Positions 1-64,000 of a stretch of DNA of 64,000 nucleotides are shown here, piece by piece. Both the position numbers and the translations under genes were made by a program. The notes beneath the pieces are model-generated. The model saw only the letters and a list, made by a program, of their open reading frames with translations. It searched no databases and was not told the DNA's origin. The stretch comes from Escherichia phage REP2, in sequence record OQ174501.1; one strand, 5' to 3'. Within the stretch, counting starts at the first letter, position 1, and the number at the start of each line of letters is the position of its first letter.

Positions 1-531
1 GCAGGACTAAGTACTATTATGGAAGGTCTGGAACGTTCTCCAGCGTTCATTCCTATTAAAGAAAAAGGAATTCCATACGAGTATTATCGTCTTCATCAAG
101 TAGACCAAATTAAAATTGCTCCTAATTTGCCAACGCAAATTCTTGACCGTTATGTAAATAGCGAAATGCTTGAACGCATGAGTAAATCCGGATTTGGTTA
201 TCAGCTGAGTAAGTTGGACAAAAAATATCTACAACGTTCTTTAGAATATACTCATCTCGAGCTTGGTGCATGTGGAACAATTCCGGTATTTTGGAAATCT
301 ACTGGCGAAAATTTAAAATTCCGTGTTGATAATACTCCTTTGACCTCGCATGATAGCGGTATCATTTGGTTTGATGAAAATGACATGGAATCAACATTTG
401 AGCGTATTAAAGAACTGTCATCTGACCGAACTCTTTATGACCGTGAACGCGAAAAAGCTTATGAATTTTTGTATCAGCATCAAGATTCAAGCTTCTGCTT
501 TAAAGAACAGTTTGACATTATTACAAAATAA
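1..531 (+). CDS. 3' part of a GT-B glycosyltransferase, by position probably the DNA alpha-glucosyltransferase; 5' end lies upstream of the window
   Basis: Frame open from nt 1 to stop at 529-531; LELGACGTIPVFW resembles the sugar-nucleotide binding region of retaining GT-B enzymes; lies upstream of gene 47 as a-gt does in T4. Confidence 0.5.
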   Translation, partial: AGLSTIMEGLERSPAFIPIKEKGIPYEYYRLHQVDQIKIAPNLPTQILDRYVNSEMLERMSKSGFGYQLSKLDKKYLQRSLEYTHLELGACGTIPVFWKSTGENLKFRVDNTPLTSHDSGIIWFDENDMESTFERIKELSSDRTLYDREREKAYEFLYQHQDSSFCFKEQFDIITK

Positions 532-548
532 AGGGCTTCGGCCCTTTA
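532..548 (+). terminator. rho-independent terminator-like hairpin (GGGC-UUCG-GCCC) with short U tract
   Basis: agggcttcggcccttt immediately after the stop codon; UUCG tetraloop hairpin. Confidence 0.45.
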
Positions 549-707
549 GCTTTATACGGAGTTTGATATAATGATATTTCTTGGATATGTGATACTTTTT
601 CTCGCATTTTATCTATTCGCTAGAGCATGTTGGATTGGGTTCTTTAGCACTCCAGATGGATTTATTTCAATAATTTTATTTTGCATTTCAATGACGGTTC
701 TTGATAT

Positions 708-1331
708 ATGAAAAAATATATAACTTATTTAACAATATATAGTGGAGATAAACTTCCTCCTTTTTATATTGGATCTACGTCTTTAGATAGGCATTTAGCT
801 GGATATCATGGTTCAGTTTTATCTAAAAAGTATAAGAAAATTTATAATAAAGAGCTTTCAGATAATCCTCACTTATTTGATTCATGTATTTTAGCTGAAT
901 TTGATACGCGTGAAGAAGCTATTAAATGCGAGTTATATTATCAACGATTGCATGATGCAGTTAAAAATCCATTATTCTTTAATATGTCATATGCTGCTCC
1001 AAAAGGTTCATTTGGAAGAGATAATAAAGGACAAAATCATCCATTATATGGTTCTCATAATTGTAAAGGAAATATACATTCACATGATCCATTAACAGGA
1101 AAATCTGCCTTTTTGCCTTATATTCCAGAAGGTTATGTAAAAGGAAGGTCAAATAAATTTAAAGCTTCATCACATAATAAAGGTAAAAAATGGTATAATA
1201 ACGGAGTTAAGCAAATGTTATGTCATGAACCTCCTGGTCCTGAATGGACAAAAGGAAAAATTAAAGAACTGGTTTCAAAAGCAGCTAAATTAGGATGGAA
1301 AAGACACCATGAAAATACTAAACTTGGGTGA
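708..1331 (+). CDS. putative free-standing GIY-YIG family homing endonuclease-like protein (seg-like)
   Basis: 207 aa; N-terminal YITYLTIY...FYIGST (GIY/YIG-like), downstream conserved R, E and N positions, C-terminal NUMOD-like G-x-NHPLYG and KGKKWYNNG motifs. Confidence 0.45.
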   Translation: MKKYITYLTIYSGDKLPPFYIGSTSLDRHLAGYHGSVLSKKYKKIYNKELSDNPHLFDSCILAEFDTREEAIKCELYYQRLHDAVKNPLFFNMSYAAPKGSFGRDNKGQNHPLYGSHNCKGNIHSHDPLTGKSAFLPYIPEGYVKGRSNKFKASSHNKGKKWYNNGVKQMLCHEPPGPEWTKGKIKELVSKAAKLGWKRHHENTKLG

Positions 1332-2328
1332 TTGGCATTTAGGCGTTAAAGCTGATGATGAGTGGATTCGCGGTATTCAAATTGATGGAATTAAGCAAGC
1401 GATAGAATATTCTAAGAAAAATGGAATTACTGTATGGATTCAATATGGTGATATTTTTGATGTGCGAAAAGCAATCACACATAAAACTATGGAGTTTGCC
1501 CGTGAAATAGTTCAAATGCTTGATGACGCTGGAATCACATTACATACTATTGTAGGAAATCACGATCTCCACTACAAAAATGTAATGCATCCAAATGCCT
1601 CTACTGAGCTTTTGGCTAAATATCCTAATGTTAAAGTATATGATAAGCCTACTACAGTAGATTTTGACGGATGTTTAATTGATTTAATTCCTTGGATGTG
1701 TGAAGAAAATACTGGTGAAATTCTTGAACACATCAAAACTTCATCTGCTTCTTTTTGTGTTGGTCACTGGGAGCTGAATGGATTTTATTTTTATAAAGGA
1801 ATGAAATCTCATGGTCTTGAACCTGATTTCCTTAAGACTTATAAAGAGGTGTGGTCTGGTCACTTCCATACTATCTCTGAGGCTGCTAACGTCAGATATA
1901 TTGGGACACCATGGACACTAACTGCAGGTGACGAGAATGACCCTCGTGGGTTCTGGATGTTTGATACAGAAACAGAACGAATGGAATTTATTCCAAACAA
2001 TACTACCTGGCATCGTAGAATTCATTATCCATTTAAAGGAAAAATTGACTATAAAGATTTTACAAATTTATCAGTACGTGTTATAGTAACTGAAGTAGAC
2101 AAAAATCTGACGAAGTTCGAATCTGAACTAGAAAAAGTTGTGCATTCATTACGAGTTGTGTCAAAGATTGATAACTCTGTCGAGTCAGATGATAGTGAAG
2201 AAGTTGAAGTTCAATCTCTTCAGACGTTGATGGAAGAATACATTAATGCAATTCCAGACATCACTGATTCTGACCGCGAAGCACTTATTCAATATGCAAA
2301 TCAGTTATATGTAGAGGCAACACAATGA
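1309..2328 (+). CDS. 47: recombination endonuclease subunit gp47 (Mre11-like phosphoesterase)
   Basis: 339 aa; LGDWHLG, YGDIFD and GNHD phosphoesterase motifs; directly upstream of the Rad50-like gene 46. Confidence 0.9.
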   Translation: MKILNLGDWHLGVKADDEWIRGIQIDGIKQAIEYSKKNGITVWIQYGDIFDVRKAITHKTMEFAREIVQMLDDAGITLHTIVGNHDLHYKNVMHPNASTELLAKYPNVKVYDKPTTVDFDGCLIDLIPWMCEENTGEILEHIKTSSASFCVGHWELNGFYFYKGMKSHGLEPDFLKTYKEVWSGHFHTISEAANVRYIGTPWTLTAGDENDPRGFWMFDTETERMEFIPNNTTWHRRIHYPFKGKIDYKDFTNLSVRVIVTEVDKNLTKFESELEKVVHSLRVVSKIDNSVESDDSEEVEVQSLQTLMEEYINAIPDITDSDREALIQYANQLYVEATQ

Positions 2329-2588
2329 CTTTTGATGAATTTAAAAATGTTATGATGAGTCAGCATTTTGAATGCGAAGTAAAAGATGATATTGGGCATA
2401 AAGAAATTATTGAATATTGGTTTGAACCGCTAGAGGTTGAAGATAATTGTATTAAAAAGGTTACAGTCTGCACTGACTGGGCTGTATCTTTTAACTTCAA
2501 CATTTTAGATAATGACACACCTAAATCATTACGAGATATGGCTGTATCTTGTATTAAGGATGCATACTGTGAAGTTTTCGACATTTGA
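2325..2588 (+). CDS. hypothetical small protein, N-terminal part of an ORF apparently split by a frameshift
   Basis: 87 aa ORF, ATGA overlap with gene 47 stop; continues in another frame after a 7-bp tandem repeat at 2580-2593. Confidence 0.4.
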   Translation: MTFDEFKNVMMSQHFECEVKDDIGHKEIIEYWFEPLEVEDNCIKKVTVCTDWAVSFNFNILDNDTPKSLRDMAVSCIKDAYCEVFDI

Positions 2589-2775
2589 CATTAATGATGA
2601 ATTCATAGCAAACATTGATTATACCGAAGAAGATTCTAGATATGTTGGAATAATTTATATTACATCAAAAACAGCACAAGGTGTTGTTTGCATGGCTGAA
2701 TTTGATGAATACTTTTTAGATTATGATGATATGATAGAATGGTCTAAAAGATACATTAAAAGGAATCTTTTGTGA
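2512..2775 (+). CDS. hypothetical small protein, C-terminal part of the split ORF or an independent overlapping gene
   Basis: 87 aa ORF overlapping the previous ORF by 77 nt in a different frame. Confidence 0.35.
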   Translation: MTHLNHYEIWLYLVLRMHTVKFSTFDINDEFIANIDYTEEDSRYVGIIYITSKTAQGVVCMAEFDEYFLDYDDMIEWSKRYIKRNLL

Positions 2776-4460
2776 AGAATTTTAAACTAAACCGAGTTAG
2801 GTATCAAAATATAATGTCAGTAGGTGGAAATCCTATTGACATTCAATTAGATAAGGTTCAAAAAACTCTTATTACTGGACGAAATGGCGGTGGTAAGTCT
2901 ACTATGTTAGAAGCCATCACATTTGGGCTTTTTGGCAAGCCATTTCGTGATGTAAAGAAAGGTCAATTAATAAACAGCACAAATAAGAAAGAACTTTTAG
3001 TTGAACTGTGGATGGAATATGATGAGAAAAAGTACTATATCAAAAGAGGACAAAAACCAAACGTTTTCGAAATCACCGTTAACGGTACACGTCTTAATGA
3101 ATCTGCCAGCAGTAAAGATTTCCAAGCAGAATTTGAACAGCTTATCGGAATGTCATATGCCAGTTTCAAGCAGATTGTTGTCCTTGGTACAGCAGGGTAT
3201 ACCCCTTTCATGGGTTTGTCGACCCCTGCGCGAAGAAAGCTTGTGGAAGACCTGCTTGAGGTAGGAACATTAGCTGAAATGGATAAGCTTAATAAAGCAC
3301 TAATACGTGAATTAAATTCGCAGAACCAAGTGCTTGATGTTAAAAAAGATAGTATTATCCAACAAATTAAAATATATAATGATAACGTTGAACGCCAGAA
3401 AAAATTAACGGGTGACAACCTTACACGTCTACAAAATATGTATGATGATTTGGCAAAAGAAGCTAGAACGCTAAAATCGGAAATAGAAGAAGCTAACGAA
3501 AGATTAGTTAATATTGTTTTGGATGAAGACCCGACTGATGCATTTAATAAAATCGGTCAAGAAGCAGTTTTAATTAAATCAAAAATTGACTCGTATAATA
3601 AAGTCATTAATATGTATCACGAAGGTGGATTATGTCCAACCTGTTTGTCACAATTAAGTTCCGGTGATAAAGTTGTTTCTAAAATTAAAGATAAAGTTTC
3701 TGAATGTACGCATTCGTTTGAACAGCTTTCAACACACCGTGATAATTTAAAAGTTCTTGTTGATGAATACCGAGATAATATTAAAACTCAGCAGTCGTTG
3801 GCAAATGATATTCGCAATAAAAAGCAATCTCTAATCACGACGGTAGATAAAGCTAAAAAAGTTAAAGCAGCTATAGAAAAAGCATCTTCTGAGTTTATTG
3901 ACCATGCTGATGAAATAGCACTGCTTCAAGAAGAACTTGATAAAATTGTTAAGACAAAAACTAATTTAGTAATGGAAAAATACCACCGAGGAATTTTGAC
4001 TGATATGCTCAAAGATTCTGGTATTAAAGGTGCTATTATTAAAAAGTACATTCCATTATTTAATAAGCAGATTAACCATTATCTTAAAATAATGGAAGCG
4101 GATTATGTGTTTACATTAGATGAAGAATTTAATGAGACAATTAAATCCCGTGGTCGTGAAGATTTTAGTTATGCTTCATTCAGTCAAGGTGAAAAAGCAC
4201 GAATTGATATTGCTCTTTTATTTACTTGGCGTGATATTGCTGAAAAAGTTTCAGGTGTTAAAATAAGTTGTTTATTTCTTGATGAAGTGTATGACGGTGC
4301 ATTTGATGCTGAAGGCATTAAAAATGTAGCTAAAATTTTAGATGGTTTGAAGGATACCAACTTCTTCATAATTTCGCATAAAGACCATGATCCGCAGGAT
4401 TATGGACAGCATATTAAAATGGAAAAAGTTGGTAGATTTAGTGTTGCCACTATTAATTAA
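2772..4460 (+). CDS. 46: recombination endonuclease subunit gp46 (Rad50/SbcC-like ATPase)
   Basis: 562 aa; Walker A GRNGGGKST, long central coiled-coil, zinc-hook-like CPTC, C-terminal LFLDEV signature region; apparent GTG start. Confidence 0.9.
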   Translation: MKNFKLNRVRYQNIMSVGGNPIDIQLDKVQKTLITGRNGGGKSTMLEAITFGLFGKPFRDVKKGQLINSTNKKELLVELWMEYDEKKYYIKRGQKPNVFEITVNGTRLNESASSKDFQAEFEQLIGMSYASFKQIVVLGTAGYTPFMGLSTPARRKLVEDLLEVGTLAEMDKLNKALIRELNSQNQVLDVKKDSIIQQIKIYNDNVERQKKLTGDNLTRLQNMYDDLAKEARTLKSEIEEANERLVNIVLDEDPTDAFNKIGQEAVLIKSKIDSYNKVINMYHEGGLCPTCLSQLSSGDKVVSKIKDKVSECTHSFEQLSTHRDNLKVLVDEYRDNIKTQQSLANDIRNKKQSLITTVDKAKKVKAAIEKASSEFIDHADEIALLQEELDKIVKTKTNLVMEKYHRGILTDMLKDSGIKGAIIKKYIPLFNKQINHYLKIMEADYVFTLDEEFNETIKSRGREDFSYASFSQGEKARIDIALLFTWRDIAEKVSGVKISCLFLDEVYDGAFDAEGIKNVAKILDGLKDTNFFIISHKDHDPQDYGQHIKMEKVGRFSVATIN

Positions 4461-5170
4461 TGTTTGTGCTTACAGTTATCATTATGCCACCTTGATAAAT
4501 TTCCGAAAGTGGTAACTTTACCGCAATGGACGCAAGTACCAGTCTTTTCAGTTTTCTTGCGTCCATTTGGATTTTTCTTGCAGAAATTTCTATGCGCTGC
4601 GATAACGCATTTCTTGCCTATCATTCCGCAGAATTCGCAGGATGTTTCTTCAAGAACGATTGCTTTAAGCCCGTTTGAGATATTATTTCTGTGTTCTTTA
4701 GACATTGGTGGTCTAACTTTAGGATTAGGGTGATTTGGGCAGTTATCAAAATGCCAACGATTCATATTCCCGCTTAATCCAGACTTACCGCAATGAGGAC
4801 AAGTTAGTCTTGCTTTATTAGCTACTGCATCAGACATTTTCTTTCGTGTCTCTTGGGAGAATTCTTTGTTCTTTTCTATTTCCCAGAGTTTACGACGAAT
4901 CCAACCGAAAGTTTTATTGTTGCGTTTAGCGTATTTCGTAGAAACTGTCATCATGTTAGCAGCATAGACTAATTTTGGTTCAGAAGGATAAATTTTTACT
5001 AAAAGTTGATGAGCTACATAGTGCTCTTCTGGTGTTAAATCTACTAAGTTTGAAGCATCATCACTTCCATTTAAACAGCGCGGTATAATGTGATGAGATT
5101 CAGTATAACAATCAAGTTTTCGAGATTTAGCATTAGAGATTAACTTTTCATAAATTAGTTTATAATTCAT
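4457..5170 (-). CDS. free-standing HNH family homing endonuclease with three C-terminal CxxC zinc-finger repeats
   Basis: 237 aa on the opposite strand to all neighbours; HNH motif SHHIIPRCLNGSDDASNLVDLTPEEHYVAH; repeats CPHCG..RWHFDNC; SD AAGGAT upstream of the ATG. Confidence 0.7.
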   Translation of the reverse strand: MNYKLIYEKLISNAKSRKLDCYTESHHIIPRCLNGSDDASNLVDLTPEEHYVAHQLLVKIYPSEPKLVYAANMMTVSTKYAKRNNKTFGWIRRKLWEIEKNKEFSQETRKKMSDAVANKARLTCPHCGKSGLSGNMNRWHFDNCPNHPNPKVRPPMSKEHRNNISNGLKAIVLEETSCEFCGMIGKKCVIAAHRNFCKKNPNGRKKTEKTGTCVHCGKVTTFGNLSRWHNDNCKHKH

Positions 5171-5221
5171 AATATATCCTTTTGATACAGCGAGTGATAA
5201 ACATATTTATACGGAGGAACT

Positions 5222-5413
5222 GTGGCAGAATATTCAACTGGACAGCATCTATTAACTATTCCTGAAATAAAACGATATATTCTGAGAAATAATTTTTCTA
5301 ATGAAGAGCATATAGTTACTGAATCTATGCTTAGGAATGCATTTAAAGCAGAATATACAAAAATAATGTCCAATAGAAATGAAGCTTGGACTGTTACTGA
5401 TTATTATGACTAA
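5222..5413 (+). CDS. hypothetical small early protein
   Basis: 63 aa ORF with GGAGGA SD and GTG start. Confidence 0.4.
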   Translation: MAEYSTGQHLLTIPEIKRYILRNNFSNEEHIVTESMLRNAFKAEYTKIMSNRNEAWTVTDYYD

Positions 5414-5422
5414 AGGTGTATT

Positions 5423-5812
5423 ATGACTAAAATTACTGTGAATTATACTGTTGATGTAAAAGATATTCAGCCAAAACACGTGCGTTCTGACTCAAATCCG
5501 CAAAACCAAAATAAAATTCGTCGAGCATGGGTTTTGTCTCTTTCTGATAACGCAATGGAAGTTATTCAGAATAAAATTAAATCTGCACCTGCTCGTCATG
5601 CGTATTATGAAGCTATCGATCGTGAAGTAAGTAATAAATGGATTGAACTAATGCGCAAACATACTACAGAATCCCTAAACGCCGGTGCTAAATTTATTAT
5701 GACTTCATGTGGTGAACGCCTTGAAGATGAATATTGCGGTAATGCAGATGAACGTCTAATTGTTGCTGCTCAAATTGTTGCCGAAACAATCGCAGCTGAT
5801 TTTAATCGTTAA
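5423..5812 (+). CDS. rpbA: RNA polymerase binding protein RpbA
   Basis: 129 aa ORF between genes 46 and 45, same size and position as T4 rpbA. Confidence 0.55.
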
Positions 5813-5838
5813 TTGCTTTATTTAATTAGTTATAAAAT
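5811..5838 (+). promoter_or_regulatory. middle-mode promoter for gene 45 (MotA box plus -10)
   Basis: aaTTGCTTTA MotA-box match at 5811-5820 followed about 11 nt later by TATAAA. Confidence 0.45.
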
Positions 5839-5867
5839 TAAATCTCATTTGAATTGAAGGAAATTAC

Positions 5868-6554
5868 ATGAAACTGTCTAAAGATACTACTGCTCTGCTG
5901 AAAAATTTCGCTACTATTAACTCTGGTATTATGCTTAAATCCGGTCAATTTATTATGACTCGTGCGGTTAATGGTACAACTTATGCAGAAGCGAATATTT
6001 CTGACGTTATTGATTTTGATGTAGCAATTTACGATTTGAACGGTTTTCTCGGTATTCTGTCTCTAGTTAATGATGATGCAGAAATTTCCCAGTCAGAAGA
6101 TGGTAATATTAAAATTGCTGATGCTCGTTCAACAATTTTTTGGCCAGCAGCCGATCCGAGTACAGTAGTTGCTCCTAATAAACCAATTCCATTCCCGGTA
6201 GCATCTGTTGTTACTGAAATTAAAGCTGAAGACCTTCAACAACTGTTGCGTGTATCTCGTGGTCTGCAAATTGATACAATTGCTATCACGGTAAAAGAAG
6301 GTAAAATCGTAATTAACGGTTTTAATAAAGTAGAAGATTCTGCTCTGACCCGTGTTAAATATTCTTTGACTCTTGGTGATTATGATGGTGAAAATACATT
6401 TAATTTTATTATCAATATGGCAAATATGAAAATGCAACCAGGAAATTATAAACTTCTGCTCTGGGCAAAAGGTAAACAAGGTGCTGCTAAATTTGAAGGT
6501 GAACACGCGAATTATGTAGTAGCTCTTGAAGCTGATTCTACCCACGATTTTTAA
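5868..6554 (+). CDS. 45: sliding clamp gp45
   Basis: 228 aa; position upstream of 44/62; matches T4 gp45 size. Confidence 0.9.
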   Translation: MKLSKDTTALLKNFATINSGIMLKSGQFIMTRAVNGTTYAEANISDVIDFDVAIYDLNGFLGILSLVNDDAEISQSEDGNIKIADARSTIFWPAADPSTVVAPNKPIPFPVASVVTEIKAEDLQQLLRVSRGLQIDTIAITVKEGKIVINGFNKVEDSALTRVKYSLTLGDYDGENTFNFIINMANMKMQPGNYKLLLWAKGKQGAAKFEGEHANYVVALEADSTHDF

Positions 6555-6556
6555 TA

Positions 6557-6574
6557 GAGGGCTTCGGCCCTTTA
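6557..6574 (+). terminator. rho-independent terminator (GGGC-UUCG-GCCC hairpin plus UUU)
   Basis: agggcttcggcccttt directly after the gene 45 stop. Confidence 0.55.
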
Positions 6575-6605
6575 TAATTTACACTAAAACTTGAATGAGG
6601 AAATT

Positions 6606-7565
6606 ATGATTACCGTAAATGAAAAAGAACACATTCTTGAACAGAAATATCGTCCATCTACTATCGATGAATGTATTCTTCCCGCCTTTGATAAAGAAAC
6701 CTTTAAATCTATTACAAGTAAAGGTAAGATTCCACATATTATTCTTCATTCTCCTTCTCCAGGAACAGGTAAAACAACTGTAGCAAAAGCATTGTGTCAT
6801 GATGTAAATGCTGATATGATGTTTGTGAATGGGTCAGATTGTAAAATTGATTTCGTTCGCGGTCCTTTGACTAATTTTGCCAGCGCAGCTTCATTTGATG
6901 GTCGTCAAAAAGTAATCGTTATTGATGAATTTGACCGTTCAGGGCTAGCAGAGTCTCAGCGACATCTTCGTTCCTTTATGGAAGCTTATAGTTCAAACTG
7001 TAGTATTATTATTACTGCTAACAATATTGATGGTATTATTAAACCACTTCAGTCACGCTGCCGAGTTATTACATTCGGTCAACCGACCGATGAAGATAAA
7101 ATTGAAATGATGAAGCAGATGATTCGTCGATTGACTGAAATCTGCAAGCATGAAGGAATTGCTATAGCTGATATGAAAGTTGTAGCAGCTTTGGTTAAAA
7201 AGAATTTTCCTGATTTTCGTAAAACTATTGGCGAGCTCGATAGTTATTCATCTAAAGGTGTTTTGGATGCTGGTATTTTATCACTGGTTACTAACGATCG
7301 TGGTGCTATTGATGATGTTCTTGAGTCTCTCAAAAATAAAGATGTTAAACAGCTCAGAGCTTTAGCACCAAAATATGCAGCTGATTATTCGTGGTTCGTA
7401 GGTAAACTTGCCGAAGAAATCTATACACGCGTAACTCCGCAAAGTATTATTCGTATGTATGAAATTGTTGGTGAAAATAACCAGTATCATGGAATTGCGG
7501 CTAATACTGAATTACATTTAGCATATCTTTTCATTCAATTGGCATGTGAAATGCAGTGGAAGTGA
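6606..7565 (+). CDS. 44: clamp loader large subunit gp44 (AAA+ ATPase)
   Basis: 319 aa from the ATG at 6606 (GAGG SD); Walker [15 protein letters not shown] Walker B, SRC motif. Confidence 0.9.
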
Positions 7566-7566
7566 T

Positions 7567-8130
7567 ATGAGCTTATTTGAAGATGATATTCAATTAAACG
7601 AGCATCAAGTTGCTTGGTATTCAAAAGATTGGACAGCTGTCCAATCCGCTGCTGATTCTTTTAAAGAAAAAGCTGAAAATGAGTTTTTTGAAATAATTGG
7701 AGCTATTAATAATAAAACTAAATGCTCTATTGCTCAAAAAGATTATTCAAAATTCATGGTTGAAAATGCATTATCACAATTTCCAGAGTGCATGCCAGCT
7801 GTATATGCTATGAATTTAATTGGATCAGGCTTAAGTGATGAAGCCCATTTTAATTATCTAATGGCTGCAGTTCCTCGTGGTAAAAGATATGGTAAATGGG
7901 CAAAACTGGTTGAAGATTCTACCGAAGTATTGATTATTAAGTTACTTGCTAAACAGTATCAAGTTAATACAAATGATGCAATTAACTATAAATCAATTCT
8001 TACTAAAAATGGAAAACTACCTTTAGTATTAAAAGAACTTAAAGGATTAGTCACGGATGATTTTTTGAAAGAAGTGACTAAGAACGTAAAAGAACAGAAA
8101 CAACTCAAAAAACTAGCATTGGAATGGTAA
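7567..8130 (+). CDS. 62: clamp loader small subunit gp62
   Basis: 187 aa from the ATG at 7567; overlaps end of gene 44; T4 synteny. Confidence 0.8.
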
Positions 8131-8131
8131 A

Positions 8132-8500
8132 ATGATTGAAATTACTATTAAAAAACCTGAAGATTTTCTGAAAGTAAAAGAAACTTTGACTCGTATGGGA
8201 ATTGCTAATAATAAAGATAAAGTTCTGTATCAGTCCTGTCATATTCTTCAGAAAAAAGGACTATACTATATCGTTCATTTTAAAGAAATGCTTCGTATGG
8301 ATGGCCGTCAAGTTGAAATGACAGAAGAAGATGAAGTTCGTCGTGATTCGATTGCATGGCTGTTAGAAGATTGGGGACTGATTGAAATCGTTCCTGGACA
8401 AAGAACTTTTATGAAAGATTTAACTAATAACTTCCGAGTTATTTCTTTTAAACAAAAACATGAATGGAAACTCGTTCCTAAATATACGATTGGTAATTAA
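8132..8500 (+). CDS. regA: translational repressor RegA
   Basis: 122 aa; follows gene 62 and precedes gene 43 as in T4. Confidence 0.8.
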   Translation: MIEITIKKPEDFLKVKETLTRMGIANNKDKVLYQSCHILQKKGLYYIVHFKEMLRMDGRQVEMTEEDEVRRDSIAWLLEDWGLIEIVPGQRTFMKDLTNNFRVISFKQKHEWKLVPKYTIGN

Positions 8501-8502
8501 GC

Positions 8503-8526
8503 AAGGGGCTTCGGCCCCTTATTTGG
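8503..8526 (+). terminator. terminator-like hairpin (GGGGC-UUCG-GCCCC) with U-rich tail
   Basis: aaggggcttcggccccttatttgg after the regA stop. Confidence 0.45.
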
Positions 8527-8542
8527 AGTATAATATATCAAG

Positions 8543-8560
8543 AGCCTAATAACTCGGGCT
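8543..8560 (+). promoter_or_regulatory. gene 43 translational operator RNA hairpin (5-bp stem AGCCU/GGGCU, 8-nt loop AAUAACUC)
   Basis: agcct-aataactc-gggct about 20 nt upstream of the gene 43 ATG, next to the SD; matches the known autoregulatory gp43 binding hairpin. Confidence 0.7.
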
Positions 8561-8578
8561 ATAAACTAAGGAATATCT

Positions 8579-11275
8579 ATGAAAGAATTTTATATCTCTA
8601 TCGAAACAGTCGGAAATAACATTGTTGAACGTTATATTGATGAAAATGGAAAGGAACGTACTCGCGAAGTAGAATATCTTCCAACTATGTTTAGACATTG
8701 TAAGGAAGAGTCAAAGTACAAAGACATCTATGGTAAAAATTGCGCTCCTCAAAAATTTCCATCAATGAAAGATGCTCGAGATTGGATGAAGCGAATGGAA
8801 GACATCGGTCTCGAAGCTCTCGGTATGAACGATTTTAAACTCGCTTATATCAGTGATACGTATGGTTCAGAAATTGTTTATGACCGAAAATTTGTTCGTG
8901 TAGCTAACTGTGACATTGAGGTTACTGGTGATAAATTTCCTGACCCAATGAAAGCTGAATATGAAATTGATGCTATCACTCATTACGATTCAATTGATGA
9001 TCGTTTTTATGTTTTCGACCTTTTGAATTCAATGTACGGTTCAGTATCAAAATGGGATGCAAAGTTAGCTGCTAAGCTTGACTGTGAAGGTGGTGATGAA
9101 GTTCCTCAAGAAATTCTTGACCGAGTAATTTATATGCCATTTGATAATGAGCGTGATATGCTCATGGAATATATTAATCTCTGGGAACAGAAACGACCTG
9201 CTATTTTTACCGGTTGGAATATTGAGGGATTTGACGTTCCGTATATCATGAATCGTGTTAAAATGGTTCTCGGTGAACGTAGTATGAAACGCTTCTCTCC
9301 AATCGGTCGAGTAAAATCTAAACTAATTCAAAATATGTATGGTAGCAAAGAAATTTATTCTATTGATGGCGTATCTATTCTTGATTATTTAGATTTGTAC
9401 AAGAAATTCGCTTTTACTAATTTGCCGTCATTCTCTTTGGAATCAGTTGCTCAACATGAAACCAAAAAAGGTAAATTACCGTATGATGGTCCTATTAATA
9501 AACTTCGTGAGACTAATCATCAACGATACATTAGTTATAACATCATTGACGTAGAATCAGTTCAAGCAATTGATAAAATTCGCGGGTTTATCGATCTAGT
9601 TTTAAGTATGTCTTATTATGCTAAAATGCCTTTTTCCGGTGTAATGAGTCCTATTAAAACCTGGGATGCCATTATTTTTAACTCATTGAAAGGTGAACAT
9701 AAGGTTATTCCTCAACAAGGTTCGCATGTTAAACAGAGTTTTCCGGGTGCATTTGTGTTTGAACCTAAACCAATTGCTCGTCGATATATTATGAGTTTTG
9801 ACTTGACGTCTCTGTATCCGAGCATTATTCGTCAGGTTAACATTAGTCCTGAGACTATTCGTGGTCAGTTTAAAGTTCATCCAATTCATGAATATATCGC
9901 AGGAACAGCTCCTAAACCAAGTGATGAATATTCTTGTTCTCCGAATGGATGGATGTATGATAAGCATCAAGAAGGTATCATTCCAAAGGAAATCGCTAAA
10001 GTATTTTTCCAGCGTAAAGATTGGAAAAAGAAAATGTTCGCTGAAGAAATGAATGCCGAAGCTATTAAAAAGATTATTATGAAAGGCGCAGGGTCTTGTT
10101 CAACTAAACCTGAAGTTGAACGATATGTTAAGTTCAGTGATGATTTCTTAAATGAATTATCGAATTACACTGAATCTGTTCTTAATAGTCTGATCGAAGA
10201 ATGTGAAAAAGCAGCTACACTTGCTAACACAAATCAGCTGAACCGTAAAATTCTTATTAACAGTCTTTATGGTGCTCTTGGTAATATTCATTTCCGTTAC
10301 TATGATTTGCGAAATGCTACTGCTATCACAATTTTCGGCCAAGTTGGTATTCAGTGGATTGCTCGTAAAATTAATGAATATCTGAATAAAGTATGCGGAA
10401 CTAATGGCGAAGATTTCATTGCAGCAGGTGATACTGATTCGGTATATGTTTGTGTAGATAAAGTTATTGAAAAAGTTGGTCTTGACCGATTCAAAGAGCA
10501 GAACGATTTAGTTGAATTCATGAATCAGTTCGGTAAGAAAAAGATGGAACCTATGATTGATGTTGCATATCGTGAGTTATGTGATTATATGAATAACCGC
10601 GAGCATCTGATGCATATGGACCGTGAAGCTATTTCTTGCCCTCCACTTGGTTCAAAGGGCGTTGGTGGATTTTGGAAAGCGAAAAAGCGTTATGCTCTGA
10701 ACGTTTATGATATGGAAGATAAGCGTTTTGCTGAACCACATCTAAAAATCATGGGTATGGAAACTCAGCAGAGTTCAACGCCTAAAGCGGTCCAAGAAGC
10801 TCTCGAAGAAAGTATTCGTCGTATTCTTCAGGAAGGTGAAGAGTCTGTCCAAGAATATTACAAGAACTTCGAGAAAGAATATCGTCAACTTGACTATAAA
10901 GTTATTGCTGAAGTAAAAACTGCGAACGATATAGCGAAATATGATGATAAAGGTTGGCCAGGATTTAAATGTCCGTTCCATATTCGTGGTGTGCTAACTT
11001 ATCGTCGAGCTGTTAGCGGTTTAGGTGTAGCTCCAATTTTGGATGGAAATAAAGTAATGGTTCTTCCATTGCGTGAAGGAAATCCATTTGGTGACAAATG
11101 CATTGCTTGGCCGTCGGGTACAGAACTTCCAAAAGAAATTCGTTCTGACGTACTGTCTTGGATTGACTACTCAACTTTGTTCCAAAAATCGTTTGTTAAA
11201 CCGCTTGCGGGTATGTGTGAATCGGCTGGCATGGACTATGAAGAAAAAGCTTCGTTAGACTTCCTGTTTGGCTGA
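8579..11275 (+). CDS. 43: DNA polymerase gp43 (family B, with 3'-5' exonuclease)
   Basis: 898 aa; exo motifs (FDIE-like, YNIIDVESV), polymerase motifs DLTSLYPS, KILINSLYG, GDTDS. Confidence 0.95.
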   Translation: MKEFYISIETVGNNIVERYIDENGKERTREVEYLPTMFRHCKEESKYKDIYGKNCAPQKFPSMKDARDWMKRMEDIGLEALGMNDFKLAYISDTYGSEIVYDRKFVRVANCDIEVTGDKFPDPMKAEYEIDAITHYDSIDDRFYVFDLLNSMYGSVSKWDAKLAAKLDCEGGDEVPQEILDRVIYMPFDNERDMLMEYINLWEQKRPAIFTGWNIEGFDVPYIMNRVKMVLGERSMKRFSPIGRVKSKLIQNMYGSKEIYSIDGVSILDYLDLYKKFAFTNLPSFSLESVAQHETKKGKLPYDGPINKLRETNHQRYISYNIIDVESVQAIDKIRGFIDLVLSMSYYAKMPFSGVMSPIKTWDAIIFNSLKGEHKVIPQQGSHVKQSFPGAFVFEPKPIARRYIMSFDLTSLYPSIIRQVNISPETIRGQFKVHPIHEYIAGTAPKPSDEYSCSPNGWMYDKHQEGIIPKEIAKVFFQRKDWKKKMFAEEMNAEAIKKIIMKGAGSCSTKPEVERYVKFSDDFLNELSNYTESVLNSLIEECEKAATLANTNQLNRKILINSLYGALGNIHFRYYDLRNATAITIFGQVGIQWIARKINEYLNKVCGTNGEDFIAAGDTDSVYVCVDKVIEKVGLDRFKEQNDLVEFMNQFGKKKMEPMIDVAYRELCDYMNNREHLMHMDREAISCPPLGSKGVGGFWKAKKRYALNVYDMEDKRFAEPHLKIMGMETQQSSTPKAVQEALEESIRRILQEGEESVQEYYKNFEKEYRQLDYKVIAEVKTANDIAKYDDKGWPGFKCPFHIRGVLTYRRAVSGLGVAPILDGNKVMVLPLREGNPFGDKCIAWPSGTELPKEIRSDVLSWIDYSTLFQKSFVKPLAGMCESAGMDYEEKASLDFLFG

Positions 11276-11288
11276 TAGAATAAATCTA

Positions 11289-11309
11289 GGGACCTCCGGG
11301 TCCCTTTTT
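11289..11309 (+). terminator. rho-independent terminator (GGGACC-UCCG-GGUCCC plus U5)
   Basis: gggacctccgggtcccttttt after the gene 43 stop. Confidence 0.7.
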
Positions 11310-11391
11310 CATACAAGTAATATAAATCTATACTTATGAAAAACAGATGATTCTGGACCTTTAGAATTCCCTAAAAAATTTTCACAAAACT

Positions 11392-11421
11392 GTTTACAAG
11401 ACTGTTCTTCCATGGTACTAT
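11392..11421 (+). promoter_or_regulatory. T4-type early promoter (GTTTAC -35, 18-bp spacer, TACTAT -10)
   Basis: gtttac 11392-11397 and tactat 11416-11421; part of a roughly 85-bp cassette repeated at 38521-38607. Confidence 0.5.
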
Positions 11422-11455
11422 ACAACTATCAACTAATACGGATTTGGAGAATAAA

Positions 11456-11692
11456 ATGAAAATTATTATGGGATGCTTAGCAGTTTGTTTAGTTGCATTA
11501 GCAGCAGTTCCATTTGTTAGTGTTGAAAATGATACTCAACCTGTGATTGAATCTAGCACCGTTATTCACACTAATGGTAAAATATCAGTTAAAATTGATG
11601 ATAATCTTCATGTGAATACAAATGGATCTTTAGGTGTGCAAATGGGTAATACCTGCATAAGCACTACTGGAGTAATTACTACTTGCATTTGA
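11456..11692 (+). CDS. hypothetical secreted small protein (signal-peptide-like N-terminus)
   Basis: 78 aa from the ATG at 11456 with GGAG SD; hydrophobic N-terminus MKIIMGCLAVCLVALAAVPF. Confidence 0.5.
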   Translation: MKIIMGCLAVCLVALAAVPFVSVENDTQPVIESSTVIHTNGKISVKIDDNLHVNTNGSLGVQMGNTCISTTGVITTCI

Positions 11693-11702
11693 GGAAATTA
11701 TT

Positions 11703-12083
11703 ATGAAAATCGCTATTTTGGTTATTGCATTAGGTCTTACTGGTTGTGTAGCTCAAGGACCGGTAGTAAATCAGTCTGATGTAGGAAAAATTGTAAATTG
11801 TTCAAGCAAATTTTATAATCCTAATGTCAAGTGTTATAAAGAAGCTCCAAAACAGACAGTAGAACAAATGCAGGCGAATTTTGACGAAGCTATTCGTCCA
11901 GATGAATCTGCTCAAGCATATCGTAATTCTGATGTAATTACACGCGAAGAAAAAATTGAAAACTACTGCGCCGAAATTTGGGCTAATTGGGCTAATAATT
12001 ACCAATGGCGTACCGGTAAAAATGCTCCGATGGAGTATGTAGTGAATTCTTATAATTCATGTGTAAAAAATTTGACTAAGTGA
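11703..12083 (+). CDS. hypothetical lipoprotein
   Basis: 126 aa; lipobox-like LTGC after a hydrophobic signal (MKIAILVIALGLTGC). Confidence 0.55.
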   Translation: MKIAILVIALGLTGCVAQGPVVNQSDVGKIVNCSSKFYNPNVKCYKEAPKQTVEQMQANFDEAIRPDESAQAYRNSDVITREEKIENYCAEIWANWANNYQWRTGKNAPMEYVVNSYNSCVKNLTK

Positions 12084-12090
12084 GGAAAAC

Positions 12091-12342
12091 ATGGAAACTT
12101 TAGTAGCAGGTTCAATTTTTATGGTTTTAGTTTCAGGTGTGTTGGCTATTATTATATACATGCTTCCATGGTTTATCGCCTTGATGCGTGGGTCAAAATC
12201 GACAGTAGGAATCTTTTTCACATCTTTACTGTTTAACTGGTCAATTATTGGTTGGTTTATTACATTTATTTGGTCAATTGCGGGTGAAACTAAAAAGTCT
12301 GCACAACCAAATCAGGTAATTATCATCAGAGAGAAGGAATGA
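12091..12342 (+). CDS. imm: superinfection immunity membrane protein Imm
   Basis: 83 aa, two hydrophobic segments, located between genes 43 and 42 as T4 imm. Confidence 0.7.
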   Translation: METLVAGSIFMVLVSGVLAIIIYMLPWFIALMRGSKSTVGIFFTSLLFNWSIIGWFITFIWSIAGETKKSAQPNQVIIIREKE

Positions 12343-12488
12343 AAAGCAAAATTATAGCAGTGTTGCTTTTAATCTTGATGATTATAATAAGTATATACTA
12401 TAGTGTAACGGTTCCTCTTATGATTCCAACTATTATTTTAGGCTGGGGTTTATTACTGTTACAAGTTAAATATGAATGTATCAATTGA
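12339..12488 (+). CDS. hypothetical small membrane protein
   Basis: 49 aa hydrophobic ORF, ATGA-coupled to the imm stop. Confidence 0.35.
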   Translation: MKSKIIAVLLLILMIIISIYYSVTVPLMIPTIILGWGLLLLQVKYECIN

Positions 12489-12495
12489 GGTTTAA

Positions 12496-13236
12496 ATGAT
12501 TAGTGACTCTATGACAGTTGAAGAAATCCGTCTTCATTTGGGGCTTGCATTAAAAGAAAAAGATTTCGTAGTTGATAAAACTGGCGTTAAAACTATTGAA
12601 ATTATTGGCGCATCATTTATAGCAGATGAACCGTTTATTTTTGGCGCTCTTAATGATGAATACATTCAGCGTGAACTTGAATGGTATAAATCTAAGAGCT
12701 TGTTCGTTAAAGATATTCCGGGTGAAACACCGAAGATTTGGCAACAAGTAGCATCTTCTAAAGGTGAAATTAACTCGAATTATGGCTGGGCTATCTGGTC
12801 AGAAGATAACTATGCCCAGTATGATATGTGTTTAGCTGAACTTGGTCAAAATCCTGATTCTCGACGTGGTATCATGATTTATACTCGTCCATCCATGCAA
12901 TTTGACTACAATAAAGATGGTATGTCAGATTTCATGTGTACTAATACAGTACAGTACCTGATTCGTGATAAGAAAGTCAATGCGGTTGTTAGCATGAGAA
13001 GCAATGATTGCTGGGCAGGCTATCGTAATGATTATGCTTGGCAAAAATACGTACTAGATAAATTAGTATCTGATTTGAATGCAGGCGACCCATCGCGGCA
13101 ATATAAAGCAGGTTCTATTATATGGAACGTTGGAAGTCTTCATGTGTACGAAAATCAGTTTTATTTAGTTGACCATTGGTGGAACACCGGTGAGACTCAT
13201 ATTGCTAAAAAGGATTATACTGGAAAATGGAAGTAA
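12496..13236 (+). CDS. 42: dCMP hydroxymethylase gp42
   Basis: 246 aa; thymidylate-synthase-like fold signatures; T4 synteny and size. Confidence 0.9.
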   Translation: MISDSMTVEEIRLHLGLALKEKDFVVDKTGVKTIEIIGASFIADEPFIFGALNDEYIQRELEWYKSKSLFVKDIPGETPKIWQQVASSKGEINSNYGWAIWSEDNYAQYDMCLAELGQNPDSRRGIMIYTRPSMQFDYNKDGMSDFMCTNTVQYLIRDKKVNAVVSMRSNDCWAGYRNDYAWQKYVLDKLVSDLNAGDPSRQYKAGSIIWNVGSLHVYENQFYLVDHWWNTGETHIAKKDYTGKWK

Positions 13237-13867
13237 ATGTGCCACATGTTTATAAGTATAAACATCCTAAAACTAAAAAGTGGTATATAGGAAGTCATGA
13301 TGGTCACAACCCGAATTATGATGGTTCGGGTGTAGTTTGGCAACATGCTAAAAAGAAATATGGAATAAAATCCTTTAATAAAGAAATATTATATGAAGGA
13401 CCAATGTTTAGACAGGTTGAAGAAATTATTTTAACTTGTTTAGATGCTGCTAATTGTCCGGATTCATATAATTTAAAGAATGAAGCATGGGGAGGAAGTT
13501 TTCCAGGCAAATTAAATGGAATGTACGGTAAAAACTATCTCCAGAAGAAAGATATAAGTGCGGAAATGCCTTTCGTGGAATCAAGCGTCCTGATCATTCT
13601 AAAAGAATGAAAGGCGAAGGTAATCCAATGTATGGTAAAAATGAGCAGGCATATGGAATTATAAATCGAGCCAAGGAAAATTCTGGTAAAACTTATGAAG
13701 AAATTTTTGGCGTAGAAAAAGCTAAAATAATTAAAGAAACGATGTCTAAAAATCGTAAAGGAAAACCTCATAATTTGATAGAAAAAATATGTCCGCATTG
13801 CGGACTAAAAGGACGTGGGCCAAATATGACAAGATACCATTTTGACAAATGTAAGGCACTTAAATGA
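13227..13867 (+). pseudogene. GIY-YIG homing endonuclease (seg-like) interrupted by a frameshift (frame 0 13227-13610, frame +2 13532-13867)
   Basis: N-terminal VYKYKHPKTKKWYIGS GIY-YIG motif; NUMOD-like GMYGKN / GNPMYGKN repeats continue across a frame change at the A5 run 13530-13534; C-terminal CPHCG..RYHFDKC zinc finger. Confidence 0.6.
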
Positions 13868-14706
13868 TTCAATTCGTAATTCCAAGTTATCAGCGTGTAG
13901 GGGCAGTTTCTGCCCTTAATATGTTTCCGACTGATTATGAACCCCATATTGTAGTGCGTGAACACGAAGAAAAAGCTTATTATGATGCTTATGGGTCTAG
14001 AGCTAAAATTATAACTATTCCTGATGATGTAAACGGAATTGCCGGTACTCGTAAAGCAATTACTGATATGTATGCAGGCCAACGAATCTGGATGATTGAC
14101 GATGATACTACTATTCGTATGAGTTCAATGCGAAAAAGAGATGACCGTCGTTGCGTGGATAAAGTCAATCAATTGACTCATGAACAGTTCTATGAATTGA
14201 TTCAATACGTCGAAGATGCCATGGATTGCGGGTATTATCACGGTCATGCTCGCCTACCAATTTTTAAAATTACTTCATCTTGGGGTAATTATCGTGAAAA
14301 TTCATATGGATTCACGAATACATGGTATGACCTTGGAAAACTTACGACAGAACAAATTGGGTATGGAAAAATTGATTTGTGCGAAGATATGTATGCATTT
14401 CTTAATTTAATTAATCAAGGTTATCCGCATTTGGCCTTGTTCAAATATCTGGTTGTATCTGGAAAAGCGCAAGCTCCTGGTGGGTGTAGTTCAATTCGTA
14501 GTAATTCTAAACATAATAGAGCGCTTGAGCAAATCAATAGAGAGTTTCCAGAGCAAGCTCGTTGGAAAACTTCTAATATCGAAAAACGAAAATCGTTGGG
14601 TGAAGAAGACGAGCCATTAAAGGTTCTTCGCATGTGTGTTTCGCGTAAAGAAAAATCAGAAGCATTTCATAAGTTTAATGCTATTCATCCAATAGCAGTT
14701 GATTAA
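13864..14706 (+). CDS. putative GT-A fold (GT2-like) glycosyltransferase, candidate DNA hydroxymethylcytosine sugar transferase
   Basis: 280 aa; N-terminal FVIPSYQR, acidic IITIPDD and DXD-type WMIDDDT motifs; occupies the slot between gene 42 and uvsX where T4 has beta-gt. Confidence 0.55.
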   Translation: MIQFVIPSYQRVGAVSALNMFPTDYEPHIVVREHEEKAYYDAYGSRAKIITIPDDVNGIAGTRKAITDMYAGQRIWMIDDDTTIRMSSMRKRDDRRCVDKVNQLTHEQFYELIQYVEDAMDCGYYHGHARLPIFKITSSWGNYRENSYGFTNTWYDLGKLTTEQIGYGKIDLCEDMYAFLNLINQGYPHLALFKYLVVSGKAQAPGGCSSIRSNSKHNRALEQINREFPEQARWKTSNIEKRKSLGEEDEPLKVLRMCVSRKEKSEAFHKFNAIHPIAVD

Positions 14707-14783
14707 TGCCTAAATTTATTGTGTTATAATTACTCTATCTTTAACCAGTGAGGAAAATATAATGATGCCTATGGAAAAAATGA

Positions 14784-15965
14784 ATGTCTATTGCAGATTT
14801 AAAATCCCGTTTGATTAAAGCTTCCACTTCTAAAATGACTGCTGAACTGACTACATCTAAATTCTTTAATGAAAAGGATGTAATTCGTACAAAAATTCCA
14901 ATGCTTAATATTGCTATTTCTGGTGCAATTGATGGCGGTATGCAGTCTGGTTTAACTATTTTCGCAGGGCCTTCTAAACACTTTAAATCAAATATGTCTT
15001 TGACTATGGTTGCGGCATATTTGAACAAATATCCTGACGCGGTTTGTCTATTCTATGATAGCGAATTTGGTATTACTCCAGCTTATTTGCGATCCATGGG
15101 AGTTGACCCGGAACGTGTAATTCATACGCCAATTCAGTCAGTTGAACAACTGAAAATTGATATGGTGAACCAGCTTGAAGCTATTGAGCGTGGTGAAAAG
15201 GTTATTGTATTCATCGACTCAATCGGTAATATGGCTTCTAAGAAAGAAACGGAAGATGCCTTGAATGAAAAATCTGTGGCAGATATGACTCGTGCTAAAT
15301 CACTGAAGTCATTATTCCGTATTGTTACTCCTTACTTTAGCATTAAAAATATTCCATGTGTTGCGGTTAACCATACAATTGAAACAATTGAAATGTTTAG
15401 TAAAACCGTGATGACAGGTGGTACAGGCGTAATGTATTCGGCTGATACTGTATTCATTATCGGTAAGCGTCAGATTAAAGATGGTTCTGATCTTCAGGGG
15501 TATCAATTTGTTCTAAATGTAGAAAAATCTCGTACCGTTAAAGAAAAAAGTAAATTCTTTATTGATGTTAAATTTGACGGTGGTATCGATCCTTATTCTG
15601 GATTGTTAGATATGGCTCTAGAATTAGGATTTGTAGTAAAACCTAAGAATGGTTGGTATGCTCGTGAATTTCTTGACGAAGAAACCGGCGAGATGATTCG
15701 CGAAGAAAAATCTTGGCGTGCAAAAGATACCAACTGCACTACATTCTGGGGTCCTTTATTTAAGCATCAACCATTCCGAGATGCTATTAAACGCGCTTAT
15801 CAGTTAGGTGCTATTGATAGTAATGAAATTGTTGAAGCTGAAGTTGATGAATTGATTAACTCAAAGGTTGAAAAATTTAAATCTCCAGAAAGTAAAAGTA
15901 AACCAGCAGCTGATTTAGAAACTGACCTCGAGCAGTTAAGTGATATGGAAGAATTTAATGAATAA
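14784..15965 (+). CDS. uvsX: recombinase UvsX (RecA/Rad51 family)
   Basis: 393 aa; Walker A GPSKHFKS, RecA-like core, acidic C-terminus. Confidence 0.9.
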   Translation: MSIADLKSRLIKASTSKMTAELTTSKFFNEKDVIRTKIPMLNIAISGAIDGGMQSGLTIFAGPSKHFKSNMSLTMVAAYLNKYPDAVCLFYDSEFGITPAYLRSMGVDPERVIHTPIQSVEQLKIDMVNQLEAIERGEKVIVFIDSIGNMASKKETEDALNEKSVADMTRAKSLKSLFRIVTPYFSIKNIPCVAVNHTIETIEMFSKTVMTGGTGVMYSADTVFIIGKRQIKDGSDLQGYQFVLNVEKSRTVKEKSKFFIDVKFDGGIDPYSGLLDMALELGFVVKPKNGWYAREFLDEETGEMIREEKSWRAKDTNCTTFWGPLFKHQPFRDAIKRAYQLGAIDSNEIVEAEVDELINSKVEKFKSPESKSKPAADLETDLEQLSDMEEFNE

Positions 15966-16302
15966 AGATGATTTAGATTTAGATCTAGAAATTATCGATG
16001 AATCCCCCTCTTCGGAGGGGGAAGAAGAAAGAAAAGAACGTCTTTTTAATGAATCTCTTAAGATAATTAAATCTGCCATGGAAAATGTTATCCAGGAGAT
16101 TGTCATTAAACTAGAAGATGGTTCTACACACATTGTGTATGTGACAAAATTAGATTGGGTTGATGGAAAGGTTGTAATGGACTTTGCTGTTCTTGACCAA
16201 GAAAGAAAAGCTGAGTTAGCTCCTCATGTAGAAAAATGTATTACAATGCAACTACAAGATGCATTTAATAAAAGGTCAAAGAAAAAATTTAAATTCTTTT
16301 AA
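15958..16302 (+). CDS. 40: gp40 head vertex assembly protein (small early protein between uvsX and 41)
   Basis: 114 aa from the ATG at 15958, overlapping the uvsX stop; T4 synteny. Confidence 0.5.
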   Translation: MNKDDLDLDLEIIDESPSSEGEEERKERLFNESLKIIKSAMENVIQEIVIKLEDGSTHIVYVTKLDWVDGKVVMDFAVLDQERKAELAPHVEKCITMQLQDAFNKRSKKKFKFF

Positions 16303-16311
16303 GGAGTAAGT

Positions 16312-17739
16312 GTGGTAGAAATTATTCTTTCTCATCTTATATTTGATCAAGCTTATTTTTCAAAAGTTTGGCCATATATGGATTCAGAATATTTTGAAAG
16401 TGGTCCAGCTAAAAATACATTCAAATTAATTAAATCTCATGTTAATGAGTACCATAGCGTTCCATCTATTAATGCGCTAAATGTTGCATTAGAAAATAGT
16501 TCATTTACTGAAACAGAATATTCTGGTGTAAAAACACTTATTTCAAAACTGGCTGATTCTCCAGAAGACCACAGCTGGTTAATAAAAGAAACAGAAAAAT
16601 ATGTTCAGCAAAGGGCGATGTTTAATGCTACGTCTAAAATAATCGAAATTCAAACCAATGCTGAGCTTCCTCCAGAAAAACGAAATAAGAAAATGCCAGA
16701 TGTAGGTGCTATTCCTGACATCATGCGCCAAGCATTATCAATTTCATTTGATAGCTACGTTGGCCATGATTGGATGGATGACTATGAAGCACGTTGGCTA
16801 TCTTATATGAATAAAGCTCGTAAGGTTCCATTTAGACTCAAAATTCTAAATAAAATTACAAAAGGCGGAGCTGAAACAGGAACACTGAACGTTTTAATGG
16901 CTGGCGTTAACGTTGGTAAATCATTAGGACTTTGTTCATTAGCAGCAGATTATTTGCAGCTTGGTCATAACGTTCTTTATATCTCCATGGAAATGGCAGA
17001 AGAAGTCTGTGCTAAACGTATTGATGCTAATATGCTTGATGTTTCTCTTGATGACATTGATGATGGACATATTTCTTACGCTGAGTATAAAGGAAAAATG
17101 GAAAAATGGCGTGAGAAATCTACTCTCGGTCGTTTAATCGTTAAGCAATATCCTACTGGTGGAGCAGACGCTAATACATTTCGATCACTTTTAAATGAAT
17201 TGAAGCTCAAAAAGAATTTTGTTCCAACAATCATTATTGTCGACTATCTAGGTATTTGTAAATCTTGCCGCATCAGAGTTTATTCAGAAAATAGTTACAC
17301 AACTGTTAAAGCTATTGCAGAGGAATTACGTGCTCTGGCTGTTGAAACAGAAACTGTTCTTTGGACTGCAGCACAGGTTGGTAAACAAGCTTGGGACTCT
17401 TCTGATGTTAACATGAGTGATATCGCAGAATCTGCTGGTCTTCCAGCAACAGCTGATTTTATGCTTGCAGTCATTGAAACCGAGGAGCTAGCAGCTGCTG
17501 AACAACAACTCATTAAGCAAATCAAATCACGATATGGTGATAAGAATAAGTGGAATAAGTTTTTGATGGGTGTTCAAAAAGGAAATCAAAAATGGGTAGA
17601 AATTGAACAAGATTCTACTCCAACAGAAGTGAGTGAAGTAGCGGGTTCACAACAGATTCAGGCTGAACAGAATCGCTATCAAAGAAACGAATCAGCTCGA
17701 GCTCAGTTAGATGCTTTGGCAAATGAATTAAAATTTTAG
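16312..17739 (+). CDS. 41: replicative DNA helicase gp41 (DnaB family)
   Basis: 475 aa; Walker A GVNVGKS; GTG start preceded by AAGGAG. Confidence 0.9.
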   Translation: MVEIILSHLIFDQAYFSKVWPYMDSEYFESGPAKNTFKLIKSHVNEYHSVPSINALNVALENSSFTETEYSGVKTLISKLADSPEDHSWLIKETEKYVQQRAMFNATSKIIEIQTNAELPPEKRNKKMPDVGAIPDIMRQALSISFDSYVGHDWMDDYEARWLSYMNKARKVPFRLKILNKITKGGAETGTLNVLMAGVNVGKSLGLCSLAADYLQLGHNVLYISMEMAEEVCAKRIDANMLDVSLDDIDDGHISYAEYKGKMEKWREKSTLGRLIVKQYPTGGADANTFRSLLNELKLKKNFVPTIIIVDYLGICKSCRIRVYSENSYTTVKAIAEELRALAVETETVLWTAAQVGKQAWDSSDVNMSDIAESAGLPATADFMLAVIETEELAAAEQQLIKQIKSRYGDKNKWNKFLMGVQKGNQKWVEIEQDSTPTEVSEVAGSQQIQAEQNRYQRNESARAQLDALANELKF

Positions 17740-17768
17740 TTTACAAGCTGACAAGACTATGGTATAGT
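17739..17768 (+). promoter_or_regulatory. T4-type early promoter embedded in an inverted repeat (PeSL-like)
   Basis: gtttac 17739-17744, tatagt 17763-17768; caagacta/tagtcttg inverted repeat flanks the -10. Confidence 0.5.
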
Positions 17769-17797
17769 AGTCTTGTTGGTTAAATGAGGAGATTGTT

Positions 17798-17980
17798 ATG
17801 GAATTGGTAAAGGTAGTTTTTATGGGGTGGTTTAAGAATGAAAGCATGTTTACTAAAGAAACCACAATGATGAAAGATGACGTTCAATGGGCTACTACTC
17901 AATATGCTGAAGTTAATAAAGCATTAGTTAAAGCTTTCATTGATGACAAGAAAGTATGTGAAGTAGATTGCCGAGGATAA
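17798..17980 (+). CDS. dmd: Dmd-like protein (antitoxin against host RnlA/LsoA, T4 gene 61.5 position)
   Basis: 60 aa ORF immediately downstream of gene 41, same size and position as T4 dmd. Confidence 0.55.
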   Translation: MELVKVVFMGWFKNESMFTKETTMMKDDVQWATTQYAEVNKALVKAFIDDKKVCEVDCRG

Positions 17981-17981
17981 T

Positions 17982-18239
17982 ATGCATATTGTTTTATTTA
18001 AACCTACTCCATATAACGTCAGGAAAAATACGCAATTCAAAGCACTTATTGCAGATACATGGGAATTGGTGCTAGATATTCCAGCAGAAGAAAGTCCTCC
18101 ATTTGGTCGAGTGGAATTTATTAAGTTTGCTGTACGTCCTACGAAGAGGCAGATTCGTCAATGCAAAAGATATTTTCGTAAGATCGTTAAGTTAGAGAAA
18201 CAGTTTGTAACATGTGATTATGCAGAAGTTTTAAAATAA
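17982..18239 (+). CDS. hypothetical protein (61.4-like position)
   Basis: 85 aa ORF. Confidence 0.4.
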   Translation: MHIVLFKPTPYNVRKNTQFKALIADTWELVLDIPAEESPPFGRVEFIKFAVRPTKRQIRQCKRYFRKIVKLEKQFVTCDYAEVLK

Positions 18240-18241
18240 CT

Positions 18242-18271
18242 ATTTACTTTTGTTGGAAATTGAGATACTAT
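18242..18271 (+). promoter_or_regulatory. T4-type early promoter
   Basis: atttac, 18-bp spacer, tactat, upstream of the sp-like gene. Confidence 0.45.
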
Positions 18272-18299
18272 ATAAACATAAACTACTGAGGAGATTATC

Positions 18300-18593
18300 A
18301 TGAAAAAATTTATTTTTGCTACAATTTTTGCTTTAGCTTCTTGTGCTGCTCAGCCTGCTATGGCAGGTTATGATAAAGATTTGTGTGAATGGTCTATGAC
18401 TGCGGATCAGACTGAAGTTGAAACTCAAATTGAAGCAGATATTATGAATATCGTTGAGCGCGATCGCCCTGAAATGAAAGCTGAAGTGCAAAAACAGCTT
18501 AAGTCTGGCGGTATCATGCAGTACAATTATGTTTTGTATTGCGATAAAAACTTCAATAATAAAAATATCGTAACCGAAATCACAGGTGAATAA
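18300..18593 (+). CDS. sp: spackle-like periplasmic protein Sp
   Basis: 97 aa with N-terminal signal peptide (MKKFIFATIFALASCAAQPAMAG); same size and position as T4 sp. Confidence 0.6.
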   Translation: MKKFIFATIFALASCAAQPAMAGYDKDLCEWSMTADQTEVETQIEADIMNIVERDRPEMKAEVQKQLKSGGIMQYNYVLYCDKNFNNKNIVTEITGE

Positions 18594-18594
18594 T

Positions 18595-19230
18595 ATGATT
18601 TATTATATGCACAAAAATCCACCGTTTAAATACGGTAAATTTCCTGATGCACAATGTTATAATATAACGCCGAATGAAAATAATAACGGATATCATATTG
18701 GTGTAATTTTTGTAATTGTTAAAGATAACGAAATCGTTGCCTGGGCAGATTTTAAAGGTACAACATATGATGTTAATCCTGTGCCTTTCACATATTACAA
18801 TATAATGGATTTGGCATATGATTATAATTGGTTTAATCATGACGCGTTGGCTCATATTGAAGGTGTAGGATTTGACATCTCTTATTCTAGCTATTCATTA
18901 TGTCCTATGAGCCGAGCTCACGGTAAAGATGTATCATATCTTTCAATTCGGAAACGTGTAATCTTCAAACGTAGTACAGAGTATGTTGGCGGGCTCTTTG
19001 TTAAAGATAATAAAATAACCCGCATTAGTTATCCTTTAAGTGTAGATCAAAAAGATGTTGATGTTGATTTAGACTTAACTGAAAATAACATTAATCGTAT
19101 TGCTTCTGTGTATTTTGATATCGATGAAAAAATTGTAGTGTGTGGATACGAATTACCAGCAGAAAAACAGTCTAAAGTAAATGTTTCTATTGATGACCAA
19201 ATTTTTAATGCTTTTATGAATAGAGGTTAA
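18595..19230 (+). CDS. hypothetical protein (61.2-like position)
   Basis: 211 aa from the ATG at 18595. Confidence 0.5.
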   Translation: MIYYMHKNPPFKYGKFPDAQCYNITPNENNNGYHIGVIFVIVKDNEIVAWADFKGTTYDVNPVPFTYYNIMDLAYDYNWFNHDALAHIEGVGFDISYSSYSLCPMSRAHGKDVSYLSIRKRVIFKRSTEYVGGLFVKDNKITRISYPLSVDQKDVDVDLDLTENNINRIASVYFDIDEKIVVCGYELPAEKQSKVNVSIDDQIFNAFMNRG

Positions 19231-19231
19231 T

Positions 19232-19396
19232 ATGAAAACATATAAAGAATTTATTAAAGAAGATATGGTTGCTGGAGATTCAGGTGGTAATCTTGAAAAT
19301 ATCTCTACTGGAACAACATCAGGTGCTGTAGTAAATAAAGGTCCTGAACAAATTCCTAAAAAGAAAAAAGAGGAATCTAAAGAAAAAGAAGAGTAA
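19232..19396 (+). CDS. hypothetical small protein with lysine/glutamate-rich tail
   Basis: 54 aa ORF filling the gap before gene 61. Confidence 0.35.
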   Translation: MKTYKEFIKEDMVAGDSGGNLENISTGTTSGAVVNKGPEQIPKKKKEESKEKEE

Positions 19397-19398
19397 AA

Positions 19399-20427
19399 AT
19401 GTCATCAATACCTTGGATTGATAATGAGTTTGCATACCGTGCATTAGCTCATTTACCTAAATTCACACAAGTAAATAATAGTTCAACTTTTAAATTGCGG
19501 TTTAGATGCCCTGTTTGTGGAGATTCAAAAACCGACCAAAATAAAGCTCGTGGATGGTATTATGGTGATAATAATGAAGGAAATATTCATTGTTATAACT
19601 GTAACTATCATGCACCAATCGGAATATATTTAAAGGAGTTTGAACCCGATTTATATCGTGAGTATATCTTTGAAATAAGAAAAGAAAAAGGTAAAAGTCG
19701 TCCAGTAGAAAAACCTAAAGAACTTCCTAAACAACCTGAGAAGAAAATAATTAAATCTCTTCCGTCATGTGTTAGATTAGATAAACTGGCGGAAGACCAT
19801 CCAATTATAAAATACGTAAAAGCTCGTTGTATTCCAAAGGATAAATGGAAATATCTTTGGTTTACAACCGAATGGCCTAAATTAGTTAATAGCATAGCAC
19901 CAGGAACATACAAAAAGGAAATTTCTGAGCCTCGTCTTGTTATTCCAATTTATAATGCTAATGGAAAAGCTGAGTCTTTTCAAGGGCGTGCATTAAAGAA
20001 AGATGCTCCTCAAAAATATATCACCATTAAAGCTTATCCTGAGGCAACAAAAATATATGGAGTCGAACGAGTTAAAGATGGTGATGTATATGTTCTAGAA
20101 GGACCTATAGATTCACTTTTTATTGAAAATGGTATAGCTATTACGGGTGGTCAATTAGACCTAGAAGTTGTTCCATTTAAAGATAGACGAGTGTGGGTTT
20201 TAGATAATGAACCTCGTCACCCTGACACTATCAAGCGAATGACTAAATTAGTTGATGCAGGAGAAAGGGTTATGTTTTGGGATAAATCTCCCTGGAAATC
20301 AAAAGATGTCAATGATATGATTAGAAAGGAAGGTGCAACCCCTGAACAAATTATGGAATATATGAAAAATAATATTGCCCAGGGGTTGATGGCTAAAATG
20401 CGGCTATCTAAATATGCTAAGATTTAA
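19399..20427 (+). CDS. 61: DNA primase gp61
   Basis: 342 aa; zinc ribbon CPVCGDS...HCYNCNYH followed by a Toprim-like core. Confidence 0.9.
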   Translation: MSSIPWIDNEFAYRALAHLPKFTQVNNSSTFKLRFRCPVCGDSKTDQNKARGWYYGDNNEGNIHCYNCNYHAPIGIYLKEFEPDLYREYIFEIRKEKGKSRPVEKPKELPKQPEKKIIKSLPSCVRLDKLAEDHPIIKYVKARCIPKDKWKYLWFTTEWPKLVNSIAPGTYKKEISEPRLVIPIYNANGKAESFQGRALKKDAPQKYITIKAYPEATKIYGVERVKDGDVYVLEGPIDSLFIENGIAITGGQLDLEVVPFKDRRVWVLDNEPRHPDTIKRMTKLVDAGERVMFWDKSPWKSKDVNDMIRKEGATPEQIMEYMKNNIAQGLMAKMRLSKYAKI

Positions 20428-20624
20428 ATTAACCCAACTAAAGCAAATGCTAAATCTACAAATGTATCAAGAGTAACTACTGGAATATTAACACCATGCG
20501 CAATTGCAATTGGTGATAAAATAAAGTTCCAGAGTAAAATTCCTACCATAGCAGAAATAGTAAAAGCTATACGTTTCTTATTACCTTTGATGGCATTAAC
20601 AAGTGCCATTAATTTTTGTACCAT
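20424..20624 (-). CDS. hypothetical small membrane protein encoded antisense to the early genes
   Basis: 66 aa, two hydrophobic segments; strong SD AGGAGG 4 nt upstream of the ATG on the minus strand. Confidence 0.5.
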   Translation of the reverse strand: MVQKLMALVNAIKGNKKRIAFTISAMVGILLWNFILSPIAIAHGVNIPVVTLDTFVDLAFALVGLI

Positions 20625-20695
20625 ATGTCCTCCTTATTGCTTTATATATTTATTGTATAATTAATCTACTAACCCATGAATTGAAAGGAAAAATA

Positions 20696-21214
20696 ATGGC
20701 TTACTTTAACGAATGTAGTCAACTGATTGAAGGCGCTGATAAAGCTCAAAATGAATATTGGGATATTCTCGGTGATGAAAAAGACCCGCTACAGGTTATG
20801 CTTGATATGCAGAAATCTTTACAGATTCGTTTAGCTAAAGATAAACCTGAATATAATCGTCATCCTGATGATTTGGCTACTGCCGGTGAAGTTGTTGATT
20901 GGTTGCGTAATCAGAAAGATTATATTGATGATGAATTCCGTGAACTTCTGACTTCTCTTGGTGGTATGAGTAATGGTGAAAAAGACGCATCTGCTGTATG
21001 GAAACCTTGGAAGTCGCAGCATGGTGAACGTCGTGAAACTCTGATTACTGATTTGTCTCCGCAAGACCAACTGGAAATTAAGTTTGAAATGATTGATATT
21101 CTCCATTTCGTTCTGAACATGTTCCAAGGTCTTGGTCTTACAGCAGAAGAAATCTTTAAACTTTATTACCTGAAAAATGCTGAAAATTTCGCACGTCAAG
21201 ACCGAGGTTATTAA
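20696..21214 (+). CDS. 56: dCTP pyrophosphatase gp56 (MazG-like)
   Basis: 172 aa from the ATG at 20696; MazG-like EExxE-type helices; T4 synteny. Confidence 0.8.
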   Translation: MAYFNECSQLIEGADKAQNEYWDILGDEKDPLQVMLDMQKSLQIRLAKDKPEYNRHPDDLATAGEVVDWLRNQKDYIDDEFRELLTSLGGMSNGEKDASAVWKPWKSQHGERRETLITDLSPQDQLEIKFEMIDILHFVLNMFQGLGLTAEEIFKLYYLKNAENFARQDRGY

Positions 21215-21244
21215 CAGCTCGTCTTAAAAGCCGCGAGAATTTAT

Positions 21245-21252
21245 TATAAATA
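21245..21252 (+). promoter_or_regulatory. late promoter (TATAAATA) for soc
   Basis: exact TATAAATA 31 nt upstream of the soc ATG. Confidence 0.6.
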
Positions 21253-21282
21253 ATCATGTAATTTAAATAAAAGGAGAATTAC

Positions 21283-21540
21283 ATGGCTAGTACTCGCGGT
21301 TATGTTAATATTAAAACATTTGATCAAACAGTTGATGGTGGTACAATTCAGGGTAAAGAAATTTCTGTAGCTTTCCCTCTTTATTCTGATGTTCACAAAA
21401 TTTCTGGTGCTCATTATCAGACATTCCCTTCTGAAAAAGCAGCATATTCTACAGTATATGAAGAAAATCAGCGTACTGAATGGATCACTGCTAATGAAGG
21501 TCTTTGGACTGTTACACCTACACCAGGTGTAGGTGGTTAA
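21283..21540 (+). CDS. soc: small outer capsid protein Soc
   Basis: 85 aa; MASTRGYVNIKTF...SVAFPLYSDVHKISGAHYQTFPSEKAAYSTVYEENQRTEW matches Soc. Confidence 0.85.
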   Translation: MASTRGYVNIKTFDQTVDGGTIQGKEISVAFPLYSDVHKISGAHYQTFPSEKAAYSTVYEENQRTEWITANEGLWTVTPTPGVGG

Positions 21541-21547
21541 ATAATTT

Positions 21548-21574
21548 AAGGAATCCTTCGGGATTCCTTTTTTC
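21548..21574 (+). terminator. rho-independent terminator (GGAAUCC-UUCG-GGAUUCC plus U6)
   Basis: aaggaatccttcgggattccttttttc after soc. Confidence 0.7.
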
Positions 21575-21582
21575 ATTTTATG

Positions 21583-21612
21583 GTTTACATGTCAAAATGA
21601 GTGTGGTATAAT
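21583..21612 (+). promoter_or_regulatory. T4-type early promoter
   Basis: gtttac, 18-bp spacer, tataat. Confidence 0.5.
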
Positions 21613-21638
21613 AAAAATATCTTATAGAGGAGAACACT

Positions 21639-21851
21639 ATGTTAAATCGTTGGATTAAACCAAATGAAGACCTTCAGAAGGTTCTTGATAAAGCTATCTC
21701 TGATAAATGGGGTATGAAAAGCTGGGATTGTGATGTCGTCACGCATTCATTCATGATGCATGTGGATGGTTCAGTCGAGTTCAATGCTGAAATGCGATAT
21801 ACTGACTGGGATGGATTTCAAAGAGTCGAATTTCAAAGAGGATTTTTGTGA
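21639..21851 (+). CDS. hypothetical protein
   Basis: 70 aa ORF with GGAG SD. Confidence 0.45.
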   Translation: MLNRWIKPNEDLQKVLDKAISDKWGMKSWDCDVVTHSFMMHVDGSVEFNAEMRYTDWDGFQRVEFQRGFL

Positions 21852-22192
21852 TGTTTATCTTTAAATGGTTTAAAAATTTCTTTACGGATTTTTTCTCTAC
21901 GACTCCTGGAGAAGGTGTAGTTCCTATTTCAAATGACTATCTTCCTTTAACTGTAGTTGAGTATGTTTATATGGGAGATGGAACAGTAGAAGCAGTTACT
22001 ATGACTTATGAAGAAGCCCAAGAATATTATAAAAATCCTTGGCGCTGGTCAGTACCTACTACATCATCTAATGCACAGAATACACAGTCTAGTTCTGATT
22101 TATATGATACTAATGTTCCTGTTCATGTATGGACGGGCGATTCATGTGGAAGTTCTTGTGATTCTAGTTGTTCATCTACATCTTGTGATTGA
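21848..22192 (+). CDS. hypothetical protein with Cys/Ser-rich C-terminal tail
   Basis: 114 aa; C-terminus [17 protein letters not shown]. Confidence 0.45.
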
Positions 22193-22200
22193 GGAAAATT

Positions 22201-22695
22201 ATGGAAGCAATTTTGTTTGAAATGTTTATCAATAGTATTAGTACGGTGTTTGTCAAGGATGTTCCAATTACTGTAGCAGTAATGATTGACAAAAGATATG
22301 ACAATAGCATGTATCTAGTAGAAGATTTTATTTCAATGCCAGTTCCAGAAGATGTTGAAATAAAACTTAAAAAGATCGGAATTATTGAAACTGTACAAAA
22401 TTCTCCGTTTACGTCAATTCAAGCATTTACTAAATCTAACTATATTGATGCTGGTGAAGCATTTTATAACAATAAACCGTTGTCCTTCTATTCATATGAT
22501 TCAGTACATGACTGGAAAATAGATAAGGGAGATAAGGGAAATAAATTCATAATTGCGGAAGAAATTGCGCTATCATATTTTATTACTTCTTTATGGAATA
22601 AATTAACTCCAAATTTGCTAAAAATTCATAAATTTGACGATGCTCCTACTGTTGTTTTAGGTAAAACAAATGAAAGCTCTGAAGAAGATGCTTGA
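22201..22695 (+). CDS. hypothetical protein
   Basis: 164 aa from the ATG at 22201 with GAGGA SD. Confidence 0.5.
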
Positions 22696-22873
22696 ATGGT
22701 TCAATAGACCAAACTCAATGTATATTGATGATGGTTGGGTTGAACAGGCAAATAAAGAAATGCAGAACGAATCAGAAGAATGGATGAAATCAATGATTAG
22801 TGCTGAGAAAGAAAAGAAATTAGAACGCTCAGCGCTTAAATTAATGAGAGACATCTATGGGGATAAATCGTGA
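22670..22873 (+). CDS. hypothetical small protein
   Basis: 67 aa ORF. Confidence 0.35.
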
Positions 22874-23026
22874 ACAGAGATATGATATTAGAAGAGGCTA
22901 AAGCTAAAGCAAATGAAGCAATGGATTTGCTTCTTAAAATTGGCAGTAAAATGATGGAAGAAAATGAGAAATATATCCAGGAAAACAAAATTCCTGACGG
23001 TCCATTAGTAGGCAAGAGGAAATCGC

Positions 23027-23497
23027 ATGATTGAAGTAGCAAAACATTATTCAATAGAATTTATGTCTAAAGAAGGTAAATCAGTAAATGCACTTGATAA
23101 AAAATGCTCATTAATTATTCCTTTAGCAGAAAATCCGGATCTTTTAATTAAAGATATAAAAGAAAGAAAATATCCAGAAAATGTTATTCTAATTATAAAG
23201 CATACTGAAGATATTTTACAGAATACTGATTCACCGTTTTCTTCTTCTGAAGCTTTAACTATTAAAGGCTATAAAAGAGCCCATGAATATGGTCTTTTTG
23301 ACCTGTTTGAAGACGATAAAGTTAAATTAGCGAGTCAACCTTCTAAAAGTAAATCATTCATTATTGAAGATATTAAAGATATAAATGCATTTGTTAAGAT
23401 GGTCTGGGCTCATTTTGATGTTGGACTACGCTGGAGAATGTCTGAAGAAGAAAGAAAGATTATTGAAGCTAATCGTTATTTTGGTTTTTATCGCTAG
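23027..23497 (+). CDS. hypothetical protein (mrh-region ORF)
   Basis: 156 aa ORF. Confidence 0.45.
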
Positions 23498-23505
23498 GAA
23501 TTAAT

Positions 23506-23688
23506 ATGGATTTATTTGAGATGTTAGAAGATAATCATTCTACGAATATCCAGAATGATTCTAGTGATTATAAGAAAGAGTACCGTATAGTATTACAGAA
23601 TTATGGAATTGAAGCCCCAGATGCTCTTCTAGAAGAACTAGCTTCATACCATCTTGACCCTCCGCCTTGGGCTCCCTGGGCAAAATAA
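23506..23688 (+). CDS. hypothetical small acidic protein
   Basis: 60 aa ORF. Confidence 0.35.
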   Translation: MDLFEMLEDNHSTNIQNDSSDYKKEYRIVLQNYGIEAPDALLEELASYHLDPPPWAPWAK

Positions 23689-23699
23689 TTCAAAAAGTT

Positions 23700-23729
23700 G
23701 TTTACTTTCCTTCCTAACAATGATATGAT
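23700..23729 (+). promoter_or_regulatory. T4-type early promoter
   Basis: gtttac, 18-bp spacer, tatgat. Confidence 0.45.
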
Positions 23730-23755
23730 AGCTTCTGAAGTATATGGAGGCTATC

Positions 23756-24379
23756 ATGATTATTAATCTCACAGATGTTGAACAGTTATCTATAAAAGCT
23801 GAAAGTGTCGATTTTCAATATGATATGTACAAAAAGGTCTGTGAAAAATTTACTGACTTTGAACAGTCAGTTCTTTGGCAGTGTATGGAAGCCAAAAAGA
23901 ATGAAGCTCTTCATCGGCAGTTGAATAAAATCGTTAAAAAGCATTTAACTAAATCGCCTTATCAGCTATATCGTGGTATATCAAAATCGACAAAAGAACT
24001 CATTAAAGATTTACAAGTTGGAGAAGTGTTTTCAACGAACAGAGTAGATTCATTTACTACTAGTTTGCACATAGCATGTGGTTTTTCTTATGTTGAGTAT
24101 TTCACTGAAATAATATTTCGCTTAAAAACTGATAAAGCTTTTAATTATTCTGACCATATCAGCGATATTATACTTTCTTCTCCTAATACTGAATTTAAGT
24201 ATACATATGAAGATACTGATGGATTAGATTCAGAACGTACTGATAACTTAATGATGATTGTACGTGAACAAGAATGGATGATTCCAATTGGAAAGTATAA
24301 AATAACTTCTATTTCAAAAGAAAAATTACACGATTCATTTGGAACATTTAAAGTGTATGATATTGAGGTAGTTGAATGA
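23756..24379 (+). CDS. modB: ADP-ribosyltransferase ModB
   Basis: 207 aa from the ATG at 23756 (GGAGG SD); R-S-E ART motifs (YRGIS, STN, EQEWMIP). Confidence 0.7.
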   Translation: MIINLTDVEQLSIKAESVDFQYDMYKKVCEKFTDFEQSVLWQCMEAKKNEALHRQLNKIVKKHLTKSPYQLYRGISKSTKELIKDLQVGEVFSTNRVDSFTTSLHIACGFSYVEYFTEIIFRLKTDKAFNYSDHISDIILSSPNTEFKYTYEDTDGLDSERTDNLMMIVREQEWMIPIGKYKITSISKEKLHDSFGTFKVYDIEVVE

Positions 24380-24978
24380 AATACTCAGTAATGCAACTAA
24401 AAGATTTTAAAATAAAATCAATGGATGCATCGGTGCGTGCTTCTATTCGTGAAGAATTACTTTCCGAAGGATTTAATTTATCTGAAATTGAACTTTTAAT
24501 TCATTGTATTACTAATAAACCAGACGATCATTCTTGGTTAAATGAAATAGTCAAATCTCGTTTGGTTCCAAACGATAAACCTCTTTGGAGAGGTGTTCCA
24601 GTTGAGACTAAACAGGTGTTAAATCAAGGAATTGATATTATTACATTTGATAAAGTAGTATCAGCTTCATATGATAAAAATATAGCTCTACATTTTGCTT
24701 CTGGATTAGAATACAACACACAAGTTATTTTTGAATTCAAAGCTCCTATGGTGTTTAATTTCCAGGAGTATGCTATAAAAGCTTTACGTTGTAAAGAATA
24801 TAGTCCGAGTTTTAAGTTTCCGGATAGCCATCGCTATCGTAATATGGAATTAGTTTCAGATGAACAAGAAGTAATGATACCAGCTGGAAGTGTATTTAGA
24901 ATTGCGGATAGATACGAGTATAAAAAGTATTCAACATACACTATCTATACTCTTGATTTTGAAGGATTTAATCTATAA
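24376..24978 (+). CDS. modA: ADP-ribosyltransferase ModA
   Basis: 200 aa; R-S-E ART motifs (LWRGVP, SAS, EQEVMIP); tandem paralog of modB. Confidence 0.7.
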   Translation: MKYSVMQLKDFKIKSMDASVRASIREELLSEGFNLSEIELLIHCITNKPDDHSWLNEIVKSRLVPNDKPLWRGVPVETKQVLNQGIDIITFDKVVSASYDKNIALHFASGLEYNTQVIFEFKAPMVFNFQEYAIKALRCKEYSPSFKFPDSHRYRNMELVSDEQEVMIPAGSVFRIADRYEYKKYSTYTIYTLDFEGFNL

Positions 24979-25032
24979 TGGAAGGACTTAGATTCATTAT
25001 ACCATGAAAGTTTTAAAGCATTTTTCATAAAG

Positions 25033-25062
25033 TTGTTTACAAGCTGAAGTAAAAATGTTATA
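25033..25062 (+). promoter_or_regulatory. T4-type early promoter
   Basis: gtttac, 18-bp spacer, tatagt. Confidence 0.5.
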
Positions 25063-25094
25063 GTATAAGTAGTTAACCCGTCCGTGAGAAAAAT

Positions 25095-25841
25095 ATGAAA
25101 CTGTCTAAAAATCAAATTCGTAAAATTACACGTCGTCTAGAGCACACTCAGGCATCTGCTAAAAGACGTTCTAAAGATTTTAACTTAGACTTCAATTACA
25201 TTAAGAACATTTTAGATCAGAAAGTTTGCGCTTACTCAGGAGAACCTTTTGATAATCGTATTGAAGGAGAGAAATTATCATTAGAACGTTTTGATAATAA
25301 CGTTGGATACATTAAAGGGAATGTTATTGCAGTAAAGAAAAAGTACAATACATTTCGTTCTGATTATACTTTAGAAGAGTTGATTGAAAAGCGTGATTTA
25401 TTTGCTTTGCGAATTGGTCGTTCATCTGCGAAAAAAGTTTATAAACTAAATTTAGATGAAAAGAAATGGGCTAAAATCAAAAAGACTTATAATCAAATTA
25501 AAGCTATACAGAAAAAACGTGAAAACCGAATTGAGCACATTTCTCAGCTTTCTAAATCAAAACAGACCTCTGACGTTAAGCTAACGATTGTAGCACTCAA
25601 AGCTCGTATTGATGGTTCTCGTATAGCAGAAGGAACTGAAGTTGTTAAATTGAACGTTCTTCTTAAAGGCTCGGATTGGAAAACTGTGAAAAAGTTGTCA
25701 GAAGCAGAAATGCAATATGATATGTGTGATAAAATTATTCAAGGTGTAGAGCGGTATCAAAACTTGTCTTTTATTGATAAACTTAAACTGAAAAGAGGAT
25801 ACCCGCTAAATTGTTCAATTTTTAAACTTATCCGAGGATAA
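25095..25841 (+). CDS. srd: Srd-like protein (position of T4 srd)
   Basis: 248 aa basic protein between modA and dda. Confidence 0.4.
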   Translation: MKLSKNQIRKITRRLEHTQASAKRRSKDFNLDFNYIKNILDQKVCAYSGEPFDNRIEGEKLSLERFDNNVGYIKGNVIAVKKKYNTFRSDYTLEELIEKRDLFALRIGRSSAKKVYKLNLDEKKWAKIKKTYNQIKAIQKKRENRIEHISQLSKSKQTSDVKLTIVALKARIDGSRIAEGTEVVKLNVLLKGSDWKTVKKLSEAEMQYDMCDKIIQGVERYQNLSFIDKLKLKRGYPLNCSIFKLIRG

Positions 25842-25842
25842 T

Positions 25843-26154
25843 ATGGTTTATGTATATGCGATAGTTTACCGAGACAAAGACGGATTTACGGCGCCAGTTC
25901 CACTTGATGAACATCGTCCTGCTGTATTTTTTGAAAGGGAGATTGCTGATAAAGTATTTACTACTCTTAAAGAGCAGTATCGACTAGCTTTAGGTATGGG
26001 AATTCCGAGATTAGTTGAGACTCCACGCAAGTTTTGGTTTAATAAAATAGAAGTTAAACATGTTAAGCCTGATGTAGACACACAAAGATTATATCGGCGA
26101 ATTTTAGATACTGGGCGTATTGTTAGTATACCAATTGCAGGGAATTTACGATGA
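25843..26154 (+). CDS. hypothetical protein (dda.1-like position)
   Basis: 103 aa ORF. Confidence 0.45.
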   Translation: MVYVYAIVYRDKDGFTAPVPLDEHRPAVFFEREIADKVFTTLKEQYRLALGMGIPRLVETPRKFWFNKIEVKHVKPDVDTQRLYRRILDTGRIVSIPIAGNLR

Positions 26155-27470
26155 CATTTGATGATTTGACCGAAGGTCAGAAAAATGCCTTTAACATTGT
26201 TATGAGGGCTATCAAAGAAAAGAAACATCATGTGACTATTAATGGACCTGCCGGTACTGGTAAGACTACTCTTACCAAGTTCATCATTGAAGCCTTAATA
26301 TCTACAGGCGAAACTGGCATTATTTTAGCAGCTCCTACACATGCAGCTAAAAAGATTCTTTCAAAACTATCAGGGAAAGAAGCGAGTACTATTCACAGTA
26401 TTCTTAAAATTAACCCAGTAACATATGAAGAAAACGTTCTTTTTGAACAAAAAGAAGTACCGGATTTAGCTAAATGCAGAGTATTAATCTGCGACGAAGT
26501 GTCAATGTATGATAGAAAGCTATTCAAAATTCTACTTTCAACTATCCCGCCATGGTGTACTATAATTGGAATAGGGGATAATAAGCAAATTAGACCTGTT
26601 GACCCAGGAGAAAACACTGCTTATATCAGTCCATTCTTTACACATAAAGATTTTTATCAGTGTGAACTCACTGAAGTTAAACGCAGTAATGCTCCTATTA
26701 TTGATGTAGCTACTGATGTTCGCAACGGTAAGTGGATTTATGATAAAGTTGTTGACGGCCATGGAGTACGTGGATTTACTGGTGATACCGCTTTACGCGA
26801 TTTTATGGTAAATTATTTTTCAATCGTAAAATCACTAGACGATTTGTTTGAAAATCGCGTAATGGCATTTACAAATAAATCTGTTGATAAGTTAAATAGC
26901 ATTATTCGCAAAAAGATTTTTGAAACTGATAAAGATTTTATCGTTGGTGAAATTATTGTAATGCAGGAACCATTAATTAAAACATATAAAATTGATGGAA
27001 AGCCTGTGTCAGAAATTATTTTTAATAACGGACAATTAGTTCGTATTATAGAAGCAGAGTATACATCAACATTTGTTAAAGCTCGCGGTGTTTCTGGAGA
27101 ATATCTAATTCGTCATTGGGATTTAACAGTAGAAACTTACGGCGATGATGAATATTATCGTGAAAAGATTAAAATAATTTCATCTGATGAAGAGCTGTAT
27201 AAGTTTAACTTATTTTTAGGTAAAACGGCAGAAACTTATAAAAATTGGAATAAAGGTGGAAAAGCTCCGTGGAGTGATTTTTGGGATGCTAAATCACAGT
27301 TTAGTAAAGTGAAAGCACTTCCCGCATCAACATTCCACAAAGCTCAGGGCATGTCTGTAGACCGTGCTTTCATTTATACGCCTTGTATTCATTATGCAGA
27401 CGCTGAACTAGCTCAGCAGCTTCTTTATGTTGGTGTTACTCGTGGTCGTTATGATGTGTTTTATGTGTGA
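26151..27470 (+). CDS. dda: SF1B DNA helicase Dda
   Basis: 439 aa; Walker A GPAGTGKTT, Walker B LICDEVSM. Confidence 0.9.
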   Translation: MTFDDLTEGQKNAFNIVMRAIKEKKHHVTINGPAGTGKTTLTKFIIEALISTGETGIILAAPTHAAKKILSKLSGKEASTIHSILKINPVTYEENVLFEQKEVPDLAKCRVLICDEVSMYDRKLFKILLSTIPPWCTIIGIGDNKQIRPVDPGENTAYISPFFTHKDFYQCELTEVKRSNAPIIDVATDVRNGKWIYDKVVDGHGVRGFTGDTALRDFMVNYFSIVKSLDDLFENRVMAFTNKSVDKLNSIIRKKIFETDKDFIVGEIIVMQEPLIKTYKIDGKPVSEIIFNNGQLVRIIEAEYTSTFVKARGVSGEYLIRHWDLTVETYGDDEYYREKIKIISSDEELYKFNLFLGKTAETYKNWNKGGKAPWSDFWDAKSQFSKVKALPASTFHKAQGMSVDRAFIYTPCIHYADAELAQQLLYVGVTRGRYDVFYV

Positions 27471-27476
27471 GGATAT

Positions 27477-27737
27477 ATGATTAACATCAATTCAAAATAT
27501 TTAAATCGTCTAATAGATGGTATAAAGAAGCATACTGATAAGCAAGATAACCTCAGTGTTATGGTAACAGGAGCTGAGCTCCTTTATAAACTTAATCTTA
27601 TAAGTGATACTATACTAGCAATTAAACGAATTGAAAAACAATCATATCATAGTAATACAGACACGGTAATTACATTAGATGAAAGTGTCTGTAAGCTGCT
27701 GATTAAATTTGAGGAAGCTATTCGTGGAAATAACTAA
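27477..27737 (+). CDS. hypothetical small protein (first of three tandem paralogs)
   Basis: 86 aa ORF. Confidence 0.4.
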   Translation: MININSKYLNRLIDGIKKHTDKQDNLSVMVTGAELLYKLNLISDTILAIKRIEKQSYHSNTDTVITLDESVCKLLIKFEEAIRGNN

Positions 27738-27969
27738 AGACCAGTTTTATCTGCTTCAAGATAAAGTGAGCGAAATTTATGAAATTGCTTATAGCAAAAA
27801 TCGTGAAACTGTAAAAATAGAATCTAGTAAGTTGAGGCTTCAATTAGAAGAAATTGAACGAGATTTAATTGCGTTAGAATTCTTTTGTGGTGAAGTGAAA
27901 ACTGTTACAATCAATGATTATATTTTAGGCGAAATTAGCTATCTTTATAAGGCGATTATTAATGATTGA
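27709..27969 (+). CDS. hypothetical small protein (second tandem paralog)
   Basis: 86 aa; shares LEEIxxDL...DYxLGEI pattern with the next ORF. Confidence 0.4.
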   Translation: MRKLFVEITKDQFYLLQDKVSEIYEIAYSKNRETVKIESSKLRLQLEEIERDLIALEFFCGEVKTVTINDYILGEISYLYKAIIND

Positions 27970-28204
27970 ATTGAGTTGGTACCAGTTTAAATCTCTTATG
28001 ACAAATGTTAAAGCTGTCATTGAAGAAAATCCGGGTCCTGAAAATATTACTATTCGCGAAAAAGCTTCAAAGATAGTATACAGTCTTGAAGAGATACAAA
28101 AAGACATTGAATCTATGGCAAAATTTATTGATGAGCCTATTAATAAAGTTTATATTCAAGACTATACTGTAGGTCAAATTCGCGATTTAGCAAGGAAAAT
28201 TTAA
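27962..28204 (+). CDS. hypothetical small protein (third tandem paralog)
   Basis: 80 aa ORF. Confidence 0.4.
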   Translation: MIELSWYQFKSLMTNVKAVIEENPGPENITIREKASKIVYSLEEIQKDIESMAKFIDEPINKVYIQDYTVGQIRDLARKI

Positions 28205-28887
28205 TGTTTGATTTTATTATAGATTTTGAAACAATGGGAAGCGGCGAAAAGGCAGCTGTTATTGATTTAGCTGTAATTGCTTTTGACCCTAATCCAGAAG
28301 TCGTTGAAACATTTGATGAATTAGTTTCACGTGGCATTAAAATCAAGTTTGATTTAAAAAGCCAAAAAGGACATCGTCTTTTTACTAAAAGTACTATCGA
28401 ATGGTGGAAGAATCAATCCCCTGAAGCTCGAAAAAATATTGCACCATCAGATGAAGATGTAAGCACCATCGATGGTATTGCAAAATTTAATGATTACATC
28501 AATGCACATAATATCGATCCTTGGAAATCTCAAGGCTGGTGCCGTGGAATGTCGTTTGATTTTCCAATTTTAGTCGATCTCATTCGTGATATTCAACGTC
28601 TTAATGGTGTTTCTGAGAATGAGCTTGACACATTTAAGTTAGAACCGTGTAAATTCTGGAATCAGCGTGATATTCGTACCAGAATTGAAGCACTTCTGCT
28701 TGTTCGTGATATGACCACATGTCCTCTTCCAAAGGGAACTTTAGATGGATTCGTTGCACATGATTCTATTCATGACTGTGCGAAAGACATCCTGATGATG
28801 AAGTATGCTTTGCGATATGCTATGGGTCTTGAAGATGCTCCGTCAGAGGAAGAGTGCGATCCTCTGTCTCTTCCAACAAAACGATAA
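28204..28887 (+). CDS. dexA: exonuclease A DexA (DEDD family)
   Basis: 227 aa; N-terminal FIIDFETMG DEDD exonuclease motif. Confidence 0.8.
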   Translation: MFDFIIDFETMGSGEKAAVIDLAVIAFDPNPEVVETFDELVSRGIKIKFDLKSQKGHRLFTKSTIEWWKNQSPEARKNIAPSDEDVSTIDGIAKFNDYINAHNIDPWKSQGWCRGMSFDFPILVDLIRDIQRLNGVSENELDTFKLEPCKFWNQRDIRTRIEALLLVRDMTTCPLPKGTLDGFVAHDSIHDCAKDILMMKYALRYAMGLEDAPSEEECDPLSLPTKR

Positions 28888-28893
28888 AAAGTT

Positions 28894-28923
28894 GTTTACT
28901 TCCTCGGTTAGTTGTGGTATTAT
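28894..28923 (+). promoter_or_regulatory. T4-type early promoter
   Basis: gtttac, 18-bp spacer, tattat. Confidence 0.45.
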
Positions 28924-28950
28924 AACACCATAGCTACTGAGGATAATAAA

Positions 28951-29451
28951 ATGAAAATTTATCGTGTTGAATCATCGTTTAGTATTCTTGATTATGAAGA
29001 TGCTATAACAATACGTCGAAATCTTTGTGTTCAAATAACGCCGTACAGGAGTATAATAGATTCATGGAGCGAAGAGTGGCTATTACACGTAGGTTATGAC
29101 AGACCTAATTTTATGCATCATAGCGATAATAATAAAAGAATTCCTTTACCACACGAAGATAAACTATTAGTTAAAAACGCTAATATAGTAATTAATACTA
29201 AGTTCAAGAAAGATTATGTTGGAGTAGAATATCATATTCCCGGATGGTTTATAGCTCTTTATCATTTTGCTTTTGCTAGCGAATATGATATGATGAGATG
29301 GTTCACACGAGAAGAGCGTGAAGAATTATCTTCGAAAGGATTTTATCTTGCTGTATACGAAGTACCAGATGACCAAGTTATCGTTGGCGGGCATCAAGTA
29401 ATGTTCCGCAAATCTCATGCCGAACTAAAAGGCTTTATTACCTTAGATTAA
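28951..29451 (+). CDS. MotB-like early protein (position of T4 motB)
   Basis: 166 aa from the ATG at 28951 with GAGGA SD. Confidence 0.45.
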   Translation: MKIYRVESSFSILDYEDAITIRRNLCVQITPYRSIIDSWSEEWLLHVGYDRPNFMHHSDNNKRIPLPHEDKLLVKNANIVINTKFKKDYVGVEYHIPGWFIALYHFAFASEYDMMRWFTREEREELSSKGFYLAVYEVPDDQVIVGGHQVMFRKSHAELKGFITLD

Positions 29452-29461
29452 AGAGAAAATT

Positions 29462-29965
29462 ATGATTAAAAATAATGCTGTTTATCAATTGAAAAAATTT
29501 GATGAAATTAAGAATTTTCCGGTACTGTCTAATACAGCTCATAATAAGTTTTGTGAACTTCTTGCTTTAACTGGCGGATATCCTTTTACTGTTATTAGTG
29601 TTAATAGCGGAATTCTTATCGGCATGATGTATATTGAAATTAGAAACTATTATGGAATGGTGTCATCGCTTATTATTTATGAAAAAGATTTTAGTCTATT
29701 GACAGAAATTGAAAAAGAAGAACAGGAAAAATCCCATATTGATATGGATTTAGTTTCTATGTATGTGGCACCAGTTGAAAAAATTGAAGACCCGACTGAT
29801 TTGTTGTGTAAGGCAGTTTACATTCGTCGTCCATTCGCGAATCCGGTCGGTGGTTGGGTAACTGACCAGTGGATTGAAGATGGCGTTGAACTTCTGAACG
29901 TAGTTCATGCTGGAGAATACTCTGTAGTTCCTCGTAGCGCAGTGATTAATGTTCGTGTAAGCTAG
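29462..29965 (+). CDS. hypothetical protein, paralog A with conserved C-terminal TDQW(I/V)EDGV module
   Basis: 167 aa ORF. Confidence 0.5.
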   Translation: MIKNNAVYQLKKFDEIKNFPVLSNTAHNKFCELLALTGGYPFTVISVNSGILIGMMYIEIRNYYGMVSSLIIYEKDFSLLTEIEKEEQEKSHIDMDLVSMYVAPVEKIEDPTDLLCKAVYIRRPFANPVGGWVTDQWIEDGVELLNVVHAGEYSVVPRSAVINVRVS

Positions 29966-29994
29966 TTTACAAACTCTTGGGACCAGAGTATAAT
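29965..29994 (+). promoter_or_regulatory. T4-type early promoter with inverted repeat around the -10 (PeSL-like)
   Basis: gtttac 29965-29970, tataat 29989-29994; gggacca/tggtcc inverted repeat flanks the -10. Confidence 0.55.
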
Positions 29995-30038
29995 GGTCCT
30001 GTGGAGTATAAAATCTTTTTAACAAGTGAGAGATAATT

Positions 30039-30530
30039 ATGAATATTAATATCGGCGAAATTGCTCGTGTATCTGATAAATCCCGTTCTAAAGCAGCAGG
30101 AAAATTGGTCGAAGTTGTAAGCATTCAGCTTAAACACGGTGTTAAAGATGAAGATTCTGAAGTAAAAGTACGTATCATTGCTAAAGATGGAATGTCTAAG
30201 CCCCAGTTTGGTTATGTTCGATGGAAATTTCTTGAGCCTGCGTTTTTGAAAGCTGTTCCTGCTAAAGGAATTGAAACGATTGATACTTCGCATGTAGGTG
30301 TAGACTTTAAGTGGAAACTTGGTCAAGCTATCAAGTTCATTGCTCCTTATGAGTTTGAATTTATCGAAGGTGGACAACCACTTCCTCGGCGTACTCGCGC
30401 TATGTGTGCATACATTACTGATCAATGGGTAGAAGATGGCGTTAAGTTATACAACGCGGTATTTTTAGGAACATACAAAGTCATTCCTGAAAGTTGGATT
30501 AAACACTATAGCAAAGCTCGCTATGCATAA
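30039..30530 (+). CDS. hypothetical protein, paralog B with conserved C-terminal TDQW(I/V)EDGV module
   Basis: 163 aa ORF. Confidence 0.5.
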   Translation: MNINIGEIARVSDKSRSKAAGKLVEVVSIQLKHGVKDEDSEVKVRIIAKDGMSKPQFGYVRWKFLEPAFLKAVPAKGIETIDTSHVGVDFKWKLGQAIKFIAPYEFEFIEGGQPLPRRTRAMCAYITDQWVEDGVKLYNAVFLGTYKVIPESWIKHYSKARYA

Positions 30531-30702
30531 AGTTTAAAATTTTTTCATAAAACTATATACATCAGTAGTTGATTATGGTACTATATCAATATCAACTACT
30601 GATATAGAAAATAATTTGGAGAATAAAATGGAAAATTTGCTAAAGGTGCTGCTACTCTTCTGAAACGCATCGCTCCAATGTTCAATTAACGAGGAAATTG
30701 TA

Positions 30703-30918
30703 ATGAAACGTAAAATTGTTCAGAACTGCACTAATGACGAATTTGAAGATGTGTTATTCGATCCAGATTTGGTAGTAGTTCAAAAGGAACACACTGCTAA
30801 GTTTACTCACTTGACTTCGGTTTATGTGTATGAAAAGGTTGGGGATAAACAACCAATTTACGGTGTATTTCGTGAAATCACTGAAGATGGTACAACTTAC
30901 TGGAAGGAAATTTATTAA
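30703..30918 (+). CDS. hypothetical small protein
   Basis: 71 aa ORF with GAGGA SD. Confidence 0.45.
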
Positions 30919-31337
30919 TGGCTATTAAATTTGAAGTTAATAAATGGTATCAATTTAAAAATAAACAAGCTCAAGAAAATTTTATTAAAGACCATACTGA
31001 TAACGGAATCTATGCGCGGCGTTTAGGTATGGAACCTTTTAAAGTTATAGATATTGACCATCTTGGTCGTCCTACTAAAATTGTGACATCTACTGGAAGA
31101 TTGGCGTTATCCTCCGGTAAAGATATTTTGGATGAAGATTTTATTTGGCTTTCAACGAGCGAAGCTGAGTTCTTTAATGAAGTGGAAAATCCATATCAGG
31201 CAGCTGAAGAACAAGAGCAGGAAGAGCAAGAACAAATAGAAGATTTCACAGAATTCCCGATCATGAAAGTTACTATTGAAAATAATGAACAAGCATGGTC
31301 CTTGTATCAGATGTTGAAAGCACACTTTAAGGAATAA
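30918..31337 (+). CDS. hypothetical acidic protein
   Basis: 139 aa; [10 protein letters not shown] acidic stretch. Confidence 0.45.
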
Positions 31338-31339
31338 TT

Positions 31340-31516
31340 ATGCCAATGTATGATTATAAATGCCAATCCGAAGATTGCGGGCATGAATATGAAAAAATTA
31401 AAAAGATTTCTGAACGAGAAAATGATGTTTGCCCTAAATGTCATCGTCTGTCTACTCGTCGGCCTTCTGCTCCTAAGCATGTGAATGGTGGATTTTACGA
31501 CTTACTTAAAGGGTAA
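31340..31516 (+). CDS. small zinc-ribbon protein
   Basis: 58 aa; YKCQSEDCGHEY and CPKCH CxxC pairs. Confidence 0.4.
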   Translation: MPMYDYKCQSEDCGHEYEKIKKISERENDVCPKCHRLSTRRPSAPKHVNGGFYDLLKG

Positions 31517-31518
31517 TT

Positions 31519-31890
31519 ATGTTTAAAATCGGTAAGAAATATCGCATTCGTGAAGGTGAAGAACAGAAATATCTACTTTCTGCTAGTAATAGGAATAGTT
31601 CTATTAATGCTGTAATATTGACTAGTGAATTTATCGTTGAAGATATGAAAGGTCATAATGTTACAATGATTAGTACAGCATCTGGAAATGATGGAAAAAT
31701 TCTTCACAGTTTTCAGAGTAATGTTCTAATATATGATGAAGAATTTGACCTATTCGAAGAAGTCCCCGAAGGTTTTGATTTTGAATGCACTATCACTATG
31801 AAATCTGGTGACCCTCTTTCATTTACGGTTAAAGATGAAAGAAGTCGCTTGAGAATTATTAGTCTCCTTCAAGCCATTAAATTTGAGTGA
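31519..31890 (+). CDS. hypothetical protein
   Basis: 123 aa ORF. Confidence 0.45.
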   Translation: MFKIGKKYRIREGEEQKYLLSASNRNSSINAVILTSEFIVEDMKGHNVTMISTASGNDGKILHSFQSNVLIYDEEFDLFEEVPEGFDFECTITMKSGDPLSFTVKDERSRLRIISLLQAIKFE

Positions 31891-31894
31891 AATT

Positions 31895-32155
31895 ATGAAA
31901 TATATTAATCGTTCTATCGCAGCATTAGTATTAGCAGTGTCTTTAGCAGGATGTACTGATACTGATAATGCAACCAAAATTTTGTCATCAAGCGGTTTTA
32001 CTAATATTGAAATCACTGGATACAACTGGTTCGGTTGCTCTGAAAATGATTTCCAACATACTGGATTTCGTGCTATTGGACCTACTGGGCAGAAAGTAGA
32101 AGGAACCGTGTGTTCTGGTCTATTCTTCAAGGATTCGACTATCCGTTTTAAATAA
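31895..32155 (+). CDS. hypothetical lipoprotein
   Basis: 86 aa from the ATG at 31895; signal plus lipobox LAGC. Confidence 0.45.
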   Translation: MKYINRSIAALVLAVSLAGCTDTDNATKILSSSGFTNIEITGYNWFGCSENDFQHTGFRAIGPTGQKVEGTVCSGLFFKDSTIRFK

Positions 32156-32175
32156 AAGGCCTTCGGGCCTTTAGC
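32156..32175 (+). terminator. terminator-like hairpin (GGCC-UUCG-GGCC) with U-rich tail
   Basis: aaggccttcgggcctttagcttt; same hairpin-ctttagcttt architecture as at 532-556. Confidence 0.4.
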
Positions 32176-32224
32176 TTTATGATTACCGGAGTATAATATT
32201 CCCGAAACCAAACGAGGATAAGTG

Positions 32225-34042
32225 ATGATTAAGAATGAAATTAAAATTCTGAGCGATATTGAACATATCAAAAAGCGTAGCGGCATGTATATTGGCTCTT
32301 CTGCTAATGAAATGCATGAGCGCTTTCTGTTTGGTAAATGGGAAAGTGTTCAGTATGTACCTGGTCTTGTTAAGCTTATTGATGAAATTATCGATAACTC
32401 AGTAGATGAAGGTATTCGTACTAAGTTTAAATTCGCAAATAAAATTAATGTTACTATTAAAAACAATCAAGTAACAGTTGAAGATAACGGTCGCGGTATT
32501 CCACAAGCGATGGTTAAAACACCTACCGGTGAAGAAATTCCTGGTCCTGTTGCTGCATGGACTATTCCAAAAGCAGGTGGTAACTTTGGTGATGATAAAG
32601 AACGCGTCACTGGCGGTATGAATGGTGTTGGTTCTAGTTTGACAAACATTTTTTCTGTGATGTTTGTCGGTGAAACTGGTGATGGTCAAAATAATATTGT
32701 AGTTCGTTGTTCAAATGGCATGGAAAATAAATCATGGGAAACTATTCCTGGAAAATGGAAAGGAACTCGTGTTACTTTCATTCCTGATTTTATGTCATTT
32801 GAAACTAATGAGCTGTCCCAAGTTTATCTTGACATTACACTAGATCGTCTCCAGACACTTGCAGTAGTTTATCCTGATATTCAATTTACCTTTAATGGTA
32901 AAAAGGTTCAGGGCAATTTTAAGAAATATGCACGCCAATATGATGAGCATGCTATTGTTCAAGAACAAGAAAATTGCTCTATTGCGGTTGGTCGTTCACC
33001 GGATGGTTTTCGTCAATTAACTTATGTGAATAACATTCACACTAAGAATGGTGGCCATCACATTGACTGTGTTATGGATGATATTTGTGAAGACCTTATT
33101 CCACAAATCAAACGTAAGTTCAAAATTGATGTGACTAAAGCACGCGTTAAAGAATGTTTGACTATCGTTATGTTTGTTCGTGATATGAAAAACATGCGAT
33201 TTGATTCTCAAACTAAAGAGCGTTTGACTTCTCCATTTGGTGAAATCCGTAGTCATATTCAGCTTGATGCTAAAAAGATTTCACGTGCTATTTTGAATAA
33301 TGAAGCAATTCTGATGCCAATTATTGAAGCTGCACTAGCTCGTAAATTGGCGGCGGAAAAGGCAGCAGAAACTAAAGCAGCTAAAAAGGCTTCTAAAGCT
33401 AAGGTTCATAAACATATTAAAGCGAATCTTTGTGGTAAAGATGCTGACACTACTCTTTTCTTGACTGAGGGTGATTCGGCTATCGGATATCTTATTGATG
33501 TTCGTGATAAAGAACTTCACGGTGGTTATCCATTGCGCGGTAAAGTTCTCAACAGTTGGGGTATGTCTTATGCAGATATGCTTAAAAACAAAGAACTATT
33601 TGATATTTGCGCAATCACTGGATTAGTTCTCGGTGAAAAAGCTGAAAACTTGAATTATCATAATATTGCTATTATGACTGATGCTGACCATGATGGTCTA
33701 GGAAGCATTTATCCTTCTCTGCTCGGATTTTTTAGTAATTGGCCAGAATTGTTTGAGCAAGGACGAATTCGCTTTGTCAAAACTCCTGTAATCATCGCTC
33801 AGGTCGGTAAAAAACAAGAATGGTTTTATACAGTCGCTGAATATGAGAGTGCCAAAGATGCTCTACCTAAACATAGCATCCGTTATATTAAAGGACTTGG
33901 CTCTTTGGAAAAATCTGAATATCGTGAGATGATTCAAAATCCAGTATATGATGTTGTTAAACTTCCTGAGAACTGGAAAGAGCTTTTTGAAATGCTCATG
34001 GGAGATAATGCTGACCTTCGTAAAGAATGGATGAGCCAGTAG
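32225..34042 (+). CDS. 39: DNA topoisomerase II large subunit, uninterrupted gene 39 plus 60 (GyrB-like ATPase and Toprim)
   Basis: 605 aa; GHKL ATPase region, Toprim TEGDSA and DADHDG; the residues around the T4 gene 60 bypass site (DADHDG-LGSIYPSL) are encoded contiguously. Confidence 0.85.
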   Translation: MIKNEIKILSDIEHIKKRSGMYIGSSANEMHERFLFGKWESVQYVPGLVKLIDEIIDNSVDEGIRTKFKFANKINVTIKNNQVTVEDNGRGIPQAMVKTPTGEEIPGPVAAWTIPKAGGNFGDDKERVTGGMNGVGSSLTNIFSVMFVGETGDGQNNIVVRCSNGMENKSWETIPGKWKGTRVTFIPDFMSFETNELSQVYLDITLDRLQTLAVVYPDIQFTFNGKKVQGNFKKYARQYDEHAIVQEQENCSIAVGRSPDGFRQLTYVNNIHTKNGGHHIDCVMDDICEDLIPQIKRKFKIDVTKARVKECLTIVMFVRDMKNMRFDSQTKERLTSPFGEIRSHIQLDAKKISRAILNNEAILMPIIEAALARKLAAEKAAETKAAKKASKAKVHKHIKANLCGKDADTTLFLTEGDSAIGYLIDVRDKELHGGYPLRGKVLNSWGMSYADMLKNKELFDICAITGLVLGEKAENLNYHNIAIMTDADHDGLGSIYPSLLGFFSNWPELFEQGRIRFVKTPVIIAQVGKKQEWFYTVAEYESAKDALPKHSIRYIKGLGSLEKSEYREMIQNPVYDVVKLPENWKELFEMLMGDNADLRKEWMSQ

Positions 34043-34071
34043 TTTACTTTACTACAAGGATGTGGTATAAT
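34042..34071 (+). promoter_or_regulatory. T4-type early promoter
   Basis: gtttac, 18-bp spacer, tataat. Confidence 0.5.
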
Positions 34072-34096
34072 TAATTGGGCAAATGAGGATATTGAA

Positions 34097-34300
34097 ATGA
34101 AATCATATAAAGTAAATTTAGAACTTTTTGATAAAGCAGTTCATCGAGAATATAGAATCATTCAACGCTTTTTCGATATGGGAGAAGCCGAAGAATTTAA
34201 AAACCGCTTTAAGGATATTAGAGATAAAATTCAATCCGACACTGCAACTAAAGATGAACTACTAGAAGTTGCTGAAGTTATTAAACGCAATATGAATTAA
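34097..34300 (+). CDS. hypothetical small protein (rIIA.1-like position)
   Basis: 67 aa ORF. Confidence 0.4.
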
Positions 34301-34310
34301 TGAGGAAATT

Positions 34311-36488
34311 ATGATTATCACCACTGAAAAAGAAACAATTCTTGGCAATGGTTCTAAATCAAAAGCATTTAGCATCACAGCATCTCCTAAAGTATTTAAA
34401 ATTCTGTCATCTGATTTGTATACAAACAAGATTCGTGCAGTAGTCCGTGAATTAATTACTAATATGATTGATGCCCATGCACTTAATGGAAATCCTGAAA
34501 AATTTATCATACAAGTTCCAGGACGATTAGATCCGCGATTTGTTTGTCGAGATTTTGGTCCGGGTATGAGTGATTTTGATATTCAGGGTGATGATAATTC
34601 TCCTGGGTTATATAATTCATACTTCAGTTCATCTAAGGCTGAATCTAATGACTTTATTGGCGGGTTTGGTTTAGGTTCTAAATCTCCGTTTAGTTATACT
34701 GATACATTTAGTATTACTTCGTATCATAAAGGTGAAATTCGTGGTTATGTAGCTTACATGGATGGTGATGGTCCACAGATTAAACCTACATTCGTAAAAG
34801 AAATGGGTCCAGATGATAAAACTGGTATTGAAATCGTAGTTCCAGTTGAAGAAAAAGACTTTAGAAACTTTGCTTATGAAGTTTCTTATATCATGCGACC
34901 ATTCAAAGATTTGGCTATCATTAATGGTCTTGACCGCGAAATTGATTATTTTCCGGATTTTGATGACTATTACGGTGTAAATCCAGAAAGATACTGGCCT
35001 GATCGTGGTGGATTATATGCTATCTATGGCGGTATTGTTTATCCTATCGATGGTGTTATTAGAGACCGTAACTGGCTAAGCATTCGCAATGAAGTGAATT
35101 ACATTAAGTTTCCAATGGGTTCACTTGATATTGCTCCATCTCGCGAGGCTCTTTCACTGGATGATCGTACTCGTAAAAATATTATTGAACGAGTTAAAGA
35201 ACTCAGTGAGAAAGCATTTAATGAAGATGTAAAACGATTTAAAGAATCCACATCTCCCCGTCATACATATCGTGAATTGATGAAGATGGGGTATTCTGCT
35301 CGAGATTATATGATTAGTAATTCAGTCAAATTTACGACTAAAAATCTGTCATATAAGAAGATGCAAAGCATGTTTGAACCTGATAGTAAGTTATGCAATG
35401 CAGGAGTTGTGTATGAAGTAAATCTTGACCCTCGACTGAAGCGCATTAAGCAAAGTCATGAAACTTCAGCCGTTGCATCAAGTTATCGTCTGTTTGGTAT
35501 TAATGCAACAAAAATTAATATCGTTATTGATAATATTAAAAATCGTGTTAATATTGTCCGTGGATTAGCACATGCGTTAGATGATAGTGAATTTAATAAC
35601 ACTTTGAATATTCATCACAACGAACGCCTTCTGTTTATTAATCCAGAAGTAGAATCGCAGATTGATTTGCTTCCTGATATTATGGCGATGTTTGAAAGTG
35701 ATGAAGTTAACATTCATTATTTGTCAGAAATTGAAGCTTTAGTTAAAAGCTATATTCCAAAGGTAGTTAAAAGTAAAGCTCCTCGTCCTAAAGCTGCTAC
35801 AGCATTTAAGTTTGAAATTAAAGACGGGCGCTGGGAAAAAGAGGAATTATTTACGCTCACATCAGAAGCAGATGAAATTACTGGGTATGTAGCGTATATG
35901 CATCGTTCTGATATTTTCTCTATGGATGGTACTACATCTCTTTGTCATCCATCTATGAATATTTTGATTCGTATGGCTAATCTTATTGGCATTAATGAGT
36001 TTTATGTTATTCGTCCGCTTTTGCAGAAAAAGGTAAAAGAACTCGGTCAGTGCCAATGTATTTTTGAAACTCTGCGTGATTTATATGTAGATGCTTTTGA
36101 TGATGTAGATTATGATAAGTACGTAGGTTATTCAAGTTCAGCTCAACGATATATTGATAAAATTATCAAGTATCCTGAACTAGATTTTATGATGAAGTAC
36201 TTCAGTACAGATGAAGTTTCTGAAGAATATACACGACTCGCTAATATAGTTAGTTCATTGCGCGGTGTATATTTTAATGGTGGAAAAGATACCATCGGTC
36301 ATGACATCTGGACAGTAACTAATCTTTTTGATGTATTATCAAATAATGCTTCAAAAAACAGTGATAAAATGGTTGCTGAGTTTACCAAGAAATTCCGTAT
36401 TGTTTCCGACTTCATCGGATATCGCAACTCTTTAAGTGATGATGAAGTTTCTCAAATCGCTAAAACTATGAAGGCCCTTGCGGCCTAA
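34311..36488 (+). CDS. rIIA: rIIA protein
   Basis: 725 aa; size and position match T4 rIIA, upstream of rIIB. Confidence 0.85.
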
Positions 36489-36499
36489 TAAGGAAAATT

Positions 36500-37438
36500 A
36501 TGTACAATATTAAATGCCTGACCAAAAACGAACAAGCTGAAATTGTTAAGCTGTATTCAAGTGGTAATTACACCCAACAGGAATTGGCTGATTGGCAAGG
36601 TGTATCGGTTGACACAATCCGTCGTGTTTTGAAAAATGCTGAAGAAGCTAAACGCTCTAAAGTTACTATTAGCGGTGACATTACAGTTAAAGTTAATAGC
36701 GATGCAGTTATTGCTCCAGTTGCTAAATCTGACATTATTTGGAATGCATCTAAAAAATTCATTTCAATTACTGTTGACGGTGTAACTTATAACGCAACTC
36801 CTAATACTCATTCAAACTTCCAGGAAATTCTTAATCTGCTCGTAGCAGATAAGTTAGAAGAAGCGGCACAAAAAATTAATGTTCGTCGCGCTGTTGAAAA
36901 ATATATTTCCGGCGATGTTCGAATTGAAGGCGGAAGCTTGTTCTATCAAAATATCGAATTACGGTCTGGTTTAGTTGATCGTATTCTCGATTCGATGGAA
37001 AAAGGCGAAAACTTTGAATTTTATTTTCCATTCTTGGAAAATTTGTTGGAAAACCCAAGCCAAAAAGCGGTATCTCGACTCTTTGATTTCTTGGTAGCAA
37101 ATGATATTGAAATTACAGAAGATGGTTACTTCTATGCTTGGAAAGTAGTTCGCAGCAATTACTTTGACTGTCATTCAAATACTTTTGATAACAGTCCTGG
37201 TAAAGTAGTTAAAATGCCACGTACTCGTGTGAATGACGATGATACACAAACTTGTTCTCGTGGTCTGCATGTGTGTTCTAAATCTTATATTCGTCACTTT
37301 GGCAGTTCAACCAGCCGAGTTGTAAAAGTTAAAGTACATCCGCGTGATGTAGTATCAATTCCGATTGATTACAACGATGCTAAAATGCGTACCTGTCAAT
37401 ACGAAGTAGTTGAAGACGTTACTGAACAATTTAAATAA
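36500..37438 (+). CDS. rIIB: rIIB protein
   Basis: 312 aa; size and position match T4 rIIB. Confidence 0.85.
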   Translation: MYNIKCLTKNEQAEIVKLYSSGNYTQQELADWQGVSVDTIRRVLKNAEEAKRSKVTISGDITVKVNSDAVIAPVAKSDIIWNASKKFISITVDGVTYNATPNTHSNFQEILNLLVADKLEEAAQKINVRRAVEKYISGDVRIEGGSLFYQNIELRSGLVDRILDSMEKGENFEFYFPFLENLLENPSQKAVSRLFDFLVANDIEITEDGYFYAWKVVRSNYFDCHSNTFDNSPGKVVKMPRTRVNDDDTQTCSRGLHVCSKSYIRHFGSSTSRVVKVKVHPRDVVSIPIDYNDAKMRTCQYEVVEDVTEQFK

Positions 37439-37450
37439 GGGCTTCGGCCC
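37439..37450 (+). other. GGGC-UUCG-GCCC stem-loop after rIIB (possible terminator or RNA stability element, weak U tract)
   Basis: gggcttcggccc directly after the rIIB stop. Confidence 0.35.
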
Positions 37451-37466
37451 TTAACTAAGGAAAATT

Positions 37467-37661
37467 ATGTTAGGTTATCAAGCACGAGTAAAAGAAGAAT
37501 ACGATCAATTAATGCTCAAAATTAATGCACTGAGCAAATTTTTAGAAAGCGCAAAGTTTCTAACAGTTAGTGCAGTTGAGCAAGAACTGTTACTTTCGCA
37601 GTTTATCTCAATGAAATCTTATGCTGACTGTTTAGAGAAAAGAATTGAACAATTCAAATAA
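37467..37661 (+). CDS. hypothetical small protein
   Basis: 64 aa ORF. Confidence 0.4.
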   Translation: MLGYQARVKEEYDQLMLKINALSKFLESAKFLTVSAVEQELLLSQFISMKSYADCLEKRIEQFK

Positions 37662-37671
37662 ATAAATAAAT

Positions 37672-37695
37672 AAGGGCTTCGGCCCTTTTGTTTTA
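37672..37695 (+). terminator. rho-independent terminator (GGGC-UUCG-GCCC plus UUUUGUUUU)
   Basis: aagggcttcggcccttttgtttt. Confidence 0.6.
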
Positions 37696-37704
37696 AGGTA
37701 AATT

Positions 37705-38034
37705 ATGATTTATTGTATGAATATCGGTGACACCGACATAAAAGAAATTTCTCTACATGGTAATCATTACGCTAATATTGTGTACTGCAATAAATTCGAG
37801 TTTGGGCATGAAAAACTTGGAGTTCTTTACTGCAATGATGTTATAGTCATGGACAAAAAGAATCTCGATGAACTTGATCGTAATTCTTTAGATGAAAATG
37901 ATCGAATTTACTATGGTACTCTTAAAGTGTATAACGCTTATCTTAGTGGTAAAAAGGAAAGTTTAAATGCAGAAAACGAATCCGGGGTTACAGAGACTAT
38001 TTCAGATTCCGACATTTACCCTATCGAACAGTGA
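37705..38034 (+). CDS. hypothetical protein
   Basis: 109 aa ORF; overlaps the next ORF by 68 nt. Confidence 0.4.
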   Translation: MIYCMNIGDTDIKEISLHGNHYANIVYCNKFEFGHEKLGVLYCNDVIVMDKKNLDELDRNSLDENDRIYYGTLKVYNAYLSGKKESLNAENESGVTETISDSDIYPIEQ

Positions 38035-38524
38035 CTTGACTAGTGAAATGAAGGTCAAAATTGCTGATACAGCAAGATACTCTTTAAAACAAAACCCGAA
38101 CCAGGATAAAGCAGAAGTTATTGAAAGATGTCGTATCGCGGTGTACGCAGAGTTTTTTGTAGCAGATTGGCTAAACGGGTATGTTAACAAAGGACAAGAG
38201 GATGTTAATGACCCGTATACATACGCATGGGATGTATTGGCGCATCCAAGATACTGCGGGCTTCGTGTAGAAGTTAAGACACATCAAACTGACTCGCGTT
38301 GGATTTCTGTAACAACAGGATGCAGCGGAGAGTATCCATACGGTTCTGGAATAAATCTAGGGCCCATTCTGAATCATCAGGTCGCTGACTGTATAATTAT
38401 ATTCAACACTAAAGAAATTCACCCAGGTGTCATCCAGTACACTCCGAAGTTCATCGGTGATAGAGAAGACCTTCGTAAGGTTGTAAGAAAAAGCAACTAC
38501 AACGGATGGTATCTTTCCATTTAA
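37967..38524 (+). CDS. denB: endonuclease IV DenB-like
   Basis: 185 aa, matching T4 denB size and position downstream of rIIB. Confidence 0.5.
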   Translation: MQKTNPGLQRLFQIPTFTLSNSDLTSEMKVKIADTARYSLKQNPNQDKAEVIERCRIAVYAEFFVADWLNGYVNKGQEDVNDPYTYAWDVLAHPRYCGLRVEVKTHQTDSRWISVTTGCSGEYPYGSGINLGPILNHQVADCIIIFNTKEIHPGVIQYTPKFIGDREDLRKVVRKSNYNGWYLSI

Positions 38525-38540
38525 AAATTTTCACAAAACG

Positions 38541-38570
38541 GTTTACATACCACAAGGACCGTGGTACTAT
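38541..38570 (+). promoter_or_regulatory. T4-type early promoter (cassette copy)
   Basis: gtttac, 18-bp spacer, tactat; roughly 85-bp similarity to 11372-11458. Confidence 0.5.
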
Positions 38571-38604
38571 ACAACTATCAACTGATACGGATTTGGAGAG
38601 TAAA

Positions 38605-38868
38605 ATGAAATTTAAATTTTATTATGCTAAGCATAAAATAACTGATGAGTTTGTGTCAGTTGAATATTCTAGCGATGATGAAGGCATGATTTATACTCGC
38701 TTAGGATTATCGCATTGGGAGTCCGATCAGCCTTATTTTTCAACTCCTGAAGAAATTACACGCTTAGTTAATGGTCATATGAATGACCACTGGAATGTAA
38801 TTCTTTCAGATAGTCTTAAAGCGGCTATTAATAGTAATGAAATGAAAATCGCTGAGATTGAACTATGA
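38605..38868 (+). CDS. hypothetical protein
   Basis: 87 aa from the ATG at 38605 with GGAG SD. Confidence 0.45.
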   Translation: MKFKFYYAKHKITDEFVSVEYSSDDEGMIYTRLGLSHWESDQPYFSTPEEITRLVNGHMNDHWNVILSDSLKAAINSNEMKIAEIEL

Positions 38869-38951
38869 GTTCACTATGGTGGTGTTTTGTTTGGTTAATT
38901 AGTATTCCAGTAATTTGTTTAACATTTACTTTTGTGATGAGGTTATTATGA
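38865..38951 (+). CDS. tiny hydrophobic peptide (28 aa)
   Basis: ATGA-coupled to the upstream stop; MSSLWWCFVWLISIPVICLTFTFVMRLL. Confidence 0.3.
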   Translation: MSSLWWCFVWLISIPVICLTFTFVMRLL

Positions 38952-39046
38952 AAATTTTTAATTCTGTACTTATTGCTTGTGCGTGGTGGGTTGCACAAGT
39001 TTCGGCAGTAGTGATTGGTATTCACATTTATTACGAATATTTTTAA
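38948..39046 (+). CDS. tiny hydrophobic peptide (32 aa)
   Basis: ATGA-coupled; MKIFNSVLIACAWWVAQVSAVVIGIHIYYEYF. Confidence 0.3.
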   Translation: MKIFNSVLIACAWWVAQVSAVVIGIHIYYEYF

Positions 39047-39053
39047 AAAAGTT

Positions 39054-39083
39054 GTTTACAAGACTGTTCTTCCGTGGTACTAT
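39054..39083 (+). promoter_or_regulatory. T4-type early promoter
   Basis: gtttacaagactgttcttccgtggtactat, a 30-bp near-identical copy of 11392-11421. Confidence 0.5.
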
Positions 39084-39111
39084 TACCCTATCAACTACGG
39101 AGGAACAGAAA

Positions 39112-39225
39112 ATGAAAAAGATTGTTAAAGCTATATGGAATGTAGTTATAATACTAATAGTTTTGAGTATATTCCCAATCGTTTTAATGATTGATGTATT
39201 AAACGCTTACTTTGGATTTATGTGA
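39112..39225 (+). CDS. tiny hydrophobic membrane peptide (37 aa)
   Basis: GGAGG SD; MKKIVKAIWNVVIILIVLSIFPIVLMIDVLNAYFGFM. Confidence 0.4.
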   Translation: MKKIVKAIWNVVIILIVLSIFPIVLMIDVLNAYFGFM

Positions 39226-39232
39226 GGAAAAT

Positions 39233-39430
39233 ATGAAGCGTAAAAGCACTGCGTTTACATTTATTGAATGGTTTTTCGATAATATTTTTCCGGCTTTATT
39301 CATTTTCATGCTGATTTTTGCCTTAGGTTCAGTTGTAGTTGGAATCTATTTGATGGCGGTAGTTGGAATGGACATTCATCAAAATGGTTTAAAATCCGTG
39401 GTTGAAACAATTTGGAATGGTGTAAAATGA
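39233..39430 (+). CDS. small membrane protein (65 aa)
   Basis: GAGGA SD; one long hydrophobic segment. Confidence 0.45.
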   Translation: MKRKSTAFTFIEWFFDNIFPALFIFMLIFALGSVVVGIYLMAVVGMDIHQNGLKSVVETIWNGVK

Positions 39431-39537
39431 TGAATTTGCTGAGCGGTTGGTTTTATATTCTTATGTTTTACATTGGCGCAAATTTCCCATATTGGATGGG
39501 ATGGTCAACAACTGCGTTTGGATTTTATACTCCTTGA
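39427..39537 (+). CDS. tiny hydrophobic peptide (36 aa)
   Basis: ATGA-coupled; MMNLLSGWFYILMFYIGANFPYWMGWSTTAFGFYTP. Confidence 0.3.
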   Translation: MMNLLSGWFYILMFYIGANFPYWMGWSTTAFGFYTP

Positions 39538-39545
39538 GGTGAATT

Positions 39546-39761
39546 ATGAAAATCTTTAAAGATGTAAAAGTTGGTGAAATTTTTTGTTTAGATAATGGTG
39601 ATCAGTTAATTCGTATTTCACCTCTTAAGAGCACTAGCGAGAAACCGACAGTTAATGCTACTTTAGCAAATAACAGTAATGAACGTTTCTGTATTGAAAA
39701 TGATACTGAAACTTATACTGTAGAAGAGTTTTGGGAATTGAGCGTCGACTGCGACGATTAA
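39546..39761 (+). CDS. hypothetical small protein
   Basis: 71 aa ORF with GAGG SD. Confidence 0.45.
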
Positions 39762-39819
39762 TTTAATGGCCGCGTATTCATGCGGCCTTGGAGTAGAAAA
39801 TAATTTAGAGGAAATTAAT

Positions 39820-40278
39820 ATGAAATACATGACTGTTACTGATCTGAACAACGCAGGCGCTACTGTTATTGGTACAATCAAGGGTGGTGAGTGGTTTTTA
39901 GGAACTCCGCATAAAGATATTTTATCTAAACCTGGATTTTACTTTTTAGTAAGTAAATTAGATGGTCGTCCATTTAGTAATCCATGTGTGTCTGCACGAT
40001 TTTATGTAGGTAATCAGCGTTCTAAGCAAGGATTCAGTACAGTTCTAAGTCATATTCGTCAACGTCGGTCTCAGCTTGCACGTACTATTGCAAATAACAA
40101 TATGGTATACACAGTATTTTATCTGCCTGCTTCTAAGATGAAACCTCTGACGACAGGATTTGGTAAAGGTCAGTTAGCTTTGGCGTTTACCCGTAATCAT
40201 CATTCCGAGTATCAAACACTTGAAGAAATGAACCGTATGTTGGCTGATAACTTTAAATTCGTTTTGCAGGCATATTAA
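39820..40278 (+). CDS. ndd: Ndd-like protein (nucleoid disruption; assigned by size and position immediately upstream of stp)
   Basis: 152 aa from the ATG at 39820 with GAGGA SD. Confidence 0.4.
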
Positions 40279-40358
40279 TGAGTAATTTCCACAACGAACA
40301 CGTGATGCAGTTCTATCGTAATAATCTTAAAACTAAAGGCGTCTTCGGACGCCAGTGA
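40278..40358 (+). CDS. stp: Stp peptide (26 aa activator/modulator of the host PrrC anticodon nuclease system)
   Basis: 26-codon [32 protein letters not shown] overlapping the upstream stop; matches the size and position of T4 stp. Confidence 0.65.
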
Positions 40359-40365
40359 GGAAAAT

Positions 40366-40524
40366 ATGAATATTGCAAAATTATTAGGAGTTATTTCATT
40401 TATTTGTTGGATAGTAGCATGTGTTTTAACTATCTGTATTGATGCCAGCAGTGTGTTTTCGCAAGCTTTAGCTCAGGGTATGTGTGCATATTTAACATTT
40501 GTGTTGTTATCTACTAATGATTAA
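40366..40524 (+). CDS. ac: Ac-like small membrane protein (acridine sensitivity locus position)
   Basis: 52 aa hydrophobic ORF between stp and gene 52. Confidence 0.4.
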   Translation: MNIAKLLGVISFICWIVACVLTICIDASSVFSQALAQGMCAYLTFVLLSTND

Positions 40525-40657
40525 GAAAATCTTGGGCTATTCATTAGCCCTTGCTATTTTATTGATAGCATTATATTACGGAATAATGTTCGGATTAATT
40601 CAAGTCGTGCTTTTCATTTCTGATGTTATTATGGCACTACATTCACTAGTATGGTAA
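40517..40657 (+). CDS. tiny hydrophobic membrane peptide (46 aa)
   Basis: ATG overlaps the previous stop; MIKKILGYSLALAILLIALYYGIMFGLIQVVLFISDVIMALHSLVW. Confidence 0.35.
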   Translation: MIKKILGYSLALAILLIALYYGIMFGLIQVVLFISDVIMALHSLVW

Positions 40658-40661
40658 ATTT

Positions 40662-41990
40662 ATGCAACTGAATAATCGTGATTTAAAAAGTATCATTGAT
40701 AATGAAGCATTGGCTTATGCTATGTACACGGTTGAAAATCGTGCTATCCCAAATATGATTGATGGATTTAAGCCAGTTCAACGATTTGTTATTGCTCGAG
40801 CTCTTGATTTGGCACGAGGAAATAAAGATAAGTTTCACAAACTCGCTTCTATTGCAGGTGGTGTAGCAGACCTTGGATATCATCATGGTGAAAACTCTGC
40901 ACAAGACGCAGGTGCTTTGATGGCTAATACTTGGAATAATAACTTTCCTCTGTTAGATGGTCAAGGAAACTTTGGTTCTCGTACCGTTCAAAAAGCAGCG
41001 GCAAGTCGTTATATTTTTGCTCGTGTAAGTAAAAATTTCTATAGCGTATATAAAGATACTGAATATGCTCCGGTACATCAAGATAAAGAACACATTCCGC
41101 CTGCTTTCTATTTGCCTATTATTCCTACTGTTCTTCTTAATGGTGTTTCCGGTATTGCAACTGGTTATGCAACTTATATTCTTCCTCATAGTGTTTCTTC
41201 TGTCAAGAAAGCTGTATTGCAAGCTCTTCAAGGAAAGAAAGTAACTAAACCGAAGGTAGAATTTCCAGAATTTCGCGGTGAAGTCGTTGAAATTGACGGT
41301 CAATATGAAATTCGTGGAACGTACAAGTTTACTTCACGAACTCAAATGCATATCACTGAGATTCCGTATAAGTATGATCGTGAAACTTACGTGAGCAAAA
41401 TTTTAGACCCGCTTGAAGATAAAGGCTTTATTACGTGGGATGATGCTTGCGGTGAGCATGGGTTTGGCTTTAAAGTTAAATTCCGTAAAGAATACTCTTT
41501 GAGCGATAACGAAGAAGAACGCCATGCAAAAATTATGAAAGACTTCGGGTTGATTGAGCGTCGTTCCCAGAATATTACCGTCATTAATGAGAAAGGAAAG
41601 CTGCAAGTTTACGATAATGTAGTTGATTTAATCAAAGACTTCGTTGAAGTTCGTAAAACTTATGTCCAAAAACGAATTGATAACAAAATCAAAGAAACTG
41701 AATCAGCATTTCGTTTAGCCTTTGCCAAGGCGCATTTCATTAAGAAAGTAATTTCAGGTGAAATTGTTGTGCAGGGTAAAACTCGCAAAGAACTGACCGA
41801 AGAACTTTCTAAAATTGATATGTATTCTTCTTATGTTGATAAACTAGTCGGAATGAATATTTTTCATATGACTTCCGACGAAGCAAAGAAACTTGCTGAA
41901 GAAGCTAAAGCTAAGAAAGAAGAAAACGAATATTGGAAAACTACTGATGTAGTTACCGAATACACTAAAGATTTAGAGGAAATCAAATGA
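40662..41990 (+). CDS. 52: DNA topoisomerase II medium subunit gp52 (GyrA-like)
   Basis: 442 aa; GyrA-type breakage-reunion domain. Confidence 0.9.
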   Translation: MQLNNRDLKSIIDNEALAYAMYTVENRAIPNMIDGFKPVQRFVIARALDLARGNKDKFHKLASIAGGVADLGYHHGENSAQDAGALMANTWNNNFPLLDGQGNFGSRTVQKAAASRYIFARVSKNFYSVYKDTEYAPVHQDKEHIPPAFYLPIIPTVLLNGVSGIATGYATYILPHSVSSVKKAVLQALQGKKVTKPKVEFPEFRGEVVEIDGQYEIRGTYKFTSRTQMHITEIPYKYDRETYVSKILDPLEDKGFITWDDACGEHGFGFKVKFRKEYSLSDNEEERHAKIMKDFGLIERRSQNITVINEKGKLQVYDNVVDLIKDFVEVRKTYVQKRIDNKIKETESAFRLAFAKAHFIKKVISGEIVVQGKTRKELTEELSKIDMYSSYVDKLVGMNIFHMTSDEAKKLAEEAKAKKEENEYWKTTDVVTEYTKDLEEIK

Positions 41991-42136
41991 GTCCATTCAT
42001 AGGTATTACAAGCGCTGCATTAGTATCTGGTGGCATTTTACTGGCGGGTTTAGGTGTTGTTCCTGCCGTAGCAGGAGGTCTTCTTGCGTTCGGAATTCAA
42101 CGTGTTATCATGATAGTTATCACAGTCATGCAGTAA
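41987..42136 (+). CDS. tiny hydrophobic membrane peptide (49 aa)
   Basis: ATGA-coupled to the gene 52 stop; glycine-zipper-like GGILLAGLGVVPAVAGGLLAFG. Confidence 0.35.
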   Translation: MSPFIGITSAALVSGGILLAGLGVVPAVAGGLLAFGIQRVIMIVITVMQ

Positions 42137-42140
42137 TTTT

Positions 42141-42167
42141 AGGGAGAGCCTCGGCTCTCCCTTTTTT
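42141..42167 (+). terminator. rho-independent terminator (GGGAGAGCC...GGCUCUCCC plus U6)
   Basis: agggagagcctcggctctccctttttt. Confidence 0.75.
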
Positions 42168-42191
42168 ATTTTAAAATTTTTTCACAAAACG

Positions 42192-42221
42192 GTTTACAAC
42201 CAAAGCATACTGTGGTACTAT
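42192..42221 (+). promoter_or_regulatory. T4-type early promoter (cassette copy)
   Basis: gtttac, 18-bp spacer, tactat; leader ctatcaaataaatgaactgaaac repeated at 42567-42590. Confidence 0.5.
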
Positions 42222-42270
42222 ACAACTATCAAATAAATGAACTGAAACAAACAACCCGGAGATACAAAAA

Positions 42271-42498
42271 ATGAAATTTAAAATCGAAAACGAAATCGTT
42301 AAAGCTAAAAATGCTCTGACTGCTAACAAACTGGTTGTAGATGGTATTGAATATGATATCTGTGGAGTTCGTGAAGAAAAACCTGGTGTTCTGACTTTCT
42401 TCACAATGATTTTTAAATTTAAAGGTGACACAGAATTCAAACAGTTTGATTTTGCCCATGAAGACGAAATCGAAGTTCGTAATCTGAACATTAAGTAA
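42271..42498 (+). CDS. hypothetical small protein (motA.1-like position)
   Basis: 75 aa ORF. Confidence 0.45.
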   Translation: MKFKIENEIVKAKNALTANKLVVDGIEYDICGVREEKPGVLTFFTMIFKFKGDTEFKQFDFAHEDEIEVRNLNIK

Positions 42499-42537
42499 GT
42501 ACTTTATTAGAGCTCTTGAAAAAGAGTGCAAAAAAGT

Positions 42538-42566
42538 GTTTACTTCTGCTTTAAACATGATACTAT
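42538..42566 (+). promoter_or_regulatory. T4-type early promoter for motA
   Basis: gtttac, 17-bp spacer, tactat. Confidence 0.5.
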
Positions 42567-42603
42567 AGACCTATCAAATAAATGAACTGAAACGGAGATT
42601 AAA

Positions 42604-43239
42604 ATGTCTAAAGTAACTTACATCATCAAAGCTTCTAACGATGTTCTGAATGAAAAAACTGCTGCGATTTTAATTACCATTGCTAAGAAAGATTTCATTA
42701 CAGCCGCAGAAGTTCGTGAGGTGCATCCAGATTTAGGTAATGCAGTAGTTAATAGTAATATTGGGGTATTGATTAAAAAAGGCCTGGTGGAGAAATCTGG
42801 TGATGGATTAATCATTACTGGTGAAGCTCAGGATATTATTTCAAATGCAGCAACTTTATACGCACAGGAAAACGCTCCGGAACTGCTGAAAAAACGAGCA
42901 ACTCGTAAAGCTCGCGAAATTACTTCTGATATGGAAGAAGATAAAGACTTCATGTTAAAACTTTTAGATGAAAATGGATTTGTTCTTAAAAAGGTTGAAA
43001 CTTACCGCAGTAACTATCTCGCTATTTTAGAAAAACGCACTCACGGAATTCGTAATTTTGAAATTAACAACAATGGAAATATGCGAATTTTTGGATACAA
43101 AATGATGGAACATCATATTCAGAAATTTACTGATATCGGAATGTCATGTAAAATCGCTAAAAACGGTAATGTGTATCTTGACATTAAACGCTCGGTAGAA
43201 AACATTGAAGCTGTAATCACTGTAGCATCTGAACTGTGA
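42604..43239 (+). CDS. motA: middle transcription activator MotA
   Basis: 211 aa; size and position match T4 motA. Confidence 0.8.
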   Translation: MSKVTYIIKASNDVLNEKTAAILITIAKKDFITAAEVREVHPDLGNAVVNSNIGVLIKKGLVEKSGDGLIITGEAQDIISNAATLYAQENAPELLKKRATRKAREITSDMEEDKDFMLKLLDENGFVLKKVETYRSNYLAILEKRTHGIRNFEINNNGNMRIFGYKMMEHHIQKFTDIGMSCKIAKNGNVYLDIKRSVENIEAVITVASEL

Positions 43240-43249
43240 GGAATAAATA

Positions 43250-43579
43250 ATGAACAAGTTAGAAATTGTCAATGAACTTCGTCGTTGTGCAGAACCCACT
43301 CAAGAGGGGTGGGACATCTGGTACCATGGAGCTTATCTTGGAACTATCGTAAAGATTAAGACTGGTAAATACATGATTATTCGTGAAAGTAAAGATGCTC
43401 CAGTAGGTATTCGCAATAATTTTATGGCAGCGATAAGTTCATTTACGGATGCAGCTTACGAAATTTACCTTGCTGATTATAAAGAATTCCAGGAATCTCA
43501 ACCAGTTATTCGTTCAATTGGTGTTAACAAAGCTCAACAGAAAACTTTGTGGCAGCGTATTAAAGGATGGTTTAAATGA
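43250..43579 (+). CDS. hypothetical protein
   Basis: 109 aa ORF. Confidence 0.45.
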
Positions 43580-44040
43580 AAACATTTGAAGAAAGACTTG
43601 AAATGCTAAACGTTGCATTATCTCGTGAGACTCCAGAGAGTTTAGCCGAAAAATTTAAATCAGCAGGTTATACTAATTATACGGAAGAAGATGTTCTGAA
43701 AGAAGTTCCTGAAATCTGTTGGCAGCCTGCATACTGGGATGAAAACCAAAAGTATCAACGACGAATTGTATGTGCTGCTAATCGGTTTAAATTAAAGGAT
43801 GGTGGAACTCTTGTTATTCCTGGTGCTCGTCATTATTCTAAAGATATGGCAGCAGTTTTAGATGTAGTTAAACCTCAATTAGTTACTCAACAAGTTTGTG
43901 ATGATGACCAAGGGTTTATTGACCAATATAGTAATTATTGGACACGTGAAGAAGCAATGATTATTGCAACTTACGCTGGACAAGTACGTATTGAACGTGG
44001 TGGTAGTGAAAAAGAACTTTACTCTGAGGACCTTTACTAA
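43576..44040 (+). CDS. hypothetical protein
   Basis: 154 aa ORF. Confidence 0.5.
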
Positions 44041-44336
44041 TGAATATTAAAAAGTTTCAAATTGATGGAATTATGAATCAAATCCAGGCGCTGGAATATG
44101 CCAATAAAATGATGTCAACTAATTGGGGAATTTATACCAATGAACCGGGATTTAAATTCTGTGATATGGAATTAACTAAAAAGCTCGTAGGAAAAGATTA
44201 TGTATGTCCATTTAGTTCTCCAGTAAATGGAATGTTAAAACCTGCTTTACGCGATCTTTATATTGCGATGAACGAAGAAATGATAAAAGAATTAAAACGT
44301 CAACTGAAGGTGATTCAATTTGGCCAGGGAAATTAA
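44040..44336 (+). CDS. hypothetical protein
   Basis: 98 aa ORF. Confidence 0.45.
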   Translation: MNIKKFQIDGIMNQIQALEYANKMMSTNWGIYTNEPGFKFCDMELTKKLVGKDYVCPFSSPVNGMLKPALRDLYIAMNEEMIKELKRQLKVIQFGQGN

Positions 44337-44538
44337 TTCAAAATCTGACTATTTTAATTCTCTCAATGATAAAGATAAAAATCTAATACGGCATTTTATT
44401 GTTGAGATGGGATATATTGATACACGTGATTTAAGAGAACATATATTTGAATGTGGTGTAGCTAAAAAGTTTTCATTCACATGCAAATGTTTGAGAGAGG
44501 TAATTCAGCACTATGAACAATTTAGTCGCAAAACATAA
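44320..44538 (+). CDS. hypothetical small protein
   Basis: 72 aa ORF. Confidence 0.35.
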   Translation: MAREINSKSDYFNSLNDKDKNLIRHFIVEMGYIDTRDLREHIFECGVAKKFSFTCKCLREVIQHYEQFSRKT

Positions 44539-44621
44539 TTTTAATAAAGCTTCTGTTCATAAGGATAAGAAGAAAGCGTTTAAAGAATCTAATCGCAAAC
44601 AGAAACATAAGGGGAAGGTCT

Positions 44622-44900
44622 ATGATTATTGATTCTCAATCTGTGGTTCAATACACAATCAAAATTGATATTCTAGAAAAGCTATATAAGTTTCTACCAA
44701 ATTTATACCACTCAATTGTTAATGAATTAATTGAAGAACTACATCTTGAGAATAATGATTTCTTGATTGGAACTTATAAAGACCTCTCAAAAGCAGGATA
44801 TTTTTACGTAATTCCAGCTCCAGGAAAAAGTATTGATGATGTATTAAAAACTATAATGATTTATGTCCATGATTATGAAATTGAAGATTATTTCGAATGA
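44622..44900 (+). CDS. arn: Arn-like acidic protein (anti-restriction DNA mimic position)
   Basis: 92 aa acidic ORF adjacent to asiA. Confidence 0.5.
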   Translation: MIIDSQSVVQYTIKIDILEKLYKFLPNLYHSIVNELIEELHLENNDFLIGTYKDLSKAGYFYVIPAPGKSIDDVLKTIMIYVHDYEIEDYFE

Positions 44901-45049
44901 GTCATAATCTTGAAAAAGTAATCGAGCATAATGTAGCTCAGGAACGCGAGTCGTTCAAGGAATTCGTAGAAAAAATTTTTGAAGAAAATAACACAGACCA
45001 GTTTACAAATCAAGCGTCTGATGATATTATAATAAAGTCAACTAATTGA
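44897..45049 (+). CDS. hypothetical small acidic protein
   Basis: 50 aa ORF, ATGA-coupled to the arn stop. Confidence 0.3.
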   Translation: MSHNLEKVIEHNVAQERESFKEFVEKIFEENNTDQFTNQASDDIIIKSTN

Positions 45050-45061
45050 GTGGTATAGTTA

Positions 45062-45334
45062 ATGAATAAAAACATTGATACAGTTCGTGAAATTATTACT
45101 GTTGCGTCTATTTTGATTAAATTTTCCAGAGAAGATATTGTTGAAAATCGTGCTAATTTTATTGCATTTCTGAATGAGATTGGAGTAACGCATGAAGGTA
45201 GAAAGTTAAATCAGAATTCATTCCGTAAAATTGTTTCTGAATTAACCCAAGAAGATAAGAAAACCCTCATCGACGAATTCAACGAGGGTTTTGAGGGTGT
45301 ATATCGATATCTAGAGATGTATACAAACAAATAA
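45062..45334 (+). CDS. asiA: anti-sigma70 factor AsiA
   Basis: 90 aa; size and position match T4 asiA. Confidence 0.8.
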   Translation: MNKNIDTVREIITVASILIKFSREDIVENRANFIAFLNEIGVTHEGRKLNQNSFRKIVSELTQEDKKTLIDEFNEGFEGVYRYLEMYTNK

Positions 45335-45991
45335 TTATTTAGCCCTTCCTAATATTCTGGCCGCCTGAGAACATATTGATTCAAGGCGGTCATTACTTAT
45401 ATGATCATTTCTATACCAGTACATGGTTATTGTTCCAGCATAGATATTATCCAAATTGAAATATGGACAACTGTACATGTAATTTATTTCGGGAGTAGGC
45501 TTTTTAGTTGGTAAAAAAGCAAATTTTGAGTCGGAATAATAATGACGTCCATTTAAATGAACTGCATATTCATCCATAGTTTTATCAACAGGATATCCTC
45601 CAAGTGATTTTTCGCTTATTGTTGAAGGTAATTTTCCTTCGTATGCTATAATATCAACAAAATAGTTTAAGTTTTTAGGGCGGAAAGAATATACCGCACT
45701 AAAGTCTGCCTCAGATGATATATGAACTATCTGGAGTTGTTCCAGGGCGACAGATTCAAAGCGTGCATTTCTTTCCTTTTCAATAATTTCGCTGTATGTT
45801 TCATACTTTGATTGCTTATAGTACTCAAAGAAACTATCTCCCCTATACCAAACAATCGCCATTATAAACAAAAGAATTACGACAGCTACCCGGGAAGCAA
45901 GAACTTTCCCGGTAGCATTATCTTTGAACAAGCGATCTAGAACACCAAATAGAATATCAGAGGGCGAAAATGATATTCTAGGTGCTGCCAT
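45335..45991 (-). CDS. t: holin T
   Basis: 218 aa; single N-terminal TM segment and large periplasmic domain; adjacent to gene 38. Confidence 0.85.
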   Translation of the reverse strand: MAAPRISFSPSDILFGVLDRLFKDNATGKVLASRVAVVILLFIMAIVWYRGDSFFEYYKQSKYETYSEIIEKERNARFESVALEQLQIVHISSEADFSAVYSFRPKNLNYFVDIIAYEGKLPSTISEKSLGGYPVDKTMDEYAVHLNGRHYYSDSKFAFLPTKKPTPEINYMYSCPYFNLDNIYAGTITMYWYRNDHISNDRLESICSQAARILGRAK

Positions 45992-46021
45992 AGACCCTCC
46001 TTTTAAGGGTATTTATTCACA

Positions 46022-46804
46022 TTATACTCTTGGACCATATATTGCTCCAACATTTTGCCATGTTGGAGCGGACCCTATGACAGCATAACCAGCAGCACCG
46101 CCATCATATTCAGATCCTTGACCGCGAATATTGCATCTACCTCCCGCGGAACCTACTTCACCACCGTTTCCGCCATTATAGATACCATTCACGGATCCTG
46201 AGCCAGGTGCAGAAATAGTACCACCAGTCGCGCCTGATTGCATATCAATAGATCCGCCTGGCGCACCAAAAGGACGACCGCCACCGCCGCCAAAGGTCAA
46301 TCTCATTTGTGAAAAAGGAGAATAATATCCGCCGCCACCGCCACCGCCGCCGCCTGCAATAGCTCCGCCATTATTAATTCTTAGTCTCCCACCAATATCG
46401 TTTTGAATACAATGACCCCCAGCTGAGCCAGGACTATTGCTACCACCATTACCTCCACGACCATACATCGTTACGCCATGTATATTTAACTGAACATATT
46501 CATTTGGTGTATCTCCGTACATGAAGAATAAAGGAACATCTTTAGAATATGATACTAAATCACCTGTAATATTAAACACTATAGGTGCACTACCGGCCTC
46601 AAAACATCTATCTCGGAACCATTGACCATTGAAGTTATGGTCTGCTCCAAGTGTATGAATAATTTCTCGTGAGCGACCTGCAAATTGACTCATCCAGCAA
46701 GGAACACCCAATCTTAATTGACCAGCCGCTTGACTCATCCATCGTTGCCCTGTTTCATTTGCGGCTGAACTTCCAATCCAACCAGGAACACCAACTACTG
46801 CCAT
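46022..46804 (-). CDS. 38: gp38 long-tail-fibre tip adhesin, T2/T6 type with glycine-rich motifs
   Basis: 260 aa; poly-Gly runs (GGGGGGGGG, GGGGG) separating variable segments; downstream of gene 37. Confidence 0.8.
46085..46459 (-). repeat. glycine-rich motif region of gp38 (GGN-type low-complexity coding repeats)
   Basis: runs such as ccgccaccgccaccgccgccgcc on the plus strand encode poly-Gly. Confidence 0.6.
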
Positions 46805-46839
46805 AATTTATCTCCAAAGGGGGCGTTGCCCCCTTGTTG

Positions 46840-49785
46840 TTAGAATTTAAAATATTTACTAATTTTGCGAGCAATTTTAGTAAAGAAAGGAGTTTTCAAT
46901 TCTTTAATTTCTTCACTCATTTCCTGAATAGCCTTAATTAAAAGAGCATTCACAGCAGAGTTAGAAATTGTCAGAACATCAGATCCATCAACTTCAACTT
47001 TAGATACAGCTTCCGGTAATTCCTTTTCAAGGTCCTGAGCAATAATACCAACTTCACGTTTAATAACGCTACGGTCTTTAATAGACTTAACTTTATCGTA
47101 AATATAAACTTTCAGTCGGCATACTTTTTCGACTGCTCCATATTCTAATTCTTCTTTATTAATCTTGAGACGGGAGTCAGAACGAATATACACATCGCTA
47201 AAGCTACCATTTCCTGGTGTATAAAAGAATCCATCATGATGGAATTCAAACACAGCTTGTGGGTGTCCAGCATCAGGAGAAGCCTCCGTGGATCCGACAC
47301 GAATGATTGCTTGCCCCCACTGTGATGGAATACGACGCATACCAAAGTCAACAGCGGTGCTATATCCTTGATTGGTTATAACGCTTCTTGCTTTAAGAAT
47401 AGGATAATAACAATCCTGTGAAACATAACCATGATCAACGAATAATGGAGCTTCTACTCGCCATTGGTTGCCCCAATCACCCGGTTGTCTAGCAATCCAT
47501 CCAGAACCGTTAATGTGTACACGGTCGCGGTTAACGTTAACCATTGCGGTATTTTGCGGGTTTAACGCAATCTCACCATTGTTTGTGATATGTACTGCCG
47601 CCTGAGAAGCATAGCTATAAAATGCTAGCGAATTATCAGCACCACCCTTGCCAATATACCAGTTACCAGTCCCGTCTATGTCACCGCGAATATGCAAAGA
47701 ATTACTAGCAGTTGTTGATAATACAATAGAATCATTAGGTGCATTGATTGTTAACCGACCTGTCATCGTATCACCGCCTTTACCTACGCGAGTATTCAAG
47801 GCAGCATCTAAATTTGTCGCATTGTTATATTTCTTCCAGATTGAACCGGCAATATTACCATCTGTATTAAGGAACGCATCACCGACATATACACGTCCTG
47901 GAGATTTAAAATAACCTGACGGCATGAAAGTCCATTGTTTTAACCCATCTGCTGTTCCATTAGCGGATAAATCACCCTGAGCAATGATCTTATATTCGGA
48001 TGTACCTATAGCCATACCAGTGGCAAAGGTGATATTACTTACAGTATTTTTCTGTTTAACAATTGGCGCAAACTGGTTTTTATTTGAATCGTCAATAGCC
48101 TGATATAATGGCGCAATGGTAGTATTCTGATTTGCGTAAGTATTAGAACCAGAACCGCTAGCAGGGGCTTGAATATATGCTCCTGGAGCAAGTGAAATTT
48201 TCTGATTAGCACCAAGATTAACAGCAGCAGTGATATTCAGCAATCCCCTAAAGTTTTGTTGAGCAGTCCAAGTATGTGATCCGTCTTCAAGAACAACACG
48301 GCGACAAGTATTAGTCCTACTTCCTGGATTACCAGCGATACGAACAACGAAATAACGGTAGTTTGTCTGGGATACAGTACCGCGCCAAACCTGAACAGTA
48401 CGCCCTGTGCCAGTGTGTTCGCTAGGACCAACGGAAAACATAACCAAGTTTCCGTCAATCGTCCCCCAATCCATATTTGCTGGCATGTTCTTTATTTTGT
48501 TCAAAGGAACGCTAAACATACTACCAGGAACAAAATCAAAGGTTTGCCAATCTAACTCCGCTAATTGAGCTTTAATACCACCCATACCCAAAGTAATTGG
48601 CAGAGAGTAAGATGTATATACTTCGTTCCATGCACCCCACGCACCACCAGTATATGCACGCTCAAAAATACGTCCGCGAGTAGTTGCGCCTGTTCCGGCA
48701 GTAGTAAATTTTTGGAAAATAGCACCACCAGAAGCACGCTGTTTAACTTCCAGCAAACCAACAATAACAGGCGGCAAACCTTCACCTGTAGGGCAGTTAA
48801 TAACGGCATCGGTGCCTAAAATATTATATAACCCAGGAGTTTTAAAATCATTAAGGTCACCATCATAGAAAGTCGCTGGTGTGCCATGACCAACCTGCTT
48901 CCATTCCTCCCACTTAGGTGCACTAGCATCCCATGCAGCAGCGAGACAACGAGTATAAACCATACCCATGCGGGTAGTATAACGCTGAGTTCTCGTGTAT
49001 AAACCACCTTCAAATATTTCTAAAAATCCTTGTGCGGCTGATCCTTCTTCTGGATAATGGCGATCAAATGATGCGATTGCGCTTGAACTGTTTCGCCATA
49101 AGCCACAATGTTCTAATTCTCCCAAGCTATCAAGGTCAATCGTTTGTGAAAGTGGACGAGTTGACGCTTGAACATTACGCCACACACCCCATGGACCATC
49201 GACGCCATTCCATTTAGCAGATAAGGAACGAATATAGACGTTACCAGATCTTACAGTATAACGCTGAGTGCCAGCAAATTGGCCGGCCACAAACACTTCT
49301 AGTACACCTACGGCATTTTCTTCTGGGAATTTATTTGCTGGTTGCGCATTTGTTGAAGTAGATTTCGACCAAACACCAAGATATTCTTCAATGGGCCCAT
49401 ACGTATCTAAATTAGCATCAGTAGGTAATTCGCCATTATTTTTTATAAATGTTGTGCTATTGACATTTATGTCAGATGGAGTTAAGGTAATGTCTTTTGA
49501 CCCATCAAAAGATATACCATTAATTTTCCTAGGTGTTTGCAATTTAGTAGCTGTGCTAGAATTTCCAATTAAAGTTCCAGTTATATTTTCTGTAACCTCT
49601 AAAGACCCATTTATAGTTCCTCCATATTTTAAACCTAATTCTATAACACTACCTGAGTCATCTTTTGTGAAAATTGTTTTATCTTTTAAGTTTATAGCCA
49701 ATTCACCTTCGGCTAATACTGAAGCAGCAGGACGTTGACCTGCAGTTTTGCTTCTTTTAAATTGTATTTGTTTTAAAGTAGCCAT
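46840..49785 (-). CDS. 37: long tail fibre distal subunit gp37
   Basis: 981 aa fibrous protein between genes 36 and 38. Confidence 0.85.
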
Positions 49786-49793
49786 AAGTCCTC

Positions 49794-50444
49794 TTAATAA
49801 TAGCCGAAATCTTGAACAGAATCCTTAATTACGATTTGGTCAAATCGTGGAACGTGTGAAGGTTGAGATGCAGGATTCTGTGAAAAAAGGTTTGGCGCAG
49901 TTAAATTTCCTGTCATAGTGTCTCCAGAGCGTAATACCCTAGAGTTTGCATTTGTTGTAACAGTATTTATTGCTCCATCAACATAATCTTTACGAGTAAC
50001 ATCAGATGCTGCGGAAGGAGTAGATGTAACAGTTACAGATGGAGCCGTTACAGCCCTGGTAAATGTTGTCAAACCTTCTGGTGTAATAGTAATTTGTCCA
50101 GTAGTGATTTCACTACCTGCAGGTCTAAAACTAATACCGCCGGAAGAGCCACCAACTACAAGAGTATTACCGGTACCGCCACCAGAACGAATTCGAATGG
50201 GGGTTTCATTATTACTTAATTGAAGATAACTATTTACCCCGTAATTAATAGTAATTGGACCGGTGTAAGTACCACCATTAGCTTTAGAAACGAAATCGTT
50301 ATCAGCTGCCTGCGGTTTATTATATTCTGAATATATTTTAAATGATTTGTAGAGTACATCGTCACCGGCTGAATTCAATGGAAAATTTCCTTGATGCCAA
50401 ATGACAGATCCACCTACAGTTGAACCTACTTTTAAATCAGCCAT
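49794..50444 (-). CDS. 36: long tail fibre subunit gp36
   Basis: 216 aa; position between genes 35 and 37. Confidence 0.8.
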
Positions 50445-50467
50445 TATATGCCCCTTTATTTTAATAT

Positions 50468-50475
50468 TATTTATA
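50468..50475 (-). promoter_or_regulatory. late promoter (TATAAATA on minus strand) for genes 36-37-38
   Basis: plus-strand tatttata; 23 nt upstream of the gene 36 ATG. Confidence 0.55.
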
Positions 50476-50482
50476 AAGAAAA

Positions 50483-50501
50483 AGGGAACCCGAAGGCTCC
50501 C
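50483..50501 (-). terminator. rho-independent terminator after gene 35 (minus strand GGGAGCC-UUCG-GGUUCCC plus U-run)
   Basis: plus-strand gggaacccgaaggctccc preceded by aaaaag. Confidence 0.55.
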
Positions 50502-50506
50502 TCAGT

Positions 50507-51622
50507 TTAAACTTCTCTAAATTCTTGCCCAAACACTTTGCCAGTTTTAGAAGAGGCTTGTGTAGGAAGTACCATTATATCTGGAGGTGAAGCCGATTCG
50601 CAGACATAATTAACGCGAATACCGTTGACGCCAAATTCGGCAGGTTTTGAAATGCCGCCATTTCTTGATACTTCAGAAAAGCTTAAATTTCTCATGCCGC
50701 CTTGACCTGCTTGGGCAGTTCTTTGTGCATATATCGTAAATCCTACTGCATTTTCAGGAACAACTACATAATCTTCTTTTAATTCCCAAGACCCAGCTTG
50801 CCCAGTAAACTCAGCTTGGGTCGAGGAAATATATCCATTTGATGCATCATAAAAACGAATAGATATATTTGTAGTTCCAAGATCAAGTAAATCAGCATCA
50901 GCATATAGTTGTGCTTTAAGATAAAGAACATCACCAGGAATTAAATTGTAGTCAGAAAGTTTACTTATAGCAGCTGAAGTTGGCAATCGCGCAATTTCAT
51001 TATTAGTTCCTCCAACCGCAGACATAAATTGCTCAACGCTTTCGTATGTTCTTTTAGGAAATCCTGTAGCTCCGACGTCTTCTAAACTATCAAATACAAC
51101 ATCTAAAATAGTTTGATAATCATCTGTGCTTTTTCTATTACTTAGTTTAACATGCTCTAATGCAATAGCTCTTTTAGAAGAAGTATAAAAAGCAGCATAT
51201 GACACGTCAAATCTTGACAATACTGAATCTGATGGAAAAACTGAAGTTCCTGCTCCCCTTAACCAAGATACCACTTCAGGAGGAAAATTAACCTTTCCGC
51301 TAGTTAATATAGCAACAAGTCTATTGTTTGACAAAGAATTCATGAAACTGACAAAAGCGGCAGATGTTGTATTGTTTGAAGCAGAAAAAGCATATGACTT
51401 GCTATCAACTAATGCTCCCGTAGAAGGGTCAAAAACTCTTAAATGAAGACCTGCACTAAATGTTTGATTTCCAACGGGATTATCCTGAAATTTAACATAT
51501 GGTCCCGCAGTAGAAAGCGGGCAAGAACCCGCTATGCTTATTTTATATCTTACTGAATTGCTTTCCGATAAAAATGGCGTTTGGACATATCCTTGTCCAA
51601 ACTCTGCCATAAATTTTTCCAT
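50507..51622 (-). CDS. 35: long tail fibre hinge protein gp35
   Basis: 371 aa; position between genes 34 and 36. Confidence 0.8.
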   Translation of the reverse strand: MEKFMAEFGQGYVQTPFLSESNSVRYKISIAGSCPLSTAGPYVKFQDNPVGNQTFSAGLHLRVFDPSTGALVDSKSYAFSASNNTTSAAFVSFMNSLSNNRLVAILTSGKVNFPPEVVSWLRGAGTSVFPSDSVLSRFDVSYAAFYTSSKRAIALEHVKLSNRKSTDDYQTILDVVFDSLEDVGATGFPKRTYESVEQFMSAVGGTNNEIARLPTSAAISKLSDYNLIPGDVLYLKAQLYADADLLDLGTTNISIRFYDASNGYISSTQAEFTGQAGSWELKEDYVVVPENAVGFTIYAQRTAQAGQGGMRNLSFSEVSRNGGISKPAEFGVNGIRVNYVCESASPPDIMVLPTQASSKTGKVFGQEFREV

Positions 51623-51630
51623 AATACCTC

Positions 51631-54600
51631 TTATTCAATCCACTCAAATTTAACAGTTTTATTCACTGGGTCAGGAATAATGCGAACATTACCAATTCGC
51701 AAGAAATCGCGAATAGTAAGATTACCTATTATTCCATTATCAGATGGGATCGCTCCTATATCTGAAGGTTGAGGAGGGTTACCTCCGTCAAATACCTGAA
51801 CAAAACTTGACCAAGAGTTTTTGGTTTTCTGCCATGTACGTGTCCAGCGAGTGGTACGTGCTTCTGGGGTCGTTGGATAAGTAATCCAATCTTGGTAAAG
51901 TGAATCAAGTGTGTTACCAAACTGAGTCAATGTACCAGGAGATTTAACTTCTTCACCACGTTCTAAGTATGGAAGTCCAGTCACTTCATTAGTTTTTTCA
52001 ACCATTTTAAAATAACCCGGGAACTGGTTATAAGTGGCTGAATCATTAATATCGATTGACCAGAATCCTACTGTATCAGATGTTGGCGCACGGGTATATA
52101 AATCAGAGGTTTTAGTACCCTGAGAACGAATTCTCGAGTTAACAGTCAAACCACCCGAACTTATAGTAGCACCTTTTGCAATGATTAAGCTTTCACCAAT
52201 CGTTACTTGGCCAGATGCATTATTAATAGCTAAAGGACGCAATCCATTAAATCCGCCAGTCTGATCACCCGATGCAGTAAGCATAAAATTCGTTACTGAC
52301 CCGTCATTGCGAACAATGAAACCATAATTTCCGCTAATAGCACGGAAAGCATTTGCGCTTCGAGAAATAATTTCACCAGTTGCAGTGACTGAATTACCAA
52401 ATGTTGCTACACCATTTGCATTCAATGTTCCTGAAGCATTAACATTTATCGGTGTTACTGTACCGTTGATATTAAATGTTATATTTCCAGCTTTATTACG
52501 CTGAGAATAAAAATGACTAGACGTTTCATCACTAACTTCAAATACGGTAGAACGTGTTGTGTCTGATTCCCCACTAAATTGATTTCCCCACACTCTGACT
52601 GTCATCGTTTGAGCTGGGTTTGTTCCAGTTTGAGGTCCTTTCTCAAAAATCAGACGAGTTGCCGTTCCAGTATTAGAAATAGTTAATGTACTATTTGCTG
52701 AAACTGATCCACCGAATGTAGCAGTACTAGATGATACAAGAGGGGCACTCAGATTCGTTTGTTGGGTTAAGGTTAGTGAACCATTAACTGTTTGTGCAAT
52801 ATCCCTACGAATGAACTGGAGCGAATCTAGACCATCTAATAAATTACTATCTACAGCTTTTGCTTTTAATGGCAAATAATTTGCTAATACGCGATTTAAT
52901 TCATATGGTGATACTGCATAACCATTTTTCTCATATGATTCTAATGGCTGTGTTGAACCTACCGTATCATTACCAACGAATGTAATTGAACCAGATGAAG
53001 TTTTAACAAAACCTCTTATCGCAGTAGTCGCTGCCCAAGTAGGTTCACTCTGCACAATCCATTTTAAATTTTTTGGAGATACAGCAGTATTTGCTGACGT
53101 TCCAGCTACAGTTTCAGACCGAGTTGCAACTTTAATAACGCCTTCCTGTGCTTCAGTAGATTTAGTACCTAAAAGCTTTTTAGGAGTTATTAGAACATTA
53201 TCTAATGTTCCTGCAGCAGCTTCAACTTGTGTAGCTACACGAAGTGTACCACGCTGTGTCTCATTTGCTTCAAGAATATTAAGGGTATAATGGTCCCAGA
53301 GAGTTCCTGATTCAACTAATCCAGATAGAGCAACAACAGAAGTACGATCAGTACTATTAAATCTGGTTTTAATTTTTAATGGTGTAGAGATACGAGTATC
53401 GTCGACGCCTGCGTCGAATTCAACCTGTGTAGCAATTTCAGCTATACCACTTAAACTTTCAGTTGCTCTACGGTCATTTAAAGTTTTAGGAGTGACTGCA
53501 CGAGTATAATCAGTTCCTGTATTAACTTCACTTTGTGTAGCAATTTCAATTAAACCAATTCTTGCATCAGTTGATGTCTTTTTATGTAACGTTTCTGGCG
53601 TTACAACCGCATTTGCCCATCCTTCTTGGCTTTGTCCAGCAATTACTTCACTTTCAACTGCTAAAATTACTGCGCCTTGTTGCGTTGGAGTAGCTTTATA
53701 CTGATCCAAAGCTTTAGGTGAAACAACTAAATTATTAGTGTTTTTATTATAAACATTCGTACCATTTAATTCACGACTAGAAGCTGGAGTAGCTCCTGCG
53801 GTAGATACAAAAGTTACAATACCAGATAATGATTCAGAACCTTGACGAGCTTGAAGCTTTTTAGGAGTGATGATTGTAGTATCATCAGTACCTGTATTAG
53901 TTTCCTGCTGCGTAGCAATTTCAGCGACACCTCTACGAGTTTCTGTAGCAGTTCTTTCATTCAGCTTTTTAGGAGTGATGATAAGGTCATCTGCAAAAGA
54001 GAATGTAGTGTTCTGATTTACTTGAGCAGTAGTTGCTATTCTTGCAATACCTCTGCGAGTTTCAGTAGCAGTACGATTAGCTAACGTTTCTGGAGTAATT
54101 GCCAATTCTTTTTGCGGAGAATTTTCTAAATCAGCATTTGCTTGAGCTTGTGTAGCTAAAGCAATTACGCCTAATCTTGCTCTAGTAGAATTATTTAAAG
54201 AATCGACTCTTTCAACTGTTGGAACGTTTTGCTGTACAACCCAGTATTTTCCATCAGAATCTTCTATATAAGCAAGTTGCAAAACTGGTACATAATTAGT
54301 TTCACCATTAAAAACTAATTCTTGAACTGTTACCCATTCAGCTTCAGGCGGATATTCTGAACGTTTTGGAAATTGCAGCAATTGAACTGAAGAAGCAATT
54401 TTATCTTCACCGGCAGCTTTGATTTTAACTGTTTGTCCTTTTCTCATATAATTCATGGAAATCTTAACAGTATCACCGATAGAAATATCAGTTGGAAGCT
54501 GAAGTTCAATCGTTTGAGTTGTTCCATTATTCGCGCCAAATACCATGACTTCTTCATTTGGACGAATATTAGAATTAGTCGTTATAATGCGTAAACGTGC

Positions 54601-55500
54601 TTTACTATCCCCGTCAAACAATCTCCACAATTTCTCATTATCATCAAACATCAAGAAACCATCAATAGATGTACGACCTTCAATGGAATGAGTTCCAACT
54701 TCTTGTACAGAAGTAGTTTCATCGTATGTAGTAACGATAGTATGATATAACGGATTTAATTTATCTAAATCAACGAAATTAATGATATCTCCATGATTGG
54801 CAAATCTTGGAAGTTTAACATTAATCGGTGCGGCAGAAGTAAATCTACGTACGATAAAATCATTAGATTGTGCTTGATATGCAGTCGATGGAGTAACAAT
54901 TGCAGCTTCTCTGCTATAATCAGCAATATACATTTGCCACAAACGGTTATTAAAAATGAATACCATCTGTGACTTTGGATGAGTCATTAAAACTGAACGT
55001 ACTTGTTCACCTCTAAAATTGACAATACTCTGATTTGAAGAATTTATTTTAACCTGATTTATGCCAGGTTTTCCACCGATATCTTGAATTATTACGGTTT
55101 CTCCATCAAGCGGAGAAGGTGGTAAAGTAAACTCAATGTCATTGCCAACTGATGTATCTACTGAAATTGCTTCTCCAGATTTTAATTGATATGGTCCAGA
55201 TGATACAGTTGTATATACAGCATCAGTACGTAATGCTTTCCAACGAATTCTATTAAAATTTCCAGCAGGTTTTGGAATATTATCCGTTGCTGCCCAAAAA
55301 CGATTATTATAAATGATTACAAAATCTTTTAAATATCCACGAGTTGGATCATATTGCTGAACTGTGTTTTCTTGAATTAAGTAATCAACGTTAACACCGT
55401 CAGTTCCTACGGTACGATCAGCTAAAGCTACGTTGATTATTTTATCGCCACCTGCGTCCAGACCATCTTCTGCTCTGAACTTTCTTTTAATCTCGGCCAT
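51631..55500 (-). CDS. 34: long tail fibre proximal subunit gp34
   Basis: 1289 aa fibrous protein with internal tandem repeats. Confidence 0.85.
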   Translation of the reverse strand: MAEIKRKFRAEDGLDAGGDKIINVALADRTVGTDGVNVDYLIQENTVQQYDPTRGYLKDFVIIYNNRFWAATDNIPKPAGNFNRIRWKALRTDAVYTTVSSGPYQLKSGEAISVDTSVGNDIEFTLPPSPLDGETVIIQDIGGKPGINQVKINSSNQSIVNFRGEQVRSVLMTHPKSQMVFIFNNRLWQMYIADYSREAAIVTPSTAYQAQSNDFIVRRFTSAAPINVKLPRFANHGDIINFVDLDKLNPLYHTIVTTYDETTSVQEVGTHSIEGRTSIDGFLMFDDNEKLWRLFDGDSKARLRIITTNSNIRPNEEVMVFGANNGTTQTIELQLPTDISIGDTVKISMNYMRKGQTVKIKAAGEDKIASSVQLLQFPKRSEYPPEAEWVTVQELVFNGETNYVPVLQLAYIEDSDGKYWVVQQNVPTVERVDSLNNSTRARLGVIALATQAQANADLENSPQKELAITPETLANRTATETRRGIARIATTAQVNQNTTFSFADDLIITPKKLNERTATETRRGVAEIATQQETNTGTDDTTIITPKKLQARQGSESLSGIVTFVSTAGATPASSRELNGTNVYNKNTNNLVVSPKALDQYKATPTQQGAVILAVESEVIAGQSQEGWANAVVTPETLHKKTSTDARIGLIEIATQSEVNTGTDYTRAVTPKTLNDRRATESLSGIAEIATQVEFDAGVDDTRISTPLKIKTRFNSTDRTSVVALSGLVESGTLWDHYTLNILEANETQRGTLRVATQVEAAAGTLDNVLITPKKLLGTKSTEAQEGVIKVATRSETVAGTSANTAVSPKNLKWIVQSEPTWAATTAIRGFVKTSSGSITFVGNDTVGSTQPLESYEKNGYAVSPYELNRVLANYLPLKAKAVDSNLLDGLDSLQFIRRDIAQTVNGSLTLTQQTNLSAPLVSSSTATFGGSVSANSTLTISNTGTATRLIFEKGPQTGTNPAQTMTVRVWGNQFSGESDTTRSTVFEVSDETSSHFYSQRNKAGNITFNINGTVTPINVNASGTLNANGVATFGNSVTATGEIISRSANAFRAISGNYGFIVRNDGSVTNFMLTASGDQTGGFNGLRPLAINNASGQVTIGESLIIAKGATISSGGLTVNSRIRSQGTKTSDLYTRAPTSDTVGFWSIDINDSATYNQFPGYFKMVEKTNEVTGLPYLERGEEVKSPGTLTQFGNTLDSLYQDWITYPTTPEARTTRWTRTWQKTKNSWSSFVQVFDGGNPPQPSDIGAIPSDNGIIGNLTIRDFLRIGNVRIIPDPVNKTVKFEWIE
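53056..54189 (-). repeat. intragenic tandem repeats of about 30-40 aa in gp34 (ITPKKL...TETRRG...IATQ units)
   Basis: at least seven degenerate copies between about aa 438 and 815. Confidence 0.55.
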
Positions 55501-55534
55501 TCTCCCGGGCTCCTATTGTGTTTTCAATAATAAG

Positions 55535-55542
55535 TATTTATA
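55535..55542 (-). promoter_or_regulatory. late promoter (TATAAATA on minus strand) for gene 34
   Basis: plus-strand tatttata, 35-42 nt upstream of the gene 34 ATG. Confidence 0.55.
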
Positions 55543-55545
55543 CCT

Positions 55546-55575
55546 GTTTACTTTAAGATTTAGATAGTATATAAT
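55546..55575 (+). promoter_or_regulatory. T4-type early promoter for rnh
   Basis: gtttac, 18-bp spacer, tataat. Confidence 0.5.
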
Positions 55576-55604
55576 AGAAATCTCACTAATTGAACGAGGT
55601 TCAT

Positions 55605-56522
55605 ATGGATTTAGAAATGATGCTGGATGAAGATTACAAAGAAGGAATTTGCTTTATTGACTTTAGTCAAATTGCTCTTTCAACTGCTCTGGTAAACTTC
55701 CCAGATAAAGAAAAAATTAATTTATCGATGGTTCGTCATTTGATATTGAACTCAATTAAGTTTAATGTCAAAAAAGCAAAAACGCTTGGATACACTAAAA
55801 TTGTACTGTGTATTGATAACGCGAAATCTGGATATTGGCGTCGTGATTTCGCTTATTATTATAAGAAAAACCGTGGAAAAGCACGAGAAGAATCTACTTG
55901 GGACTGGGAAGGTTATTTTGAATCCAGTCATAAAGTTATAGATGAATTGAAAGCTTATATGCCATACATTGTTATGGATATTGATAAGTATGAAGCAGAT
56001 GACCACATTGCTGTTCTTGTTAAAAAGTTCTCTTTAGAAGGACACAAGATTTTAATCATTTCATCGGATGGTGACTTTACTCAACTTCACAAATATCCAA
56101 ATGTTAAGCAATGGTCACCGATGCACAAGAAATGGGTTAAAATTAAAAGCGGTTCTGCTGAAATTGACTGTATGACTAAAATCCTTAAGGGCGACAAAAA
56201 GGATAACGTTGCTTCGGTTAAAGTACGATCTGATTTTTGGTTTACCAGAGTTGAAGGTGAACGAACTCCTTCAATGAAAACTTCAATAGTTGAAGCTATT
56301 GCTAATGACCGTGAGCAAGCTAAGGTGCTTCTCTCAGAATCTGAGTATAATCGTTATAAAGAAAATTTAGTTCTAATTGATTTTGATTATATTCCTGATA
56401 ATATTGCTTCAAACATTGTGAATTACTATAATTCATATAAATTACCACCGCGTGGCAAAATTTATTCATATTTTGTAAAAGCGGGTCTTTCTAAATTAAC
56501 TAATAGCATTAATGAATTTTGA
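55605..56522 (+). CDS. rnh: RNase H (5'-3' exonuclease, FEN family)
   Basis: 305 aa from the ATG at 55605; FEN-type acidic clusters (CIDNAK, DDHIAV, SSDGD). Confidence 0.9.
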   Translation: MDLEMMLDEDYKEGICFIDFSQIALSTALVNFPDKEKINLSMVRHLILNSIKFNVKKAKTLGYTKIVLCIDNAKSGYWRRDFAYYYKKNRGKAREESTWDWEGYFESSHKVIDELKAYMPYIVMDIDKYEADDHIAVLVKKFSLEGHKILIISSDGDFTQLHKYPNVKQWSPMHKKWVKIKSGSAEIDCMTKILKGDKKDNVASVKVRSDFWFTRVEGERTPSMKTSIVEAIANDREQAKVLLSESEYNRYKENLVLIDFDYIPDNIASNIVNYYNSYKLPPRGKIYSYFVKAGLSKLTNSINEF

Positions 56523-56530
56523 GGTGAATA

Positions 56531-56800
56531 ATGGCTAAAAAAGAAATGGTTGAATTTGATGAAGCTATCCATGGCGAAGACTTGGCTAAATTTATTAAAG
56601 AAGCATCTGATCATAAACTGAAAATTTCCGGTTATAATGAACTGATTAAAGATATTCGAATTCGTGCCAAAGATGAACTTGGCGTTGATGGTAAGATGTT
56701 TAATCGTCTATTAGCTTTGTATCATAAAGATAACCGTGATGTGTTTGAAGCTGAAACTGAAGAGGTAGTTGAACTTTATGACACAGTTTTCTCTAAATGA
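56531..56800 (+). CDS. dsbA: DsbA (double-stranded DNA binding protein)
   Basis: 89 aa; position between rnh and gene 33. Confidence 0.6.
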   Translation: MAKKEMVEFDEAIHGEDLAKFIKEASDHKLKISGYNELIKDIRIRAKDELGVDGKMFNRLLALYHKDNRDVFEAETEEVVELYDTVFSK

Positions 56801-57116
56801 TATTCGTCCGGTCGATGAGACCGGTCTTTCAGAAAAAGAACTTTCAATTAAGAAAGAAAAGGATGAAATTGCAAAGCTTCTTGACCGTCAAGAAAACGGA
56901 TTTATTATTGAAAAAATGGTAGAAGAGTTTGGAATGAGTTATCTTGAAGCTACGACAGCATTCTTGGAAGAAAACTCTATTCCTGAAACTCAATTTGCTA
57001 AATTTATTCCTTCGGGGATAATTGAAAAAATCCAGTCAGAAGCTATTGACGAAAATCTTTTACGTCCTTCTGTTGTTCGTTGTGAAAAAACTAATACATT
57101 AGATTTTCTACTATGA
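56778..57116 (+). CDS. 33: late transcription co-activator gp33
   Basis: 112 aa from the ATG at 56778; position upstream of gene 59. Confidence 0.7.
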   Translation: MTQFSLNDIRPVDETGLSEKELSIKKEKDEIAKLLDRQENGFIIEKMVEEFGMSYLEATTAFLEENSIPETQFAKFIPSGIIEKIQSEAIDENLLRPSVVRCEKTNTLDFLL

Positions 57117-57766
57117 TTAAACTCCGCATGCCTGCTGGTGGTGAAAGATATATTGATGGTAAATCAGTTTATAAATTATACTTAATGATAAAACAACATA
57201 TGAATGGAAAGTATGATGTAATTAAGTATAATTGGTGCATGCGGGTGTCTGATGCCGCTTATCAAAAGCGAAGGGATAAGTATTTTTTCCAGAAGTTATC
57301 AGAAAAATATAAATTAAAGGAACTTGCTTTAATCTTTATAAGCAATCTGGTTGCTAACCAAGATGCTTGGATTGGTGACATCTCTGACGCTGATGCACTT
57401 GTGTTTTATCGTGAATATATCGGACGCTTAAAGCAAATTAAATTTAAGTTTGAAGAAGATATTCGCAACATTTATTATTTTAGTAAAAAAGTTGAAGTTT
57501 CTGCTTTTAAAGAAATCTTTGAGTATAATCCAAAAGTTCAGTCGAGTTATATTTTTAAACTACTTCAATCGAATATAATTTCGTTTGAGACGTTTATCTT
57601 GCTTGATTCGTTTTTAAATATAATCGATAAACATGATGAACAGACTGATAATTTAGTTTGGAACAATTATTCTATAAAGTTAAAAGCTTATAGAAAAATT
57701 TTAAATATTGATTCACAGAAAGCTAAAAATGTTTTCATTGAAACTGTGAAATCTTGCAAGTATTAA
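57113..57766 (+). CDS. 59: helicase loader gp59
   Basis: 217 aa; immediately upstream of gene 32. Confidence 0.85.
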   Translation: MIKLRMPAGGERYIDGKSVYKLYLMIKQHMNGKYDVIKYNWCMRVSDAAYQKRRDKYFFQKLSEKYKLKELALIFISNLVANQDAWIGDISDADALVFYREYIGRLKQIKFKFEEDIRNIYYFSKKVEVSAFKEIFEYNPKVQSSYIFKLLQSNIISFETFILLDSFLNIIDKHDEQTDNLVWNNYSIKLKAYRKILNIDSQKAKNVFIETVKSCKY

Positions 57767-57791
57767 TTGCTTATTATAAATAGATTATAAT
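57765..57791 (+). promoter_or_regulatory. middle-mode promoter-like element for gene 32 (MotA-box-like TTGCTTA plus TATAAT)
   Basis: ttgctta at 57767-57773 and tataat at 57786-57791. Confidence 0.35.
57775..57782 (+). promoter_or_regulatory. late promoter (TATAAATA) upstream of gene 32
   Basis: exact TATAAATA. Confidence 0.5.
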
Positions 57792-57799
57792 TATCTCAC

Positions 57800-57865
57800 T
57801 GACCAGCTATGAGGTCATACATCGTCATAGCACCAACTGTTAATTAAATTAAAAAGGAAATAAAA
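57800..57865 (+). promoter_or_regulatory. gene 32 autoregulatory translational operator: H-type RNA pseudoknot followed by unstructured AU-rich leader
   Basis: stem1 TGACC/GGTCA (57800-04 / 57813-17) interleaved with stem2 GCTATG/CATAGC (57806-11 / 57826-31), then ttaattaaattaaaaaggaaataaaa before the ATG. Confidence 0.7.
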
Positions 57866-58774
57866 ATGTTTAAACGTAAATCTACTGCTGAACTCGCTGC
57901 ACAAATGGCTAAACTGGCTGGAAATAAAGGTGGTTTTTCTTCTGAAGATAAAGGCGAGTGGAAACTGAAACTCGATAATGCGGGTAACGGTCAAGCAGTA
58001 ATTCGTTTTCTTCCGTCTAAAAATGATGAACAAGCACCATTCGCAATTCTTGTAAATCACGGTTTCAAGAAAAACGGTAAATGGTATATCGAAAATTGCT
58101 CATCTACCCACGGTGATTACGATTCTTGCCCAGTATGTCAGTACATCAGTAAAAATGATCTGTACAACACTGACAATAAAGAGTACAGTCTTGTTAAACG
58201 TAAAACTTCTTACTGGGCTAACATTCTTGTTGTAAAAGACCCAGCTGCTCCAGAAAACGAAGGTAAAGTATTTAAATATCGTTTCGGTAAGAAAATCTGG
58301 GATAAAATCAATGCAATGATTGCAGTTGATGTTGAAATGGGTGAAACTCCGGTTGATGTAACTTGCCCGTGGGAAGGTGCTAACTTTGTACTGAAAGTTA
58401 AACAAGTTTCTGGTTTTAGTAACTACGACGAATCTAAATTCCTGAATCAATCTGCGATTCCAAACATTGACGATGAATCTTTCCAGAAAGAACTGTTCGA
58501 ACAAATGGTTGACCTTTCTGAAATGACTTCTAAAGATAAATTCAAATCATTTGAAGAACTGAGCACTAAATTCAGTCAAGTTATGGGAACTGCTGCAATG
58601 GGTGGTGCCGCTGCAACTGCCGCTAAGAAAGCTGATAAAGTTGCTGATGATTTGGATGCATTCAATGTTGATGACTTCAATACAAAAACTGAAGATGATT
58701 TTATGAGCTCAAGCTCTGGCAGTTCATCTAGTGCTGATGACACAGACCTGGATGACCTTTTGAATGACCTTTAA
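57866..58774 (+). CDS. 32: single-stranded DNA binding protein gp32
   Basis: 302 aa; basic N-terminus, zinc-binding core, acidic Ser/Asp-rich C-terminus. Confidence 0.9.
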
Positions 58775-58796
58775 TAGATTATATTACTAATTAATT

Positions 58797-58821
58797 GGGG
58801 ACCCTAGAGGTCCCCTTTTTT
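58797..58821 (+). terminator. rho-independent terminator (GGGGACC...GGUCCCC plus U6)
   Basis: ggggaccctagaggtccccttttttatttc after gene 32. Confidence 0.75.
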
Positions 58822-58845
58822 ATTTCAAAAATTTTTCATAAAACG

Positions 58846-58875
58846 GTTTACATCCTTGTCCTTCCATGGTACTAT
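58846..58875 (+). promoter_or_regulatory. T4-type early promoter (cassette copy)
   Basis: gtttac, 18-bp spacer, tactat; shares ccatggtactatacaactatca with 11411-11432. Confidence 0.5.
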
Positions 58876-58918
58876 ACAACTATCAGCAATACTGCTGATA
58901 ATTAAAGAGGAAAATAAT

Positions 58919-59149
58919 ATGGCTAAAGTTGATATTGACATCGTTGATTTTGAATATATTGAAGAAATTATTCGTAATCGTTATCCTGAACTTAGTATCA
59001 CAAGTATTCACGATGATCCCAATTATTGCAATTTTTCTATTGTCATTGAAGGTCCTCTTGAAGACCTCACCCGCTTTATGGCTAATGAATATTGTGATGG
59101 TATGGATTCTGAAGACGCAGAATTTTACATGGGATTGATTGAACAATAA
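58919..59149 (+). CDS. hypothetical small acidic protein
   Basis: 76 aa from the ATG at 58919 with GAGGA SD. Confidence 0.45.
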
Positions 59150-59195
59150 TTATCAAGGGGGCTATTACAAGCCCCGTTAAAATGAGGAAAACGTA

Positions 59196-59561
59196 ATGTA
59201 TATTGGCAAAAAGTATGAGCTTGTTCCAAGACTTATTGATACATTTATTAATTATCGCCCACGTTCTAATTCATCAATAGTTAAAATTATTCAAGAAAAT
59301 GGTGGATGGTTTGAAGTTAAAGAAGCTTTCTTTGTTGATGGATTTAGAGTAATAAAACACATTGAATGCGCAAATGGAAAGCATTTTTACTTTAACGTTT
59401 GTGAAGACGAATTTCATTGTTTCCGCGAATATAAAGAACCTACTTCTGAAGAGGATGAAGTTAAAGACAAGGTTTCTGGCGTAACAAAAATTCACTGCAT
59501 TGTTGACGAAAATAATGTAGATGAAATCATTGAACTTTTGCGAAAAACTTTCAAAAAGTAG
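59196..59561 (+). CDS. hypothetical protein
   Basis: 121 aa ORF. Confidence 0.5.
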   Translation: MYIGKKYELVPRLIDTFINYRPRSNSSIVKIIQENGGWFEVKEAFFVDGFRVIKHIECANGKHFYFNVCEDEFHCFREYKEPTSEEDEVKDKVSGVTKIHCIVDENNVDEIIELLRKTFKK

Positions 59562-59590
59562 TTTACAACAGGGTAGTAGTGTGATACTAT
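59561..59590 (+). promoter_or_regulatory. T4-type early promoter within an imperfect inverted repeat (PeSL-like)
   Basis: gtttac, 18-bp spacer, tactat; gggtagtag/ctattaccc arms. Confidence 0.45.
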
Positions 59591-59620
59591 TACCCTATCA
59601 AAACTAATGGAGAAAAGAAA

Positions 59621-59689
59621 ATGTTCGCACCTTATATTATGGCAGCAGTTATGTTGGTCTGTTTATATCTTTTGATTAAAGCTTGCTAA
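59621..59689 (+). CDS. tiny hydrophobic peptide (22 aa)
   Basis: GGAG SD; MFAPYIMAAVMLVCLYLLIKAC. Confidence 0.3.
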   Translation: MFAPYIMAAVMLVCLYLLIKAC

Positions 59690-59699
59690 GGAGAATAAA

Positions 59700-59942
59700 A
59701 TGAGATTACAACGCCAGAGCATCAAAGATTCGGAAGTTAGAGGTAAATGGTATTTTAATATCATCGGTAAAGATTCTGAACTCATTGAAAAAGCTGAACA
59801 TCTTTTACGTGATATGGGATGGGAAGATGAATGCGATGGATGTCCTCTTTATGAAGATGGAGAAAGCGCAGGATTCTGGATTTACCATTCTGATGTTGAT
59901 CAGTTTAAAGCTGATTGGAAAACTGTGAAAAAGTCTATTTGA
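59700..59942 (+). CDS. hypothetical small protein
   Basis: 80 aa ORF with GGAG SD. Confidence 0.45.
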   Translation: MRLQRQSIKDSEVRGKWYFNIIGKDSELIEKAEHLLRDMGWEDECDGCPLYEDGESAGFWIYHSDVDQFKADWKTVKKSI

Positions 59943-59952
59943 GGAAAATATT

Positions 59953-60296
59953 ATGTCTGACATTCATGTAACTGGAATTTCTCAAGTAAAAATTCGTTGC
60001 CAACTTAAAACCGCGCCTGGGACGGCTTTTATTAATTTATCACACGACATAGATTCCCGTGAAAGCCAGTTAATGGGTGTAATTACATTTTACGCTGGAT
60101 TTGGCGGAAACAAATTTACTGTAGGGGAAATTGTCGGCCGTAAATTAAAAGTTCAGAAGAACGTGTTAGAACTTTTTAATGATCTTTACGATGATAGTGA
60201 TGAAGTTTTTGATGAAATCGCACAAGCAGTTAACAGAGGAATGGTAACTTTAGTTAAAATGATTGACGCTAGCGGATATGCTCATGACTCTTTTCA

Positions 60297-60312
<16 letters not shown>
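59953..60312 (+). CDS. hypothetical protein
   Basis: 119 aa ORF. Confidence 0.5.
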
Positions 60313-61138
<826 letters not shown>

Positions 61139-61157
61139 AATAACACGTGGCGGAAAT

Positions 61158-61505
61158 ATGAATTTTAATTATTACCCTATTCTATTAGAAAAAGACGAGA
61201 AACAGCCAAAGTGGCAGGGTCCTCAGTTTATTAAAGGTGTCTATCAATTAGTAGTTCCTAAAGACAAGATTTATAGCAGTTGTTTCACTGAATCCGCTTG
61301 CAGTATTTTCGGTAATAGTTCTCCATATTGGAATTTTGACATAAAGCTGGATAGAAATATCGATATTTGGTTGAAAGCTATGGATATTGGTAATATCACG
61401 TTTGATGAGAATAATTATCATATTATTGGTCGCTTTTCCAAACGCGGTAAAGAATTATATTTCACGCCTGAAATTGAGAGAAAATTTGATGCTAAACCGT
61501 ATTGA
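61158..61505 (+). CDS. hypothetical protein between frd and td
   Basis: 115 aa ORF. Confidence 0.45.
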   Translation: MNFNYYPILLEKDEKQPKWQGPQFIKGVYQLVVPKDKIYSSCFTESACSIFGNSSPYWNFDIKLDRNIDIWLKAMDIGNITFDENNYHIIGRFSKRGKELYFTPEIERKFDAKPY

Positions 61506-61550
61506 TTATTTAGCTTCATAAAATGTATTATAATTTATATAAGGTACTAA

Positions 61551-62411
61551 ATGAAACAATACCAAGATTTAATTAAAGACATTTTTGAAAATGGCTATGA
61601 AACCGATGACCGAACGGGCACAGGAACAATTGCTCTGTTCGGTACTAAATTGCGTTGGGATTTAACTAAAGGCTTTCCTGCAGTAACAACTAAAAAGCTC
61701 GCCTGGAATGCATGCATTGCTGAGCTAATATGGTTTTTATCAGGAAGCACAAATGTCAATGATTTACGATTAATTCAACATGATTCATTAATTCAAGGCA
61801 AAACAGTCTGGGATGAAAATTACGAAAATCAAGCAAAAGATTTAGGATACCATAGTGGTGAACTTGGTCCAATTTATGGAAAACAGTGGCGTGATTTTGG
61901 CGGTGTAGACCAAATTATAGAAGTTATTGATCGTATTAAAAAACTGCCAAATGATAGGCGTCAAATTGTTTCTGCATGGAATCCAGCTGAACTTAAATAT
62001 ATGGCATTACCGCCTTGTCATATGTTCTATCAGTTTAATGTGCGTAATGGCTATTTGGATTTGCAGTGGTATCAACGTTCGGTAGATGTTTTCCTCGGTC
62101 TTCCATTTAATATTGCATCATATGCTACGTTAGTTCATATTGTAGCTAAAATGTGTAATCTTATTCCTGGAGATTTGATATTTTCTGGTGGTAATACTCA
62201 TATCTATATGAATCACGTAGAACAATGTAAAGAAATTTTACGTCGTGAACCTATGGATTTATGCGAATTACAATTAAAATTTCCAGATGAATTTGATGAA
62301 TGGGACACAGAATCGCAGGTATTTTGGTTGAGTCAATTTGCAAAGCCTCATAATTTTGTTCTTAACAACTATGAATCACATCCTCCTATTAAAGGAAAGA
62401 TGGCGGTGTAA
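61551..62411 (+). CDS. td: thymidylate synthase Td, uninterrupted (no group I intron)
   Basis: 286 aa continuous ORF; catalytic LPPCH motif. Confidence 0.9.
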
Positions 62412-62419
62412 TTTTATTA

Positions 62420-62695
62420 TTGCGAGGATATATGATTTTACGATTTAAAGATACTTCTGGTGTAGTTCTTTTTACACTTCCTAACCCAAGCGAGTTAGAA
62501 GTTCCAGGACCAAATCAGCCTATTATCATTTATGGCAAAAAATATTATACTCATAAAATGACCCGTGAGTATTTTGATAATAAAATTTCCACAGTTAAAA
62601 CTTCTTCTGACTGTTACTACGATATTACTGTTTTAACGGAAGAACAATATGAACACTTACAACCGCGCAGGCCGTATATGCCGAGTAGTGAATAA
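62420..62695 (+). CDS. hypothetical small protein
   Basis: 91 aa ORF. Confidence 0.4.
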
Positions 62696-62975
62696 ATACA
62701 AATCCGACTTTGATGTTAATATTCACCGCGGTACATTTTGGGGAAATTACGTCGGTAAAGATGCTGGCAGCCGAGAGGCTGCCATTGAATTATTCAAAAA
62801 AGATTTTATACGTCGAATTAAATCCGGAGAAATAACTAAAGCACATTTAGAGCCTTTACGTGGAATGAGGCTAGGATGCACATGTAAACCAAAGCCGTGT
62901 CATGGTGATATAATAGCTCATATAGTTAACCGATTGTTTAAAGACGATTTTCAAGTTGAGGACTTATGCAATTAA
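62649..62975 (+). CDS. hypothetical protein
   Basis: 108 aa ORF ending at the nrdA start. Confidence 0.4.
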
Positions 62976-64000
62976 TTAATGTTATCAAAAGTAGTGGTGT
63001 TTCTCAGAGCTTTGACCCGCAAAAAATTATTAAAGTTTTATCTTGGGCAGCTGAAGGAACATCTGTAGATCCTTATGAATTATATGAAAATATTAAATCA
63101 TATCTCCGTGATGGAATGACCACTGATGACATTCAGACTATTGTCATTAAGGCTGCTGCGAATTCTATTTCAGTTGAAGAGCCTGATTATCAATACGTAG
63201 CTGCACGCTGTTTAATGTTTGCTCTTCGTAAGCATGTTTACGGGCAATATGAACCACGTTCATTTATTGACCATATTTCTTACTGTGTAAATGAAGGTAA
63301 ATATGACCCCGAATTATTGTCAAAATATTCAGCAGAAGAAATTACATTTTTAGAATCAAAAATTAAGCACGAACGGGATATGGAATTTACTTATTCCGGG
63401 GCGATGCAATTAAAAGAAAAATATCTAGTTAAAGATAAAACCACTGGTCAAATTTATGAAACTCCACAGTTTGCATTTATGACTATTGGAATGGCATTGC
63501 ATCAAGATGAACCTGTTGATAGATTAAAACATGTTATTCGTTTTTATGAAGCAGTATCTACTCGACAGATTTCACTGCCAACTCCTATTATGGCTGGTTG
63601 CCGTACTCCGACTCGACAGTTCAGTTCATGCGTTGTTATTGAGGCAGGAGATTCATTGAAGTCTATCAATAAGGCTTCCGCTTCGATTGTTGAATATATC
63701 TCTAAACGCGCTGGAATTGGTATTAACGTTGGTATGATTCGTGCTGAAGGTTCTAAGATTGGCATGGGTGAAGTACGCCATACTGGTGTTATTCCTTTTT
63801 GGAAACATTTTCAGACTGCAGTTAAATCATGTTCACAGGGTGGAATTCGTGGCGGCGCTGCTACTGCTTATTATCCTATTTGGCATTTGGAAGTTGAAAA
63901 TCTTCTTGTTTTGAAAAATAACAAAGGCGTAGAAGAAAACCGCATTCGTCATATGGATTATGGTGTTCAACTGAATGATTTGATGATGGAACGTTTTGGA
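62966..64000 (+). CDS. nrdA: ribonucleotide reductase large subunit NrdA, 5' part (continues beyond window)
   Basis: ATG at 62966, frame open to the window end (345 codons); N-terminal ATP-cone and class I RNR core; downstream of frd-td as in T4. Confidence 0.85.
   Translation, partial: MQLINVIKSSGVSQSFDPQKIIKVLSWAAEGTSVDPYELYENIKSYLRDGMTTDDIQTIVIKAAANSISVEEPDYQYVAARCLMFALRKHVYGQYEPRSFIDHISYCVNEGKYDPELLSKYSAEEITFLESKIKHERDMEFTYSGAMQLKEKYLVKDKTTGQIYETPQFAFMTIGMALHQDEPVDRLKHVIRFYEAVSTRQISLPTPIMAGCRTPTRQFSSCVVIEAGDSLKSINKASASIVEYISKRAGIGINVGMIRAEGSKIGMGEVRHTGVIPFWKHFQTAVKSCSQGGIRGGAATAYYPIWHLEVENLLVLKNNKGVEENRIRHMDYGVQLNDLMMERFG

Follow-up and report, generated by a model that had tools for sequence, protein, structure and literature searches.

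A probable T2/T6-type beta-glucosyl-HMC-alpha-glucosyltransferase gene at the T4 beta-glucosyltransferase position of Escherichia phage REP2

DNA glucosylation in T-even phages

The sugar pattern carried by hmC decides which host defences are able to attack a T-even phage. In phages T2 and T6, an alpha-glucosyltransferase (alpha-GT) acts first and the beta-glucosyl-HMC-alpha-glucosyltransferase (ba-GT, Ggt) then glucosylates the already alpha-glucosylated hmC, yielding gentiobiosyl-hmC (PMC13216743; PMC11078745). When ba-gt is deleted from T6, only alpha-glucosyl-hmC is found, the Brig1 glycosylase can degrade the DNA in vitro, and restriction is stronger in vivo (PMC11078745); the DNA of a T6 g-gt deletion mutant likewise becomes a substrate for the deglucosylating activity of BapA (bioRxiv 10.64898/2026.02.25.707755). 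Gentiobiosyl-hmC itself resists Brig1 in vitro and is not deglucosylated by BapA, and is still a target of GmrSD-type enzymes (PMC11078745; bioRxiv 10.64898/2026.02.25.707755; PMC13216743).

The beta-glucosyltransferase of T4 (beta-GT) resembles ba-GT in using UDP-glucose as donor and in linking glucose to modified phage DNA through a beta-glucosidic bond (PMC13216743, PMC13390438). The two enzymes differ in their acceptor, which is the hydroxymethyl group of hmC for beta-GT and the first glucose for ba-GT. The phage TET-associated glycosyltransferases (TAGTs) form a sister group to GT2 and do not fall inside it; most GT-encoding phage genomes pair an alpha-GT or a beta-GT with a TAGT, the alpha-plus-beta pair of T4 being rare (6 of 753 genomes) (PMC13216743). 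Environmental Tequatrovirus isolates encoding an alpha-GT and a TAGT without a beta-GT were found by HPLC/MS to contain hmdC, alpha-glucosyl-hmdC and alpha-gentiobiosyl-hmdC but no beta-glucosyl form, and the position of the TAGT was explicitly described as syntenic with that of T4 beta-GT (PMC13390438). In phage EL, the three bases occur in a ratio of roughly 1:2:2 (PMC13390438).

Gene call, genomic context and family assignment

The window analysed here is a stretch of 64,000 nucleotides from Escherichia phage REP2 (OQ174501.1); its relevant features are collected in Table 1. The entire window aligns without gaps to the reverse strand of Escherichia phage REP3 (OQ174502, Tequatrovirus; 120854->56855), with 11 mismatches and 99.98% identity. 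The original prediction, made from the nucleotide sequence alone, described a GT-A-like transferase ORF of 280 codons bearing three motifs. The ORF listing confirmed an ATG-initiated ORF of exactly this span, and the motifs were located at residues 4 (FVIPSYQR), 49 (IITIPDD) and 76 (WMIDDDT) of its product. The ATG of the ORF shares bases with the stop codon of the preceding reading frame (ATGA). The ORF is regarded as a genuine gene and not as a chance reading frame because its product gives a full-length match to PHROG 842 ('beta-glucosyl-HMC-alpha-glucosyltransferase'; E=8.9e-89) and a copy is conserved in 474 phage records at a DNA identity of at least 90%.

Table 1. Location of the transferase gene, its pathway partners and the neighbouring mobile genes in the window
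Feature	Coordinates	Strand	Basis
Alpha-glucosyltransferase (a-gt, GT-B), C-terminal 176 codons, cut by the window edge	1..531	+	PF11440, E=1.4e-83
ORF of 207 aa between a-gt and gene 47, probably a seg-like mobile endonuclease	708..1331	+	Weak GIY-YIG match (PF01541, E=3e-4, below gathering score); REP3 label 'HNH endonuclease'
ORF of 237 aa between gene 46 and rpbA	4457..5170	-	HNH-like motif by eye; REP3 CDS 'homing endonuclease'
Gene 42, dCMP hydroxymethylase, 246 aa	12496..13236	+	PF00303 (thymidylate-synthase family); T6 gp42 length, likeness and gene order
Free-standing homing-endonuclease gene, 641 bp, frameshifted	13227..13867	+	GIY-YIG-like N-terminal motif; weak NUMOD3 and group-I-intron-endonuclease matches
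ba-gt (ggt), probable beta-glucosyl-HMC-alpha-glucosyltransferase (TAGT family, predicted GT-A fold), 280 aa	13864..14706	+	ORF; PF20691; PHROG 842; T6/T2 identity; REP3 gene; fold matches
Codons for FVIPSYQR (residues 4-11), first beta-strand and next loop of the nucleotide-binding half	13873..13896	+	Invariance in alignment; model strand 1
Codons for D79-D80-D81, DXD-type motif (WMIDDDT), expected to bind metal and the diphosphate of UDP-glucose	14098..14106	+	Invariance; model position; role inferred
UvsX, downstream of ba-gt	14784..15965	+	PF21134 and PF00154 (RecA)
Gene 56-like dCTPase/dUTPase, candidate, pathway context (excludes dCTP from the pool)	20696..21214	+	REP3 99641-100159, 'nucleoside triphosphate pyrophosphohydrolase'; T6 gp56 position

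The protein also matches the Pfam family PF20691 (TAGT) with 40.0 bits against a gathering cutoff of 27.5, over profile positions 2-205 of 205; no NCBIfam model matches it. Alignment with T6 Ggt revealed 259 identical residues out of 261, and the identity is 99% to both the T2 protein (AP018813) and that of a second T6 record (AP018814). Of the activities contemplated in the original prediction, the T2/T6-like diglucosyl transferase is the one that these comparisons bear out. The REP3 gene annotated as ba-gt shows 100% DNA identity to that of the window. Homologues were detected by tblastn in 688 records, including a protein of phage EL that is 96.8% identical and a further group in T4-like phages of Klebsiella, Enterobacter and Salmonella with 60-80% identity. 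The ORF can thus be assigned, with a probability of about 0.94, to a T2/T6-type ba-GT that would perform the same task as in T2 and T6, the activity being deduced from the literature on these orthologues and from the base composition of EL DNA. The gene was already known, as it is annotated in the matching REP3 record, and its fold class, the synteny with T4 b-gt and the T6 deletion phenotype have all been published; the assignment is therefore a matter of routine annotation and not a discovery.

The genes of the window and of REP3 are ordered as a-gt, 47, 46 (...) 43, imm, 42, an endonuclease remnant, ba-gt, uvsX, 40 and 41. The same order is found in T6 and T2, in which the transferase gene abuts gene 42, while in T4 the slot between gene 42 and uvsX holds b-gt and segA. 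The predicted location between gene 42 and uvsX was therefore correct, but ba-gt does not directly adjoin gene 42 as the 641-bp endonuclease insert intervenes. The product of gene 42 has the length of T6 gp42 and is very similar to it as judged by eye.

The GT-B fragment that had been noticed at the very beginning of the window proved to be the C-terminus of an alpha-GT. The listing of start-defined ORFs gives 19..531 for this fragment, although the frame is open to the first base; residues 225-400 of T6 alpha-GT align to positions 1-528 of the window (tblastn), and the fragment is 89% identical to residues 231-400. In REP3, a-gt and ba-gt are each present once, a-gt being of full length (400 codons) with 91.5% identity to T6. 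No T4-type beta-gt was found by tblastn anywhere in REP3 (167,921 bases) or in the window, the best E-values being 3.6 and 1.4, respectively; the presence of such a gene elsewhere in the genome was rejected on the basis of the search over all of REP3. The locus thus displays all the features that define the T2/T6 ba-GT family and can be tested in silico: orthology at 99% amino acid identity, the Pfam match, the position between genes 42 and uvsX, an alpha-GT partner, no beta-GT, and a predicted GT-A fold with a DXD-type DDD motif. The length of 280 aa is also that of the T2 protein.

The family assignment by itself leaves room for a different acceptor, as PF20691 was built from transferases that accompany TET/JBP oxygenases, many of these transferases acting as primary DNA glycosyltransferases. 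Moreover, distant TAGT homologues stand alone, without any alpha- or beta-GT, in 288 of 753 phage genomes (PMC13216743), and some members of the family must therefore use another acceptor. That the present enzyme would likewise glycosylate bare hmC is nevertheless highly improbable. With the T6 enzyme it shares 99% identity, and deletion of the T6 gene preserves alpha-glucosyl-hmC and abolishes the second glucose alone (PMC11078745); phages combining an alpha-GT with a TAGT show no beta-glucosyl-hmC (PMC13390438), and a full alpha-gt is present in REP3.

Predicted fold and modification scheme

A structural model of the 280-aa protein was obtained with AlphaFold2 (pTM 0.74). Its confidence is only moderate because the underlying alignment is shallow, with 11 clusters retrieved from a large protein-database search, mostly close relatives. 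The model matches the GT-A/GT2-like transferases TarP, WrtF, RmlT and TarS, in agreement with the GT-A fold originally proposed on the basis of motifs. A sequence search against the PDB returned nothing relevant, the best hit being an unrelated PNPOx-like protein (E=1.5). The matching bacterial enzymes (Staphylococcus aureus TarP and TarS, Listeria monocytogenes RmlT, and WrtF) share just 12-18% identity with the window protein and act on teichoic acid or glycan, whereas ba-GT acts on a sugar borne by duplex DNA. The likeness to GT2 is thus restricted to the level of the predicted fold: the protein would work in a GT2-like manner, yet its sequence does not place it in GT2, as none of the GT2 family models of Pfam matches it at E<=0.1.

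Residues I6, P7, S8, Y9 and R11 as well as D79, D80 and D81 are invariant in an alignment of the window protein with database homologues down to 32% identity. Since the window protein is itself part of the alignment, it necessarily contains all 41 family-invariant residues. In the model, residues 3-7 make up the first strand (block-mean pLDDT of 88), and the DDD motif follows a strand at E74-77, a position which is the usual place of the DXD motif in GT-A enzymes. By analogy with GT-A enzymology, D79-D81 are expected to bind a divalent metal and the diphosphate of UDP, and a conserved acidic residue of the C-terminal half, for which E174/D175 are candidates, would serve as the catalytic base. 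An inverting mechanism is likewise expected, which would be consistent both with GT2-like enzymes and with the beta linkage of gentiobiose.

Apart from the slot that they both occupy between gene 42 and uvsX, T4 b-gt and the window gene have little in common. As anticipated, T4 beta-GT (PF09198) is unrelated in sequence: BLASTP detected no similarity, with a best local E-value of 0.28 over 10 residues, and PF09198 does not match the 280-aa protein at E<=0.1. The folds also differ, T4 beta-GT being a GT-B enzyme (PMC13216743) and the window protein a predicted GT-A one. The view that ba-gt is a T4 beta-gt diverged beyond recognition was rejected on these grounds.

The scheme most likely used by the phage is that of T2 and T6, since the C-terminus of alpha-GT is encoded in the window and REP3 possesses a full a-gt and no T4-type beta-gt; the chemistry and the phenotype are taken from the orthologue literature. 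The idea of a two-enzyme sugar modification of hmC differing from that of T4 is supported accordingly by the gene content. The scheme can be briefly outlined as follows. The gene 42 product would make 5-hydroxymethyl-dCMP, which the phage polymerase would incorporate instead of dC. Once the DNA is replicated, the GT-B enzyme alpha-GT would use UDP-glucose to attach an alpha-linked glucose to the hydroxymethyl group. A second glucose, also derived from UDP-glucose, would then be added with inversion by ba-GT to the 6-OH of the alpha-glucose, giving gentiobiosyl-hmC (beta-1,6-glucosyl-alpha-glucosyl-hmC). Catalysis would follow the inverting GT-A scheme, with the DDD motif holding the metal and the UDP diphosphate and E174/D175 as candidate base. 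The phage DNA is expected to contain a mixture of hmC, alpha-glucosyl-hmC and gentiobiosyl-hmC, without beta-glucosyl-hmC.

A modification unlike that of T2 and T6 would result if ba-GT transferred a sugar other than glucose, such as arabinose or another hexose. The T-even-like phages RB69 and NP do employ arabinose, also in di-arabinosyl form (PMC6024577, PMC13390438), and a model of moderate confidence does not reveal the donor specificity. Such a donor is however very unlikely in view of the two substitutions that separate the protein from T6 Ggt over 261 residues and of its 99% identity to the T2 enzyme. Furthermore, phages encoding proteins about 97% identical carry gentiobiosyl-hmC as established by HPLC/MS, while the phages that arabinosylate are of a different genus (Mosigvirus) and their target is 5-hydroxycytosine instead of hmC (PMC13390438). 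Distinguishing the alpha-GT and ba-GT set from the alpha-GT and beta-GT set of T4 is useful for host-range prediction and for the choice of therapy phages.

Sequence variants and neighbouring mobile genes

Few differences separate the window gene from its T2 and T6 counterparts. Compared with T6, the two substitutions are Y40 and D55 in the window for N40 and G55 in T6; the second T6 record has D where the window has N19, and about four substitutions (R12H, N19D, H106R and P251S, as read from the alignment) distinguish the T2 protein. T2 and T6 are also devoid of the frameshifted endonuclease insert that parts gene 42 from ba-gt in the window. No functional difference is implied by these substitutions or by the insert.

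Two T6 records display changes of another kind. In MH550421 (L002, 12924..12980), codon 10 is TAG where CAG is found elsewhere, and the CDS is annotated from Met20, giving 261 aa without the invariant IPSY strand. In AP018814 (L004, 2135..2974), the invariant DDD is one Asp codon short, leaving 279 aa. These changes may stem from mutations of individual stocks or from sequencing errors, or may be tolerated variants. The 261-aa annotation raised the possibility that the 19 N-terminal residues are an over-extension, which was rejected: codon 10 is CAG in the window, in T2 and in the other T6 record, and the IPSY segment is invariant down to 32% identity.

Should ba-gt be an inactive relic, the DNA of the phage would contain alpha-glucosyl-hmC only. 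The amber codon and the lost Asp of the T6 records are possibly damaging, which shows that stocks or records can bear lesions, and T2 converts just about 5% of its hmC to the gentiobiosyl form, as compared with about 72% in T6 (PMC11078745). A relic is nonetheless hardly to be expected here: the window ORF is of full length, its DDD motif and N-terminal IPSY are intact, the ATGA overlap with the upstream ORF is preserved, and 474 records keep the gene at the DNA identity mentioned above. T2 and T6 differ in this way despite enzymes about 99% identical, and the window allele is T2-like at both positions where T6 differs (Y40 and D55). It is unlikely, though conceivable, that substitutions in ba-GT set this difference, rather than expression level or alpha-GT. 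If Y40 and D55 did matter, the phage would be predicted to be T2-like and low in gentiobiosyl-hmC, and hence more exposed to defences specific for alpha-glucosyl-hmC such as Brig1.

The insert located exactly between gene 42 and ba-gt is a free-standing homing-endonuclease gene whose N-terminal motif (VYKYKHPKTKKWYIGS) is GIY-YIG-like. It occurs in 77 of the 474 related records and forms an intact CDS of 213 codons in Shigella phage JK23. In the window and in REP3, the shortening of an A6 run to five A near 13529 splits it into two ORFs (13227..13610 and 13607..13867). At both junctions, stop and start codons overlapping with the neighbouring genes are retained.

Two further ORFs, probably of this nature, were observed upstream. 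T6 has about 177 bp in place of the one lying between a-gt and gene 47. The other, on the opposite strand, occupies the place of gene 45.2 of T4 and T6, and contains, in addition to its HNH-like motif (HHIIPRCLNG...EEHYVAH), repeated CxxC/H zinc-finger-like segments.

Follow-up and report, generated by a model that had tools for sequence, protein, structure and literature searches.

A probable I-TevIII-type C2HC zinc finger in the tails of a GIY-YIG and an HNH homing endonuclease gene of Escherichia phage REP2

Two free-standing homing endonuclease genes of Escherichia phage REP2 (sequence record OQ174501.1), a Seg-like GIY-YIG gene and a Mob-like HNH gene whose catalytic domains are unrelated, encode tails that carry the same kind of small Cys-Cys-His-Cys unit. 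We hold with high confidence that this unit is a C2HC finger like those of I-TevIII, that it is one bead in the modular tails of both homing endonucleases as part of an old and general modularity, and that the Seg-like gene is split in this phage. The window analyzed here is the whole stretch of 64,000 nucleotides. All three peptides that the original prediction had quoted as copies of one zinc-finger module were found in it (CPHCGLKGRGPNMTRYHFDKC, CPHCGKSGLSGNMNRWHFDNC, and CVHCGKVTTFGNLSRWHNDNC), together with a fourth, degenerate unit:

13790..13852, + strand: Seg zinc-finger unit, CPHCGLKGRGPNMTRYHFDKC, C-x2-C-x12-H-x3-C, from the motif scan; nearly invariant across the Seg-like family
4739..4801, - strand: HNH zinc-finger unit 1, CPHCGKSGLSGNMNRWHFDNC, from the motif scan; predicted beta-beta-alpha, residues 121-143
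4580..4639, - strand: HNH unit 2, degenerate, CEFCGMIGKKCVIAAHRNFC, C-x2-C-x11-H-x3-C, from the loose motif scan; predicted beta-beta-alpha, residues 175-197
4472..4534, - strand: HNH unit 3, C-terminal, CVHCGKVTTFGNLSRWHNDNC, from the motif scan; predicted beta-beta-alpha, residues 210-232

The units were located in a six-frame scan of the window with a strict pattern (C..CG-x6-9-N..R[WYF]H.D.C) and a loose pattern (C..C-x11-14-H...C). The strict pattern occurs three times in the window, compared to none in 100 shuffled sequences, and the loose pattern four times, compared to a shuffle mean of 0.14. All three strict units have the x12 spacing, whereas the degenerate HNH unit 2 has x11; unit 2 is kept as a CCHC unit in the closest relatives, and none of the four ligands of HNH unit 3 varies among 40 HNH relatives. 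In AlphaFold2 models, each of the four units is predicted to adopt a beta-beta-alpha fold (pLDDT ~87-95). In the model of the 86-aa open reading frame (ORF) that encodes the Seg unit (mean pLDDT 87), helices at residues 13-25, 30-34, and 36-50 are followed by a beta-hairpin (59-61/68-70) and a helix from residue 74, the hairpin and helix of the Seg unit itself having a pLDDT of ~88-92, and in the model of the HNH protein (pLDDT 91) a hairpin and a helix are predicted for each of its three units. No Pfam or NCBIfam model covers the finger, which gives only weak matches to generic zinc ribbons, Lar, and YnfU. A weak match to a profile of the unit at 47240-47368 (E 0.006) was dismissed, only nine residues being covered.

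The two genes and their surroundings are as follows:

12496..13236: gene 42, dCMP hydroxymethylase, 5′ neighbor of the Seg-like locus
13227..13610, + strand: 5′ fragment of the frameshifted seg-like free-standing homing endonuclease gene, 127 aa, from the ORF list
13530..13534, + strand: A5 homopolymer, site of a 1-nt deletion, from the alignment with VEc20 and ACG-C40 (A6)
13607..13867, + strand: 3′ fragment ORF, 86 aa, with a NUMOD3-like motif, three helices, and one C-terminal CCHC zinc finger
13864..14706, + strand: beta-glucosyl-HMC-alpha-glucosyltransferase gene, 3′ neighbor of the Seg-like locus
2772..4460, + strand: gene 46, neighbor of the HNH gene
4457..5170, - strand: Mob-like HNH free-standing homing endonuclease gene, 237 aa, phrog_655 (E 1.5e-68)
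5204..5211, - strand: T4 late-promoter-like box, TATAAATA, perfect match, 33 nt upstream of the HNH ATG

The Seg-like gene is located between gene 42 and the glucosyltransferase gene, and the HNH gene between gene 46 and gene 45.2, antisense to both. The start of the glucosyltransferase gene overlaps the stop of the 86-aa ORF (ATGA), so that the endonuclease gene sits between two DNA-modification genes without any intergenic space; the glucosyltransferase product (13864-14706, + strand) matches the Pfam family TAGT (TET-associated glycosyltransferase) with an E value of 5e-10. Both endonuclease regions are 100% identical to those of Escherichia phage REP3 (OQ174502.1), a river-water Tequatrovirus, and 97-99.9% identical to many further T-even-like phages. 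Occurrence at the two sites is patchy: the Seg-like gene has full coverage in approximately 77 of the 396 records that match its flanks, the HNH gene is present in 59 of the 504 that match its own, and T4 has neither gene at these two sites. Such patchy occurrence at fixed intergenic sites is the distribution expected of free-standing homing endonuclease genes, and the two genes resemble T4 SegA-E and MobA-E both in their homologous catalytic domains and in their intergenic placement between conserved genes.

The 127-aa fragment contains a Seg-type GIY-YIG catalytic domain (residues ~1-95, nt 13227-13511) and also the opening part of the first NUMOD3-like motif. A profile of the N-terminal part of the Seg-like family (first 95 residues, 32 sequences) matches T4 SegB, SegE, SegC, SegA, and SegD with E values of 1e-24 to 1e-28, SegF at 1e-10, and I-TevI at 1.5e-7, and no T4 Mob protein was matched. 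The full family profile matches the structure of the I-TevI catalytic domain (1LN0, E 0.007), and the Seg-like protein matches the homing endonuclease family phrog_314 (E 2e-31). In Pfam, no GIY-YIG match was obtained for this protein even at E<=10, and TIGR01453 scored 24 bits, below its cutoff of 56; among the relatives listed, PF19835 is present in six and PF01541 in two. Against NUMOD3 (PF07460), for which the gathering score is 20.4, the intact Seg-like protein reaches 18.0 bits; many relatives pass.

The HNH protein consists of an HNH domain (residues ~1-75, nt 4946-5170), a NUMOD3-like helix, and the three zinc-finger units. Its N-terminal profile matches T4 MobE (E 7e-37), MobB, MobD, MobC, and MobA, and no T4 Seg protein. 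The Pfam HNH model reaches E 0.007 and 17 bits, below its cutoff of 21.4, and NUMOD3 (PF07460) reaches 12.6 bits compared to the gathering score of 20.4; relatives of both window proteins do attain the Pfam thresholds for the catalytic domains. The TATAAATA box ahead of this gene, which is antisense to the early genes 46 and 45.2, suggests late transcription. Boxes of this sequence are not enriched in the window (5 found, 10 expected by chance), so it is the position of the box alone that points to a late promoter.

The close resemblance proposed for the finger units was confirmed, with identity between the Seg unit and HNH unit 1 at 13 of 21 residues, nine of which are not ligands. G5, N12, M13, R15, an aromatic residue at position 16, F18, and D19 are the conserved non-ligand residues common to both, and the signature G..N-M-x-R-[WY]-H-F-D-[NK]-C is kept across the two families. 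In BLASTP, the intact Seg-like protein matches the HNH protein with E values of 5e-9 and 5e-4 (two strict units), the alignment running upstream into the NUMOD3-like stretch, and residues 87-210 of the Seg-like protein match phrog_655, the family of the HNH gene itself, at E 1e-8. Taken together, the BLASTP matches, the phrog_655 cross-match, and the shuffle result establish that the similarity is real and extends beyond CxxC spacing. Pairwise comparison of the C-terminal regions, proposed originally as the means of distinguishing a shared module from generic CxxC spacing, thus yielded both shared non-ligand residues and a shared NUMOD3-like segment.

It could still be argued that units of only 21 residues, with four positions fixed by metal binding and weak matches to generic zinc-ribbon Pfam models, are not homologous and resemble each other by chance or by convergence of short Cys/His metal sites. 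Nine identities at non-ligand positions, the common NUMOD3-like segment upstream, the BLASTP and phrog_655 E values, the lack of any strict match in 100 shuffles, and a signature maintained in both families render this extremely unlikely. A different objection concerns timing: the two genes lie in one genome, 9 kb apart, and T-even phages recombine readily on short homologies, conditions under which one endonuclease gene might have acquired the finger of the other by recent recombination or gene conversion within this phage. At the DNA level, however, the three strict units share only 33-38 of 63 nt, which argues against a recent transfer between these two genes. Identity between units amounts to 38/63 (60%) and 33/63 positions, with many synonymous differences; near-identical DNA between units was not seen, and the finger of each gene is kept in that gene's own relatives down to ~30-40% overall protein identity. 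A recent copying event is accordingly given next to no weight. The original suggestion that the module has been shuffled between unrelated nuclease families is therefore supported as a general and ancient process, and not as a recent event within this genome.

To place the finger in a wider context, a profile of the unit (31 positions, 18 units) was searched against 1.84 billion cluster representatives. This search, a check that accompanied the original prediction, returned 9,704 protein clusters at E<=1e-3 and 1,137 at E<=1e-10, including both Seg-type GIY-YIG and Mob-type HNH proteins. The best 145 of the 9,704 matches comprise 57 Seg-type GIY-YIG proteins, 31 Mob-type HNH proteins, and 57 with neither domain, the last group including HNH_3 enzymes, a DUF7487 protein, and short proteins; there are 2-9 units per protein among the top matches. 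In proteins that could be classified, the nearest unit belongs to the same nuclease class for 67% of 440 units, compared to ~50% expected at random, and for 80 of the 440 all nearest relatives are in the other class, with up to 19 of 21 residues identical; because the units are very short, these cross-class relatives are suggestive, not conclusive, for repeated exchange. Short and strongly constrained units can also appear intermixed between families without real exchange. With that reservation, the pattern is suggestive of a module that GIY-YIG and HNH scaffolds have exchanged repeatedly in many phages, and the spread of the profile over both classes, with units intermixed, indicates that the shuffling is old and widespread rather than recent here.

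Exchange of tails can be followed within the individual families as well. While the finger is nearly constant in the Seg-like family, some members have a further unit resembling the 'RWHFDNC' units typical of HNH proteins, and two close relatives (52-54% identity) have no finger, with an unrelated C-terminus (GGGNSSAK…Y.CIK.AM..LNL.R) in its place. This C-terminus may, at a guess, be a helix-turn-helix or NUMOD1-type module, and the finger-less relatives directly exemplify the swapping of tails inside a single family. The C-terminal unit is invariant in the HNH family, many members of which have NUMOD3 repeats in place of the internal units.

Several other proteins recovered with the unit profile are of a different kind. 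One of 390 aa has four CCHC units and DUF7487 (E 2e-20) and no recognizable GIY-YIG or HNH domain; DUF7487 could represent a third type of effector combined with the finger. Many representatives of 81-124 aa have 2-3 CCHC units and no nuclease domain, and may be either stand-alone finger proteins or contig-edge fragments. In a protein of 3,179 aa, 38 stretches match the unit profile and none matches the CCHC regular expression; this protein is probably an array of C2H2-like fingers, of eukaryotic or giant-virus origin, caught via the CxxC knuckle.

The Seg-like locus forms a single 642-nt ORF of 213 aa in phages VEc20 and ACG-C40. In the window, owing to one missing A (A6 to A5), the frame shifts after GMYGK, and the tail is encoded by the 86-aa ORF, whose ATG overlaps the stop of the 127-aa ORF (ATGA). 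The deletion thus leaves the nuclease domain and the DNA-binding tail in separate, overlapping ORFs, and with its two halves uncoupled the Seg-like enzyme is probably inactive. What had been described as the tail of the GIY-YIG gene is indeed homologous to the tail of the intact gene in relatives, but constitutes an ORF of its own in this phage; likewise, the range assigned to the module (13607-13867) contains the finger but delimits the whole 86-aa ORF. The A5 allele is also found in Tequatrovirus BCH953P2 (OZ035785.1), which is 99.2% identical to REP3 over the 901-nt query. Only 2 of the 71 phage records holding this stretch, those of REP3 and BCH953P2, match A5 exactly; the other 69 fall in a 95-99% identity band and are one base longer among the matches listed.

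That the split might not be real, A5 being a sequencing error, or might not be inactivating, a -1 ribosomal slip restoring the full-length protein, is possible, if less probable than a true lesion. The change is a single base within a homopolymer and is unmatched in 69 of the 71 records, and a -1 slip on GGT AAA AAC would regenerate the wild-type GKKLSPEE exactly. Against these points, A5 is found in both REP3 and BCH953P2, whose genomes were deposited independently and are not identical at other positions, and T AAA AAC does not conform to the canonical X XXY YYZ pattern of slippery sites. The presence of A5 in both genomes would reflect either a homopolymer error that recurred or a real mutation that is shared or arose more than once. 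The Seg-like enzyme of this phage is most likely inactive if the deletion is not such a sequencing error.

The closest characterized relative of the finger is that of I-TevIII, an HNH homing endonuclease from the nrdB intron of phage RB3 (Robbins et al. 2007, PMC1865063). Each of the two CX2CX12-13HX3C fingers of I-TevIII binds approximately one zinc, Cys-to-Ala mutants in either finger lose DNA binding and cleavage while the dimer is kept, and dimerization maps to residues 194-241, beside the fingers (PMC1865063). The ligand spacing of the three strict window units is the same, and the window HNH gene, like I-TevIII, has C-terminal tandem fingers after the HNH domain. Its H26, H27, N41, and H50 do not vary among 40 HNH relatives and occupy the positions of the catalytic residues (H26, H27, N, and H) mutated in I-TevIII. 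The Seg-family profile matches the 97-aa I-TevIII remnant of T4 at E 9e-9 with both fingers aligned, the 86-aa ORF matches each finger of that remnant in BLASTP (E 7e-5 each), and the I-TevIII-like families phrog_12324 and phrog_27406 match residues 165-236 of the HNH protein. By spacing and homology, the window units are therefore classed as I-TevIII-type CCHC zinc fingers. In contrast to I-TevIII, which is intron-encoded and has two fingers, the window HNH gene is free-standing and has three units, and the second carrier of the finger in the window is a GIY-YIG enzyme.

Other known systems are more distant. NUMODs, as described by Sitbon and Pietrokovski (2003) according to the citation in PMC1564403, are short DNA-binding modules common to GIY-YIG, HNH, and other homing endonucleases, in variable numbers. 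The tails studied here are similar in that NUMOD3-like segments precede the fingers in both genes, but the finger belongs to none of the Pfam NUMOD families and the NUMOD3 matches in the window are below the gathering score. The Seg-like gene also recalls I-TevI, the GIY-YIG enzyme of the T4 td intron, as a phage GIY-YIG homing endonuclease with a zinc finger in its tail; unlike the window units, the candidate site of I-TevI in the T4 sequence is Cys-only (CKCG…CSKC), and a C..C-x10-15-H...C scan of T4 I-TevI gave no match. Within T4, the finger is absent from SegA-G and MobA-D and is carried only by the I-TevIII remnant (twice) and by nrdB.1. The C-x2-C-x12-H-x3 spacing, the predicted fold, and the tandem arrays resemble the C2H2 and C2HC-variant beta-beta-alpha fingers of eukaryotic transcription factors, although the last ligand is Cys rather than the His of classical C2H2 fingers and the window units have no TGEKP-type linker. 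No significant match was obtained when the PDB was searched by fold or by sequence, the weak best ones being CTCF, ZFAT, Miz-1, and the C2HC finger of ZNF512 (CTCF-type arrays, E 0.04), and the unit profile found only marginal C2H2 matches among PDB sequences, through the CxxC knuckle. None of the literature searched was found to describe this finger explicitly for Seg-like GIY-YIG enzymes.

By analogy with the modular design of T4 endonucleases (PMC2988022, PMC1865063, PMC10448857), we infer zinc binding, DNA binding, and homing for the two enzymes as follows. Each unit would hold one Zn2+ through Cys, Cys, His, and Cys, and the NUMOD3-like helix and the finger would form a 'beads-on-a-string' tail that anchors the enzyme on a long target. 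This target would be near the insertion site of the enzyme's own gene, in phages that do not have it, where the tethered catalytic domain would cut and recombinational repair would copy the nuclease gene across. The fingers might instead be structural, setting distance or serving as a linker as in I-TevI, or aiding dimerization as the C-terminal region of I-TevIII does. The I-TevI finger is located in the linker, which it orders, and is a distance determinant that is dispensable for binding DNA (PMC2988022), and the dimerization residues of I-TevIII adjoin its fingers (PMC1865063). However, the I-TevIII finger mutants lose DNA binding and remain dimeric, and terminal units in tandem arrays of 2-9 fit DNA-reading arrays better than a single spacer; a purely structural role is thus considered unlikely, and a DNA-binding role is preferred.

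That GIY-YIG and HNH homing endonucleases have DNA-binding modules in common was already established (PMC1865063; for NUMODs, PMC1564403), and this type of finger has been characterized in I-TevIII, so that the case described here is an ordinary instance of a known mix-and-match design and leaves current understanding unchanged. Its value is as a clean, quantified illustration of how small DNA-binding beads, passed between catalytic scaffolds that are unrelated to each other, may give phage homing endonucleases new targets. With ~9,700 protein clusters, the I-TevIII-type C2HC finger is abundant, but no Pfam model is dedicated to it and it seems to have no solved structure. Most of its carriers are labeled 'hypothetical protein', and defining the finger as a family would improve phage annotation; the modules could also serve as compact parts for engineered nucleases.

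A more speculative use for such tails, which we regard as quite improbable, is that those detached from their nuclease domains are kept as working DNA-binding proteins, either sitting on the target site of the parental endonuclease and shielding it from cleavage by incoming relatives or repressing transcription. Candidates may include the 86-aa ORF of the window, T4 nrdB.1, the 97-aa T4 I-TevIII remnant, and many of the 81-124-aa metagenome proteins; a decayed endonuclease would in each case have given rise to a domesticated 'anti-homing' factor. T4 nrdB.1 (NC_000866, 139716-139967), an 83-aa protein annotated as 'hypothetical', is encoded directly downstream of mobE and consists of a NUMOD3-like stretch and one CCHC unit, CPHCGKKVNKGNALRWHYDKC, with a BLASTP E value of 7e-9 to the window HNH protein. 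T4 MobE is short (141 aa), and nrdB.1 seems to be its C-terminal DNA-binding tail in detached form, in parallel to the split of the Seg-like gene in the window.

Follow-up and report, generated by a model that had tools for sequence, protein, structure and literature searches.

A conserved small gene, antisense between genes 61 and 56 of T4-like phages, with a predicted membrane-protein product

Results

Organization of the interval between genes 61 and 56

The window, by which we mean the whole 64,000-nt stretch of DNA that was analyzed, is a segment of a T4-like (Tequatrovirus) genome and corresponds, in reverse complement, to positions 56855..120854 of Escherichia phage REP3 (OQ174502), from which it differs by 11 mismatches over the 64,000 nt (99.98% identity). 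Its plus strand carries the genes for helicase 41 and DNA primase 61, between which lie homologs of dmd, 61.4, sp, 61.2 and 61.1, and continues through gene 56 to soc. The features considered here are the following:

16312..17739, plus strand: helicase gene 41
19399..20427, plus strand: gene 61 (DNA primase), upstream of the 61–56 gap
20424..20624, minus strand: small ORF of 66 aa, ATG to TAA, from the ORF listing; PHROG 2024 / RB32ORF030w family
20587..20612, plus strand: terminator-like hairpin followed by TTTTT, within the small-ORF codons for residues 5–13
20629..20634, minus strand: Shine-Dalgarno sequence AGGAGG, read directly, 4 nt before the small-ORF ATG (20624..20622)
20637..20661, plus strand: putative MotA-type middle promoter of gene 56, by consensus match only (TTGCTTTA at 20637-20644, TATAAT at 20656-20661)
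20647..20654, minus strand: late-promoter-like AATAAATA, starting 30 nt before the small-ORF ATG; an A(-13) form of the late consensus of T4, TATAAATA
20696..21214, plus strand: gene 56 (dCTPase/dUTPase), from a PHROG 173 match (E 3.4e-46) and the REP3 annotation
21245-21252, plus strand: soc late promoter TATAAATA
21283..21540, plus strand: soc, directly 3' of gene 56, without segF

The gap between the end of gene 61 (20427) and the start of gene 56 (20696) measures 268 nt, against the roughly 270 bp given in a first-pass annotation made from the letters of the window, and it holds a small minus-strand ORF whose stop codon shares 4 nt (TTAA) with that of gene 61 in a tail-to-tail arrangement. 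This 66-aa ORF had been placed by the first-pass annotation exactly to the base, with an AGGAGG noted before it, and the window map bears out its remark that soc directly follows gene 56 without an intervening segF.

The small ORF belongs to a conserved family of antisense genes

The product of the small ORF matches the PHROG 2024 profile with an E-value of 1.5e-31, residues 2-66 aligning with profile positions 1-65 of 65, and the same profile is matched by 11 of 11 diverse relatives; this is the only family assignment that was found for the protein, and its PHROG function category is unknown. In REP3 the gene is annotated as encoding the hypothetical protein WCA46078.1, which, like ACP30950.1 of RB51 and YP_009608376.1 of ST0, is one of the 'RB32ORF030w'/PHROG 2024 hypothetical proteins and represents the same gene as that of the window, with no difference. 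The PHROG 2024 entries of RB51, RB68 and REP3 are 100% identical to the window protein and occupy the same position and orientation beside primase gene 61; the name 'RB32ORF030w' itself is used in RB14 and RB51. The small ORF is thus a genuine phage gene that was already known, being annotated as hypothetical in REP3 and hundreds of its relatives, and literature searches on RB32ORF030, on T4 small proteins and ribosome profiling, and on T4 transcription start sites and unannotated ORFs returned nothing on it.

Searches with tblastn identified the small ORF in 692 phage records, which fall into two tiers: 502 at 90% identity or more, from Tequatrovirus, and 190 at 44-56% identity, from Mosigvirus and Gaprivervirus. 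In most of the matches listed, the ORF adjoins the primase gene. More distant members, with 21-31% identity, come from the few further clusters that a profile search contributed and belong to Dhakavirus JS98, Jiaodavirus JD18, Kanagawavirus CIP9 and Gelderlandvirus Melville, in all of which the gene is antisense between 61 and 56. The same slot is therefore filled in at least seven genera of the Tevenvirinae (Tequatro-, Mosig-, Gapriver-, Dhaka-, Jiaoda-, Kanagawa- and Gelderlandvirus) by proteins that range in identity from 21 to 55%, and the insertions that occur in it, those of dam in T4 and T2 and of a homing endonuclease gene in DK-13, always lie between the small ORF and only one of its neighbors. 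Since the profile search of 1.84 billion representative proteins returned only 8 clusters for the family, the family is a narrow one.

The substitution pattern among 10 orthologs is that of a translated gene under purifying selection, as judged from comparison of their sequences. Nei-Gojobori estimates of dN/dS range from 0.11 to 0.52, with dS saturated between genera; variable columns number 44, 20 and 55 at the first, second and third codon positions, respectively; and there is a single indel in total, of one codon. The frame of the small ORF is moreover the sole frame that is open in 10/10 orthologs, all other frames being interrupted by stops, and the GGAG(G) before the ATG is kept in 8/8 genus-level orthologs.

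A late-promoter-like motif precedes the small ORF

The 50 sites listed for the T4 late promoter TATAAATA include 32 perfect ones and 9 with an A at position -13, which is the commonest deviation among T4 late promoters (Geiduschek & Kassavetis 2010, PMC2988020); the motif upstream of the small ORF is of this latter kind. In 7/8 genera NATAAATA is found at -20..-30 from the ATG, CIP9 having a perfect TATAAATA and Melville only a 6/8 match, and in most genera the first T of the consensus is absent from the motif. Over the 128 kb of the two strands of the window, ATAAATA is strongly avoided, occurring at only 14 sites, which corresponds to a probability of ~0.002 per 15-nt interval, and the full TATAAATA is also depleted, with 5 occurrences found versus ~10 expected. 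The other [TA]ATAAATA sites are located just upstream of late genes, namely 34, 36, soc and t; for t, which encodes the holin (45335..45991, minus strand), the site is the same AATAAATA variant as that of the small ORF. The remaining TATAAATA or ATAAATA sites include 46017..46010 (minus), 21245..21252 (plus), 50475 (minus), 55542 (minus) and 5211 (minus), and the majority directly precede the starts of late genes, namely those of 34, 36, soc, holin t and a homing-endonuclease ORF.

The location of the motif differs between phages. In those of the REP3 type it is embedded in the middle promoter of gene 56, within the spacer, at a position that is non-homologous to that of the motif in T4 and JS98; in T4, T2 and JS98, it belongs to a different leader, GCGA(A)TAAATATTAATTTAA.AGGAGG, which is mutually similar among the three phages. 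The occurrence of a late motif at non-homologous positions argues for selection on the motif itself.

The small ORF is oriented along the strand of most T4 late genes, so that 'antisense' here simply describes the orientation that most of these genes have. Because of this late-gene strand, the strong ribosome-binding site and the late-type motif, late transcription of the small ORF by gp55-RNA polymerase, followed by translation, is most likely, as far as can be read from the sequence. If AATAAATA is the promoter, its change to AATGCATA should abolish the product. A combined transcriptome and proteome study of T4 counted NC_000866 features only (PMC9697503), and the small ORF is not among these.

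Early-strand elements and the possibility of a non-coding function

The putative middle promoter of gene 56 is homologous to the P(M)16.53/oriA promoter in the dam-56 intergenic region of T4, and the annotation of phage SA20RB lists this element as a T4-like middle promoter. It would lie back-to-back with the late promoter of the small ORF, AATAAATA being contained in its spacer on the opposite strand. The arrangement differs in JS98, ST0 and DK-13, whose late motif is found beyond the MotA box, on its opposite side.

The hairpin inside the small ORF, which in SA20RB is annotated on the basis of TransTermHP/WebGeSTer, is a candidate terminator of the gene 61 transcript. It is situated on the early strand, just upstream of the gene 56 middle promoter, and is found in Tequatrovirus only, being conserved in neither Mosigvirus nor Gaprivervirus. 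Downstream of the small ORF, on its own strand, no terminator was detected, the fold being no better than that of shuffled sequences (z = -0.29); as a consequence, a late transcript would be expected to extend into gene 61 in antisense and could have an additional, secondary effect of this kind.

An abutting P56 promoter, an early-strand terminator-like hairpin within the ORF and a late RNA that continues antisense to gene 61 are what one would also expect if the small ORF were untranslated and its DNA had been conserved for regulation of the early strand, as terminator of 61 and middle promoter or origin of 56, or as an antisense RNA to 61. We regard this as very improbable. The hairpin can be ruled out as the cause of conservation, since it is absent outside Tequatrovirus whereas the protein is kept in seven genera; dN/dS is well below 1, third codon positions vary most and the only indel is of one codon, in a frame that stays open at 21-55% identity; and the strong Shine-Dalgarno sequence is kept at the right distance. 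An antisense effect may exist beside coding, yet it offers no explanation for these coding features, which argue for a translated gene.

The small ORF is predicted to encode a membrane protein

An AlphaFold model computed from a 16-sequence alignment (pLDDT 77) consists of three helices, spanning residues 2-13, 16-42 and 52-63, with a loop at 43-51 between the last two. The best 19-residue Kyte-Doolittle window of the protein reaches 2.0. In the phage orthologs the N-terminus is rich in lysine, with a net charge of +1 to +6, and the long helix contains an invariant W32 and P38, as well as near-invariant N33 and A40, before reaching an invariant G44; A40 and G44 together form a small-xxx-small face. 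The loop has the conserved motif G-x-x-(L/I/V)-P-x-x-x-(L/I/M)-(D/E), and the last 13-14 residues are hydrophobic, the window protein ending in ...DLAFALVGLI. Across all genera the C-terminal 21-24 residues have a net charge of 0 to -2 and a mean hydropathy of +1.0 to +2.2, and the segment behind the prolines lacks the length that a standard second span requires. Based on the positive-inside rule and the lysine-rich N-terminus, the model suggests an N-in, single-pass topology in which the C-terminal helix, short and hydrophobic, would sit at the outer leaflet or within it. Conservation, two hydrophobic stretches and the predicted helices thus agree with the view of the first-pass annotation that this is a genuine membrane-protein gene with a strong Shine-Dalgarno sequence.

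No family of known function was found by searches of Pfam, NCBIfam and PADLOC with the protein and 11 diverse relatives, by a sequence-profile search of the PDB or by Foldseek searches of BFVD and the PDB; the only matches were the protein's own orthologs. A family profile revealed no paralog in REP3, where the next-best match has an E-value of 0.26.

Class II holins and pinholins include S21 of phage 21, which is about 70 aa long. The small-ORF product resembles them in its size, its hydrophobic helices and its small-xxx-small motif, and presumably in being expressed late; such a small, predicted membrane-embedded protein with a small-xxx-small helix face and a late-type promoter motif could be a holin, a pinholin or an antiholin-like lysis protein, and orthologs are in fact labeled as such in OE5505 (UniProt 'Holin') and KP1079 ('putative holin'), with one distant family member weakly matching Pfam GTA_holin_3TM (E 0.1). 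These labels have, however, no visible experimental or homology basis; the GTA_holin_3TM match is far under threshold and limited to that single member; and the only BFVD match called 'Holin' is the small ORF's own ortholog. Furthermore, although at least one transmembrane domain is predicted, only one segment is of membrane-spanning length, the ...ALVGLI end is hydrophobic in place of the charged, hydrophilic C-terminus that is typical of holins, and, with no Pfam or NCBIfam match above threshold, there is neither sequence or profile similarity to a holin family nor linkage to an endolysin: no lysis gene is adjacent to the small ORF, the endolysin gene and holin gene t being tens of kb away in REP3. 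The phage also has a T4-type holin T, antiholin/lysis-inhibition proteins and spanins elsewhere. A function as a lysis protein of this type therefore appears quite unlikely for the predicted membrane protein.

Imm and Sp, the superinfection exclusion proteins of T4, provide another comparison, as they are also small T-even membrane proteins from the same early-gene region; unlike imm and sp, which are on the early strand, the small ORF lies on the opposite strand and has a late-type motif.

The small ORF coexists with dam in T4 and T2

In the T4 reference genome (NC_000866) the gene order is 61, a 309-nt unannotated gap, dam, 56, segF and soc, in agreement with the map given in the first-pass annotation, which had dam between 56 and 61 and a segF/69 region separating 56 from soc. 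The T4 copy of the small ORF (17738..17938, plus strand; L001 4739..4939) is contained in the unannotated gap that precedes dam. Like the ORF of the window, the latter has 66 codons, a Shine-Dalgarno sequence and a tail-to-tail overlap with gene 61, and the two proteins differ by only two substitutions, A25T and I39V. What sets them apart is the upstream neighbor, which is dam in T4 and gene 56 in the window, and the late-type motif, which in T4 is GATAAATA and is part of a JS98-like leader that differs from the window's.

The small ORF is missing from the T4 records AF158101, NC_000866 and X01416 (the original one) and is called, with phrog=2024, in the 2020s record OZ209023; in a large protein collection, the exact protein of the T4 reference is found in automated Logan assemblies only, with no NCBI or UniRef accession there. 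T2 (LC348380; L016 1501..1701) and JS98 (NC_010105 15343..15543; L021 1974..2174) also have the ORF, in both cases unannotated.

These comparisons bear on the suggestion that a small gene is found at a site at which a larger gene would be expected, leaving a 61-56 interval that is unusual and reduced. That the T4 region has dam and segF and the window has neither speaks for such a replacement; since T4 and T2 hold both the small ORF and dam, the small gene is no replacement for dam, and we attach practically no probability to this reading. The part of the suggestion that stands is the absence of Dam. No homolog of Dam or SegF was found in the window (the best tblastn E-value for T4 Dam being 1.5), and neither has a homolog in the whole genome of the 99.98%-identical REP3 (best tblastn E-value for T4 Dam 0.33). 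REP3 likewise has no methyltransferase-sized ORF with a DPPY-type motif: its two ORFs of at least 150 aa that contain [DNS]PP[YFW] are other proteins, one of them, at REP3 7565..8494, being annotated as a head-tail adaptor protein and the other being the gp61.2 homolog. The part that does not stand is the role of the small ORF as a stand-in, both because the ORF is shared with T4 and T2 and because the order 61-ORF-56 is common.

In 322/504 records, 80% or more of the contiguous 61-ORF-56 stretch is covered by the match, and dam is absent from ~64% of Tequatrovirus records; a T4-type Dam at 90% identity or more is present in 182 records, versus 502 for the small ORF. The 61-ORF-56 order without dam also extends to five or six other genera, among them Mosig-, Dhaka-, Jiaoda-, Kanagawa- and Gelderlandvirus, and the dam-less intergenic DNA can be aligned with that of JS98, ST0 and DK-13 all the way to gene 56. 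Because the order spans genera and the intergenic DNA aligns across them, the dam-less arrangement looks ancestral at this locus on sequence grounds. The junction sequences of dam are mosaic and by themselves give no direction, be it insertion in T4 or deletion in phages of the REP3 type; it is the cross-genus comparison that favors a dam-less ancestor.

The absence of dam and segF is accordingly the commonest arrangement in this group of phages and has no relation to the small ORF, being ordinary polymorphism of accessory and mobile genes. The dam gene forms an accessory cassette, which T4 and T2 have between gene 56 and the small gene; segF, inserted between soc and 56, encodes a free-standing homing endonuclease (PMC2988022), and some relatives, phage Pu-Krd-SF6 among them, have segF and lack dam.

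Discussion

Taken as a whole, the data are best explained by an ancestral late gene of the 61-56 interval of the Tevenvirinae that encodes a tiny inner-membrane protein, an interpretation that we consider probable. The small ORF would be transcribed late by gp55-RNA polymerase and translated into a protein of ~65 aa, whose lysine-rich N-terminus would reside in the cytoplasm and be followed by one transmembrane helix and then, on the periplasmic side, by a short hydrophobic helix at the C-terminus. Through its small-residue face, the protein may establish helix-helix contacts in the inner membrane during late infection, either between its own copies or with a partner. Our best guess is that its role is a modulatory one, in envelope function or lysis timing or in membrane-associated assembly; it is a guess because there is no homology to a family of known function.

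The gene could also turn out to encode an unstudied late inner-membrane protein of T4 itself that takes part in a classic membrane process, such as the timing of lysis and the control of lysis inhibition with holin T, or the membrane-anchored initiation of proheads. The odds are against this. In that case, its omission from the reference annotation would be the reason why the small gene has escaped T4 genetics and omics.

In itself the finding matters little, as it concerns an ordinary, already annotated gene. It does raise a point of curation: a gene with signs of purifying selection and late-gene signals, whose conservation extends over at least seven genera of the Tevenvirinae, is missing from the reference records of T4 (NC_000866/AF158101), T2 (LC348380) and JS98 (NC_010105), and studies restricted to reference features are blind to it (for example, PMC9697503). 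Once the small ORF is added to these references, existing public data could test its expression at no cost.

The variation around the small ORF is a sign that the 61-56 interval is an insertion hotspot, of the typical kind in which a stable core is surrounded by plastic sequence. Between the small ORF and dam, T2 has a further hypothetical ORF of 181 aa, T2_032 (LC348380 16006..16551; L016 865..1410), which T4 lacks. The -10 region upstream of T4 dam (ATTGTATAATT, L001 4660..4700) and that of the promoter of gene 56 in dam-less phages (window 20650..20665) match, which hints that the dam cassette may have been inserted downstream of an ancestral P56. In Gaprivervirus DK-13, a homing endonuclease gene (MT611523 105359..106108; L004 2872..3621) separates primase gene 61 from the small ORF, and two additional ORFs are located between 56 and soc.

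Follow-up and report, generated by a model that had tools for sequence, protein, structure and literature searches.

The tandem genes motB.1 and motB of a T4-like phage: a shared C-terminal module behind different small N-terminal domains

Introduction

The closest described systems are the MotB and MotB.1 proteins of phage T4, the published biology of which is found in PMC6070864, PMC7827196 and PMC12152347. T4 MotB is a tight, sequence-unspecific binder of double-stranded DNA, is toxic if overproduced, co-purifies with H-NS and StpA on DNA and modifies the footprint of H-NS; among the host genes that it up-regulates, about 30% were assigned as H-NS-regulated, and the burst size was doubled (PMC6070864, PMC7827196). 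MotB.1 is non-essential and has no established activity (PMC12152347). It was described in 2021 that MotB and MotB.1 have the C-terminal domain in common and differ in their N-terminal domains, with duplication as a possible explanation of one of the two genes (Viruses 2021;13:84, PMC7827196, section 3.2), and further categories with other N-termini were described in the same paper. By HHpred the N-terminus of MotB was assigned there to the KOW domains and the shared domain was placed in the cold-shock OB-fold DNA-binding family, with either MotB domain being considered able to bind DNA (PMC7827196). More recently, the N-terminal domain of MotB.1 was reported to have an LSm-like fold that is common to GoF and Frd.2 (Kim et al. 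2025, PMC12152347).

Here we analyse the corresponding locus in a stretch of 64,000 nucleotides from Escherichia phage REP2 (OQ174501.1; hereafter the window), for which it had been predicted from the letters alone that two neighbouring early genes share a C-terminal module. Since the relationship was published in 2021 and is contained in the Pfam annotation, the observation is correct and already known, and the gain for annotation is small. What is added, on the level of sequence, is that 781 records of enterobacterial T4-like phages contain the module, with about two copies per genome, behind a predicted KOW domain or one to three predicted LSm-like domains, that the module is acidic in the MotB.1-type proteins as calculated from their sequences, and that motB.1 of the T4 reference, when compared with other assemblies, is cut by one extra G. 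Taken as a whole, motB.1 and motB are very probably old tandem paralogs that were assembled from interchangeable small beta-barrel domains, which would make the MotB family a clear case of the shuffling of such domains in the accessory region of a phage genome.

Results and discussion

Identity of the locus and of the two genes

Over 28900-31000 the window has 100% identity with Escherichia phage REP3 and 90-99% with several hundred Tequatrovirus records, and by these identities the source of the window is a Tequatrovirus (T4-like phage). Along the window, dda is followed by two small ORFs, dexA, a 166-aa ORF, a 167-aa ORF, a 163-aa ORF, cef and goF, leading to gene 39, an arrangement that matches the T4 order dexA, motB.2, motB.1, motB, cef, goF on the opposite strand. 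Here motB.1 and motB sit in the dispensable early region that runs from dexA to gene 39. The coordinates given for the 167-aa and the 163-aa ORF in the original prediction are exact, and both of the peptides quoted there are found. The features of the locus are collected in Table 1.

Table 1. Features of the motB.1-motB locus in the window (nucleotide positions; aa, residue positions in the protein)
Feature	Position	Strand	Basis or remark
motB.1, 167 aa, long form	29462..29965	+	phrog_2333 5.2e-82 (residues 1-166), T4 synteny
MotB.1 N-terminal domain, aa 1-83, predicted LSm-like/SH3-like barrel	29462..29710	+	AF2, Kim et al. 2025
Linker motif HIDMDLVSMYVAPVEKI, aa 92-108	29735..29785	+	in 22-aa segment absent from T4 MotB.1
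Shared C-terminal module of MotB.1, aa 114-165	29801..29956	+	hhalign against MotB family, AF2
Sigma-70-type promoter-like site upstream of motB, TTTACA-17-TATAAT	29966..29994	+	11/12 consensus match
motB, 163 aa	30039..30530	+	Pfam PF17613 full length, phrog_1671 2.5e-75
MotB N-terminal domain, aa 1-68, predicted basic KOW-like/SH3-like barrel	30039..30242	+	AF2, charge, HHpred (PMC7827196)
Shared C-terminal module of MotB, aa 93-157	30315..30509	+	hhalign, module alignment, AF2
123-aa ORF, N-terminal domain homologous to that of MotB.1, GoF/Frd.2-type	31519..31890	+	hhalign, BLASTP, PHROG
C-terminal strands of MotB.1 (AF2)	aa 118-121, 129-139, 142-149, 152-157, 161-163		helical turn aa 158-160; linker aa 87-106
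C-terminal strands of MotB (AF2)	aa 97-108, 117-132, 135-142, 145-150, 154-158		helical turn aa 151-153; linker aa 70-83

The 163-aa protein is matched by the Pfam profile PF17613 at 315.3 bits (E 9e-95, profile positions 1-162), and thus has the full architecture of a KOW domain plus the module. The 167-aa ORF is placed between motB.2 and motB, as is motB.1 in T4, and it belongs to the MotB.1 group (phrog_2333; Category 2 of PMC7827196) by its end-to-end similarity and its location just upstream of motB; it is 98% identical to its closest cluster (P0001) and 66-84% identical to the MotB.1 forms of 143-145 aa. In the HMM search it is matched by PF17613 at 33.3 bits through residues 122-161 only, corresponding to profile positions 114-153, i.e., to the shared module. 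This score exceeds the curated gathering threshold, which is 25 bits for the whole protein, but residues 1-113 are unmatched by the MotB profile and the full-length KOW-plus-module architecture is absent. Pfam-based pipelines label MotB.1 as 'motB_2' or 'transcriptional regulator'. Since MotB.1 is related to MotB through one domain and is no ortholog of it, these labels over-reach in some records. There is thus hardly any doubt that the 167-aa ORF is motB.1, that the 163-aa ORF is motB and that the two are paralogous to each other.

It is also noted that some records name all three genes of the row, MotB.2, MotB.1 and MotB, 'transcriptional regulator'. MotB.2 (28951-29451) was considered as a third paralog and was rejected, with hhalign probabilities of less than 1% against both families; its match to Pfam SRA is weak (E 0.088) and its sequence matches in the PDB have E > 0.1, none of these being significant. 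An Rfam scan of 28000-32500 gave no match.

Homology of the shared C-terminal module

It had been predicted that the two proteins share about 45 similar C-terminal residues behind divergent N-terminal halves. In the pairwise alignment by BLASTP, MotB.1 and MotB match over 31 ungapped residues, of which 16 are identical and 22 positive (41.2 bits, E 8e-10), and the Smith-Waterman score of 98 is to be compared with 28.7 +/- 4.7 (maximum 52) in 2000 shuffles, giving z 14.9. For the profile-profile comparison, cluster representatives of both families were gathered (231 MotB.1-type at E <= 0.001 and 105 MotB-type) and a non-redundant subset of each was aligned. With these profiles hhalign aligns MotB.1 114-165 to MotB 93-157 at a probability of 98.7% (E 3.5e-16) over 51 columns, so that the predicted length is about right and slightly short, and in the same comparison no N-terminal similarity is detected between MotB.1 and MotB, as had been expected for the N-terminal halves. 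The similarity is therefore far beyond chance by all three measures, and on these alignment statistics the homology of the two C-terminal modules is statistically secure.

The module has about 52-65 residues, with the core GW(V/I)TDQW(I/V)EDGV.L.N.V..G.Y.V.P. In the module of MotB, 14 additional residues (aa 105-118, nt 30351-30392) are inserted between strands 1 and 2, by which the first hairpin is lengthened. T4 MotB has the same length class and genomic position as MotB of the window, and the main difference between them is in the loop of this first hairpin, which reads EFIEGGQPLPRRTR in the window and NFIKDDGRVVYTR in T4. When the 64-kb window was searched by tblastn with the two modules and the two N-terminal halves as queries, no further copies of the module turned up. 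All of the 24 isolated modules that were compared with Pfam match PF17613 and no other family, and neither a profile nor a sequence match was found between the module and PDB chains.

Two other explanations of the resemblance have to be weighed against an old duplication. One is that the match is due to chance or low complexity and that the upstream ORF is no real gene, as might be argued from the BLAST match being short (31 residues). This is refuted by the pairwise, shuffle and profile statistics given above, and the upstream ORF, for which 231 homologous clusters were obtained at E <= 0.001, is a conserved one (phrog_2333), so that we give this explanation practically no weight. The other is that recombination or gene conversion of recent date has kept the neighbouring genes similar, which would require neither an old duplication nor a conserved function. 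The region is indeed recombinogenic, as seen from the difference of a 66-nt segment relative to T4, a 43-aa MotB.2/MotB.1 fusion product and the many domain architectures. However, over the 31 codons of the core, motB.1 and motB have a DNA identity of merely 56%, with 13 of the 31 third positions (42%) being identical, implying that the divergence is old and that no recent gene conversion has taken place. Moreover, the two module classes stay distinct across hundreds of phages, one with ELLNVVH and the other with KLYN.VF, and with or without the 14-aa insertion. Recent gene conversion as the source of the similarity is thus ruled out by the third-position divergence, and an explanation of this kind is on the whole very improbable.

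Predicted structure and fold class

The AF2 models have mean pLDDT values of 77 (MotB.1) and 79 (MotB), and each of them consists of two small beta-barrels and a linker of low confidence, the pLDDT being below 50 across residues 87-106 of MotB.1. In the N-terminal domain of MotB.1 (pLDDT about 85) the strands are at residues 7-10, 42-49, 55-61, 67-73 and 80-83, with a helix at 24-37, which in the predicted model gives the bent five-stranded antiparallel beta-sheet at the N-terminus that characterizes the LSm-like fold. In the N-terminal domain of MotB the strands are at residues 8-11, 23-30, 41-46, 56-61 and 65-67; this domain has a net charge of +4, and the pI of the whole MotB of the window is 9.4, compared with 4.95 for its MotB.1.

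The two C-terminal modules are predicted to have the same order of five strands (Table 1), in line with the common origin indicated by the alignments. In both of them strands 3 and 4 are joined by a turn of two residues and a short helical turn comes between strands 4 and 5; the motif TDQW(I/V)EDG makes up the last part of strand 2 together with the turn that leads into strand 3. Such a placing of the turns is typical of SH3/Tudor/KOW-like barrels and not of OB folds. When the whole two-domain models were compared with the PDB by Foldseek, the matches were tandem Tudor domains (53BP1, UHRF1), SAWADEE and KOW6-KOW7 of Spt5 (DSIF), with E 5e-4 and 4e-3 and with TM-scores of 0.25-0.28, which are low because whole models were used and the inter-domain geometry differs. 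These tandem readers resemble both of our models in having two SH3-like barrels in tandem; they have no sequence relationship to MotB or MotB.1, and the likeness is thus one of fold class, not of membership. Among viral models, Foldseek recovered family members, a KOW protein and GoF. Based on the models, we lean towards an SH3-like rather than an OB fold for the shared module.

Domain shuffling in the MotB family

A search of 1.84 billion representatives with the profile of the isolated module gave only 37 matches, of which 29 are proteins of 43-251 aa. Eighteen new sequences were examined, and all of them except P0247 are plainly family members, one being a 43-aa fragment of a MotB.2/MotB.1 fusion; in P0247 the C-terminal module follows a different N-terminus. 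The other eight matches (601-2759 aa, E 3e-9 to 1e-3) were judged to be repeat noise: seven of them match a short stretch repeatedly, and for the eighth, P0245, no matching stretch is listed. By tblastn, the module is found at 1448 places in the 781 phage records, usually two per genome, and every organism name listed among these matches is that of a phage of an enterobacterial host.

The architectures of the family span 129-252 aa, and the N-termini that are joined to the module are KOW-like (MotB), one LSm-like domain (MotB.1) or two or three LSm-like domains (244-252 aa). The linker of MotB.1 carries a motif with the family consensus hhDxDhxSxYxxPhxPL (DxDxxSxY), which is present in 102 of the 255 family representatives and is located upstream of the core at a distance of about 40, 130 or 210 residues, i.e., before zero, one or two inserted barrels. 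In two proteins the parts are combined in yet another way. P0049 is a hybrid that aligns by BLASTP with MotB from end to end, the N-terminal half included, and is 51% identical to MotB.1 over 119 columns, most strongly over the motif and the C-terminal module. Like P0049, P0083 of a Klebsiella phage aligns with MotB over the whole length and has a linker motif and a C-terminal module of the MotB.1 type. The two hybrids imply that the subtype of the module and the type of the N-terminus are not locked together.

The neighbourhood of motB.1 in the window itself points in the same direction. The 123-aa product of the ORF at 31519-31890 matches the MotB.1 family in hhalign with a probability of 90% (E 1.5e-6) over 85 columns, has a BLASTP match to P0030 at E 2e-4, and matches both phrog_622, as does GoF, and phrog_2333 at 7e-4. 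As a single sequence GoF has no significant match to the MotB.1 profile, and it is this ORF that connects MotB.1 to the GoF family. As far as sequence comparison goes, this shows that each half of MotB.1 has its counterpart in a different neighbour, the C-terminal half in MotB and the N-terminal half in the 123-aa ORF product. Note also that the family of GoF together with MotB.1 and Frd.2 (Kim et al. 2025, Comput Struct Biotechnol J 27:2051) resembles MotB.1 of the window in the five antiparallel strands at the N-terminus; it is defined by the N-terminal domain only, with GoF and Frd.2 having no C-terminal module.

From the varied N-termini behind one and the same module, and from the halves of MotB.1 being common to different neighbours, we infer a duplication followed by domain replacement or insertion, and this history of motB.1 and motB, with the replacement or insertion at the N-terminus, is supported by the sequence comparisons. 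Of the duplication with swapping of N-terminal specificity that had been suggested, the duplication and the N-terminal exchange are thus borne out, the same MotB.1-type module being found with different N-termini, and the swapping of specificity can only be inferred from them. Since the most divergent of the listed members (P0233-P0242, P0252 and P0253) have a KOW-like N-terminus, KOW plus module is probably the earlier arrangement.

An extra G in motB.1 of the T4 reference

T4 MotB.1 has the same position upstream of motB, and the same N-terminal domain and C-terminal core, as MotB.1 of the window. By contrast, its length is 119 aa in the reference or 143 aa in other assemblies, compared with 167 aa in the window, and it lacks the 22-aa linker segment with the DxDxxSxY motif, the absence of which is seen as a 66-nt gap in T4 when the DNA is aligned. 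The remaining difference, between the two T4 forms, is located inside the module. In the T4 reference (NC_000866 / AF158101) the protein of 119 aa ends with ...TDQWIGRWR*, because one extra G (GGATTGGAAG in the reference versus GGATT-GAAG in the window) cuts it inside the motif, between TDQWI and EDG, around position 7291 of NC_000866, and what follows of the module is no longer in frame. A 101-nt probe across the site is matched at 100% solely by NC_000866 and AF158101; 13 other T4 assemblies, including T4T, KJ477684-6, MT984581, OL964735 and OZ209023, match it with one base fewer, and in T4T and MT984581 the annotated motB.1 has 432 nt and encodes 143 aa. Among the 218 family representatives that bear the motif, the T4 reference protein alone stops inside it. 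The discrepancy is mentioned neither in Viruses 2021;13:84 nor in Kim et al. 2025.

This has a consequence for the experiments on MotB.1. The constructs of Kim et al. were gene-synthesised and the product of MotB.1 was given as 13.8 kDa (PMC12152347). With this synthesised reference form of 13.8 kDa (119 aa), MotB.1 had no effect on the reporter, and AlphaFold3, for which the truncated 119-aa form was used, gave no support for homomultimers of MotB.1 (Kim et al. 2025, PMC12152347). Judged from the comparison of the assemblies, it seems that the MotB.1 protein expressed and modelled so far is truncated, the cause being a discrepancy of one base in the reference. Since the published work used the form that ends inside the motif, the complete C-terminal module of MotB.1 has never been studied. 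Natural MotB.1 would carry the complete C-terminal domain of MotB, and the earlier negative results on MotB.1 may need to be repeated with the form of 143 aa or 167 aa.

What the shared module may do

We propose, as a tentative suggestion, that the shared module is a common adaptor, which would bind a protein partner or mediate self- or cross-association. According to this proposal, a KOW-like barrel in MotB or an LSm-like barrel in MotB.1 would be tied to the module via the disordered linker, and the module would carry the nucleic-acid-binding heads formed by the different N-termini to one common location, with DNA as the target of the KOW head and RNA as the possible target of the LSm-like head. 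A more specific form of the proposal, in which an SH3/Tudor-like adaptor brings MotB, MotB.1 and their shuffled relatives to one partner in the host nucleoid, is a speculation that we regard as unlikely in this particular form. If it is true, the partner could be H-NS or StpA, or MotB and MotB.1 could bind each other, and one docking domain with interchangeable heads, KOW for DNA and LSm-like for RNA, would constitute a small combinatorial kit for taking over the host.

By contrast, on a rival reading that takes up the cold-shock OB-fold proposed in 2021, the module itself would bind DNA or RNA in MotB and MotB.1 alike, the N-terminal domains merely modulating this activity. This reading is in accord with the HHpred match between MotB residues 69-149 and the OB domain at the C-terminus of archaeal IF5A (PMC7827196), with the basic C-terminal part of MotB of the window (net +4), and with the frequent occurrence of nucleic-acid binding among small barrels of five strands. 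What speaks against this reading is the charge of the module: in each of the 128 MotB.1-type proteins it is acidic, with a mean net charge of -3.6 and no positive value, and on average also in the 107 MotB-type proteins, with a mean of -1.1. The notion that MotB-type proteins are generally basic is not upheld, T4 MotB and MotB of the window standing at the basic end of a family whose average is acidic. In addition, the polar residues that are conserved across both families are acidic or amide ones, with D, E and N being invariant and Q being present in >= 90% of the sequences. The acidic module and the conserved D, Q, E and N argue against the module being a conserved DNA-binding element. Against an OB fold there are also the predicted turns after strand 3 and after strand 4 described above, the top-ranked Foldseek matches, which are Tudor, KOW and SAWADEE domains, and the finding of no profile match to any PDB chain or other Pfam family. 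A nucleic-acid-binding module is therefore doubtful in our judgement. That the module is so consistently acidic speaks for a location of the DNA binding of MotB elsewhere in the protein, which redirects the search for the binding partner of the module.

A promoter-like site upstream of motB

Finally, we note that the early promoter that had been predicted between the two genes is a credible candidate by consensus. The site TTTACA-17-TATAAT is the best match within 28800-30800, and the 73-nt spacer between motB.1 and motB in which it lies is nearly invariant between the window and T4, in contrast to the adjacent end of motB.1, which diverges. The equivalent site in phage wV7 (HM997020) is annotated as 'promoter', likewise by consensus only. 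The promoter call is based on match quality, position and conservation, with enrichment playing no part, the region having 10 promoter-like sites versus 9.1 +/- 3.2 in shuffles, i.e., no excess. A terminator scan of 28800-30800 gave none, and there is no terminator-like site after motB.1. With a strong promoter-like site of its own, motB could be transcribed independently of motB.1.

Frameshift in the T4 reference motB.1

It is noted that MotB.1 of the T4 reference (NC_000866.4) is only 119 aa long because its gene has, relative to the window, one extra G that shifts the frame inside TDQWI|EDG, at the site corresponding to window 29876-29881 (MotB.1 codons I138-E139). The extra G is present only in NC_000866 and AF158101, the second T4 reference record, and is absent from 13 other T4 assemblies; in T4T and MT984581 motB.1 is annotated as 143 aa. 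The MotB.1 constructs in published work were synthesised in the 13.8-kDa form (PMC12152347), and they therefore lack most of the C-terminal module shared by MotB.1 and MotB.

Coordinates of the features (window positions unless another record is named)
Feature	Position	Strand	Remarks
MotB.2	28951-29451	+	listed ORF start is TTG at 28912
Linker motif of MotB.1, hhDxDhxSxYxxPhxPL	29735-29785		second short conserved motif, here HIDMDLVSMYVAPVEKI; MotB.1 aa 92-108; predicted disordered linker
GoF	30918-31337		
123-aa ORF	31519-31890	+	between goF and gene 39
motB.1 of the T4 reference	NC_000866.4, 7291-7650		119 aa

Linker motif and related domains

Of the 255 representatives of the family, 102 carry the linker motif, whose distance to the C-terminal module takes one of three values; it is possibly a short linear interaction motif. 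T4 MotB.1 does not have it, the 66-nt segment concerned being missing there.

The N-terminal domain of the MotB.1 family has a homologue in that of the 123-aa ORF (hhalign 90%, E 1.5e-6), and this ORF, likewise GoF, matches phrog_622. In the same area the T4 reference has instead gene 39.1, which is much shorter, and thus the region between goF and gene 39 varies among phages.

For MotB.2, which several records call 'transcriptional regulator', similarity was detected by hhalign neither to MotB nor to MotB.1 (probability <1%), and the sole hint is a sub-threshold match to Pfam SRA (SET and RING associated), with E 0.088 and 13 bits versus a cut-off of 30.

A metagenomic protein of 43 aa, P0244, consists of MotB.2 residues 1-17 (MKIYRVESSFSILDYED) fused to the last 26 residues of a MotB.1 module (GVELLNVVHAGDFSVVPRSAVVAILN), the two parts corresponding to window 28951-29000 and 29885-29965. 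This arrangement implies a deletion between the MotB.2 and MotB.1 genes, located where the two have a short match (YED / IED), and the product resembles a 29-aa RB69 peptide reported in 2021.

Inverted repeats around motB

The 172-nt gap between motB and cef, 3' of motB, contains a long imperfect inverted repeat (30541-30623) with 40-nt arms that are 70% complementary, the inner core around ATCAGTAGTTGAT / ATCAACTACTGAT pairing better; it has no T-run terminator and no match in Rfam. Upstream of motB, a 6-nt inverted repeat, GGACCA / TGGTCC (29980-29999), has its arms on either side of the promoter-like site's -10 hexamer, and could form a small hairpin in transcripts reading through from motB.1.

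Follow-up and report, generated by a model that had tools for sequence, protein, structure and literature searches.

The uninterrupted topoisomerase gene 39 of Escherichia phage REP2 and its relation to the split genes 39 and 60 of phage T4

The type II topoisomerase has two subunits in phages T2 and T6 and three in T4 (Nat Commun 2024, PMC11461880), and the mobA insertion has been described as splitting the gene 'as compared to related phage' (Edgell/Gibb/Belfort review, PMC2988022). In the 64,000-nt stretch of Escherichia phage REP2 (OQ174501.1) analysed here, hereafter the window, the open reading frame at 32225-34042 raises the question of whether the large subunit is encoded by one gene or by two, and, if by one, whether this gene is the ancestral allele, a restored one or an artefact of the record. 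Gene 39 has for decades been known to be unsplit in T2, in T6 and in the majority of T4-like phages; that the split and the bypass of T4 stem from a MobA cassette was demonstrated in 2011, and a survey followed in 2022. The unsplit gene 39 described below is confirmed as real, correctly interpreted and already published.

The reading frame of gene 39 and its product

Gene 39 is a single open reading frame on the plus strand, from the ATG at 32225 to the TAG at 34040-34042, with 605 codons plus the stop (features are collected in Table 1). There is no internal stop in the 605-codon frame, and none of 2000 mononucleotide shuffles of this ORF was free of stops. An in-frame GTG at 32222 gives a 606-aa version in the ORF list; the start of gene 39 is the ATG at 32225, as annotated in T4, T2, T6 and REP3. 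Over this region the sequence agrees at 100% with that of Escherichia phage REP3 (OQ174502.1; Straboviridae, Tequatrovirus), in which the same ORF is annotated as 'DNA topoisomerase II large subunit' (WCA46051.1), and at 98% with those of T6, Sf21, VEc20 and several hundred further T-even-type phages. Its position between 39.1 (upstream) and rIIA.1/rIIA (downstream) is common to the annotations of REP3, T2 and T6.

The protein matched phrog_543 of the PHROGs database, 'DNA topoisomerase II large subunit', over residues 1-605 (E=1.6e-295), and PDB entry 8ylu_C, the cryo-EM structure of T6 gp39, across the same 1-605 residues with 1388 bits. The domain order of GHKL ATPase, transducer, Toprim and Toprim-C is complete, and the HATPase_c, DNA_gyraseB and TOPRIM_C matches each exceeded the Pfam gathering cut-offs. 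The Pfam Toprim model gave no score against this protein; the EGDSA and DADHDG motifs are nonetheless present, both of these Toprim halves lying within the same ORF. The codons GAT GGT CTA GGA at 33692-33703 encode D490, G491, L492 and G493 inside the peptide NIAIMTDADHDGLGSIYPSLLGFF; the preliminary description had placed a contiguous Toprim segment at exactly these codons, and codons and peptide were both found there.

Very few residues separate this protein from its closest characterised relatives. T6 gp39 (YP_010067157.1 / AXN58044.1; 605 aa) differs at one residue (Q526H) and T2 gp39 (AYD82600.1; 605 aa) at two (F70L, T173D), and the nucleotide differences over 1818 positions (30 vs T6 and 63 vs T2) are mostly synonymous. 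T2 and T6 share with the window the same domain order, the contiguous Toprim and a separate gp52, and no functional difference from their gp39 is expected. T6 gp39 has been expressed as a single polypeptide, T6 topoisomerase II with gp52 was active in vitro, and its cryo-EM structure was solved (PMC11461880).

Among cellular proteins, GyrB/ParE and eukaryotic TOP2A/B were colinear with the gene 39 protein over about residues 6-603 in the same domain order, the best matches being human TOP2B/TOP2A (E~1e-59) and ParE (E~4e-48). The homology of the phage subunit to GyrB/ParE and to the N-terminal half of eukaryotic Topo II is distant, and E. coli GyrB contains a large insertion domain that is lacking in the shorter phage subunit. 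The phage type II topoisomerase relaxes DNA but does not supercoil it.

Conventional translation of the gene 39 mRNA would yield a complete GyrB-like subunit. Since this subunit is 99.8% (604/605) identical to the characterised T6 gp39, we infer from the sequence that two gp39 and two gp52 chains would assemble into an A2B2 type IIA topoisomerase with ATP-dependent relaxation activity, which, like that of T2 and T6, would support phage DNA replication.

Table 1 Features of gene 39, its partner gene and the HNH endonuclease gene in the window
Feature	Position	Strand	Basis	Remark
Mob-type HNH homing endonuclease, free-standing, 237 aa	4457-5170	-	38% identical to HY01 MobA, N-terminal 119 aa	
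Shine-Dalgarno-like GAGGA	32214-32218	+	read from sequence	6 nt before ATG 32225; function inferred
Gene 39, uninterrupted, type IIA topoisomerase large (GyrB-like) subunit	32225-34042	+	phrog_543, PDB 8ylu_C, T2/T6 gp39	
GHKL ATPase domain, aa 47-149	32363-32671	+	Pfam HATPase_c, E=1.9e-9	EIIDNSVDE and DNGRGIP / GGMNGVG motifs
Transducer domain, aa 250-384	32972-33376	+	Pfam DNA_gyraseB, E=1.5e-13	
FDSQTK loop	33200-33217	+	motif position	QTK = aa 329-331, within transducer
Toprim catalytic glutamate motif EGDSA, aa 415-419	33467-33481	+	sequence	in T4 encoded in gene 39
64-nt parental segment	33643-33706	+	blastn breakpoints	replaced in T4 by the 1117-nt MobA cassette
Toprim acidic motif DADHDG, aa 486-491	33680-33697	+	sequence	in T4 in gene 60, directly before the 50-nt gap
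GGT/CTA, counterpart of T4 take-off GGA and resume codon TTA	33695-33700	+	codon alignment	without stop, gap or hairpin
TOPRIM_C domain, aa 519-604	33779-34036	+	Pfam TOPRIM_C, E=4.1e-7	gp52-interacting C-terminal part; in T4 in gp60
Gene 52, GyrA-like partner subunit, 442 aa	40662-41990	+	phrog_551, E=8e-221; Pfam DNA_topoisoIV, E=9.5e-77	

Comparison with T4 genes 39 and 60 and the MobA cassette

T4 gp39 and gp60 were translated from NC_000866 using the annotated join and were then compared with the window protein by BLASTP. Residues 1-473 of the window protein corresponded to residues 1-473 of T4 gp39 (465/473 identical, 98%), and residues 472-605 to residues 27-160 of T4 gp60 (128/134 identical, 96%), with no gap between the two halves. 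Taken together, gp39 and gp60 of T4 contain the same ATPase, transducer, Toprim and Toprim-C regions, and the coding sequence on either side of the cassette shows 96-99% identity. By blastn, positions 31893-33642 of the window matched T4 5661-3911 and positions 33707-34400 matched T4 2793-2100. The breakpoints against T4 are therefore located at 33642/33643 and 33706/33707, with 64 nt between them here and 1117 nt in T4.

The cassette within T4 genes 39 and 60 (the two genes with the cassette at NC_000866 2458-5328) comprises a 43-aa C-terminal extension (CTE) of gp39, mobA/60.1, a 30-aa N-terminal extension (NTE) of gp60, homR, which is a diverged version of the coding segment that was replaced, the 50-nt gap and nine further diverged nucleotides. 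The T4 homR was identical to the window at 35 of 48 nt (73%), as against 196/200 and 199/200 in the two flanks. In a published survey, a MobA element of about 1.1 kb was reported to insert into a 'parental' Topo2L gene, deleting 64 nt in the HY01 example; the 3' boundary of the cassette was placed just past D490/G491, with another 9 nt added in the E. coli clade, and homR was given as 67-81% identical to the parental sequence (Manning & Atkins, 10.1101/2022.08.31.505936). The breakpoints and identities found here reproduce these figures, including the 64-nt segment and the D490/G491 boundary.

At the junction itself, T4 reads GAT GGA, TAG...50 nt...GGA, TTA GGT, whereas the window reads GAT GGT CTA GGA without interruption. 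The T4 take-off site is GGA-TAG with a UUCG hairpin, and the T4 enzyme has three subunits; none of these features was seen in the window. When the whole 64-kb window was searched, the 1117-nt T4 insertion was not found by blastn, tblastn with HY01 MobA, the T4 CTE and the T4 NTE gave no significant match at the gene 39 locus, and an ungapped scan for the 50-nt gap reached no more than 26/50 matching positions. The sole MobA-like tblastn match in the window was a different HNH gene, at 4457-5170. Folding of the junction RNA gave no bypass-like hairpin (z = -0.45 vs shuffles), and the T2 fold was identical, while the same folding applied to the T4 sequence formed a 10-bp UUCG stem-loop.

These results bear out the statements of the preliminary description that genes 39 and 60 form one unsplit gene here and that no translational bypass element is present: the 605 codons are stop-free, the protein is colinear without a gap with gp39 plus gp60, and the insertion of about 1.1 kb, the 50-nt gap and the take-off hairpin are all missing. 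An internal stop or an untranslated gap, which that description had named as the observation that would speak against it, was not found in the ORF. The alignment it had proposed as a check, with T4 gp39/gp60 and T2/T6 gp39, was colinear, with one to two amino acids separating the protein from T6 and T2.

An unsplit gene could also have arisen by secondary reversion ('hit and run'), in which the MobA cassette was once present in an ancestor and later disappeared, so that the unsplit gene was restored and is not ancestral. Clades in which the cassette has decayed or been lost are on record (Aeromonas, Campylobacter), and mixed infections allow free recombination between phage alleles (Manning & Atkins, 10.1101/2022.08.31.505936); the presence of another Mob-type HNH endonuclease in the window, moreover, implies that this lineage has been exposed to such elements. 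However, the documented losses keep the CTE/NTE and the split gene (10.1101/2022.08.31.505936), whereas here no CTE, NTE, homR-type sequence or gap was seen. The 64-nt segment has the T2 parental sequence but is just 73% identical to T4 homR, and it bears no scar. Recombination with a naive allele would in any case bring back the ancestral form, which makes the distinction mostly semantic. Reversion is accordingly regarded as very improbable, and positions 32225-34042 almost certainly represent an intact Tequatrovirus gene 39 that encodes the whole GyrB-like subunit as one 605-aa polypeptide, a parental allele without a trace of the MobA cassette.

Distribution of the unsplit gene and the ancestral state

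A first count of 498 'full-coverage' records was rejected as a measure of unsplit genes. Because the search merges segments separated by as much as about 1.65 kb, T4-type records were counted as well; a 241-nt query spanning the junction was therefore used instead. Of the 499 phage records that this query matched, 455 were contiguous across it, with T2, T6, RB3 and PST among them. The T4 cassette was found in 43 records, near-complete in 41, among them T4 isolates, RB55, RB59, HY01 and HY03. At the protein level, a 127-aa peptide spanning the junction was contiguous by tblastn in 1954 of the 2051 phage records with a homolog, a set that spans Tequatrovirus, Mosigvirus, Tegunavirus, Klebsiella, Acinetobacter, Aeromonas, Vibrio, Campylobacter and jumbo phages and one Lak phage.

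These counts also bear on whether the contiguous gene might be an assembly or annotation artefact, that is, whether a real T4-type insertion was collapsed or lost in assembly. Nothing specific points in this direction, apart from misassembly as a general risk. All of the 455 independent records show this contiguous junction, the reading frame is perfectly kept through the junction, and T2 and T6 topoisomerase II have been purified as two-subunit enzymes, with T6 gp39 expressed as one protein (PMC11461880). An artefact is thus considered the least probable explanation, below even the reversion discussed above, and the contiguous parental gene is retained.

Since majority rule and the cellular and eukaryotic outgroups agree, the unsplit gene is taken as the ancestral state. 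The preliminary description had called this an 'ancestral, unsplit arrangement', and the claim is supported by the majority of phages together with the colinear GyrB, ParE and TOP2A/B outgroups; the unsplit alleles have likewise been termed 'parental' (Manning & Atkins, 10.1101/2022.08.31.505936). The unsplit gene 39 is the usual arrangement, that of T2 and T6, and the split T4 genes are the derived exception. The value of the result lies in annotation: one gene should be labelled 'DNA topoisomerase II large subunit', and no gene 60 or recoding event should be expected. Where T4 serves as the annotation template, its split gene should be treated as a derived exception.

A predicted homing target and the elements around gene 39

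Codons 468-501, which cover the whole replaced segment, are identical in DNA sequence to T2. The uninterrupted segment is thus nucleotide-identical to the site in T2 gene 39 that MobA nicks, and this T2-identical junction is a small addition to an otherwise published picture. According to Bonocora et al. 2011, as related by Manning & Atkins (10.1101/2022.08.31.505936), MobA nicks T2 gene 39, mixed infection leads to homing of the cassette into T2, and the bypass gap guards the invaded allele against re-cleavage. The same second-hand account puts the nick only approximately, at a position that corresponds to about 20 nt upstream of 33697/33698, within 33643-33706. Given its identity to T2 throughout the MobA target, this allele is expected to act as a naive site for homing. 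During co-infection with a MobA-positive relative, gene 39 would be nicked at about this position and repaired from the invaded allele, and it would thereby acquire the split and the bypass. Judged from this identity, gene 39 is probably a fully naive homing site that would acquire the cassette at high frequency beside HY01 or RB55.

The HNH endonuclease encoded at 4457-5170 contains three CxxC...H...C zinc-finger-like repeats in its C-terminal half. Its gene is located between gene 46 and rpbA, on the strand opposite to its neighbours, with a 4-nt overlap with the gene 46 stop. Since at least 80% of this segment is carried by just 59 of 504 related phage records, it is a sporadic mobile insertion.

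A scan with the sigma-70 consensus flagged no promoter ahead of gene 39. The sequence AGCTTTA-12 nt-TATAAT at 32173-32197 (+) resembles the T4 MotA-type middle-promoter consensus, and it is a possible MotA-dependent middle promoter of gene 39. Directly before it, and directly after the 39.1 stop, a UUCG-tetraloop hairpin (AAAGGCC-TTCG-GGCCTTT) is present at 32155-32172 (+); it shares a GCC-UUCG-GGC core with the T4 take-off stem-loop, a likeness that is probably coincidental. Immediately after the gene 39 stop, a strong early-promoter-like site (TTTACT-17 nt-TATAAT, extended TG, 10/12 match) was found at 34043-34071 (+), which presumably drives rIIA.1/rIIA.

Upstream, between 39.2 and 39.1, a 123-aa ORF at 31519-31890 (+) belongs to phrog_622, a family whose label gives no function, and has a weakly goF-like N-terminus. 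It is present in T2 and T6 ('similar to RB69ORF005c') and absent from T4 and HY01, which places a small indel polymorphism immediately ahead of the topoisomerase gene. The adjoining gp39.1 (31895-32155, +) has 86 aa, carries a lipoprotein-like signal peptide with the lipobox LAVSLAGC, and occurs also in T2, T6 and re-sequenced T4. In the T4 reference record (NC_000866 5398-5661) the annotated gp39.1 product has only 65 aa owing to a frame break, because of which a probable small lipoprotein is hidden in that record.

The T4 reference record also differs within gene 39, where it reads MR-LIR-QTK at about 4345-4353 and the window reads MR-FDS-QTK (33200-33208). The FDS reading at the QTK loop is common to the window, T2, T6, HY01 and re-sequenced T4 (MT984581.1), and the difference in the reference is a compensated -1/+1 frameshift (CGATT-GATTCGTCAA vs CGATTTGATTC-TCAA). 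A link between this difference and the split was considered and rejected, since re-sequenced T4 and HY01 are both split and both read FDS. LIR is most likely an old sequencing error still carried through NP_049621.1. The T4 reference probably contains two errors in this region, LIR in gp39 and the shortened gp39.1, both of them corrected in re-sequenced T4.
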